From positions 1 through 39,870 of the forward strand of contig MRSU01001247.1 of NCBI GenBank assembly GCA_008369845.1: a stretch of DNA of 39,870 nucleotides, given 5' to 3'. Within the stretch, counting starts at the first letter, position 1. Every line of letters begins with the position of its first letter. This document shows positions 1-39,870 of the stretch, piece by piece. The notes under the pieces were generated by a model. It was not told the origin of the DNA and did no database searches. It worked only from the letters and a program-made list of their open reading frames with translations. This stretch comes from Trichomonas gallinae. Taxonomy: Eukaryota. A program made the translations under genes and the position numbers.

Positions 1-218
1 GGAAGAATCATTTTATCAATACATTTATCGAGAATTACAATGATAATGAATGCTTGTCGCGGTTCTAAATTATCTTGATTAATTAATTGCAGCAAATTCA
101 TCAGCATTTCCATTGTTCTCTCATTCAGATACTCATATAAAGCCTTTTGAGCATTATCTAATTGCTCAGATTGAGTTTGAACAAAAGCCGCGAAAATCAA
201 TTGTTTGAATTCTTCCAT
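1..218 (-). CDS. 5' part of a helical-repeat protein, importin-beta/HEAT N-terminus-like (runs off the window)
   Basis: Hand translation from ATG at 218: MEEFKQLIFAAFVQTQSEQLDNAQKALYEYLNERTMEMLMNLLQLINQDNLEPRQAFIIIVILDKCIDKMIL, open to the window edge. Not in the ORF track. The amphipathic helix pattern resembles importin-beta N-termini. Confidence 0.6.
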   Translation of the reverse strand, partial: MEEFKQLIFAAFVQTQSEQLDNAQKALYEYLNERTMEMLMNLLQLINQDNLEPRQAFIIIVILDKCIDKMIL

Positions 219-294
219 AAAATTGAAAATTTTACATTAAAAATATTACAAAACTGGAATGAAAATATAATAACATGAAAATTATTAGTAAAGG

Positions 295-787
295 ATAATG
301 TGTCATGTAAATCGAAAATGTCAAAATATTGTTTATTTACATGGCAAATATCATTTCTCAGATCATTTTTGGTAATTTTCATGGAGTTATCATCATAAAT
401 TAGACAATAGAAAGGATCCAAAGCATTATTGAGCTGAATATTAAATAGAAATGGATTAAAAATAAAAACATAAAGACCACATTCCGGAAATCAATTTATT
501 TTAATATGAAAATTATTAATGAAGGAAAATTTGTCGTGTAAATTATATGTGTCAAAAATATATTTACATGGCAAATGCTACTTTTCATCAAAGAATAGGG
601 ATTTTTTTAGAGCAATAATCACAAAAAAGACAATATAAAGGAAGCGACGCATCATTTAAGAATTGGATTCAAAAATATTTTATCTAATTTGCCATGTAAT
701 TTTCGATATCAAATTTTTACATGGCAAATGTCACTTTTAAAATGCTCCTTCGTAAATTAGACAAAATTCCACAGACAATAGAAAGGA
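295..787 (+). repeat. Three diverged tandem copies of a promoter/5'-end module upstream of and into the ING gene
   Basis: TGYCRTGTAA at 301, 532, 690; TTTACATGGCAAAT at 336, 563, 716; AGACAATA(G/T)AAAGGA at 402, 628, 773, the last inside the ING CDS. Confidence 0.75.
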
Positions 788-1356
788 GGCAAAGCGCCAT
801 TGCGAGAATGGAAAATAGGTGCGTGCAGGCGCGTGAAACTCTCTCAAAAACAGTCGACAACATTAACGTTATTCTTCCAAAAGCTAAAATTGCGGATGAA
901 CAAGCAATGACTTCCGCACGTTTGGAGTATGAAGCTCAAACAATTTTAGATTACAGCGCACAAAAAGTTGAAGCTGCAAGATCGTTAGTAGATCTTTTGG
1001 ATCAAGCGGAGCAGGAGATTCTAGCGGAAATAAAATTGATGGAGTCTTTCCTTGCAACTAAAAAGACATTTGATCAGAACCCTCTTGCTGATGATTACGT
1101 CGAAAAAATCAAAAGTCGATCCTACTCTTCGCAGGTTCAAGCTCCTGAAGAGGAGGACCATTATTGTATATGCAGATGTCATACGAATGGACAAATGGTC
1201 CAATGCGATAATCCGGACTGTCCATTTGAATGGTTCCACGTGGAATGCGTAGGAATTAGCAATAAGCCATCAAGCAACTGGCTCTGCCCATACTGTGCTC
1301 AACTCCTCAAGAAATCTACAACGGACGAAAACAAAATCGACCATACAATCTATTAA
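742..1356 (+). CDS. ING-family (inhibitor of growth) PHD-finger protein
   Basis: C-terminal YCICR...GQMVQCDNPDCPFEWFHVECVGI...WLCPYC is an ING-type PHD; N-terminal coiled coil. ATG 742 is preferred over 721 because Inr TCACT lies at 731-735. Confidence 0.9.
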   Translation: MLLRKLDKIPQTIERRQSAIARMENRCVQARETLSKTVDNINVILPKAKIADEQAMTSARLEYEAQTILDYSAQKVEAARSLVDLLDQAEQEILAEIKLMESFLATKKTFDQNPLADDYVEKIKSRSYSSQVQAPEEEDHYCICRCHTNGQMVQCDNPDCPFEWFHVECVGISNKPSSNWLCPYCAQLLKKSTTDENKIDHTIY

Positions 1357-1707
1357 TATTATTCACCGCATATTCTGTATTTTAGTGTAAAGAAAGTATA
1401 ATAATACTATGTTTAATACCTATCCTCCTATGTTTAATCGGATTTAATTCAAAAAATAAAAATATAAAATTAATTTTCTATGCAAATCATCATCAAAACT
1501 TAAAAAATATATAATATTTGTCGAAAACTATTCAAAAATATAATGATTTTTTAAAAAATATTTAATATTTGACGAAAAAATATTTTTATTTTGATTGCTT
1601 CATGTTATTTAGAAGGAATATATAGAATTTATAGAATAATTTGATGGATTATTTGTAATGTATAGAGTTAATTCGAAAAAAAAGTTTTAAATAAAAATAT
1701 ATATAAA

Positions 1708-3417
1708 CTACAGAAGACCGTCTTCGTCGATTTGTCTGAATGTCCTCTCTTGGCACTTTCTAAACACGTCAGAAACTATGCCAGTCATTTCATCAGCATT
1801 AACATTACCTAATTCACTAAATCTAGTTTTGATTTCTTCAACAGCTCCGCCGACGAAAGCGAAGAAGAGCTCCTTCGCCTTCCTCGTGGCCTCAGCGTTG
1901 CTCCTCTCCTTCTGGGCAGCGAGTTCGTCCTTCAGCTGGCTGACATTTGTTTCGAGTTTCGTCAAGTTTCTTTCCCTAAGATTCCTGAGCTCGTTCTTCA
2001 AGTCTTCGTTCTCTCTCCTCAAGTCCTTGTTACCTCTAAGCACTGTTCTGAGCTGCTCCAACTCGTTCTGGCTGCTGTCGAGCTCCTGTCTAAGCTTGAT
2101 TCCGCTCCTTGAGCCCTTTAATTCGGCGATCAATCTTTCTTGGTCTCTTATCTGCCTTTCTTTCCTTTCGAGGTCAGCCGCCATCTGCTGGATCTCATCG
2201 CATAATACTGCTGTAGGCATCTCCTGCTTCGCCGAAGCCATCAATTGGTCGAACTTTGATGTCAATAAAGCGTTTAACTGGTCCATTCTTGCGAGAACTT
2301 TGTCTTCGTCAACTGTTGCCGCGTTTACGACTTTTACAACTTCTTTAACAACTTGTGGCTGAGGATTTGAGCGTACTGAAGTGTCGGACACGTCAGTAGA
2401 TTCAGGTGTTGTGTTTGTAATTGTTGTGGTTGTTGTCGTTGTCGAGCTTCCGATATCTGATGTATCTGATTGATGGGAAACTGATGGAGTTATGCCTGGC
2501 ATGTAAACAGCACCGATACGCTTAAGCTTGTCTGAGAATGATTTCGGTGCAGGTTCTTCTTCCTTCGCTGGCGAAATTTGCTGTTGTTGAGTAACAGCTG
2601 GTTGAGTTACTTGGGGCTGAGCAGCTGGTTGTGGCTGTTGTTGTGCTTGAGGTTGCGGCTGAGTTGCTGGTTTATTAGATTTTGCAGATGTAATTGTAAT
2701 CAAAAATGTAAGAATTGAGTTGGCAGGAATGAGTCCATTGCCAACAGAATTTGATCCGTATGCGTATTCTGGAGGAATATAAAGGGCTCTCGTTCCGCCA
2801 ACATGCATTCCTGTTGCTCCCATTGTCCATCCCTTGATAGTCTTGTCACTGCCAACAGTGAATGTATAGTTGTCGTTGGCATCGAATTTCTTGCCTGTTG
2901 TCGGTAAGTTTCCGCCAAGCATTCCGATGTATGAGACTTGGACGACATCTCCAGACTCAACGATCTGTCCATTGCCGACAAGAGCATCGAAGGTTGCCAT
3001 CTGGCTGCCGTTCGTGTTCTCAAGAATGGCGCCTATTGTGATAACAAATCTTGCCGCACTTTCTGGATCAGCAAATCTAATTGTCCACTGGACACCGTTT
3101 GCATCTGTAACGTAGCCAAACAATTTATCGCGTAATATGAATTTCATTTGTGTGGTGACTTGGATTTGAAGATAAGGCTGATTTTGGTTTTGATAGATAA
3201 CAATATTATATGCTGGAGGAATTGGCTTGATAATAAGCATAAAATTGCCATAGTCAACGTTTTTTTGTTCTTGTACATTGTATTGATATAAATATATCTG
3301 CCCCATATATGGAAAAGCGGGCTGCTCGGGTGCTGCCTGTGAAACTTTTGGCTTATATTTAAATGACATGCTATCAATTGATCTTTCAGATCCAAAAAGA
3401 GCGTCAAGCGAACTCAT
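1708..3417 (-). CDS. FKBP-type peptidyl-prolyl isomerase with N-terminal PH/WH1-like region and C-terminal coiled coil (FKBP15/WAFL-like)
   Basis: FKBP core GDVVQVSYIGML...GKKFDA...IKGWTMGATGMHVGGTRALYIPPEYAYG...IPANSILTF; N-terminal 'D..G..WTIRF' motif; Q/P/T-rich linker; long coiled coil. Confidence 0.85.
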   Translation of the reverse strand: MSSLDALFGSERSIDSMSFKYKPKVSQAAPEQPAFPYMGQIYLYQYNVQEQKNVDYGNFMLIIKPIPPAYNIVIYQNQNQPYLQIQVTTQMKFILRDKLFGYVTDANGVQWTIRFADPESAARFVITIGAILENTNGSQMATFDALVGNGQIVESGDVVQVSYIGMLGGNLPTTGKKFDANDNYTFTVGSDKTIKGWTMGATGMHVGGTRALYIPPEYAYGSNSVGNGLIPANSILTFLITITSAKSNKPATQPQPQAQQQPQPAAQPQVTQPAVTQQQQISPAKEEEPAPKSFSDKLKRIGAVYMPGITPSVSHQSDTSDIGSSTTTTTTTITNTTPESTDVSDTSVRSNPQPQVVKEVVKVVNAATVDEDKVLARMDQLNALLTSKFDQLMASAKQEMPTAVLCDEIQQMAADLERKERQIRDQERLIAELKGSRSGIKLRQELDSSQNELEQLRTVLRGNKDLRRENEDLKNELRNLRERNLTKLETNVSQLKDELAAQKERSNAEATRKAKELFFAFVGGAVEEIKTRFSELGNVNADEMTGIVSDVFRKCQERTFRQIDEDGLL

Positions 3418-3547
3418 ATATTTTTTTTCTTTAGACCCTTTTTAAATATTTTAGACCCTTTATTTATATCCCCCTTTATTTTCATAACAGTCCCTTATAA
3501 CCTTATTAATTTCAATTGTTTACGGTATTGTTAGAAAAACTGACATT

Positions 3548-4199
3548 ATGATAATTACATTATTGAAATCTTTAGACACTTCTTATCAAATTTAAATATG
3601 TCATCAGCGAAATCATTAAGCATCATCCAAATGATGCTTCTGAATATGTTGTTGCGTATTATCGTGATAAAAAATCAGATTATTTTCGATTTGGAAAAGA
3701 TTATAACTCAGGACAAGATTCTCCATTAAACACTAGTATAGAATTTTATTTTCCGCATCATAAAGTAATTCCTACAGCATTTATATTTAAAACAAATGGC
3801 GATATATATCCAACTGAATGGACATTTTTAGGATCCTTAGATAATAAAATTTGGGCACAATTAATATATAAAAAAGAGCATATGTGCCCCAAGGAAATGC
3901 GTACATCTTGTACAGGTAGAGTAGGTCATTATAAAGACATTTGTGAAGTGCATGAATTTTCGTTTGACTTCACTAATAACCAGGCCTTTAAATATATTAA
4001 ATTCGTCATGATGCGGGCCTCTTATTATCTAGATGGATGGAAATATACCATCTTTACCAAAGGAATTGAAATTAGTGGTTCATTCACATCATATTTCGAT
4101 TCTCTCGATGGTATATATTTCCATGGAAAATGTGTGTATACTCTTTTCAACATTATCCCATTTATTTTATATGATGATCATCAATCAGCATCTGAATAA
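3548..4199 (+). pseudogene. Frameshifted F5/8 type C (discoidin)-like gene
   Basis: ATG 3548 reads MIITLLKSLDTSYQI*. A second frame is stop-free from about 3576 to 4199 (SIEFYFPHHKVIPTAF...YPTEWTFLGSLDNKIW...AFKYIKFVM). Removing one T from CAAATTTAAATAT (about 3590) joins the two into one ORF of about 216 aa. Confidence 0.65.
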
Positions 4200-4231
4200 A
4201 TAAAAATTATCTAGTATTAGATACTTAAAGT

Positions 4232-4546
4232 ATGCATGAAAATTATGAAGACATAGCAAGCAAAGATCATAACAATCGTAAGAGTTTTGAAAAGGAAATC
4301 AAAGCACGAAGCAAAGAATTGGCTTGAAAAGTCGAAGAAGGTCGTTATGAAGTTGTTAAACTCCTTCTCGCTATTTCAGAGATAGATGTAAACGCAAAAG
4401 ACAATGACAGACAGACAGCCAAAGACTTCGCTTCAGCTAACAATCATCAAAATATCGTTGAACTCTTTCTCGCAGTATCTGTAATGGAAGAATATGCAAT
4501 ACCCGTTTACAATACTGATAATGGTTGTGTATCTCATCCTTATTAA
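4232..4546 (+). pseudogene. Ankyrin-repeat gene fragment with an in-frame TGA
   Basis: ATG 4232 to TGA 4325; the same frame continues GRYEVVKLLLAISEIDVNAKDNDRQTAKDFASANNHQNIVELFL (ankyrin consensus) to TAA 4544-4546. Confidence 0.7.
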
Positions 4547-4585
4547 ATACTTTTTGGGAACAATAATTTGATGTTGGTTCGTATT

Positions 4586-4609
4586 TGACAAGTAAATATT
4601 TACATGACA
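4586..4609. promoter_or_regulatory. Inverted pair of the TTTACAYGWCA-type motif upstream of the 4645 gene
   Basis: TGACAAGTAAA 4586-4596 and TTTACATGACA 4599-4609, about 35 nt before the ATG. Confidence 0.5.
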
Positions 4610-4644
4610 AATAAATGAGGATTTATAATTTTTTATAAAATTTT

Positions 4645-5526
4645 ATGACGTTTTATGCTCAAATTTTATCAACCGAAAACTTTGAGCCCAGACCTTTAAG
4701 GCCTCAGACTTATTTTTTTGGTGCAAATGAAGCTGGTAATAAGCATACTACATATTTTCAAACAGAAGGTCCTGAACCAGATTTCACAACTCTCGCTCTT
4801 CGAGTTAGGAATGTGAAAGATAGCTCAGAAATATGCCTTAGGATTAGCGATGGCGATAATCACTCCAAAAGCATGATTGCATTAATCAAAATTCCAGTTG
4901 CTGCAATTCCGAAAAACAAAAAATGCACAAGAGTCTTCGAATTTTTTAATATCAGAATGTACAGTCAGCCCAAATTCGAGATGATACTTCATTATGATAC
5001 TAGGGGCTCAAGAAAGTTTGAATGCGATGAAGGCGAATTTAATGAAGAAATTTTCGAAGAATGCTACAAGAAACAGAAAGAAATCTACGAAAAGTCACGC
5101 GAAGAAGGTCTTAAAAGGATCCATGAACGTGATGTGGAAAAAATGAAAAGATTCAAGGAGAAATTATTAGCAAAAAAGCGTCAACTAGAAAAGAAACAAG
5201 AGAAAGAAAACGAAGATCAATTAGAAGAAGAAGATTTCTCAGATGATGAATGGGATGATGTGCCAACTGCAGAACTATGCCAAAATCACACGTTCCCACA
5301 ATTCAGACCACCTGATCAAACATTCGTAGTAGAAGAAATTAACTTACACACAATTGCACCTGAATTGAATTCATTAAGATCGAAATACGTACCTCCGCCA
5401 AATGTAACGTTTAGACCACCCACTAATTCACCCTTTTATGCACAACAACCAGCTCCTGTTTTTGCTCCTCCCTCAAATTTACCAACAACTTTGTTTTCAC
5501 AGCCCGTTAACACGGGAATCTATTAG
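4645..5526 (+). CDS. Hypothetical protein: C2-like beta-rich N-terminus, coiled coil, acidic and Pro-rich tail
   Basis: 293-aa ORF. 'EICLRISDGDNHSKSMIALIKIPVAAIP' resembles a C2-domain strand pattern; K/E-rich coil; the domain call is tentative. Confidence 0.7.
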   Translation: MTFYAQILSTENFEPRPLRPQTYFFGANEAGNKHTTYFQTEGPEPDFTTLALRVRNVKDSSEICLRISDGDNHSKSMIALIKIPVAAIPKNKKCTRVFEFFNIRMYSQPKFEMILHYDTRGSRKFECDEGEFNEEIFEECYKKQKEIYEKSREEGLKRIHERDVEKMKRFKEKLLAKKRQLEKKQEKENEDQLEEEDFSDDEWDDVPTAELCQNHTFPQFRPPDQTFVVEEINLHTIAPELNSLRSKYVPPPNVTFRPPTNSPFYAQQPAPVFAPPSNLPTTLFSQPVNTGIY

Positions 5527-5613
5527 TAAACATTATCATGCATCTATCCCTTTAATAACTCATTATTTCGATTTTTTTTTACATTAATGTCACTTTTTGT
5601 TCACTTTTTAATT

Positions 5614-5676
5614 TTTACGTGTCAGAAATATTTCTATATCTGACATGTAAAATAATCGATCTGACATAGTGTCAGA
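5614..5676. promoter_or_regulatory. Promoter-like TGACA motif cluster (two inverted repeats) upstream of the putative non-coding host gene
   Basis: TTTACGTGTCAGAAATA / TATATCTGACATGTAAA imperfect inverted repeat (5614-5651), then CTGACA-TAG-TGTCAG. It lies between convergent protein genes, so it has no coding gene to serve. Confidence 0.5.
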
Positions 5677-5762
5677 GATCCTTTTTCTAGCCAAACTAGA
5701 ATAATTTGAGACACATTTTCGGTTTGGTCTGACACTTTTTAAAAAAGTAACAAGAAAGAAGC

Positions 5763-5899
5763 GTATGTATCGATAAGTTCTTTGATTGATATTGCTATGG
5801 GGATCAAGATGAGTCTTGCTGTCTATTATGATAACAACGCACGTTTGCTGAGCAAATCAACAAAGAACAAAAAAAAAAATAAAATAAACTAACACACAG
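5763..5899 (+). other. Spliceosomal intron (137 nt) of the trichomonad long type
   Basis: 5' splice site GTATGT at 5763-5768 and the exact 12-nt fused branch point/3' splice site ACTAACACACAG at 5888-5899. Confidence 0.85.
5792..5855 (+). ncRNA. Candidate intronic box C/D snoRNA
   Basis: TTGC stem, degenerate box C ATGGGGA (5797-5803), 15-nt segment, D'-like CTGT (5819), C'-like ATGATAA (5828), 13-nt segment, box D CTGA (5848-5851), GCAA stem. An extended outer stem spans 5777-5795 / 5852-5868. Confidence 0.6.
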
Positions 5900-6005
5900 A
5901 GTTTTCAAACTTCTTAATTCTACTTAGAATTTATTACTTTAGCTCGAACCACCAGTCTCCTTTATTAAAAGAGTAAAATTTATTGAAAAAATACAAAACA
6001 TTTTT

Positions 6006-6548
6006 TTATTCATCTATTAGCCGCTCTAGTTCTTCATCATATTCTACCTTTTCTGGGACTTTAACATCGAAGTCTAATAATTCATCTATAAAATTTGGGA
6101 TAATGCTGCCAATATATTTGTCTATTTCGACCTTGGCTTCTTCTTTAGTCATTGTTGAAAGAGTTTTCATGATTAAAGAATATATAACTTGATTTTCAAT
6201 TCCATATGAATATAACAAGCCCCAAACTCTATGTGGGATATACTCCCAAAGTTTAGCAAGTCTTTTTTGCCATCCTTCCTTTGGATTTGGCTTTTGAAAA
6301 TTTCCAAAATTAATTTGTGGTGGAGATTTGATGACAATTTTCCTTTTTATACCTCCCTTTCTTTCCCTTCCATAAGCATATTCTACTTTTGATCGGCAAA
6401 TTGGACACGTTTCCCCATGAGTTGCAAACCAAACAGAAAGGCAATCGAAACAAACTTTGTGCTGGCATGGATCGATAAGAAGGATGTTGTCTTTCTTCAT
6501 CGTGCAAATCAAACAATGTCTTTTTTTGATTTTTGAATTTGATTCCAA
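6006..6548 (-). CDS. C3HC4 RING E3 ubiquitin ligase, TOPORS-like; apparent TTG start
   Basis: CLIC...PCQHKVCFDC...CPIC RING; the C-terminal 'IDKYIGSIIPNFIDELLDF' resembles the TOPORS-like helical domain. The first in-frame ATG (6500) is downstream of the first two zinc ligands. Confidence 0.75.
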   Translation of the reverse strand: MESNSKIKKRHCLICTMKKDNILLIDPCQHKVCFDCLSVWFATHGETCPICRSKVEYAYGRERKGGIKRKIVIKSPPQINFGNFQKPNPKEGWQKRLAKLWEYIPHRVWGLLYSYGIENQVIYSLIMKTLSTMTKEEAKVEIDKYIGSIIPNFIDELLDFDVKVPEKVEYDEELERLIDE

Positions 6549-6591
6549 AACTCAACGAAATTAAATGAGAAAATCAATAAATACAAACAGT

Positions 6592-9324
6592 TTATTTTAC
6601 GTTATTTTGCTCATTCAACATGTTATTAAGGCGAATATTCTCTTGTTGAATATTAAATATTTCCTCTTTCGAGTCAATGTCTGATTCTGCATACGATAAT
6701 GATGACAACGCAGATAGAAGTGATGATAGCAATGCAACAAATCTTGATAACACTAAGAAAACAATGGAATTGATTTTGCTTGGAACAATAGAAGAGAGAG
6801 CAGCATGAATCTTCATTATATTTTGTCTCAAAAGTTTATATTGAGCTGATCCTGGCGAAAATGTTTTCAATTTGCAGTCAAATTGAGAAAAAATATCATT
6901 CAAAATATTAGCGAATGGTTTCAATGCTGTAATTGTATGGTTCATGGTTAATATTATCGAAGCAATCTCTGGGAGATAAACCATTGGCTGAGTTTTATTC
7001 TCCAAATCAACTTGTTTGAAAACTTCGGCGAAAATCTTGTTAACTCCGTCTAATGACTGATTAGACTTCGCAACTTTCGGTTTTGTTGGATGTGGTATAA
7101 TCATTCCATTGACAAGTCGATTAGAAAATGAAATAAATTCTGCATCTGAAAGATTATGATAATGCTCGTTTGTTATATCTATTCCAACCATCTGGCCAGC
7201 CTTATCGTTGTATTTTATGATGATTTCTCGATATGCGAGAAAAGATTTTTTCAATTGGTCAACATTATCAGCGAAAGCAGTCACATCTTTCATTACTACA
7301 TTAGCCAGCACATGTCCCTTGTAAACATTGTCGCCATTTTCTATCTTCAGCTTTGTTCTAATCTGAGTTAATGTTTTGGTTAGTATGGAAACTAGTTCTT
7401 CTGAGCTATTTAGCTCTTTTTGCAGCGGATTCTGCATTTTTTCGAGCATCTCTATGAGCTTAAGAGAGGATTCATCGAAATCCCCAACAGGAACCTCAAC
7501 TTGAAGGTGTTTTGCTAGTCTATCTCGAATATGAGAATTTAATTTTTCTAGTTTTGTGTTTCTTTCCTTCTCTTTCTTGAGTGCATGAACCATTAAGTCG
7601 CATGATTCAATAGAATCCTCGAAAAACGAGCCTGTGTTTGGAACAGAAATAAAATCTCCGAATTTTTTGCTAATTCCATTATATATATCACTGAGTCTTG
7701 TCGACAGCTGTGAAATCAGTCCATCCCTCTCTATTTGAAGCTCTGCAATCTTCTTGATATAGAAATCTGTATCTGGGACTTGAATATTGTTAAATTCGTC
7801 CTGTAAACTCTTCATTTCGTCGAATTGCTTGGATAAATGTTGCTTGACTTGTATCATGTATGAATAAATATCATGATTATCTTCAACTTTAACATATTCG
7901 TCAAATATTTTCATAAGATTCGAATCTTTATCGGTCAATAGTTTCTGGAAGTCATTTATTGACTTTTCGATTATATCATTCAGTTCATTGTTCTTTGTTT
8001 CTTCGCTGATATTAGTTGCGTGAAAAAATAAATGGCAACGAGAGATTATATCCCTAAGAACTTTGATTTCTGATGAATGGTTATTCTCAAGACTTTCGAG
8101 TTTCTTGATTAATTCCTTTCTTTTTGTTTCAGATTTTAATAATTCGGTCTGGCTTTTCAATTCTAAGTCTTTCATCGCTCTATGTTGTGCTTCTAGTGCT
8201 AGTTTATGCTCTTCTCTTATGTGTTTTACAAGTTCCTTCATGTAATTTAAATAATTCGTTGTTTGTTCAGAATTGTTAAATAAACCAGGATTTTCTAGAC
8301 CGTAATTCGATAAATCTTCAGGATTTTTGCAATTCTGGAAGTTGTATTCGACGGTTTCTAATTCAGAATTTGGAGTTGTTGGATGATTAATTTCTTCTTG
8401 AAATTCTGGGAGAGTTGGTCTCTTGTAGATTGCTGTCTGTGGGAGATCGGCGTGGTTTAAAGCTGCAGACAAAGCGTCTTGGAACTTATCTAAATAATTA
8501 ATCATATTTTTTACATCATCTTCCATAGATGAATAACTGTTTAATATGCTTATTAAGTCGCTGCACGTTGTATATAATTTCTGTCTGATTCTCACAAGAT
8601 CTTTCGTAGAAATTCCGCATTCATTAAATTCTTTAAGGAAATAATCATTCAAAATCTTCGAGTAGGCTTTAATCTTGTGTGTGATGTCCTTTAGCATTGC
8701 CATATCATTTGATTTAGCGATGTATGCGAATGATTCTGTTTGTAGTGTTATTTTCTGCTGTAAGATGACTTGTATGTCTTTTTGGATGCCATTTTGAGCT
8801 GCTTGTACTTTACTGATGAAGTTTATCGAAGTATTAATAATTTCAAAATTTCGAATTAAACTTTGTTTTGCGTATTCTGGTGTGTTAAACTGTAGATCAC
8901 AGCACATTTTTGCGTAAGTCTTCCATAGTTTTAAAAAAGGAAGAGGTCCTGCAATTGTTGAATAATTTTCAACGCCAGCGATCAAAGAAGACGTGAGATT
9001 ATCACCTTGTAATGCCGATAATAGGCTAGGAAACAAGTGTTGCGCTTCGGTAGTGTAGTTAACGAATGAATTGCGATTAAATTGCGACGGCCAGCTGAGA
9101 TTAATTACCTTTACTACGGCATCAATGAATGCTTTAAATGTCTGCTCCACCATAATGGGCGAATAATTCTCATTTACTTGATTCGAAGAAACAGAATGTA
9201 ATGTACCAAGTTTTGGTTGTATTCTTTTGGATTTATTTGAATACAGTCGTGGAGTCCTAACCTTTGACGGTGCCGCTGTGATTGGACGAGATTTCACTGA
9301 GTATTCCATTGGAATCTCGCTCAT
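6592..9324 (-). CDS. Large coiled-coil hypothetical protein
   Basis: About 910-aa uninterrupted ORF, heptad-rich; first ATG at 9324 (the ORF track starts at an upstream TTG). Confidence 0.8.
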   Translation of the reverse strand: MSEIPMEYSVKSRPITAAPSKVRTPRLYSNKSKRIQPKLGTLHSVSSNQVNENYSPIMVEQTFKAFIDAVVKVINLSWPSQFNRNSFVNYTTEAQHLFPSLLSALQGDNLTSSLIAGVENYSTIAGPLPFLKLWKTYAKMCCDLQFNTPEYAKQSLIRNFEIINTSINFISKVQAAQNGIQKDIQVILQQKITLQTESFAYIAKSNDMAMLKDITHKIKAYSKILNDYFLKEFNECGISTKDLVRIRQKLYTTCSDLISILNSYSSMEDDVKNMINYLDKFQDALSAALNHADLPQTAIYKRPTLPEFQEEINHPTTPNSELETVEYNFQNCKNPEDLSNYGLENPGLFNNSEQTTNYLNYMKELVKHIREEHKLALEAQHRAMKDLELKSQTELLKSETKRKELIKKLESLENNHSSEIKVLRDIISRCHLFFHATNISEETKNNELNDIIEKSINDFQKLLTDKDSNLMKIFDEYVKVEDNHDIYSYMIQVKQHLSKQFDEMKSLQDEFNNIQVPDTDFYIKKIAELQIERDGLISQLSTRLSDIYNGISKKFGDFISVPNTGSFFEDSIESCDLMVHALKKEKERNTKLEKLNSHIRDRLAKHLQVEVPVGDFDESSLKLIEMLEKMQNPLQKELNSSEELVSILTKTLTQIRTKLKIENGDNVYKGHVLANVVMKDVTAFADNVDQLKKSFLAYREIIIKYNDKAGQMVGIDITNEHYHNLSDAEFISFSNRLVNGMIIPHPTKPKVAKSNQSLDGVNKIFAEVFKQVDLENKTQPMVYLPEIASIILTMNHTITALKPFANILNDIFSQFDCKLKTFSPGSAQYKLLRQNIMKIHAALSSIVPSKINSIVFLVLSRFVALLSSLLSALSSLSYAESDIDSKEEIFNIQQENIRLNNMLNEQNNVK

Positions 9325-9441
9325 AAAAATCTGTTTAAGGGATCTCAAAAACTATTATCATTTTCCAGTAAATCCTTGATTTTTTTATTTTTTCATCATT
9401 TTATTCCTTAATCGAATAACCAAAATTCATTCAAAATATAC

Positions 9442-9680
9442 ATGCTTCCCGAATATCTCGCGTTTGCTACAAAATATTCATTATAAATTGAAAATTTGAT
9501 TCAATATAATACAGACAAGGAGAACTCCTTAATGTTTAATGGATATATCAAGATCCCAACATAAATAAGAGATAAAATGTATATCATTCGATTCTATATT
9601 TCAATATGAATTTTTATTTCTTTAATGCGTTTCATAATCTTTTCTGTAGATAGATGGTTCATGATTAATGAATGAAGGTG
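9442..9680 (+). pseudogene. Possible decayed gene relic, weakly UEV/Vps23-like
   Basis: Inr-like TCATT about 9427, then ATG: MLPEYLAFATKYSL*IENLIQYNTDKENSLMFNGYIKIPT*IRDKMYIIRFYISI*, reminiscent of the UEV 'L.L.GtIP...G..YnIp..i' pattern; judged by eye only. Confidence 0.25.
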
Positions 9681-9787
9681 AATTTACAGTCCTTATTCGT
9701 ACAAAATATCTGAATTAATATTTATTTATTTTTTTATTCAAATACAAACAAAAATATAGTATTATATAAGGGTTTTGATTTGGTTAT

Positions 9788-10408
9788 TCATCGGAACTTA
9801 ACTCTTTTAACAATGATTGATTCAATATCCATTAAATCAACGCAATCTGGATTGTTATAATCTATAACATCTGGTATTTTAACAACACAGAGTATTCCGC
9901 GTTTTTTAAGAAACCATCCGATCCTTGTAATTATTAATGATTCATTTTCGAAGTTTTCCCAATTATCTAAAATTGTGAGTATGAACGATGAGTGCACAAC
10001 TTCTGGATGATCAGAATATAAGACAAATTGACATCCGAAAACTGATCCATCGCGAACAACCCAAAGATTCGTTCTAAAATATCTATAAACTGCGTAATTT
10101 TTGGCAAATACTCCTTCTTTCGATAATTCGGTGCATATATTCCATAATTCTTGTCGATTTAGGTTAATTTTTATTGATTTGCAAACATCATAAAGGAAGA
10201 ATACTTCGTATGGACTTAAAATGCATTTATCATCTAGCATTCGTCCAAATGCGAACTCTTGAATTAAAATATCTCTAATATTGGTATCAGATGTTATTAT
10301 AAATAGGGAGTTTTCAAATTTGACTTCGATTATTGGTACATCATTGTCTGGACAAAATTTACCTTGAATGGATCCCCTAGTTTTCAATATAGGTTCATAT
10401 GTTTCCAT
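9788..10408 (-). CDS. TSEN2: tRNA-splicing endonuclease catalytic subunit, Sen2-like
   Basis: LSPYEVFFL; YAVYRYFRTNLWVVRDGSVFGCQFVLYSDHPEVVHS; RIGWFLKK. The Tyr-His-Lys catalytic triad positions are present. Confidence 0.85.
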   Translation of the reverse strand: METYEPILKTRGSIQGKFCPDNDVPIIEVKFENSLFIITSDTNIRDILIQEFAFGRMLDDKCILSPYEVFFLYDVCKSIKINLNRQELWNICTELSKEGVFAKNYAVYRYFRTNLWVVRDGSVFGCQFVLYSDHPEVVHSSFILTILDNWENFENESLIITRIGWFLKKRGILCVVKIPDVIDYNNPDCVDLMDIESIIVKRVKFR

Positions 10409-10438
10409 TCAAGAACAAAAATTGTCAAAAATTTGATA

Positions 10439-10504
10439 TTTACATGTCAGATTATATTTACATGACAAAATATTATTTACACGTCAAAATGTGTTTACAT
10501 GACA
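10439..10504 (+). promoter_or_regulatory. Four direct copies of TTTACAYGWCA in a 123-bp divergent promoter
   Basis: Copies at 10439, 10457, 10476 and 10494 (spacing 18, 19, 18). Confidence 0.7.
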
Positions 10505-10531
10505 AATTTTTTACGACACGTTTTTTAAAAA

Positions 10532-11236
10532 ATGAAACCTCGAGAACCAAAAGGAAAACCTGAATGGAAAACTAAAAAGATGGTTTGCGAACTTTTCCCT
10601 AATATACCTGCTGCTAATATAAACCATTATGTACAATATCACTCAAATATGTCAATACCCGAAATTATCGCGCACTTTCTATATCAAAAAGAGGTAACGG
10701 GACAAATCAATGATATCAAAGTACTTGGATATTTAACTCAAGCACGTCAATTGATGAAAGATAAAGAAAAAGAAGAAGTATTTCAAGTGCAAATGAGTGA
10801 GGAAAATAAAAAGATGAGGCTAGAAATAGCAAGATTCACAGTTGATCAATCTTTATCTAAATTTACTGATATTTTATATGAATCAATTTCGCAAACGCGA
10901 CTTTCTAAAAAACGACCGAAGATCATTCCAGAAGACTATCTAAACAGCATGGCTTTTTATATTGCAAATGAAATTAAAGAAGGAAATATTTCATTGGACA
11001 ATATTCAATGGGAAAAGTACCAAGATACAAATCAGGAACCACTAATTGATCCATTATATGCAGCAGGCTACTTTGTTAAAACAGCAGATCCATTGACTTC
11101 AATTAATCAAATAATTACTCATGAACCAAAATGGAAAACATTAGTGTTTTCCAGTCTAAAATATTGTGGAATAGGTGCAGCATTTAATAACAATGATACA
11201 TTATTCTTAGTAATGATCGCTGCTAATTTGGAATAA
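10532..11236 (+). CDS. Hypothetical protein with a degenerate CAP/SCP-like C-terminus
   Basis: 234-aa ORF; 'WKTLVFSSLKYCGIGAAFNNNDTLFLVMIAA' resembles the end of CAP/SCP domains. Confidence 0.7.
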   Translation: MKPREPKGKPEWKTKKMVCELFPNIPAANINHYVQYHSNMSIPEIIAHFLYQKEVTGQINDIKVLGYLTQARQLMKDKEKEEVFQVQMSEENKKMRLEIARFTVDQSLSKFTDILYESISQTRLSKKRPKIIPEDYLNSMAFYIANEIKEGNISLDNIQWEKYQDTNQEPLIDPLYAAGYFVKTADPLTSINQIITHEPKWKTLVFSSLKYCGIGAAFNNNDTLFLVMIAANLE

Positions 11237-11334
11237 TTTGTTTTTTTCTATGAGCGTATCAGAGTCAAACAGCTAACATTCTTAGTTAAACTATATATAC
11301 ACTGAGTTTTTGTTCCTCAAAATTCATAGAATCA

Positions 11335-11565
11335 ATGCTACCTAATATGGACGAAGAATTTAACATCGAACAATAATATATCACTCTTATTATTACAGGC
11401 ATTGAATTTGCTCATTCATAAATATCAGCCCCTAAAATATTTCTGAATATTTTTCAATTGCAAGTTTAGAGATATATGCTTCCAAATCTATGCGACTATT
11501 CATAAATAACTCGCTAAAGAGTTAGTAATGCAATATATTAATAAAATGGATCCATAGAGTTATCT
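11335..11565 (+). pseudogene. Possible protein-kinase relic
   Basis: One frame reads ...YITLIITGIEFAHS*ISAPKIFLNIFQLQV*RYMLPNLCDYS..., matching the spacing of kinase subdomains VIa to VII (G+.Y+HS ... PkIcDFG), with several stops. Confidence 0.35.
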
Positions 11566-11586
11566 TTAAATGAAATCGTATTTTTT

Positions 11587-11626
11587 TGTCACGTAAATCG
11601 TCATTATCGTGTTTTTGTCATGTAAA
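11587..11626 (-). promoter_or_regulatory. Two copies of the TTTACRTGACA motif upstream of the 11770 gene
   Basis: TGTCACGTAAA 11587-11597 and TGTCATGTAAA 11616-11626 on the + strand; further TGACA/TGTCA half sites up to about 11715. Confidence 0.5.
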
Positions 11627-11769
11627 ATATCAAATTCTCGACTTTTTGAGAATAAAACGATCAAATTTTCGGAATTGACAAATTATTTGTCAAAAGCATT
11701 CAATTTTTTTGACAGTCCGTTAAAAAGCAACAGAAAATTTAGAAAATTTTAGTCGAAAATAAAACAGAA

Positions 11770-12369
11770 ATGTTTTGCTTGCGCAGTCCGAGGCGGCAGC
11801 ATCGACGCGTTGAAACATTTCGAAATCCAGATGCAGAACAGAGCAATTACGATAACTACGCAAATCCAATCCCTCCAGGAGTTAAAAATAATTACCAAGA
11901 AATTCTTGAGACAAAAAGATCACAGCAATCAATGCTTTCTAAACAACTCAGGCAAGAGATTGAGAGCAAGAGAAGATTGCTAGACATGCAAAATACAGCT
12001 ATTTCAATCCAGCAACAGACAGATTTTTTGATGAATCAATTTCGTTCTTTCAAAAGACCAGAACCAGCTAATGTGCTCACAAATCAATATGGCAGCGCTC
12101 CTCCGCCTTTTAAACCTCAATTAATGAGTCTCAGAGATTTTATAAAACAATCACCTCGACGTATTCAACATAATAACGTTAAAAATAGCATTTTAGTACA
12201 AAACGAAGAATTTGCACATCCTGTCAGAGCTAATTTCGCAAAAATGGTTTTACCAACAATCAAGCCGCTTCCTGGATCCAAAGAGCTCACATCAACATCC
12301 CAATTAGTATATCCTGATGGCCATTCTAGTTCTCTTGACAAGAAATATTCATCCCGTCTTGCATATTAA
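11770..12369 (+). CDS. Hypothetical protein
   Basis: 199-aa ORF with coding-like GC content, AAA-ATG context and a short coiled coil; no family recognised. Confidence 0.75.
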   Translation: MFCLRSPRRQHRRVETFRNPDAEQSNYDNYANPIPPGVKNNYQEILETKRSQQSMLSKQLRQEIESKRRLLDMQNTAISIQQQTDFLMNQFRSFKRPEPANVLTNQYGSAPPPFKPQLMSLRDFIKQSPRRIQHNNVKNSILVQNEEFAHPVRANFAKMVLPTIKPLPGSKELTSTSQLVYPDGHSSSLDKKYSSRLAY

Positions 12370-12487
12370 CTATTTTTCATTATTTATTATATAGATTTTG
12401 TTTGTATTTTATATATAATATCATGTAAAGTTTAATATATTGAGTAGCTTATCTAATTATCGTAATTTTTGATAGAAAATATTGTAT

Positions 12488-12660
12488 TGTGAAGATGTTA
12501 AACAAGATATATATAAAAGTGTGACATTAGTTTAGACGCATTATATATATAATAATATCGAAATATGAGAAGAGTCAATAAATAATTCAAAATTCGATGA
12601 AAATATAATAAATAGTTGAGGAAATTCTTTTTAATATATGATAGATCATGGTAAATGAAG
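12488..12660 (+). pseudogene. Possible ankyrin-repeat relic
   Basis: One frame reads ...YNNIEI*EESINNSKFDENIINS*GNSF*YM..., following the ankyrin pattern 'nn.eiv..Li....diNikn..G.t.L' with stops. Confidence 0.3.
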
Positions 12661-12890
12661 AAGATTCATTATGAATAAATGTTATGATCCTCATCAATTA
12701 TTTTTAGATTCAAATGATTTTTCGATGAAAAGTTATTAAATAAATAGAGTAGCATATAAAAGATCTAAATATGAGTTCCAAAACAAAAAATTTTCGAACA
12801 AAAAATGTACGTTATTAAGAAACAATCATATAATAAGCATCTATGTGCTTTAAAATCCAATATTTTCGATGAAAAATTTAGTTAGGTTGA

Positions 12891-14111
12891 ATGTTTTCGA
12901 GCGAGAGTCTTCCTGTATCTGCTCGACGGCAAAATACTAACTTATCACACATAAAAATCAGGCCTAGACCGAAAGGAACTGGAACTTATACATTTTCGAT
13001 GCCAACAAACGCGGATAACACAAGAATGAATTCATCGAGACGAATAACTAAGTATAAAGAGGATAATAAACCGAAAAGAATCGAATCTTACATCAAAAAC
13101 AGGGAAATTAAACAAGAAAATGAAGAAAAATATCCGGAGAAAGACTTAAACAAAATCGAAAACGTGGCCTGCAGACTTTTAGAAGGTGAAAGTCTCGAAA
13201 TTGTCAATAAAAATGATGCACCAGATGTTATCACCTTCCTAAAGGAATATTCTACAAAGCAATCTTTATCAAGAAATTATGCAGAAGCAAAAATCGCCTT
13301 AAATCTGATCGAAGGGCTGCAGAAATACACCAATGTGGAAGAACAGCCGAAGCCCAACACCGCAATTGTTGAGTCTGCTTTAGCAGAAGAAAATCACGAC
13401 GAAATGGTTAAAGATCACAATGAAGAACTGAAGCTTTTCGACGAGCAGACAGAGAAGAAACGAGAATTACTCGATTTACAGCAAAAAAATAAAATGGATG
13501 AATTCGAAAAAGATTGGGCTGAATACAGGCCACGGAAATATCGTAAACCATCAGCAAAATTACTTGGCTATGCCCAAATTGAACACCAAGTTGCTCTTGC
13601 TGGAGATTATGATTATGCGCTTCAAATCAAGAATCAGGCAGAAATACAGATGGAGAAAGAGACTAGAATAGCTCAGAAGCAGTTAATCGCGGACTACAAT
13701 AACGGTAAGAAGAGATTAGAAGAAGATTTCAAAAAGCAGGTAGAATTATTCGAAGACACTCGAAAGAAACAGAGAGAATTGATAATACAGAGACAGCAGA
13801 AAGAGTTGGGCGTCGTTATGAAGAGAATCGACGTCGCTTATCTTCGATCTATAGAAAATCATCGACAAGTTGAATCTTCGATGAATTCTCCACGAAAACA
13901 GAGCAGAGAGCCTACAATAACAAGGCTGAGGTGCATGATTGAGAGCCAGCAGACAAAACTGTTGCCTGAACTGATTCCTCCCAATGACCCAAGGATCAAA
14001 GAAATCGTGCAGAAAGACAAGGAAGACAGAGAAAAACAGAAGAAGAAAGAAAAGAAGCAGCTCAAGAACCAAGTCTCGTCAAGACTCTTCTCTCCAAAAG
14101 AAAAGAAGTAA
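12891..14111 (+). CDS. Coiled-coil hypothetical protein (YRKPS.KLL-motif type)
   Basis: 406-aa E/K/Q-rich ORF with the motif W.E.RPRKYRKPSAKLL...ALAGDYDYA. Confidence 0.8.
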   Translation: MFSSESLPVSARRQNTNLSHIKIRPRPKGTGTYTFSMPTNADNTRMNSSRRITKYKEDNKPKRIESYIKNREIKQENEEKYPEKDLNKIENVACRLLEGESLEIVNKNDAPDVITFLKEYSTKQSLSRNYAEAKIALNLIEGLQKYTNVEEQPKPNTAIVESALAEENHDEMVKDHNEELKLFDEQTEKKRELLDLQQKNKMDEFEKDWAEYRPRKYRKPSAKLLGYAQIEHQVALAGDYDYALQIKNQAEIQMEKETRIAQKQLIADYNNGKKRLEEDFKKQVELFEDTRKKQRELIIQRQQKELGVVMKRIDVAYLRSIENHRQVESSMNSPRKQSREPTITRLRCMIESQQTKLLPELIPPNDPRIKEIVQKDKEDREKQKKKEKKQLKNQVSSRLFSPKEKK

Positions 14112-14822
14112 CTCATTACATACAATCTTTTTTATCATGTTGTTTATATAGATATGTCATTTAAAGTGTTTTTTATATTTCATTTTTTTTATTATTAAAC
14201 TTTACTATGCATTTAGTTACTGCATAAGAATAATATTCATTGCCTATCTTACTCATATACTTTCTTGTGAAAAGGTGCATTGTTTTCTAATGAATCCATA
14301 ATACCCTATATAAACACAATTTATTATTTTCTTTCATTTTTATAAATATATATCTTTGATAGAACACAGTATATTCTAATATCAAACATACATATAAAAC
14401 AATTTAAGATCAATACATCATCTCAACACAAAATTTATACATTTGCATTATTAAATTCATCAATATTAGAGATATAGCTTTATAATACATTTATCACTAA
14501 CTATAATTACTAGGAAAAAATATAATTCCAAAAATATGCTAAATACACATTAATCACGAGATATAGATACTTCAATTTCATATATGTTGCCAGAAACGCA
14601 ATATACCAATCTCAATAGATGGGAAGTACAGTTTCTATAACTATATTACAAATCTACAATAAATAGGCAACCTTTTTTCGCTAAATTATTAGAATTATTA
14701 CAAAAACTAGAAGGTCACTACATATAACCATCATAGGCATTAGCGTATTTGGTCATATATATCTACCATAGAAGTTGCATTTCAATATTTGAAACCTATC
14801 TCGAGATATTGCAAAATCTTGA

Positions 14823-14984
14823 TTTTGGAATAATAGTCAAAATTTTCGAACCTTATTTCCAAAACTAAAAAGTCCCAAATTCTGAGGAAAATAATCGTTT
14901 TTGGGACTTTTTGTGGGAACCGGGAACATCCCGGGTCATTCGGAGTTCGGCAAAAAATCGGAAAATCCCGATTAAAAATCCCTC
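14823..14984. repeat. GC-richer island of four short inverted repeats (possible transposon/MITE end or structured RNA)
   Basis: TTTTGGAATAA/TTATTTCCAAAA (14823-14864); perfect 13-bp AAAAAGTCCCAAA/TTTGGGACTTTTT (14867-14912); CCGGGA/TCCCGG (14920-14934); AATCGG/CCGATT (14956-14973). Confidence 0.5.
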
Positions 14985-15062
14985 AATATTCTACTTTTCT
15001 TGGTTGATGTTGTTATTGATTGTAATTAAAAAAGTATAGTTTATAAAAAAAAATATATAAAG

Positions 15063-17453
15063 TTAGTAGAGACTTCTGACGAAATTCAAAAGATCTTTCT
15101 TATCCTGACGCTTGATGTTCCATGTGAAGCCAGTCTCAACGATTGACACCATGTGTGCCATTGTGTATCTCTTCGCGTTCTCGACTGCCCACTTCTTGAA
15201 GTCGTCGATCGGGTTAAAGTACATCTGCACGAACCCAACGACCCAAGTATTGTCTGGCTGTATCCTCTTCTTAGTTAACTGTGCGAAATCGTGCGACATT
15301 GTCTTGAAGTCAGAAAGCATAGTATTGCGGCCTTCGTTCGTAACCTTTTGTACTGAAGCGAAGTCGTTAATCAGCGAGAAGCAAGTGAAATTCCACAAGG
15401 CGACCAATATCTCGTCCTTGTGCTCCTGCGCCAGCTTCATCTCATCAACCTGCTTGATGAAAGCGGCGACGCCGTCCGCGTAAAGCTTGCAGAAGTCGTG
15501 AGATACTAAAGGCTCGCTGATCGCCCACTTCGTGTTCCTCACCTGGTTGTCGAACTCCGTCAAGTTGACCATAGATGGGCCGAAGAATGGGAAGCAGAAG
15601 CTGGAGAAGCTCTGCAAGAAGATGGAGACAACATCAGAGAAGAACCTTCTTAAAGCGCCGAGGCTGTTCTCAGGTAAACTCTCTTCAATGAAGTTCCTGA
15701 CGCTCCTAAGATACCAAGCGATGCTCTTCATGTTGTCTGAAGCTGCAGAAGCCTGATCCAAGCATCTCAAGAGCTCGTCGCTGACTTGTCCTTCGCTGGG
15801 GTAGACAGCCTGTATATCCTGAAGGTGGTGGATGACGCGGCTGAGACAATCCATTCCATCTGGTGTCAAAAGTATGGAATATTGGCTAATGAAGATTAGT
15901 TTGCCTACAGGTGACATCTCGAGAGGCTTAAGAGGTGCATTTCTGTGGAAAAGATGAAGAGCTGACAATCCATAAAATTCGACAAGTTGCTGGATGCCTC
16001 TGAAAGCTTCTCCGGCGAGTTTGGGAACAGCTTTCATGAGCGTTAAGTACTGGTGGATGAATTTGAGTACGTTTGAGCATGAATTTGTTGTCTTTGAGTG
16101 ATCGAATTCATATGCTGGCGAAATGTTGATGCTTGTCATGCCTGATGAAGGTTTATCGCCGAATGCATCGCTGCTCTCCTTGATTGGAATGGACAATGAC
16201 AGAATCATGCGCTCGAAGCTCGAATCTGATGGACATCTGTCCCAAGAATCTGTTTCGAGGACTTCTCTGACGGCCTCCATGGCGTTCTTGTGGAATAGCT
16301 TAAAGTACTTAGTTGTAATAGTGTCCATAGCGTTGGAAAGTTGGCCGCCTGGAAGATCTACAACAGTTGCACCGAATTGGACAAAGCTTGTTGTGAGTTT
16401 GAGCAAAGCATCGAATGTTTCGAAGTTCAATTTGGCAATTGGAGCTTTAAGAAGAAGCTGAGTGACTTGATTTTCCGAATTATCCCAGATTGTTTTTGCC
16501 ATTGCTTCAATTGACTTGCGGATTGGCTCATAGTCAGGGGAGCCTCTATGCCATAGCACAATTTGCTGGTGGATGCGTGAAATCATTGAAGAAGCGTCGA
16601 TAAACTTTTCATAAACAGTTCTGAAAGATTTAGCCTTTGTTATATCAGCGCCGAGCATTATCTTATCTTGCGATGATTTATAGTTATTAAGAAAAGCGTC
16701 TTGAATCTTTGCTGGCACTGTATTGATTTTATTGATTATTTGATATGAATGCATGAGATTTTCGTATATATTTCTGTCGAAATTAGTTGTCATCTCAACT
16801 AATGTCTTATCCATTTCCTCTAAAACACGCGCGTACATATTTTGGAGAGATGAAATTAAATCTTCAACTCCGCTTAAAGATCTGATCTCTGACTTGAGGT
16901 CAGCTGGTTTCAAGCAGAGATCCAAAGCTTTTACGAAATCTTTCTTGGCAATTGCGTTATTTAAGTCATCTGTACTCTTAAATATCTGATTAACAGCGGC
17001 AACGAGTTCAATGACAGATGCAAGGTTCTTGCGCTTAACAATTTGCCTGAAGAAAATGCGTGGAGTTTCTGATATTTCTGTTTCTGCAGCTAACATGACT
17101 TGGCGTGTTTGTCTGACATTCGATGTAGTTAGATTGAGTTGTCTGTTGAGCTCTGATATCATTTGCATTGATTTAAGGTATGTATTGTAATTTGCGAGAA
17201 GATCTTTATTGAGAGATCGAGAAATCATATCAAGGGCTTCACTCTCACCCTGAATTCTATCTGTTAGCAGCTGATCGAAGTTCGGATCATCGATTGGTGG
17301 AATTAAATCGATTGTTGCTGCAATTGGATCCTCGACGTCCTTCTCAAAGAACTTCTCCGGGACGTACTGCTTGATGGTGTCAAGCTGCTCGGCTGAAAAG
17401 TGGTGGTAGGGGACTTTGCTCTCTCCTTGGGAAGGAGGAGATTTTGATGACAT
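15063..17453 (-). CDS. VPS50: Syndetin / EARP complex subunit Vps50
   Basis: N-terminal Vps54_N-like coiled coil; FH...MEAVREVLETDSWDRCP; TNSCSNVLKFIHQY; C-terminal 'FASVQKVTNEGRNTMLSDF...Y' syndetin tail. ATG 17453 follows Inr plus AAAGTGAC. Confidence 0.85.
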   Translation of the reverse strand: MSSKSPPSQGESKVPYHHFSAEQLDTIKQYVPEKFFEKDVEDPIAATIDLIPPIDDPNFDQLLTDRIQGESEALDMISRSLNKDLLANYNTYLKSMQMISELNRQLNLTTSNVRQTRQVMLAAETEISETPRIFFRQIVKRKNLASVIELVAAVNQIFKSTDDLNNAIAKKDFVKALDLCLKPADLKSEIRSLSGVEDLISSLQNMYARVLEEMDKTLVEMTTNFDRNIYENLMHSYQIINKINTVPAKIQDAFLNNYKSSQDKIMLGADITKAKSFRTVYEKFIDASSMISRIHQQIVLWHRGSPDYEPIRKSIEAMAKTIWDNSENQVTQLLLKAPIAKLNFETFDALLKLTTSFVQFGATVVDLPGGQLSNAMDTITTKYFKLFHKNAMEAVREVLETDSWDRCPSDSSFERMILSLSIPIKESSDAFGDKPSSGMTSINISPAYEFDHSKTTNSCSNVLKFIHQYLTLMKAVPKLAGEAFRGIQQLVEFYGLSALHLFHRNAPLKPLEMSPVGKLIFISQYSILLTPDGMDCLSRVIHHLQDIQAVYPSEGQVSDELLRCLDQASAASDNMKSIAWYLRSVRNFIEESLPENSLGALRRFFSDVVSIFLQSFSSFCFPFFGPSMVNLTEFDNQVRNTKWAISEPLVSHDFCKLYADGVAAFIKQVDEMKLAQEHKDEILVALWNFTCFSLINDFASVQKVTNEGRNTMLSDFKTMSHDFAQLTKKRIQPDNTWVVGFVQMYFNPIDDFKKWAVENAKRYTMAHMVSIVETGFTWNIKRQDKKDLLNFVRSLY

Positions 17454-17470
17454 TTTTGTCACTTTTATGA
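17454..17470 (-). promoter_or_regulatory. Trichomonad core promoter: Inr (TCATA) plus M2 motif AAAGTGAC
   Basis: The minus strand reads TTCATAAAAGTGACAAAAATG. The same AAAGTGAC occurs upstream of SRP68 (about 23696-23703). Confidence 0.75.
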
Positions 17471-17925
17471 ATCGATGCTCAAAAAAACACTCGAAAACCA
17501 CTTCATTGCATCCTTTATCTTATAGAGAATAATTTTTGTCGTATAAACTTTGCTTTATATCGACTTTATAGCGATTTTCACTGAAGATGATATTATTATC
17601 AAAACAAGACTATAATCATACGAATAAATTTATTCTACACTTCTTATAGTATAATATACACTCTCAATTTCTCACCATTTTTAGTTTTTTGGAATATTGA
17701 TACATATATGCTAACAAGAATGGGAATTAAACATATTGATAAGGAAGATTCTGATGCTGCTTTTGTAGAGATCAAATTTGTGATTAATAACAAAATAAAT
17801 TATTTTTTGATGAAATATCGAGTTAAACAGTAAAATTGAGTATAGTAACTACATCTTTCTTGTGTCTATAGTAGATGAGTAATAAAAGAAGGGAAATTTG
17901 AAGTAAAATAAAAAAATCAAAATGT

Positions 17926-19095
17926 TTATTCTTCACCAAAAACGATTCCGAGTTCTCTAGCAGCGGATTCTGGAGCATCAGAGCCATGACACAAGTTCTC
18001 TGTTGTGCTTCTCGCGTACAATGCGCGGAGTGAGTTCGGGGCCTGTTCTACTGCGACCTCCTTCTTTGTTGGGCCGATTATCTGCCTCCACCTCTGGATC
18101 GCGTCTGGGCCGACGAGCTCGAGGCCGACGACTGTGTCCGATGTCATGTAGCCCGATAATGTTGGGAAGAAGTCCTTTCCGACGTGTTCTGCGTAGAACT
18201 TCTCTGCGAAGGCCTGGTCCATCTTGAAAGTCTTCAGTCTCTCGATCTTGAGGCCCTCCTGGATGATGCGGTCGATGACCTTGCCCCAGAACTCCTCGTA
18301 GCCAGGCTTGATCATGGCGTATGTGTGCTGGTCTGGCTCTCTGAAGAGCTCGCCCTCGTAAATTCCGTTTCCGAAGTAGCAATTTGCAAATTCTGTGTCG
18401 GAGAGGGAGAAGATGAAGCCTGGCCAGTTGACTGAGCGGAGCTGGACTTCATTTGGATCGCTTGTTTCGACAACACGCCATCCCTTGAGATCTGTTAATG
18501 GTTCTGTGAAATCTAATGCTGGATTTGAGAATGCCTTCTCGAGTGGTGTGAGTGGCTTCTCTCTTGGCGTCCAGTGCCTGAAATTGGAAAGATCGCTGCA
18601 ATCTTTGATTGGGATGCCAGACCACATTGGATTTGTAAGGACATAGTCAAGTGCTGTCTCGCAGAGGTATCCTCTTGGGAAAAGAATGCAGTTATCGAGA
18701 AGATCGAAAACTATTGAAGAAAGTCTCTGTTCTTCGCTGACATGGCGGCCTGATGGTGTGTCGAACTCAGAGATGAGGCTGCCCGTGAGTGGTAATGAGA
18801 TTTGAATAGCTTCTTTGAGAAGAGCATCTTCGACTCTTGGTAAAGTATTCCAAGAAGTGGCGTCTCTCGAGCAATAAAAGTTTGTTGGGTAGTAGTAATT
18901 TGTTTCTGTTGAGAATGCGATGTAATAATCCTTATTAATGGCAAGAATCTTGCCCAAGAAATACATAGCCTCAGACTTCGTTTGATTTTGGAGCATTCTT
19001 AAGGAGCACTCGATTTTGTGTGCCTCTATCTGCGAGATGTTGCAGCCCTGATTAGGGATACGCTCGATGAGGTTACGGAGTTGTCCAATCTCCAT
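17926..19095 (-). CDS. Fusion of a radial spoke head protein 9 (RSPH9)-like domain and a nucleoside diphosphate kinase domain
   Basis: RSPH9 motifs FLGKILAINKDYYIA, EEQRLSSIV, PRG, LRSVNWPGF...CYFGNG, then NDK TYAMIKP...FYAEHVGKDFF...WRQIIGP...NLCHGSDAPESAARE. The ORF extends to ATG 19158, but 19095 (MEIGQL) fits the RSPH9 N-terminus better. Confidence 0.85.
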   Translation of the reverse strand: MEIGQLRNLIERIPNQGCNISQIEAHKIECSLRMLQNQTKSEAMYFLGKILAINKDYYIAFSTETNYYYPTNFYCSRDATSWNTLPRVEDALLKEAIQISLPLTGSLISEFDTPSGRHVSEEQRLSSIVFDLLDNCILFPRGYLCETALDYVLTNPMWSGIPIKDCSDLSNFRHWTPREKPLTPLEKAFSNPALDFTEPLTDLKGWRVVETSDPNEVQLRSVNWPGFIFSLSDTEFANCYFGNGIYEGELFREPDQHTYAMIKPGYEEFWGKVIDRIIQEGLKIERLKTFKMDQAFAEKFYAEHVGKDFFPTLSGYMTSDTVVGLELVGPDAIQRWRQIIGPTKKEVAVEQAPNSLRALYARSTTENLCHGSDAPESAARELGIVFGEE

Positions 19096-19124
19096 GCTAA
19101 CTAATTCTAACGTATTTTTCGGCC

Positions 19125-19582
19125 GACATGTGACATGAATTTTCTTTTCATTACTCATTTTTTATTATTTATAATGCTATATTTTTGTTTATAAAATGAT
19201 AATTTCTTATTTTTATCTGTTGAAAATGAGTATTTTGTGGTGAAATAGATTTTTGACACATGACATGTGATGTGAATTTACTATTCTTTCTCTGTTTTTT
19301 AATACTAATATCAATGTCTTATGATTTGCAAAGTTATAATTTACTTTTTTATTTTGTTGAAAATAAATATTTTGCAGTGATTTGAAGATTTGACATCAGA
19401 CATGTGATATGAATTATAAAAATTAATATAGTAATTTTATTCGATATATAAATTATATATGTAAAAAAAATTAAATATTGAAATTTTGTTGCTTGAAATT
19501 AAGTTCTCTATCGAGATATTGAAATTTGACAAGTGACATGTGATATGATAATTTGTTTTTGAAGTAATGACATGTGATGTGA
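19125..19582. repeat. Diverged ~137-bp tandem repeat carrying a conserved GACATGTGAYRTGA core
   Basis: Core at 19125, 19262, 19399, 19535 (periods 137, 137, 136) plus an extra copy at 19569; units 1 and 2 also align outside the core. Confidence 0.8.
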
Positions 19583-19919
19583 TAATTTTATTTGCAATAT
19601 TCGATTTATTAAAATATTTAAATAACCTATTAGCTAATAAATCAAAATAATGTGTTTTAAAGACAAAAAATTAAATAGAATGTCAAATTTCAAAATTGTT
19701 TATCTTTAATTCCCGAAAATATGAATATATATCTCATAAGAATAATAAATATAATCCAATATCGGGAAAATAAATGTGAAACAATGTCAAGCGAAATGTC
19801 AGTTTATTGAATTAAGCGGCAGATCGATATATTAAGGAAAGAAATATCTAAAAACGCAGAAAAATTTTAATTCTTCCATAAGGTCCGTGTAAAGTTTACA
19901 AACAGCTCACTTCGAGAAA

Positions 19920-20342
19920 ATGTCTATGCTTCTTGATATCACTAAGGAGGCCCGTAACGCCTACGAGGAGCTCCACCGCAGCCGCACAGCAAATCACGCA
20001 ATCTTACTTAAGCCAGACGTTGATACACTCTCAGTCCAGCTTCTCGAGGAATTCAAGGAGGGTATCCCACTCGATGACTTAGCTTCAAAGCTCCCAACAG
20101 ATCAGCCAAGATTCATGATCGTTATGCCGGAGCGCACACACGCTGATGGCCGTAAATCATATCCAATCGTTTTGATCGCTTACTGCCCACCAGGCCAGTC
20201 CCCACAGACAAACATTGTTTACTCCAATGCCCGTGGCCAGATCGCCAAGGAATTCAACATCACATACGTTTGGGAAATTAAGAAGAAATATCAGCTCGGC
20301 GACGAAGAAATGGCAGAGAAGTTCCAGACAAACAAGTGGTAA
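19920..20342 (+). CDS. GMF: Glia maturation factor (ADF/cofilin superfamily)
   Basis: LPTDQPRF...HADGRKSYPIVLIAYCPPG...YS is the GMF signature; 140 aa; Inr TCACTT at 19907; strongly biased codons. Confidence 0.85.
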   Translation: MSMLLDITKEARNAYEELHRSRTANHAILLKPDVDTLSVQLLEEFKEGIPLDDLASKLPTDQPRFMIVMPERTHADGRKSYPIVLIAYCPPGQSPQTNIVYSNARGQIAKEFNITYVWEIKKKYQLGDEEMAEKFQTNKW

Positions 20343-20634
20343 AATTGAGTAATTTTAAATCAAGCGCTTTTAGATTATCTAACAGCTTTTTTAAATGAAA
20401 TAATTTAATATAATACAAATTTTATAAAACATATAAACATATAAGTTGCGCTAATATAAATCAGCACAATGAGTAGTTCAAATCATAGCAAATCATTGCT
20501 AAAATTAATTTGACATAATTAATAATGAACGCAAGTTAATTTTGACCGACGGAGATTCTTGTTTTCAAGCGAATTATGATCTTCTAAGCTAATTGTAGTT
20601 ATAAACGAAAAAAATTAATTAATGTTATTGCATT

Positions 20635-21975
20635 CTATTTGTAATTGATAAGAAGCAATGTTAAGCTTGAAGAAGGCCTAGTGCTAATTTGAAAAGACTG
20701 GTTTGGCGGAACAAAATAATCCGCATGATCTTCTAGACGATATTGGCGGCCATTGAGTGTCATAGTGCCATAACCATCAATGTGAACTAAATGTCTGCCG
20801 TAATTTTCTACACCAAAATCTCTTGAAGAATCTGGTTGAATTGTAATTTCTTCTTCTTCGTAAGGACCAGGAATGAGATCAGCGGAATTAGTTTGTTCTT
20901 TCTTCGGAGATTGCTTTGTTTTTGGTTCGTTTTTGACTTTTTCAGAGATTTGTGAAGCAGATTCTGAATTTTGTGTCATTTGTGATGATGGCTGACTGTA
21001 ATTTTCAACACCCATCACATAACGAAGATTTCCTTCACCTACACCGTATTTAATATGTTCATTCTTCCAATGTTTCAATGGTTTGACTCTAATTCTCTTA
21101 GATCTGCGGAGAGCTATTGGCAGGTCATCATCTTCTGGTGTTGGCTCAATAACATCGGGAATAATAATTTGTTGTTCATCTTCACTTGAAACCATATTAA
21201 AATCATATTTCCTTTGGGTTTTAGCCTTTGTTCTCTTAGGCTTTTGAGAACTTTCTATGATTTCTTCTATTTTTGATGGAGATTTCTTTGTAGACTTTAA
21301 TTTCTTGAGCTCAGCTTTTGCTTTGTTTGATTGTTTTATATTAAGTTCCTCGTTGCGCTTTTCTTCAGCAATTTCTTTAAGTGATTTTAATCTTCTTCGT
21401 TTTGGCTTTTCCGTTTCTGTTCTAGATGCTTCTTTTTGTAATTTTTGTTTTGGTGATTGTTTTTTAGTAGATGAAGGTTTTGGTTCTGGAGTCTTCTGTA
21501 TATTTAAATTATCTCGCGACTTTGACCTTTTTTCTGCCGAATTTTGATTCTCTGTATTTGGCTTAGCAGGAGAAATTTCAAGATCAGATTCGCTGGATCC
21601 AAAATTCAATGATTGAATCTCGTTATCTGAATCCACGCTTGGAATCGTAATATGCTGAAACACTACTTCCGGTTTTTTGTTAAGCTTAGGTTTTGGCAAT
21701 GATAATTCCGATTCATCATCCGAATTTATTTTTTGTTTTGTTTTTGTAATCGTTGAGCGAGGTTTTGTGACTTTATTTTCTATTATTCTCTTAGGCAATT
21801 CCAATGGTTGATTCCAGGTCATTTGAGGAACACTTTTTGGCGAATTTTTATTCCAAAACTCTTTAATATCTTCGAATGTGCTTTTATTTGTGGATGTATT
21901 AGTTTCAGTATTGTCTGTGTATGATTTTACTATTGCTGATGGATCCCATTCTCCTGTATCTGAAGAAGAATCCAT
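20635..21975 (-). CDS. CENPC: Centromere protein C (CENP-C/Mif2)-like
   Basis: CENP-C motif LRRSKRIRVKPLKHWKNEHIKY; C-terminal cupin (HIDGYGTMTLNGRQYRL...YFVPPNQSFQI); basic, disordered N-terminus; Inr TCATTT just before ATG 21975. Confidence 0.8.
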   Translation of the reverse strand: MDSSSDTGEWDPSAIVKSYTDNTETNTSTNKSTFEDIKEFWNKNSPKSVPQMTWNQPLELPKRIIENKVTKPRSTITKTKQKINSDDESELSLPKPKLNKKPEVVFQHITIPSVDSDNEIQSLNFGSSESDLEISPAKPNTENQNSAEKRSKSRDNLNIQKTPEPKPSSTKKQSPKQKLQKEASRTETEKPKRRRLKSLKEIAEEKRNEELNIKQSNKAKAELKKLKSTKKSPSKIEEIIESSQKPKRTKAKTQRKYDFNMVSSEDEQQIIIPDVIEPTPEDDDLPIALRRSKRIRVKPLKHWKNEHIKYGVGEGNLRYVMGVENYSQPSSQMTQNSESASQISEKVKNEPKTKQSPKKEQTNSADLIPGPYEEEEITIQPDSSRDFGVENYGRHLVHIDGYGTMTLNGRQYRLEDHADYFVPPNQSFQISTRPSSSLTLLLINYK

Positions 21976-22018
21976 AAAATGAATAGATAAAAAGTGCCTA
22001 TTTGATATATTTTTCAAT

Positions 22019-22085
22019 TGACATGTAAACATAATTTTTGTCATGTAAAATATTTTTGTCATTTTAATGATTTTTGACATGTAAA
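22019..22085 (-). promoter_or_regulatory. Four direct copies (one degenerate) of TTTACATGWCA upstream of the CENP-C-like gene
   Basis: Plus-strand TGWCATGTAAA at 22019, 22039, 22075 and degenerate TGTCATTTTAA at 22057 (spacing 20, 18, 18). Confidence 0.7.
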
Positions 22086-22150
22086 TTCTAAATTTTTTGC
22101 TAAAAAATATAAATCTTTACCAGAAAGAAAATTATATCTAAAAACTAAAA

Positions 22151-23680
22151 TTACCAGAACTTCAGCTTGGAAACGAGACCTTTCTTCTTAAGCTTACCTT
22201 CTAAGGATGGGAACTGAAGATAGTCTCCTGCAAGATCGAAGATCATAGGCTTTGGAGTGATAACCTTTGCCTTTGGTGGAACTACGACAAGTGTATCACA
22301 TGGAGTATAAGATTTCTGATCTGAAAGGAATGGTTTCTGAACTGTATTTTCAGAATCCTTCTTAAGACCATTGACAGATGCTACAGCTTCGATTCTTGCT
22401 GTGCGGATCTTAGTCAAGATACGCTCAGCCCAGTTCTTGAGAGCTGGTGGTTCTTCAATAGATTCGCTCTCGATAATTTGTAAAGTCTTTGTAGCATGGT
22501 TGAAAGCGCGCTGGAGCATTGTAATTGTCTCAGCACCAGACTTGGCTTCACCAATATAGAAACACTTAATTGCATGCCAAAGATATTCATATGCTTCGAT
22601 TGTTGTATCGGCTTCGAACTGTGGACGAACTTCAACGATACGAGAATATGTTCTGCCAGCGAACTCTGCACGTTCAGCAGCTGTGCTGAATGACCCAATA
22701 AGAGCGTGGGATCTTTCGAGTGTTGCAACAAAGCTGTTCCAGCGGAGGAAGTGATCAAGACGTGCGAGATCTTCGTTTGTGTTCTGCTGGGCAAGGTTGT
22801 GGACGATTTGGCGAGCGCCGTGTGACTCAGCGATCAAACGATCGAAAAGTGTGACGCGGAACTCGTGGTCTGAGATTTCGGATTGTGTATCATTGATCAA
22901 GTCAACGATGTTGGCGAGCTTGGATTTGAGGCCTTCGTGGTTGATTGGAATTGTCAATCCGCGCCACTTGACTTCGCTGACCTTGCGTGTTGATGAATTC
23001 AAAGCGTTGATAGAGACGATGTTCTTGACCTTCTCCTTGAGCTCAGCAGAAGCCTGGATATTTTCTGATTCGCCCATGTTGTAGCGACAGTAGACAAGAA
23101 GTGGTTCAATATCTTCTGTAATGTCGTGGCAGTGATGAGCGAGATTTGAGTCGTATGTTGATTGTCCGAGAGCCTTGAATGTTTCAGAAACATCAACGAA
23201 CTTCTTTAAGGCATCAGCCCAGTGACCTAATTCGAGTGAAAGTGTTGCAGATGCGTAGTTTGCGAAAGCGTTGACTTCTAATTGTGTTGACTCTGTTCCG
23301 AATGTTTTTGCGGCTTCTTGAGCGCGTGTCCACCAAACGAGGCATTTGCGGAGACGGCGAAGAGCGTGCTGACGGCGTGGTCCTCTTGCGTTAAGCTTAA
23401 GTTCGCGGAATCTTGCCCATATTCCATCAGCCTGAAGAACAAGTAACTCAATATGCTGAGAGTTTTGGTATCTGTCTGGTGTTAAATCGAACTCTTTGCC
23501 TCCCTTGATTCCGAGTTTAGCGCGAATTGTTTTGCATCTGCGGTTGCAATATTGCGAATAGCGAAGAAATTGGTTATCTGGAACGCCATAAGCGCGCTGC
23601 TTGCCGCGGATTAAATTAGTGACCTGAAGTCCAGAACGGATAATATCGACTTCAGGAGCAACTTTATTCTCTTCAGTCAT
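22151..23680 (-). CDS. SRP68: Signal recognition particle subunit SRP68
   Basis: QRAYGV...YSQYCNRRCKTIR; HALRRLRK; IEPLLVYCRYN; C-terminal KPMIFDLAGDYLQFPSL...GLVSKLKFW. Confidence 0.92.
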   Translation of the reverse strand: MTEENKVAPEVDIIRSGLQVTNLIRGKQRAYGVPDNQFLRYSQYCNRRCKTIRAKLGIKGGKEFDLTPDRYQNSQHIELLVLQADGIWARFRELKLNARGPRRQHALRRLRKCLVWWTRAQEAAKTFGTESTQLEVNAFANYASATLSLELGHWADALKKFVDVSETFKALGQSTYDSNLAHHCHDITEDIEPLLVYCRYNMGESENIQASAELKEKVKNIVSINALNSSTRKVSEVKWRGLTIPINHEGLKSKLANIVDLINDTQSEISDHEFRVTLFDRLIAESHGARQIVHNLAQQNTNEDLARLDHFLRWNSFVATLERSHALIGSFSTAAERAEFAGRTYSRIVEVRPQFEADTTIEAYEYLWHAIKCFYIGEAKSGAETITMLQRAFNHATKTLQIIESESIEEPPALKNWAERILTKIRTARIEAVASVNGLKKDSENTVQKPFLSDQKSYTPCDTLVVVPPKAKVITPKPMIFDLAGDYLQFPSLEGKLKKKGLVSKLKFW

Positions 23681-23754
23681 TTTTGGCCAGATATTGTCAC
23701 TTTTATGTCAAACGACCCTAATTTACATTTTTTCTTTCTCGTGCAATAACCCTA

Positions 23755-24245
23755 TGTTTTTGTTTTTATTGTGTTTTCTAGCTATTTATATCTATTTAAA
23801 ACTATTTTCCTTCGAATTGTCTTCTGAAATCATTCCTATTTATTAAATTGAATTTATCTTTAATTTTACATGAGTTATAAGACATTGCACAGTTGGAAAA
23901 TTAATATTATCAGTAAGTTGCATTGGTTACCAAATATATTATAACTTGTTGAGAATATTATCAAAAAACAATAATTTCAAATTGGAATCATGTTTTTTTT
24001 TTTTTTCTACTATTCACATATATTTCTAACTATTTTCTCTATTCCATTGTTTTCTGAAATCAATTCTATTATTGAATTCATAGATATTGAAAATGGAATC
24101 TATGAAATGAAAAATAACAATTAACACAGTTGGAAATTAAATTTGTTTAATAAGTTAAATTGGATGCCAAATAGACTATTAATTACTAAAGATATTATTG
24201 AATTTGAAAAATTTCAAATGGTATTCATGTTTTTTGTTTTTGCTT
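23755..24245. repeat. Diverged ~235-bp tandem duplication in the SRP68/UBR divergent promoter
   Basis: TCTGAAATCA at 23823 and 24053; CACAGTTGGAAA at 23888 and 24125; shared TAAGTT..ATTGG...CCAAATA and AATTTCAAAT..G.ATCATGTTTTTT blocks. Confidence 0.75.
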
Positions 24246-24447
24246 TTTATCTCATCTGATGTTAGCATTTATAATACAATAGTATCATGTTGTTTGACTC
24301 AAGGGAACAATCAGATAACATTTTGAAATTAACCAATATTTTGTTTTTATTGTGAGTATGTTATATAAAATCTATTGCGATAAAAATTAAGAACAATTAA
24401 TTTTTGGACCTATTTTTAGTTGGCCAGCCCCTTAATAACATAAATCA

Positions 24448-27400
24448 ATGTCTGATGAAGCCATAAATGAAATCACTTGTATGAACATTTTGCTTAGTAA
24501 CCTTGGCATAACAGCAGAGGAGGTTACGAACTATATGGATTATCTCAGACAGCACGACAAATCATATCAATGTCACACGAGTATCGAAGATAGGGCAATT
24601 GCGGTATTTTGTTCGGAATGTAGTAGGTCAAATACAGCTCTTACTAGGTCTTGTATATGTGTTCCATGTTATTTGAAATCTAATCACGAAGGCCACAACG
24701 TATCTTATCACGTATCAGAGAGTTTTACGTGCGATTGCGGAAACCCTTTCAACTGGGATTTGAATAACTCGTGTTCTGACCATCACAAAGGAAAAGATGA
24801 AGGAAACACACTTAAAATCAGTCCAGAGGAGCTAAATAAACTAGAAACAGCAATACAAAAAAGTACTTTCGAGACATGTTGCCCGTTTTCTCTGTTTATT
24901 AAACTCGCAAATGTAGGAAATGGTGTAGCTATGTTAATTTCGAAAACTGTAGTCGAAAAGATGGATTTTGCAAAAACACTCCAGCAATTCGGCGATATTT
25001 CCATCACACAAGCGAGAAATACGATTAATTTTTGGTGTTCAATGATTATAGAGAATGATTTTTGCTTGGCTTTAGGAGAAGCCTTTCTAGATTACTGCAT
25101 AGATTTCATTGACGACTCTTCTGGCGCTGCTTATGAAGATCGAATTAATGCAATCGAAAATTATAAAATGTTGGCATCAGCAATGTTCCATTTTCTTACA
25201 GAGAAGTTTATTGTCACTACAAAGAGATTTACAGACCCAGATGCTAATGATTTAGTTGGCTGGATAAAAGGAATCATGAAAGCGCTTCTCAGATGCTATG
25301 AGCTTGATATACACGCTTTCCATAACGCAAGAATTGCCCTTATCACAGCTACTTACATGAGCGCAATATTTGAACAAATAATCACCAACGAAAAAACAAA
25401 ACATTTAGCAGACCAAATCGTTAGAATAGCGATGAAGTATGCGTATAAGGTTGAATTTATTCTCCAATTTAAAAAAATAATTGGCGACTATGATAATGAC
25501 GAAGAAGGCAAAGCATACGTATGTTATAGATTGATTGGAATCATATATTCCATTTTCGAAGTCTTTGCTCGCAATCATTTAATTAATGAAAAATTTTTAG
25601 ATTTATATTTTGATTTAGTGCAAGAGAAGTTCCCATATCCGGAGGACGAAGAGTATTACGGCAGTGTATTAGATGGATCTACTCCAGTGACGTTTTGCCT
25701 TCCATTTCACTGCGCAATTTGTTTTTATCTTTGGGAGAACGTTGATAACGCTAAAACAATCATGGAAAATTTTGCTTTGAAGCATAATGTCGATTTCGAC
25801 CTCGTATGCAGACATTTCGCCATTCCTATCATTCGACATTTCGCGGGATTACTATTTATCAACAAAGGCTGCTTCAAAGGAACATCTGAGCATGTATTGC
25901 GTGCAATGGCACTAACACGTTATCCTGATCACTTTAAAGATATAGTATTTCCACTTTTCGTTGGAATTCAAATAATGTTTGCAATTACAAACGACAAATC
26001 GAAGTTTTTGCAGATGATATGGGATACATTCAACAATGGAGCAGCACAGGACTACAGAGAAGAAGTAGAATCTGCTTTTATTTACTTCCTTGGTTGTTTG
26101 TTATTCGAAAGAGATGTTTTGAAGAGAGATGAAAAGACAATGAAGCTGATATCATATTCAATACACATGAAAACACTTACGAGAGCGAAATGGACGCAAA
26201 CTTCATATGTTTGGTACGGAATTAACGACGTTGATCCAGATTTCCTTAATATAACAGTGAAAGAAACAACATCTACGGGTACTTTTTACAGATTAAAAGA
26301 TGAGAAATACTGCCACACGTTTGTTCCATGGGCATCTATGATAACTATGCTAAATATGCATTCGATAATCACGCATAATGGAGAATCTCTCTTGCAAATG
26401 CCAGATTTTACTGAATTTAGCCACTACAATCTTGGTGAAGTCTTCAATGATCAGTTTATGGAAGAACTAATGTATAAAATTTTCGATTCAAAGAATTTAT
26501 CAGCACAACATATGGCATTCGCCATTATCAGACAGATTAAGGAGGTACATGAAGACTTAATCGAGAAAATCCTTGAATCTACTGGCAAAATCGGTAGACA
26601 ATTTTTGATTTCAGCGAATTTGCTCAAAGATGAAGTAAGCAATGCAGCAGAACAGAAACAACAAGTCGAATCAATCGATCAGAAAGCCGTAATGTCAAAA
26701 TTTATGACTAATTTCATGAATATTTCTGATTCAGAGGAAGAAGAAGAGGAAGCAGACAAATTCTGCTCAAAGTGTCAGAACGGTGGAAACCTCTCCTATC
26801 CGATGCACATATTTAAATCCACAGTTTTCGCTGAAATAGACGAAACTCTCTGCGACGGAATCCACAAGGAAGAGAAAGACTTGTTCCAGTTCGCTCCCTG
26901 CCAGCATCCTATACACAGCAGCTGTGTTACGACTAACTACTACAAGTGCCCGATGGATAACTCGAGAATGAACTGCGTAATTCCCGATTTAATCGACAAT
27001 GAGCCGATTAAAATGGAAGATCAGATAAATACGTTTTTGGAAAGGATACAAGTGCGAGGCTCGAGGTTTTATAACCTTTTAACAACTTTCTGCTCGCATA
27101 TTGGCATTTTTGAAGTCAGATTCAGATCAAATCCAAAAGCTTTTGGCAAGAATTCGTTTATAATCATGATAAATATATTGTATACGATGTTAAAATATGT
27201 GAGAGAGAAGGATCAAGAGCCGGAGCAAGAATATGAAGATGAATTTGAAAATATCGTAGCAAAATACTTGTTAAAAGATATAAACTCAACGGAATTCCTC
27301 GGGAAATTGACATTTAAGAGTGATATCAGAAAATTCGTCATTTTTAGAAGAATTGAAATTCTCAAGCAAATTATTATAGCTAAAGTCACTGAATTGGACT

Positions 27401-27873
27401 GGTCTTCCATTCTCTCTCAAGAGGAATTGAACAAGAAATACTCATTGAACTTGAATAATGTTGAATTAAGACAATTCAGCTTAAATCTTCCAGAAAACTA
27501 CTTAGACTTGTTCAGAGAGCCTGAATTGAAGAATGATTATTACTTTGACCATAATGTCTTCAAAATGAAAGTTATTCAGACAGGAGATGTCATCACAAAC
27601 GATCAAATTGTTGAATATATCTCATCATTGAAAACTCAGCCAGCTCTGCTGTTTGTCGTTAATGGCCAACTCGCTACAGTCCTGTCTGTTGTGCCAGCTG
27701 ACCCAATTGTCTTCTCAGTCAAAACACCAATATATTTGAACAAATTTGGTGATGAAAACGTCGGTCTTCAGTCGTGCGGCTTCATGGTATTGTCCAAGGA
27801 GCGATGTCTTGAATGCATCGACACTTATCTCAGCGGTGAATGGTCTCATCCATATATTTATTTAAATATTTAA
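24448..27873 (+). CDS. N-recognin (UBR-box zinc finger) E3 ubiquitin ligase with a RING-like domain
   Basis: UBR box C.EC...CICVPCYLKSNHEGH...CDCGN...CSDH; RING-like CSKC...CQHPIHSSC...CPMD; C-terminal PIYLNKFGDENVGL...LSKER of the UBR1-3 type. Confidence 0.88.
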   Translation: MSDEAINEITCMNILLSNLGITAEEVTNYMDYLRQHDKSYQCHTSIEDRAIAVFCSECSRSNTALTRSCICVPCYLKSNHEGHNVSYHVSESFTCDCGNPFNWDLNNSCSDHHKGKDEGNTLKISPEELNKLETAIQKSTFETCCPFSLFIKLANVGNGVAMLISKTVVEKMDFAKTLQQFGDISITQARNTINFWCSMIIENDFCLALGEAFLDYCIDFIDDSSGAAYEDRINAIENYKMLASAMFHFLTEKFIVTTKRFTDPDANDLVGWIKGIMKALLRCYELDIHAFHNARIALITATYMSAIFEQIITNEKTKHLADQIVRIAMKYAYKVEFILQFKKIIGDYDNDEEGKAYVCYRLIGIIYSIFEVFARNHLINEKFLDLYFDLVQEKFPYPEDEEYYGSVLDGSTPVTFCLPFHCAICFYLWENVDNAKTIMENFALKHNVDFDLVCRHFAIPIIRHFAGLLFINKGCFKGTSEHVLRAMALTRYPDHFKDIVFPLFVGIQIMFAITNDKSKFLQMIWDTFNNGAAQDYREEVESAFIYFLGCLLFERDVLKRDEKTMKLISYSIHMKTLTRAKWTQTSYVWYGINDVDPDFLNITVKETTSTGTFYRLKDEKYCHTFVPWASMITMLNMHSIITHNGESLLQMPDFTEFSHYNLGEVFNDQFMEELMYKIFDSKNLSAQHMAFAIIRQIKEVHEDLIEKILESTGKIGRQFLISANLLKDEVSNAAEQKQQVESIDQKAVMSKFMTNFMNISDSEEEEEEADKFCSKCQNGGNLSYPMHIFKSTVFAEIDETLCDGIHKEEKDLFQFAPCQHPIHSSCVTTNYYKCPMDNSRMNCVIPDLIDNEPIKMEDQINTFLERIQVRGSRFYNLLTTFCSHIGIFEVRFRSNPKAFGKNSFIIMINILYTMLKYVREKDQEPEQEYEDEFENIVAKYLLKDINSTEFLGKLTFKSDIRKFVIFRRIEILKQIIIAKVTELDWSSILSQEELNKKYSLNLNNVELRQFSLNLPENYLDLFREPELKNDYYFDHNVFKMKVIQTGDVITNDQIVEYISSLKTQPALLFVVNGQLATVLSVVPADPIVFSVKTPIYLNKFGDENVGLQSCGFMVLSKERCLECIDTYLSGEWSHPYIYLNI

Positions 27874-27948
27874 ATATTGTTTTGAATGTTTATATATATA
27901 TGAATATAGAGTTGTTTTCTGCATAATGGTATCCGTAGTTTTTTATTT

Positions 27949-28560
27949 TTACTTCTTCTTGTTATGTGGATTGTTATCTGGGTCCATAATGATACCGTGC
28001 TCGACATAACGAGAAGCTTCGAGAGCCTGGGAGGATGCCTCGTTCATTCCAGCCTGTGAGAGTGGGACAACGGACTCACCAGCACGAAGCTGAGCCTCTG
28101 TGAACTGTCTCTTGTTAGCAGTAGCCTGCTTGACAGCATCCTCGAGGATTGGACCCTTGTAGCCTGGCATGTATTGAACCTTTCTAGCAAGGGAAATCAT
28201 TGTAACGAGGAACTGACCCATGTTGCGGTTGTCATAGATATCTTCGAACTGGCAAAGATCTGTCTGAGCAACGCCGAGGGAAAGGCAAGCCTGGGAGAAG
28301 GAGCCGAAGTTCTCGCGGCAGAAAAGCATAACTTCAGAATCGCGAATTCTCTTGATCTTTCCTGGCTGAACTGCGTTGATGACTTCGCAGAGTGGCTTCA
28401 TTGATTTAAGGCCCTGCTGGAAGGTAGCACCCTGGATTGGATGTCCAATTAATGTCTCCATCCAGTTGCGAACTCTGTCCTCGAGAGCCTTGTCATAAGC
28501 GCCTTCACGCTTCTTCTGATAATCAGCGTAGATACCCATAGAATCAGGACGTGTTGACAT
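27949..28560 (-). CDS. Calponin-homology protein (calponin/transgelin/MP20-like)
   Basis: VRNWMETLIG...FQQGLKS..LCEVINAVQPG...ENFGSF...LGV...DIYDNRN; NKRQFTEAQLRAG...AGMN CLIK-like repeat; Inr TCACTT upstream of ATG 28560. Confidence 0.9.
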   Translation of the reverse strand: MSTRPDSMGIYADYQKKREGAYDKALEDRVRNWMETLIGHPIQGATFQQGLKSMKPLCEVINAVQPGKIKRIRDSEVMLFCRENFGSFSQACLSLGVAQTDLCQFEDIYDNRNMGQFLVTMISLARKVQYMPGYKGPILEDAVKQATANKRQFTEAQLRAGESVVPLSQAGMNEASSQALEASRYVEHGIIMDPDNNPHNKKK

Positions 28561-28701
28561 TCCCTTAACAAGTGAAGTGAGCGGGCATTTTGAGGTAAAC
28601 AATTCTTTTATTCATTTCTCACAAGCTTCGAATTCGTTTGACTTCACTATAGACGTTTTTCACCAAAAATCAAAAAAGCTGTATTGAGAAAATTTGTCAA
28701 A

Positions 28702-29062
28702 ATCTTACGGGTGTGGAAGAATACTAAAAGTGATCAAAAACTAACACTACGTTATATATGATTATTTTCATTTTAAATATAACTCAAATTTGAATTGAAA
28801 ATAATCGTCAGTGATGCAATTCAAAAATTTGATTTATTCCGCGAATTCATTCTTTAAAGACAGTGCAAATAATTTTTGGCTGAAGGTCAGAGAAGTGGGG
28901 AAGACTAAAACGGAGTGGTTTTTGGGAAATAAAATCGATGTATCTGATATCGTTGGCATATATATGAGTATTTTATGCATTAAAAAAGCAAAATCGATCG
29001 AGATCCGAATTTGAGAAAAATTTTATCGTCTTTTTCTCGATATGATCAATCATGATTTCTTG
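28702..29062 (+). pseudogene. Possible decayed Rab/Ras-like small GTPase
   Basis: Fragments in the expected order, across frames: ILRVWKNT, DAIQKFDL, NSFFKDSANNFW...WFLGNKIDV (G4 NKxD), then EKFYRLF. No intact P-loop seen. Confidence 0.3.
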
Positions 29063-30173
29063 CTTTGGATGTTAAAGAATATGTTATATTCTAATGAAAA
29101 AGAGTTCTTTGCATGACTTATTTTTGAAATAACTCATATTCATTCAAATTTTCACATTTTTATTTAATAAACTAGTCGAAACACCAGTCGCATTACAGAT
29201 AATGATCGACATCTTTACTGGCCTTTTTGCTAATTTATATACATTAAACAAAAAGGTAGATATATTATGGACACTTTTTTTGATGGGGAAATTAGACGAT
29301 GTCTTGTTAAACAGCAAATACAGCATAGTTGACGCATACATATAGTTCTCTACCCATATGGAGATTTAATTCGAAATATTCCTTTTTCGATATTGAAGAT
29401 TTTGAGATTATCGCTGTTCCAACCAGACCAACGATACTATTAGCTGTATACTTACGAAATTTACAATGAATTTAGATTTTATGCAAATACTCCCCATCAT
29501 TTCTGCATTTTATGTCGAGGTTACAGTTCTTACTGCATTTATATGAGATATAGCTTAATTAGTATAAGAGTATAAATATAAACATGAATTCACTCCAAAA
29601 ACACCACTATTAAATTAACAATCAGAATTGTTGCTTCAAGATCATTAATTAGCTAATATTCATGTATTTAATACATCTATATAATTATATAGAGTTATTT
29701 AGCATATATACACATTAATATTTTAATATTTTGATATATTTATCTCATTGATTTGTGTTTTTGCTGTTTAAAAGACTGAATGGATTATTAAATCATATAT
29801 TTGCAAAATAGTATATTTGCTATTGCTATATACTACTTGAAAAATATTATTTAAGTTTCAATTTGAATTATCATCAAATATGCTACCATGGCTGGAGCTC
29901 CGGAAGATGTTAGTAGCTGGAGTTTTACAGGCCGGTGAAATTATATAATCGCATAAATCATTGTTAGCTTCTGATGAAGTGTCGATGGTCCAATCATAGT
30001 TTTTTTTTTCTTGAAAGACGCTAGTTTTGACCTGATGCCTTATTTCCAATTCTATATAAATATATAGCAACAAGTTTCTTAATGTCATCAATGATTTCGG
30101 TATTGTAAATTTTCCATTTGTAGTAGAATTACTAGTTGGAATGAGATGAAGAAAAAATTAAAAAGGAAAAATT

Positions 30174-30245
30174 TGGTTCTGCCAGGAGTCGAACCTGGAT
30201 TTCGGGATTCAAAGTCCCAAGTGATAACCGCTACACTACAGAACC
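30174..30245 (-). tRNA. tRNA-Gln (UUG)
   Basis: GGTTCTG/CAGAACC acceptor stem; anticodon arm TGGGA-CTTTGAA-TCCCG; T arm CCAGG-TTCGACT-CCTGG; T5 terminator downstream. Confidence 0.97.
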
Positions 30246-30435
30246 TATTCGAGATTTATTAATAAATAGATCTTCTGACTATAGATAAATACTTTTCACT
30301 ATCAATATCATAAACGTGACATATGTAAACGAAAATGTAAATTGCTCAATTTTTGTCAGATTTAATATTATGCGTATTATCAAGTATAGAACACAAAATC
30401 TTTGAAATCGAAATTTTTTTGTTATTTTATTTTTT

Positions 30436-31479
30436 ATGAAGAACAGAGCTCATTTCCTTTGGCTTATCTACACTATGAGGGACAAATGCCACGATCTTGC
30501 CGCTGAGAGGATCTGTGCCGGCATAGATAGCGGTAGTTTGGAGCAAAATCTCGCTTATTTTAGCGATATCAAAACTTATTGTCAGTTAACGAATTATATT
30601 TTCGATGTAAAAACAGAATCACCTATTGATGTGCTCCACAAATACGGATACTATAGATACGGCGACGCATCAATCTTCAAAAAGCAAAATTTAGATGAAA
30701 TTTCTCTCATAAATCTCATAGAATGCTATATGTGGGCCAGCTTGGATCGCAAGATACCAACAAACACCCTCGTGAGAAAGGTTGGCAGAATAAAGATTTT
30801 TTCACTTAGCGATCCAGAAGCTATCCTCTGTTCATGGATTAACTCATGCTGCCTTCAATACACGAAACTCAGACCAATTACATCAATCACCCAGAACTTC
30901 ATTGGCTCATATCACTTCCGCGCACTATTATATTCTTATGTTCGCGATGAGAGCTTATTAAAATACGCTGATCCTAGAACGAACGCGCAAGTATCCCTAA
31001 AGGTTTGCGAGTCATGTGGAATTCACTTACTTTTCGATGCACTTAGCTTTTTACAATCTCCTTTAGTTATCATGTGTTTTCTTGTCGATACTATCAATAT
31101 TCTCGATACTGTGAAGCCTATGCCAGGTCCAAGAGCTGTTTCTAGGATGGATATGCAACGAATCGAGAAAAATATCGCAGAAACAAAGCGTGAAGTTGAA
31201 CAAATCAAAAGCAGATGCAATATACTTTCAAATGACGTTAATCTCATCGCTGCACGCTTGCTCAAGATGAAACGTCCAGCAACATCAATTGCAGGCGTCA
31301 AATCTCGCCCGCAATTGCCTGTACAAATGGAATTCCCAGATCAGCCTGGTCTGCCTCCCATCAATACTTCAAATAAAGGAGGACAAGATGATAGGCCAAG
31401 ATCTGCACTACACGTCAAATGGGAAATTCCACCTGAGATGATGAGCAACAGATCAGTTCCATTATCTGCTAAGGACTAG
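30436..31479 (+). CDS. CAMSAP-type calponin-homology domain protein with a coiled coil, no CKK domain
   Basis: PEAILCSWIN...PITSITQNF...FRALLYSY...NAQVSLKVC is CH-like; upstream 'LINLIECYMWA' resembles the CAMSAP N-terminal region; coiled coil at about aa 240-278. Confidence 0.6.
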   Translation: MKNRAHFLWLIYTMRDKCHDLAAERICAGIDSGSLEQNLAYFSDIKTYCQLTNYIFDVKTESPIDVLHKYGYYRYGDASIFKKQNLDEISLINLIECYMWASLDRKIPTNTLVRKVGRIKIFSLSDPEAILCSWINSCCLQYTKLRPITSITQNFIGSYHFRALLYSYVRDESLLKYADPRTNAQVSLKVCESCGIHLLFDALSFLQSPLVIMCFLVDTINILDTVKPMPGPRAVSRMDMQRIEKNIAETKREVEQIKSRCNILSNDVNLIAARLLKMKRPATSIAGVKSRPQLPVQMEFPDQPGLPPINTSNKGGQDDRPRSALHVKWEIPPEMMSNRSVPLSAKD

Positions 31480-31714
31480 ACAACTTGATGATGTTTTCTT
31501 TTCTTATAATCTTTTTTCTTCAAAAATATTATGTTTTGTATGATTAATAAACTTGTTTTGTTCTTTCCTCAATAGATGCAAGACATTTTTCACTCCACAC
31601 AACTTATTTTTCATTATTCAAGAAATCGAAAATCAAAAGCATCAACTTATTAAAAAATATACTCTTGAATACATGTGTCATCAGTTGTTTTGATACTATC
31701 ATATTCAAATCATT

Positions 31715-31910
31715 ATTAAAATTTTACACATCTGAATAGATGAATTCTCTATGGATCAAAAACATAGTATATATTCTCCATCATCACATATATTACTCTC
31801 AGTCACTGTTTTACAATTTGGAAATAAAATCTTAGATATAAAGTTGATCTTGTATTTATGCTATATTATCGCAGCGAAATCTTCTATTTTACAAAGATAC
31901 ATCAATAGCC
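31715..31910 (-). pseudogene. Possible ankyrin-family relic
   Basis: One minus-strand frame reads ...NICDDGEYILCF*SIENSSIQMCKILIMI*, ankyrin-like, with stops. Confidence 0.25.
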
Positions 31911-32155
31911 AGTTGAAAATATAGGGAACAAATTCTATATTTTTATTATAATAAAAAACATTGTAAAACTTGTTAAAACCATAGTAGACTCATAGAATAC
32001 ATGTATGTAATCAAACCTATGAATGCTACTTTTATTTGATTCTTATTTTTATTGAAAAATAAATTATAACATGAAAAATGCAAACATATTGGATGGTAAG
32101 ACAGCTGAGATCTATTTTTATATTTAATATACTATGTTTTATTAAATAACAATCA

Positions 32156-33130
32156 TTATGCGGAATCTTGGGGAACCAACTCCAAAATTCTTTGCATAAA
32201 CTGGATCTGTTCGCGAGCAATTTCTCTGCATTGCTCATCAATGGTGAGAACAACCATTTTACCGTCAAGAGACAAAACTGCAATTTTATCTTGTTGGAAC
32301 CAAGATAAAATCACGGACTGCATGTCGGGAATTGTTATCTTATGCACAGAGCGTGTTGTTGATGGATTTCCTGACATTTTTCGTTTCGAATTGTCGAAGA
32401 AATGCAATGTATCTCCTTGTGTATATACTGCAACGAAATTATTGTCTGGAGAAAAGTCGCATGAATGGACAACAGAAGCATAATTACCGCGCTTAAACTT
32501 ATTGACGCAATTTCCTGTATTTTGATCCCAAATTTTGATTGTGTGGCCAGCGGAGCTTGTTGTTGCAAAAAGAGTATCTGTTCGTGAAAACTTAATGAAT
32601 GAAACAGGGTAATCGGCTGCATGAAAGTTCTTTTGCATCAATTTGTGAATTGGAGTAATACAGACGTCTTCTGCAGCCTCTCCACCTATTGCAATAGTTG
32701 TATGATCGTATGATATATCGCATGGTGCATGAATATTGATTCCTGTTGAGATATTTTGAATAATTTGATTTGAATTTATGTTCCAGACTTCAACATGTGA
32801 ATGGAAAGCGCATACAAGAAGATCCTGTGTAATTCTCATAGTCAAAATGTGTTGTTCGAATTGGTGTGAAAAAATCATTGAATCATTTTTGTTATGGTCG
32901 TAAATTCTTACGCATTTGGTGTTAAAATTCGGATCTGCTGGGAGACCGGAGATCGCAATAAGTTGTATTCCGTTTGCAGTCGCAACATTTCCGATTGTGA
33001 TATCTGGGAAGTTTTTAGAAAGGATTAACTCGAATGGGTCGCATTTGAATGCATGGTATTGATGCGGGAAGATGATTGTGAAGCTGCCTCTGTCATCATT
33101 GACGCAAATATCCTTCAAAGGATAAAACAT
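32156..33130 (-). CDS. PROPPIN / WIPI (ATG18-family) beta-propeller
   Basis: FHAADYPVSFIKFS...FATTSSAGHTIKIWD...FKRG (FRRG-type motif)...DTLHFF; Inr TCATA before ATG 33130. Confidence 0.85.
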   Translation of the reverse strand: MFYPLKDICVNDDRGSFTIIFPHQYHAFKCDPFELILSKNFPDITIGNVATANGIQLIAISGLPADPNFNTKCVRIYDHNKNDSMIFSHQFEQHILTMRITQDLLVCAFHSHVEVWNINSNQIIQNISTGINIHAPCDISYDHTTIAIGGEAAEDVCITPIHKLMQKNFHAADYPVSFIKFSRTDTLFATTSSAGHTIKIWDQNTGNCVNKFKRGNYASVVHSCDFSPDNNFVAVYTQGDTLHFFDNSKRKMSGNPSTTRSVHKITIPDMQSVILSWFQQDKIAVLSLDGKMVVLTIDEQCREIAREQIQFMQRILELVPQDSA

Positions 33131-33340
33131 TAGAAATTTATGAATATAAATTAAATCCATTCATATTAAAAGCATATAGAATAAAATTATCAAGAAAACA
33201 AAGTTTAAAATTCATTATTCAAATTTTGAAAAATTAATTAATGTTATTTTTCAAAAATTTTGTTGCTAAATGATATATTTTAATTGCAAAACACTAATGA
33301 TATGATTTATTTATCAAATTAAACATTTGACACAGATTAT

Positions 33341-33557
33341 TTTACATGACAAAATTATTTTTGAAAAATTTACATGTCATTTTATAATGTAAATCTTTGA
33401 ATTTATATTTTTCATATATTTACATGACAAAAATGATTTTGAATGTATTTACGTGCTATTTTTGTCATGTAAATTTTTGAATATTAATTTTGTAAATAAT
33501 TTACATGACAGAAATGATTTTTAAATTTGTGTTTTGAGATTTTCGTTTTTACGTGAT
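33341..33557. repeat. ~80-bp tandem repeat (about 2.5 units) rich in TTTACATGACA motifs in the WIPI/DDB1-like divergent promoter
   Basis: TTTACATGACA at 33341, 33419, 33500 (periods 78, 81); further variants near 33369, 33448, 33463 (inverted) and 33548. Confidence 0.75.
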
Positions 33558-33598
33558 ATTTTCGTTGTTTGCAAACATTTGGCTTCAAAATTTTCTTG

Positions 33599-36556
33599 AT
33601 GAATGATGTTGATTATGGACTTGTAGTAAATACTCTTCAAAAACCGTCATCAGGAATCTTTTCTTCGTATGGCTACTATCTGTCCGATAAAGAGAAGCAT
33701 ATTGTCTTCGTTCATCCTTCTTCAATCGTTTTTTCAAATTATAATAAAAAAGATTTAAAAGCAGACATTGTTTTTGAAATACAGCTGCACTTCACTGTCA
33801 TGGAAGCATCTAAATTTCCTAATAGTTTCATAGAAGGAGAAGAAAATTTTGAAAGAATTGCATTATACACTACAGAACACCAGCTTATCATTTGCAGTTT
33901 TCACAACAAGTTTAGAACATCCATTGCATCGAATATTCGTCCTCATCAACCAATTTCTAGTGGAAATACACCGATTTTAGTTGGATTGCAAGATTATTTC
34001 GTTTTATTTTACTTTCCAACAACATTTTACATCATAGTCAACGATGACAAATTCGTTGCATCGGAAAGAGAAATCGATCATTCACTTTCTCCAACATCAA
34101 TCTCTTGTGTCGGAAATACGCTGTATATGAACTCACTATCATCATCATTCGTGCACTCAGTTGACATAGATTTCTATTATTCAAATCAAACACGCGAATA
34201 CGATGAAGAAGAAGAAATTTTTGTTCAAGATATATATAAAACAGAAGAAATCATCGAGTATGTTTATGCAGATTCGAAGTATATAGACTTGTTTACGCAA
34301 AAATCATTCTTAAGAGTCAGTTATTCGGGAGAATTAAAAGAATCTTATATTTTACCGATAGATTCATTAGTTACATACGTTATTGAGACACCGCAGAAAT
34401 CATTATACATATTCTTCGAACTTGGGGACGTTTACGAGTTTATTAACGGAGAATTCAAATTCACGATTTTAGGAAGTCAAGCAAAAAGCCCAATTTGTCT
34501 CGATGAGAGAGCTATATTCCTAAGCTCAGTCAATGGCCCATCTATTTTCCTAAGAGACGGGAAAGTTTTTAATTTATATTCATCGCCTCTTATTGAGACT
34601 CTAGCAGTGATGCCAGAGTCCAAGAACTACCCCAAAAGAATAATAGGAGCAGGAGGAGCAATATTTGGCATTGTTGACATATTCGGTACATGTCTGCGTC
34701 CAAAGGCAGTTTCGAGAGTTGAATTTCCTGATGTTAACTCGATATTTGGAATTGGAGACTCAGTATTATGCTCATCTGAAACAGAAACAAAGATTCTAGG
34801 TAAACCGGTAACAATCCTCAAAAATCCAACAAATTACGCAGAAAAACTCAAAAACGGTTATGTGCAAGTGACGAATGATTTGGTACTTTTTGCCAATTTA
34901 CAAAAAAATGACAATTCACAGAATATCTTTGAAAACGTCAATGATTTGATAGCAGGCTATAATTCATATCAGTACAGCATCTTAAAGGCTGATTACACTT
35001 ATGGAAATACTTACAAAGATTATTTAGTTCTTTATTCGAGATCATTTTTAGATATTTTCGATTTCGATGAACAAAAAGTTTTGCATTTCGATGTAGGCAG
35101 TGAAATAGCATCTGTTGCGTTGTCAGAGTTCATCTACGTGTCAACATGGAAAGAAAAGCTGATGAAATTGGATTGGAGTGGAAATACTTTGCAAACACTG
35201 GATTATTTATTCACTTCTCTTCAGGTTTGTCAAAGATTCATTATTGGCGCAACATCTAAAGGCAGAGTCATAGTATTTGACGAAGAGTTTAACATTGTCA
35301 AAGAAGTAAGTATATCAACAACAGCAATATATCTTTCCAAACGCGATGAAACTTGCGTTTTGGCGTTTTCTGACAAAACAAACATAATCATTATAGAAAA
35401 CGACGATGTTCAATTTGTTAGATTAGTAGAAACGAATTTAGTTGCTGCTGCATTCTTCGGCGAAAGATTAGTTGTATCTGAAGGAACTTATCTAAGTGTT
35501 ATGGACATCAAAAACAACTACGAATTCTGTCAGACGTCTTTAGTTAATGTTCCTGGAACTGCTTTAAATGTCGTTCCACTAAGTGATGATTCATTTATCG
35601 TTTTGATTGACGACAACACTTGTGTTTTGTATAAGGCACAGGTTTATTTAGTAGCTCCACTGAAAGGGTACGAATTCCCGCAGAAAGAAATCATGTCTTC
35701 TTTAGCTTCAAACGGCAAATATCATTTCGTTGCTGGTCAGATTATGTCAGATGAAGAACTTTTCAATGAAACTGGTGTGATTTATACTTTTGCAATTGAA
35801 AACGACAATTTCGTCGTCAAGCACAAAAGAGAATTCTCTCAGGCAGCTACAGACATAGTTTTGAATGAAGATCGCGCATATGTCAGCATTGGAGGTTGTG
35901 TGTACATTTTCAAGATAGAAGAAGATGGAAGTCTAAAAGAGATTAGATGCTATGATGCAGGTGTTTCAGCAATGAGATTGAGAATTGATCACGGTTATCT
36001 TGTCGTCTTCGATGTCTGCCAATCAATCAAAATCTTCAAAATAATCAATAAAGAAAGCTTATCCAGACAATATGAGGATAACAGGCACAGGATTACTACG
36101 GCCGCTATTTTTGTTAACGATACTGATATATTGATGTCGGACGGTGATGGATACCTGAGACTGATGAGGTGCGTCGATACTGGCATGGTTGAATTGAGCT
36201 CGATGTACTTCGGCTACGTCTTCAATGATTTCGTCAACTTTGATTCGATGAAAGATAGAATAATACCAAGAGCTAAATATGGTGAGAATTTTATAATTGG
36301 AGGAACATCAAATGGAGCTTTATTCGCTATCCAGGTTGTCCAGAAAGAAGAGTTTGTAGAGATGAAGAGATTGGAGAGAGAATGCATCGGTGAAATGAAA
36401 AAGCGCAAATTTATCATGATGGAGAAAAGCTCTGATAAGTCCGAACTGTTCCTTGACGCTTATATATTGGAGAGAACTTACAGAGAATCTACCAACTGCA
36501 ACTTCGGAATGAACTTTGATACTGTTCAGAAGTTGAAGGAAGTTTTAATGTTATAG
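33599..36556 (+). CDS. Divergent DDB1/CPSF-A/RSE1-family triple beta-propeller protein
   Basis: About 985 aa, beta-rich; N-terminal V.TLQKPS; C-terminal LVVFDVCQSI...ITTAAIF...ILMSDGDGYL...IIGGTSNGAL...FLDAYILE follows the CPSF_A/DDB1 pattern. First ATG at 33599. Confidence 0.7.
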   Translation: MNDVDYGLVVNTLQKPSSGIFSSYGYYLSDKEKHIVFVHPSSIVFSNYNKKDLKADIVFEIQLHFTVMEASKFPNSFIEGEENFERIALYTTEHQLIICSFHNKFRTSIASNIRPHQPISSGNTPILVGLQDYFVLFYFPTTFYIIVNDDKFVASEREIDHSLSPTSISCVGNTLYMNSLSSSFVHSVDIDFYYSNQTREYDEEEEIFVQDIYKTEEIIEYVYADSKYIDLFTQKSFLRVSYSGELKESYILPIDSLVTYVIETPQKSLYIFFELGDVYEFINGEFKFTILGSQAKSPICLDERAIFLSSVNGPSIFLRDGKVFNLYSSPLIETLAVMPESKNYPKRIIGAGGAIFGIVDIFGTCLRPKAVSRVEFPDVNSIFGIGDSVLCSSETETKILGKPVTILKNPTNYAEKLKNGYVQVTNDLVLFANLQKNDNSQNIFENVNDLIAGYNSYQYSILKADYTYGNTYKDYLVLYSRSFLDIFDFDEQKVLHFDVGSEIASVALSEFIYVSTWKEKLMKLDWSGNTLQTLDYLFTSLQVCQRFIIGATSKGRVIVFDEEFNIVKEVSISTTAIYLSKRDETCVLAFSDKTNIIIIENDDVQFVRLVETNLVAAAFFGERLVVSEGTYLSVMDIKNNYEFCQTSLVNVPGTALNVVPLSDDSFIVLIDDNTCVLYKAQVYLVAPLKGYEFPQKEIMSSLASNGKYHFVAGQIMSDEELFNETGVIYTFAIENDNFVVKHKREFSQAATDIVLNEDRAYVSIGGCVYIFKIEEDGSLKEIRCYDAGVSAMRLRIDHGYLVVFDVCQSIKIFKIINKESLSRQYEDNRHRITTAAIFVNDTDILMSDGDGYLRLMRCVDTGMVELSSMYFGYVFNDFVNFDSMKDRIIPRAKYGENFIIGGTSNGALFAIQVVQKEEFVEMKRLERECIGEMKKRKFIMMEKSSDKSELFLDAYILERTYRESTNCNFGMNFDTVQKLKEVLML

Positions 36557-36911
36557 AGATTTTTTATATTATATTATTTATAAAGGTTTATTTTTAAACA
36601 AATATTAACATGTTACAACAAATGAATCATATTTTGTAGATTGCTTTTATCCATGAAATATGAGCCATTATAATTCAACATTCATTGAAAGCATTAAATT
36701 ATATTTTTTAATGGTAAATAATATCAAAATGATTTTTGCACTAAAAGTTATGCTATTTCATTCAAGAAGTAAAAGAATTATCAAATAGGATCTGTGCTGT
36801 ACCAATATGTAGTAGATTCAAGATCTAAAGATTTGTATTTTGACAAGTAAACTAAATTTTTGTGGTTTGTTTTTGAGTTATTTACAAAACGTTGTAAAGT
36901 TGTTTGTCAGA

Positions 36912-37865
36912 ATGTTGATTTTTGCAGTTCTTACAAAATCTATTTTAATTAATCTTCACGAAGAAAAATCATTTCTTTCGTGGATGAGGGAGACAAACAA
37001 TTTCTTTGTTGGCGATGAATATCATTTTAGACTTGGAATTTATTTAAGTGCAAAAAGATTTGTTGAAGAACACAACAGACACAGTAATTTTAAACTTGGA
37101 CTCAATAATCTCGCTCATCTCACACACGCCGAATATCAACAGCGTCTTGGTGTAATTCATTACAAAATCGAAACAGAAAAAGTAGACAAAATATTAAAAA
37201 TAAAACTTTCTGCTCCGAATTCTTTCGATTGGCGCGACAAAGGCGTCTGCAACATTGTCAAAGACCAAGGACAATGTGGATCATGCTGGGCTTTTTCCAC
37301 AATACAAGCACAAGAGTCGCAATGGGCCATTAAACACAACCAGTTGTTTTCATTGTCAGAGCAACATTTAATTGATTGTGTCAAAGATTGCTCGGGATGT
37401 TTGGGCGGTTATCCAGGCCGCGCGATGACGTGGGTGAAATATATTGAGCATGGAATGTTCATGCTGGAGAGTGATTACCCTTATAAGGCAGTAGAAGGCA
37501 AATGTCAGTTCGACAAAAGTAAGGGAGTGACAAAAATAAAAACACATAAGTCAGGGACAAGGGATGAAGAAGTCCTTAAAAATGAAGTAGCAACAAATGG
37601 AGTCTATTCGATCTGCATCGACGCGAATTCCTATGAGTTCCACTTGTATCAGTCTGGAATCTATACAACCAACAACTGCCAGCAGAGCTACTCAAATCAC
37701 GCTGTTGGATTGGTTGGCTATGGAACAGAAAATGGAGTTGATTATTGGATTGTGAGAAATTCATGGTCTTCGAGCTGGGGCGAAGATGGCTACATAAGGA
37801 TGAGAAGAAACTATCGAAACATGTGCGGAATTGCCACAGAAGCTATTATTCCTGTTGTTGATTGA
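36912..37865 (+). CDS. Cathepsin L-like cysteine peptidase (clan CA, family C1A)
   Basis: DWRDKG...KDQGQCGSCWAF (catalytic Cys), NHAV (His), YWIVRNSW (Asn); I29 prodomain EYHFRLGIY...LNNLAHLT. First ATG at 36912. Confidence 0.97.
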   Translation: MLIFAVLTKSILINLHEEKSFLSWMRETNNFFVGDEYHFRLGIYLSAKRFVEEHNRHSNFKLGLNNLAHLTHAEYQQRLGVIHYKIETEKVDKILKIKLSAPNSFDWRDKGVCNIVKDQGQCGSCWAFSTIQAQESQWAIKHNQLFSLSEQHLIDCVKDCSGCLGGYPGRAMTWVKYIEHGMFMLESDYPYKAVEGKCQFDKSKGVTKIKTHKSGTRDEEVLKNEVATNGVYSICIDANSYEFHLYQSGIYTTNNCQQSYSNHAVGLVGYGTENGVDYWIVRNSWSSSWGEDGYIRMRRNYRNMCGIATEAIIPVVD

Positions 37866-38294
37866 AATTTTTTAATATGTTTGAGATAAACAATTTTTAC
37901 TATCATTGTATTCATAATAACTCATTTCTATGATTATTTTATAGTTTTTAATTTCAAATATCATTTCTAAAATTAAGAAAAAAATAAATTTGATTTTATT
38001 TGAAATAACCCATTTTCACTATCATCACATTCATATCTATTAATTTTTATAGCTATTTAAATGATTATGAAGTTCAAATAATATTTACAAAATTAATTCA
38101 AAAATATCAAACTTTTATTATTGTGTTTTTGATTCATTAGTGATCAAAAATGAATATTGATTAGTTTATGTAGTTGCTCCACTTATTAATTATTTGATTT
38201 CATAGCAATTCACAAAATTTTAATAAAATTATGAGAAAATTCTATATAAAAGAAAAACTGGCTGAGTTACCGACAGACAGTACAATAATTACAT

Positions 38295-39650
38295 TTATTT
38301 AGAGCTAGGAAGGAGAATATAAATAAGAGCAATGATGAATAAAATAACAATCGCGAATGAAACAACAGTGTCGTAGCCAAGCTTCTGCATTTTCAATGCT
38401 AGCGGTATATGGCCTCCGTATGACGCCCTAATGATCTTATTCGACTGATTTACGACTTCAATGACGTGATTCCAGCCTTGGACCATTTCTGGATTTGTAT
38501 CTGTAAAGTATGGGTTGATTATCTTTGAAATCTTATACAATTGGCCCCAATACACGCAAGTTAATTTATCATATTTTTCAAAAGCCGAAATTATCATTTC
38601 AAATAGATGCGATGTAGATAGCATCTGATTTGTAAGAGTTTTCGTGTTGTTGTAGCATTCTATAAGCTTCAGGAAAGAATTATGCAAAAAAGAATTGCAT
38701 TTATACTTGAAAAAGTCCGATGAAAGCTTGTAGAATATCGAGTCTATGTCATCTGTTCTCTTTTTGCTATGGTAAAAAACAGCAATAGTCAAAGAAACAA
38801 CAGATTCAGAAATACTCGTAAATATTTCTCTGTCGAGCATAATTTTGATATATTCTGGAAGCCTCATCTCAACCAAGTGAATTGCCGACTTCCAACGCGA
38901 GTCAGCGAAATGTAAACCTGCTTCTTGAGTAATATACCTCAAAAACTCTAATGTATCAGAATCTGGGCTAACTATGGAATTGTCGATGATCTGCGCGAGT
39001 CTATTTTCTTTCATTAATGAATTTATAATTTGTGAAGTAAAATTAGCTTCGAATCCTTTCAAAATTACATTCTGTGCATGATTGGAGGCCTTTGTATTTC
39101 GTGAAATTTCGTCAACAACCATGTCCATGAAGTCAATTTTCTTGAGAAAATTATTTTCGTTCCCGTTAACGATCAATAGCGAGAGAAAAAAGTAACATTT
39201 GTCTATATCTAGGTTAGAAACTAATGACTGTACGAATTCTTTTGACTTTAAAGCACCGATAAGTTTTGTTGACGAATCAGTAATGACAGAGAGCAAATTG
39301 AAGTAAGCATCTTGAGAAAACTTTGTCTCATTTGATATTTTATTGAGATATTCGGCGAATAACTTGTATAGATTTGCTGATCGAATAAAAATAGGGTAAG
39401 ATTTCGCTCTAGATAATGTTAGGATAGTTTTACAGATAGACACGACTTGGTGGTCTGCGTCTCGAATATATAAAGCAGTTTTCATTACCATATCAACTTG
39501 CTGAATAATATATTCGAGCAGTTGTTGATCCGCGCTGTTCCAAAAGTAGAAGAAATGAAGGTTGGTGACAACGTGATCGAACATTGCTGTCCCAGCCTTG
39601 ATTTTCTCGCGGAATTCGACAAGTTCGTAAGCGCTCGGACCAAAGCTCAT
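38295..39650 (-). CDS. SAPS/SIT4-associated (PP6 regulatory subunit)-like protein with a C-terminal transmembrane helix
   Basis: FFKYKCNSFLHNSF, WGQLYKIS and terminal YGG follow the SAPS pattern; hydrophobic tail VVSFAIVILFIIALIYILL. Confidence 0.7.
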   Translation of the reverse strand: MSFGPSAYELVEFREKIKAGTAMFDHVVTNLHFFYFWNSADQQLLEYIIQQVDMVMKTALYIRDADHQVVSICKTILTLSRAKSYPIFIRSANLYKLFAEYLNKISNETKFSQDAYFNLLSVITDSSTKLIGALKSKEFVQSLVSNLDIDKCYFFLSLLIVNGNENNFLKKIDFMDMVVDEISRNTKASNHAQNVILKGFEANFTSQIINSLMKENRLAQIIDNSIVSPDSDTLEFLRYITQEAGLHFADSRWKSAIHLVEMRLPEYIKIMLDREIFTSISESVVSLTIAVFYHSKKRTDDIDSIFYKLSSDFFKYKCNSFLHNSFLKLIECYNNTKTLTNQMLSTSHLFEMIISAFEKYDKLTCVYWGQLYKISKIINPYFTDTNPEMVQGWNHVIEVVNQSNKIIRASYGGHIPLALKMQKLGYDTVVSFAIVILFIIALIYILLPSSK

Positions 39651-39795
39651 TTTTTTGTTATTCAGCCAAATAAAAAAAACTTTGTTTTTTGCTGTCTCTA
39701 TGTCAATGGATTATAATTTTGAGTTTTAATTCATGATTGGAATAATTTAGTTCATATTTTTATCATTAACACTAGATAAATTTCTATTTCGAACT

Positions 39796-39868
39796 GGTTT
39801 CGTAGCTCAGTAGGTAGAGCGTAGTGCTGATAACGCTAAGGTCTTGGGTTCGAGCCCCAGCGGAACCA
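39796..39868 (+). tRNA. tRNA-Ile (GAU)
   Basis: GGTTTCG/CGGAACC acceptor stem; D arm GCTC/GAGC; anticodon arm TAGTG-CTGATAA-CGCTA; T arm TTGGG-TTCGAGC-CCCAG; discriminator A. Confidence 0.96.
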
Positions 39869-39870
39869 TT

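What the first reader, a model, noticed from the sequence alone, without database searches (positions are those of the whole stretch)
5730..5980. Spliceosomal intron in an apparently non-coding gene: a snoRNA host-gene system in an intron-poor trichomonad
Seen: between two convergent protein genes lies GTATGT (5763) ... ACTAACACACAG (5888-5899), a 137-nt intron with exact trichomonad splice signals. Neither flanking exon has an ATG, so the spliced product appears non-coding. Promoter-type motifs (5614-5676, AAAGTAAC at 5744) precede it and TAAA/AATT 3'-end-like signals follow it. Known: T. vaginalis has only a few dozen introns, described in protein-coding genes and sharing this 12-nt motif; non-coding hosts spliced to release snoRNAs (GAS5/UHG type) are known from other eukaryotes. 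Inference: this is a minimal host gene whose functional product is the intron. ORF-based annotation would miss it. I cannot confirm it is undescribed.
Basis: partly seen in the sequence, partly recalled or inferred. Interest (0 to 1): 0.92.

Follow-up and report, generated by a model that had tools for sequence, protein, structure and literature searches.

The report
Trichomonad "inactive" introns carry snoRNAs
An intron-shaped stretch between two protein genes of a Trichomonas-type parasite holds a predicted rRNA-methylation guide RNA whose guide matches ribosomal RNA exactly, and most long introns published as "inactive" in Trichomonas vaginalis look the same, so these are likely tiny non-coding genes that would be spliced only to release guide RNAs.

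Summary
In detail: exact type A splice signals bound 137 nt (5763-5899) in an ORF-free gap between convergent genes. An 18-bp stem encloses a box C/D unit. Its D' guide (5808-5817) is 10/10 complementary to trichomonad-type LSU rRNA in 10 of 10 loci, including a lineage-specific base.

Orthologues sit in a published table of unsupported introns: T. vaginalis row 2 and T. stableri row 17. Their cores are 50/55 and 51/55 identical, with compensatory stem changes (by eye).

The pattern is class-wide. 17 of 20 T. vaginalis and 16 of 17 T. stableri unsupported type A introns carry an rRNA-antisense element next to a D'-like box (14 rows by text search; 19 by eye). The authors left these introns unexplained.

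Splicing and transcription are not shown. A 2008 paper mentions T. vaginalis intronic snoRNAs as unpublished data; a 2011 paper calls them highly unlikely. This scan noted such hosts in other eukaryotes but not in trichomonads.

Verdict: a new variant of the GAS5/UHG-type host, interest 0.72.

The parts
4645..5526 (+). Upstream neighbour: complete 293-aa protein gene, homologue of T. vaginalis TVAG_120300 (context, not part of the unit)
   Evidence: 49% identity over 95% of the query; C-termini end together. 17 of the 25 X1 differences listed inside the ORF fall in third codon positions.
5527..5530 (+). TAAA directly after the stop codon: likely poly(A) signal of the upstream mRNA
   Evidence: Sequence; UAAA lies about 10-30 nt before transcript ends in PMC13548475. 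Function inferred.
5613..5735 (.). Cluster of TGTCA/TGACA elements, including an 18-nt inverted pair at 5613-5652: predicted Pol II promoter region of the host unit
   Evidence: The longer form of the element occurs in 2 divergent and 3 tandem gaps and in this one, but in none of the 6 other convergent gaps. Inverted pair. Shared with several other X1 contigs. Function inferred.
5733..5762 (+). Predicted short exon 1: Inr-like core at 5733, M2-like motif at 5744; start site not mapped, further Inr matches at 5590 and 5601
   Evidence: Motif positions; Inr consensus from PMC4450334. Inferred.
5763..5769 (+). 5' splice site GTATGTA
   Evidence: Sequence; the first 7 nt are identical in both orthologues.
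5777..5796 (+). 5' arm of the 18-bp outer stem
   Evidence: Pair probabilities 0.93-1.0; intron fold z = -2.46; changes on both sides in the orthologues, by eye.
5797..5803 (+). Box C-like element ATGGGGA (two departures from RUGAUGA, one at the kink-turn GA)
   Evidence: Position; invariant in three species; consensus recalled.
5808..5817 (+). D' guide, predicted to direct 2'-O-methylation of an LSU adenosine (L007 3610; Rfam RF02543 position 930)
   Evidence: 10/10 Watson-Crick match in 10 of 10 rDNA loci, 0 of 10 on the antisense strand; chance 0.005 at a fixed position. Present in both orthologues.
5819..5822 (+). Box D' (CTGT, degenerate)
   Evidence: Position; invariant in three species.
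5828..5834 (+). Box C' (ATGATAA)
   Evidence: Position; invariant in three species, while the loop before it varies.
5835..5847 (+). D-side element; may pair with the rRNA strand just 5' of the D' target (accessory pairing), no clean methylation target
   Evidence: The duplex with the adjacent site ranks third, -11.0 kcal/mol, with a mismatch at D+5. 12 of 13 nt conserved.
5848..5851 (+). Box D (CTGA), 41 nt before the branch A
   Evidence: invariant in three species.
5851..5868 (+). 3' arm of the outer stem
5888..5899 (+). Fused branch point and 3' splice site ACTAACACACAG (branch A predicted at 5892)
   Evidence: Only exact match in the window; motif as in PMC12316389.
5900..5990 (+). Predicted non-coding exon 2; 3' end not mapped
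   Evidence: No ATG up to 6005; TAAA at 5966 and 5974. Inferred.
6006..6500 (-). Downstream neighbour: RING-finger protein gene on the opposite strand (context)
   Evidence: Pfam zf-RING_2, E 1e-07.

Best explanation
The 137-nt stretch has exact trichomonad splice signals and holds a predicted box C/D methylation-guide snoRNA, and it is likely the single intron of a short non-coding transcript that would be spliced only to release this RNA. Mechanism: (1) Pol II would start near 5734 from the upstream element cluster (inferred). (2) The 18-bp stem brings the splice sites to an effective distance of 45 nt (fold computed; need for it inferred from PMC6679479). (3) The spliceosome would excise the lariat; after debranching, exonucleases would trim to the protein-bound C/D core, about 5792-5855 (inferred from the vertebrate and yeast pathway, recalled). 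(4) The joined exons, roughly 100-130 nt if the nearer start is used and with no reading frame, would be degraded, which would explain the missing RNA-seq support (inferred). (5) The D' guide pairs 10/10 with LSU rRNA (shown on related rDNA), and fibrillarin would methylate the adenosine opposite T5814 (predicted by the recalled +5 rule). The same design would account for most unsupported type A introns of T. vaginalis and T. stableri.
For: Exact, unique splice motifs in an ORF-free gap. Guide match 10/10 in 10 of 10 rDNA loci from 9 contigs, ending 2 nt before box D'; chance 0.005 at that position. Guide G5811 pairs with a C where the Rfam eukaryote consensus has A. Orthologues in two species keep both splice signals and all four boxes; by eye the cores are 50/55 and 51/55 identical and two stem pairs change on both sides, while the neighbouring protein is only 49-52% identical to T. 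vaginalis. Class pattern: 17 of 20 T. vaginalis and 16 of 17 T. stableri unsupported type A rows have an rRNA-antisense element of 10-13 nt beside a D'-like box. A bird-metagenome trichomonad has a near-identical core (2 differences and 1 gap in 114 nt) and a second intron end preceded by another C'/D core. Promoter-type elements lie in a gap where no protein gene starts. PMC2588526 states that T. vaginalis intronic snoRNAs appear to lack TMG caps, as unpublished data.
Against: No spliced read or transcript was seen here. The T. vaginalis orthologue is listed 'No RNAseq evidence' and the T. stableri one 'Not assembled, Low coverage'. A long-read study validated 17 of 49 motif candidates, all described as gene models, and a search of its tables for these loci found nothing. 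Wang 2018 called the intergenic introns non-transcribed on EST data. Box C and box D' are non-canonical at kink-turn positions. No Rfam snoRNA family matches. The D-side element has no clean target. The rRNA used comes from unnamed trichomonad-type loci, not from this organism. 7 of the 17 T. stableri type A rows are marked as overlapping gene models. Long trichomonad introns form stems anyway, so the stem alone is no sign of a snoRNA. No control set of validated coding introns could be read.
Confidence: 0.76

Rival explanations
1. The snoRNA is real, but splicing is not completed or not needed. The spliceosome would only cut or mark the precursor, or the RNA would be made from its own promoter and trimmed, with the splice signals as leftovers.
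For: There is no junction evidence for the T. vaginalis orthologue, and 14 of its 18 canonical type A rows are listed 'No RNAseq evidence'. A promoter-like cluster lies within about 200 nt of box C. Exon 1 would be very short.
Against: Both the 7-nt donor and the full 12-nt branch/acceptor, including the final AG, are kept in three species and in all 18 canonical T. vaginalis rows; leftovers would decay. Four T. vaginalis and eight T. stableri type A snoRNA-like rows are listed as low coverage rather than as lacking reads or junctions.
Confidence: 0.12
2. The intron lies in a long 3' UTR of the mRNA of ORF 4645-5526, so the host is a protein-coding gene.
For: Same strand, 237 nt after the stop codon. 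One 3'-UTR intron is validated in T. vaginalis. The T. stableri orthologue is listed as near a gene.
Against: TAAA follows the stop codon directly. Promoter-type elements lie between the ORF and the intron. None of the T. vaginalis rows 1-18 carries a remark on a nearby or overlapping gene. An expressed mRNA host should have given junction reads in poly(A) data (inference).
Confidence: 0.08
3. It is a silent remnant intron of a lost gene, or one used only in another life stage (the authors' suggestion in PMC12316389). The stem serves splice-site spacing and the boxes are chance.
For: The authors' own reading. Long trichomonad introns fold into stems. No Rfam hit. Some 10-mer of a shuffled 44-nt core matches rRNA in 12% of shuffles.
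Against: The match sits at the guide position (chance 0.005), is invariant in three species and tracks a lineage-specific rRNA base. 33 of 37 unsupported type A rows of the two species show such a match. The core is far better conserved than the neighbouring protein.
Confidence: 0.04

Closest known systems
Vertebrate non-coding snoRNA host genes, UHG/SNHG1 and GAS5 (recalled; SNHG reviews seen only as search listings)
   Same: Spliced transcript without a useful reading frame; box C/D guide RNA inside an intron and released by splicing; one snoRNA per intron.
   Different: Here one intron and one snoRNA per gene, the whole unit about 250-400 nt, in an intron-poor protist. Box D lies 41 nt from the branch A, closer than the vertebrate optimum as recalled. 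Splicing is not shown here.
Fungal non-coding snoRNA hosts: Candida albicans (Mitrovich et al. 2010, recalled; not held) and Neurospora (named only in a scan note)
   Same: Short non-coding exons around snoRNA-bearing introns in compact genomes.
   Different: A different supergroup. Trichomonad introns have a fused branch/acceptor, and the snoRNA stem would double as the splice-site spacer.
Unsupported ('inactive') type A introns of T. vaginalis and T. stableri (PMC12316389, S3 Table read whole; intergenic introns of PMC6260720, passages and Table S3)
   Same: The window intron is the orthologue of T. vaginalis row 2 and T. stableri row 17.
   Different: Both papers leave them as remnants, non-transcribed or stage-specific. 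The word snoRNA occurs 0 times in either main text; PMC12316389 mentions small nucleolar RNA genes only in general, for 5'-UTR introns.
Eight T. vaginalis box C/D snoRNAs of Chen et al. 2009 (PMC2817412; abstract and passages)
   Same: Compact C/D RNAs, some with the guide near the 5' end, and expression seen in small-RNA reads.
   Different: [quoted passage not shown] The sequences are in a supplement that could not be read, so overlap with this class is open.
Yeast snR60 / human SNORD80, guides for the G in the same LSU segment (identity and numbering recalled; search listing only)
   Same: They bind the same stretch of the large-subunit rRNA; the D-side element here could pair over the equivalent G.
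   Different: The clean guide here is the D' one and points 9 nt further 3' (Rfam position 930). No Rfam similarity. One search listed no paper with a methylated A917.

Membership tests
Trichomonad type A spliceosomal intron | 5' motif GYAYGY, 3' motif RCTAACACAYAG, length about 50-200 nt | tested here: met
   GTATGTA, ACTAACACACAG, 137 nt; definition from PMC12316389.
Trichomonad type A spliceosomal intron | Internal stem that shortens the splice-site distance to about 25-44 nt | tested here: inconclusive
   Free arms of 14 + 31 = 45 nt, 1 nt above the published range.
Trichomonad type A spliceosomal intron | Removed from RNA (junction reads or RT-PCR) | tested here: inconclusive
   No RNA record covered the intron; these runs cannot show absence.
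Box C/D methylation-guide snoRNA | Box D (CUGA) at the 3' end, closed by a terminal stem | tested here: met
   CTGA at 5848-5851; stem pairs at probability 0.93-1.0.
Box C/D methylation-guide snoRNA | Box C (RUGAUGA) able to form the kink-turn with box D | tested here: inconclusive
   ATGGGGA has G for the kink-turn A. It is invariant in three species, and the same G occurs in T. vaginalis row 15 and T. stableri row 10, which have an 11-nt SSU guide. L7Ae/Snu13 binding was not testable.
Box C/D methylation-guide snoRNA | Internal C'/D' pair | tested here: met
   CTGT 5819 and ATGATAA 5828, degenerate but invariant, with a variable loop between them.
Box C/D methylation-guide snoRNA | Antisense element of 10 nt or more to rRNA just 5' of box D or D' | tested here: met
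   10/10 match, 10 of 10 loci; tested on related rDNA, not on this organism's.
Box C/D methylation-guide snoRNA | Accumulates as a small RNA bound to fibrillarin; target is 2'-O-methylated | not testable with these tools
   No small-RNA or modification data were available.
Any Rfam snoRNA family | Covariance-model score at the gathering threshold | tested here: not met
   No hit; only chance-level hits at E up to 10. Not filed under any Rfam family.
Non-coding snoRNA host gene (UHG/GAS5 type) | Exons without a conserved reading frame | tested here: met
   Longest ATG frame in the spliced form is 18 aa; no ATG in exon 2. Both neighbours are complete genes.
Non-coding snoRNA host gene (UHG/GAS5 type) | Own Pol II transcript, separate from neighbouring mRNAs | tested here: inconclusive
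   Promoter-type elements are present; ends are not mapped.
Non-coding snoRNA host gene (UHG/GAS5 type) | snoRNA release depends on splicing | not testable with these tools
   Needs splice-site mutants.
Non-coding snoRNA host gene (UHG/GAS5 type) | Intron core better conserved than the exons | tested here: inconclusive
   In X1 one contig spans 4382-5827 at the 80% setting, yet nothing is laid on 5702-5785 at 84%, while 5798-5912 has 2 differences and 1 gap. Exon 2 is also well kept (4 differences in 5885-5986). Exons of the two Trichomonas orthologues were not available.

The most novel reading that the evidence does not exclude
Trichomonads make most of their box C/D methylation guides from a dispersed set of about 18 one-intron, non-coding genes. 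These hold roughly a third of all long (type A) introns (18 beside 39 validated ones in T. vaginalis). The snoRNA's own stem doubles as the spacer that fits the intron to the fixed-geometry spliceosome, so ribosome modification is a main reason this intron-poor lineage keeps splicing, and the 20-year-old 'orphan' introns are among its most conserved ones.
Probability: 0.5. Interest if true: 0.83.

Novelty: new variant of a known kind. Interest (0 to 1): 0.72.

Why it matters
It would answer a question left open in print in 2025: what the unsupported T. vaginalis introns are. It would also explain the 22 intergenic introns set aside in 2018, though I matched those only by length. [quoted passage not shown]

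It yields about 17 testable rRNA 2'-O-methylation predictions for a major human parasite, and it extends non-coding snoRNA hosts to the parabasalids. It ties retention of the spliceosome in an intron-poor genome to ribosome biogenesis, which simple RT-PCR, Northern and mutant tests can check.

Tried and rejected
No whole genome is held, so no genome-wide scan or own-rRNA test was possible.

Rfam gave no family for the intron. One batch scan of the rDNA loci failed internally; only L007 was annotated, 1 of 10.

No RNA holder was listed. X2, a guessed RNA run, has contigs on 4698-5541 and 6353-6514 and none on the intron; X3 and X4 laid nothing. I take this as no evidence either way, including the X2 contig that stops at 5541.

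The depth spike in X1 at 5842-5897 (up to 21,000) is read as low-complexity A-run matches, not copy number.

The core pattern found 0 matches in metagenome contigs and 0 in genome contigs.

AAGATGA at 5806 was rejected as box C: it overlaps the guide and has no closing stem.

My first idea of a target at the U21/U18 region of the LSU was rejected: that duplex is weaker (-10.8 against -15.6 kcal/mol).

No target of 10 bp with at most one G-U was found for the D-side element. T. vaginalis row 14 and T. stableri row 6 have boxes but no match in L007 by eye.

Sequences of validated coding introns were not in the readable supplements, so that control is missing.

No type B-like intron pattern was found elsewhere in the window.

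Papers not held: Vanacova 2005, Carlton 2007 (81), Simoes-Barbosa 2008 and 2012 in RNA (29, 45, 80, 86), Mitrovich 2010 (96). The Chen 2009 supplement was unreadable (38). These may bear on novelty. Passages of PMC3511168, PMC2904801 and PMC9226516 gave nothing on trichomonad snoRNAs.

Full report
OBSERVATION. The window is trichomonad-like: the gene upstream of the finding has one named homologue, T. vaginalis TVAG_120300, at 49% identity, and a close relative of the region occurs in a bird metagenome. No genome is held. Between ORF 4645-5526 (+) and a RING-finger ORF 6006-6500 (-) lies GTATGTA at 5763 and ACTAACACACAG at 5888-5899, 137 nt. The 3' motif is the only exact match in the window. 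A rough chance for the pair is 2e-4. The spliced form has no ATG frame longer than 18 aa. The upstream ORF is complete: its C-terminus aligns with that of the T. vaginalis protein.

ANATOMY OF THE INTRON. An 18-bp stem (5777-5796 with 5851-5868, pair probabilities 0.93-1.0) closes the interior and leaves free arms of 14 and 31 nt. The fold has z = -2.46, with 3 of 200 shuffles folding as well. Inside lie a C-like box (5797), D' (5819), C' (5828) and D (5848). Rfam has no matching family.

GUIDE TEST. A published trichomonad rDNA primer retrieved 10 rDNA loci from 9 contigs; L007 holds complete SSU, 5.8S and LSU genes. The organisms are not named and are not the window's own. Scanning the whole 55-nt core, the stretch 5808-5817 is a perfect 10-bp complement of one LSU site in 10 of 10 loci, and it occurs on the antisense strand in 0 of 10. 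It ends 2 nt before box D'. Shuffled cores match at that position in 0.5% of trials and at any position in 12%. The target is Rfam LSU positions 927-936; position 933 is C in these loci and A in the eukaryote consensus, and the guide has the matching G. By the recalled +5 rule the methylated base is the A at position 930 (L007 3610), at the edge of a small hairpin. From recalled numbering this is yeast A917; one search listed no paper with that modification. The D-side element has no clean target. Its possible pairing with the strand just 5' of the D' target ranks third (-11.0 kcal/mol) and has a mismatch at D+5, so I read it as possible accessory pairing that would help open the hairpin.

ORTHOLOGUES. 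S3 Table of PMC12316389 lists motif-predicted introns without RNA-seq validation (read whole). T. vaginalis row 2 (chr_I 6200488-6200619, 132 nt, 'No RNAseq evidence') and T. stableri row 17 (129 nt, 'Not assembled, Low coverage') are the only rows with the window's guide. By eye, the cores from box C to box D are 50/55 and 51/55 identical, all boxes and the guide are invariant, and the differences fall mainly in the loop between D' and C'. The outer stem is kept through two changes on both sides and matched indels. In X1 a contig covers 5798-5912 with 2 differences and 1 gap at depth 44 against 26-28 for the flanks, with two different 3' flanks; this suggests two copies in that organism (a weak hint).

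THE CLASS. I compared reverse complements of L007 stretches with the table. Of 20 T. vaginalis type A rows, 18 have the canonical ends, and 17 of these carry a 10-13 nt rRNA-antisense element 0-3 nt before a D'-like box, within a C/D'/C'/D layout. Row 14 has boxes but no match. Rows 27 and 31 have other ends, overlap genes and have no boxes. Of 17 T. stableri type A rows, 16 match; row 6, the counterpart of row 14, does not. Seven rows need one G-U pair (T. vaginalis 3 and 18; T. stableri 11, 13, 16, 19, 20). Fourteen rows for six guides were confirmed by text search; the other 19 rest on comparison by eye, with target sites picked after seeing the guides. The 17 type B rows (23-28 nt) are too short and were not examined. 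The rows fall into about 18 families with SSU and LSU targets; several, as recalled, are in register with conserved sites of yeast snR41, snR56, snR64, snR70 and snR73. An X1 contig that shares only the intron's 3' end carries a C'/D core like rows 8 and 13. In three long rows counted by eye (2, 6, 18) the free arms add up to about 40-46 nt, like the 45 nt here and near the 25-44 nt reported for folded T. vaginalis introns (PMC6679479, passages). I could not read validated coding introns as a control.

HOST TRANSCRIPT. TGTCA/TGACA sites number 6 in this 479-nt gap, 3 in 2,774 nt of the 6 other convergent gaps, 27 in 4,428 nt of divergent and 12 in 2,950 nt of tandem gaps. The longer element occurs in no other convergent gap. 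A promoter-type signature where no protein gene starts suggests a separate transcript. Inr-like cores lie at 5733 and 5714, with full Inr matches at 5590 and 5601 (consensus from PMC4450334, passages). The ends are not mapped. No RNA run covered the intron, which is no evidence either way. Lack of support in the published data is expected if the joined exons are short-lived or lost in extraction or poly(A) selection (inference; column RNA extraction for T. vaginalis and poly(A) cDNA for PCR are described), but it is also the main weakness.

MECHANISM. Shown: motifs, stem, boxes, guide match, conservation. Inferred: Pol II start near 5734, stem-assisted splice-site spacing, lariat release, trimming to about 5792-5855, decay of the exons, methylation of the LSU adenosine. 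Confidence 0.76. Rivals: splicing incomplete or not needed 0.12; 3' UTR of the upstream mRNA 0.08; silent remnant 0.04.

PRIOR ART. PMC12316389 (text parts 1-5 of 7, passages, S3 whole, S2 part 1 of 2) leaves these introns as remnants or stage-specific and has 0 uses of 'snoRNA'. PMC6260720 (passages, two sections, Table S3) set aside 22 of 41 early introns as intergenic and non-transcribed; its table has an unannotated segment with a 132-nt span (length match only). PMC13548475 (abstract, Results, supplement searches) has no snoRNA or non-coding mention. PMC3228867 (parts 1-2 of 5) calls intronic snoRNAs highly unlikely in Trichomonas, and PMC3268645 (passages) says something similar. Against full novelty, PMC2588526 (passages) mentions T. 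vaginalis intronic snoRNAs lacking TMG caps as unpublished data, and PMC2817412 (abstract, passages) reports eight expressed C/D snoRNAs whose sequences I could not see. In searches, no listed title or abstract opening, and no paper I read, describes non-coding snoRNA hosts in trichomonads or links them to the unsupported introns; only the top 2-30 rows of each search were listed. Five older papers were not held. This scan's notes describe such hosts in algae, fungi and a foraminifer, none on this DNA or in trichomonads.

VERDICT. It works like a GAS5/UHG-type host. Membership tests that could be run were met or inconclusive; it is not a member of any Rfam family. The architecture is known from other eukaryotes. 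What is new is the lineage, the one-intron minimal form and the reading of a whole published set of 'inactive' introns as snoRNA carriers. Novelty: new variant of a known kind. Interest 0.72.

Noticed in passing
window 5587-5609: Two TCACTTTT copies read as Inr on the + strand and as M2-like motifs on the - strand; one is followed on the - strand by ATG and an immediate stop. The promoter region may be bidirectional, with an antisense start facing ORF 4645-5526.
   Followed up: no
window 10409-10531, 33161-33598, 11237-11769, 4586-4609, 36841: A TTAC[AG]TG[AT]CA-type element recurs upstream of protein genes, most densely in two divergent gaps. It looks like a general promoter element; I did not match it to a published motif.
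   Followed up: partly
X1 contigs on window 5798-5941: A collapsed contig at depth 44 with two different 3' flanks suggests a second copy of this snoRNA intron in a related bird trichomonad.
   Followed up: partly
X1 14.6-kb contig laid on window 5865-5905: Another type A intron end preceded by a C'/guide/D core like T. vaginalis S3 rows 8 and 13.
   Followed up: partly
window 5880-5888 and 5915: TAAA inside the intron's A-rich 3' spacer lies about 30 nt before a Y-AATT motif in exon 2; unspliced precursor might be cleaved there. Speculative.
   Followed up: no
window 3882-4644: A 105-aa ORF without a Pfam hit is followed by DNA that looks by eye like broken ankyrin-repeat sequence; many X1 contigs pile on 4334-4419. 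Probably a pseudogene.
   Followed up: no
window 30174-30245 (-) and 39796-39868 (+): Two tRNA genes.
   Followed up: no
PMC12316389 S3 Table, T. vaginalis rows 7 and 17: Two different snoRNA-like introns carry the same 10-nt guide to one LSU site (L007 about 5445-5454), recalled as the sarcin-ricin loop.
   Followed up: partly
window 17926-19158 (-): An ORF combines a radial-spokehead-like region with a nucleoside diphosphate kinase domain.
   Followed up: no
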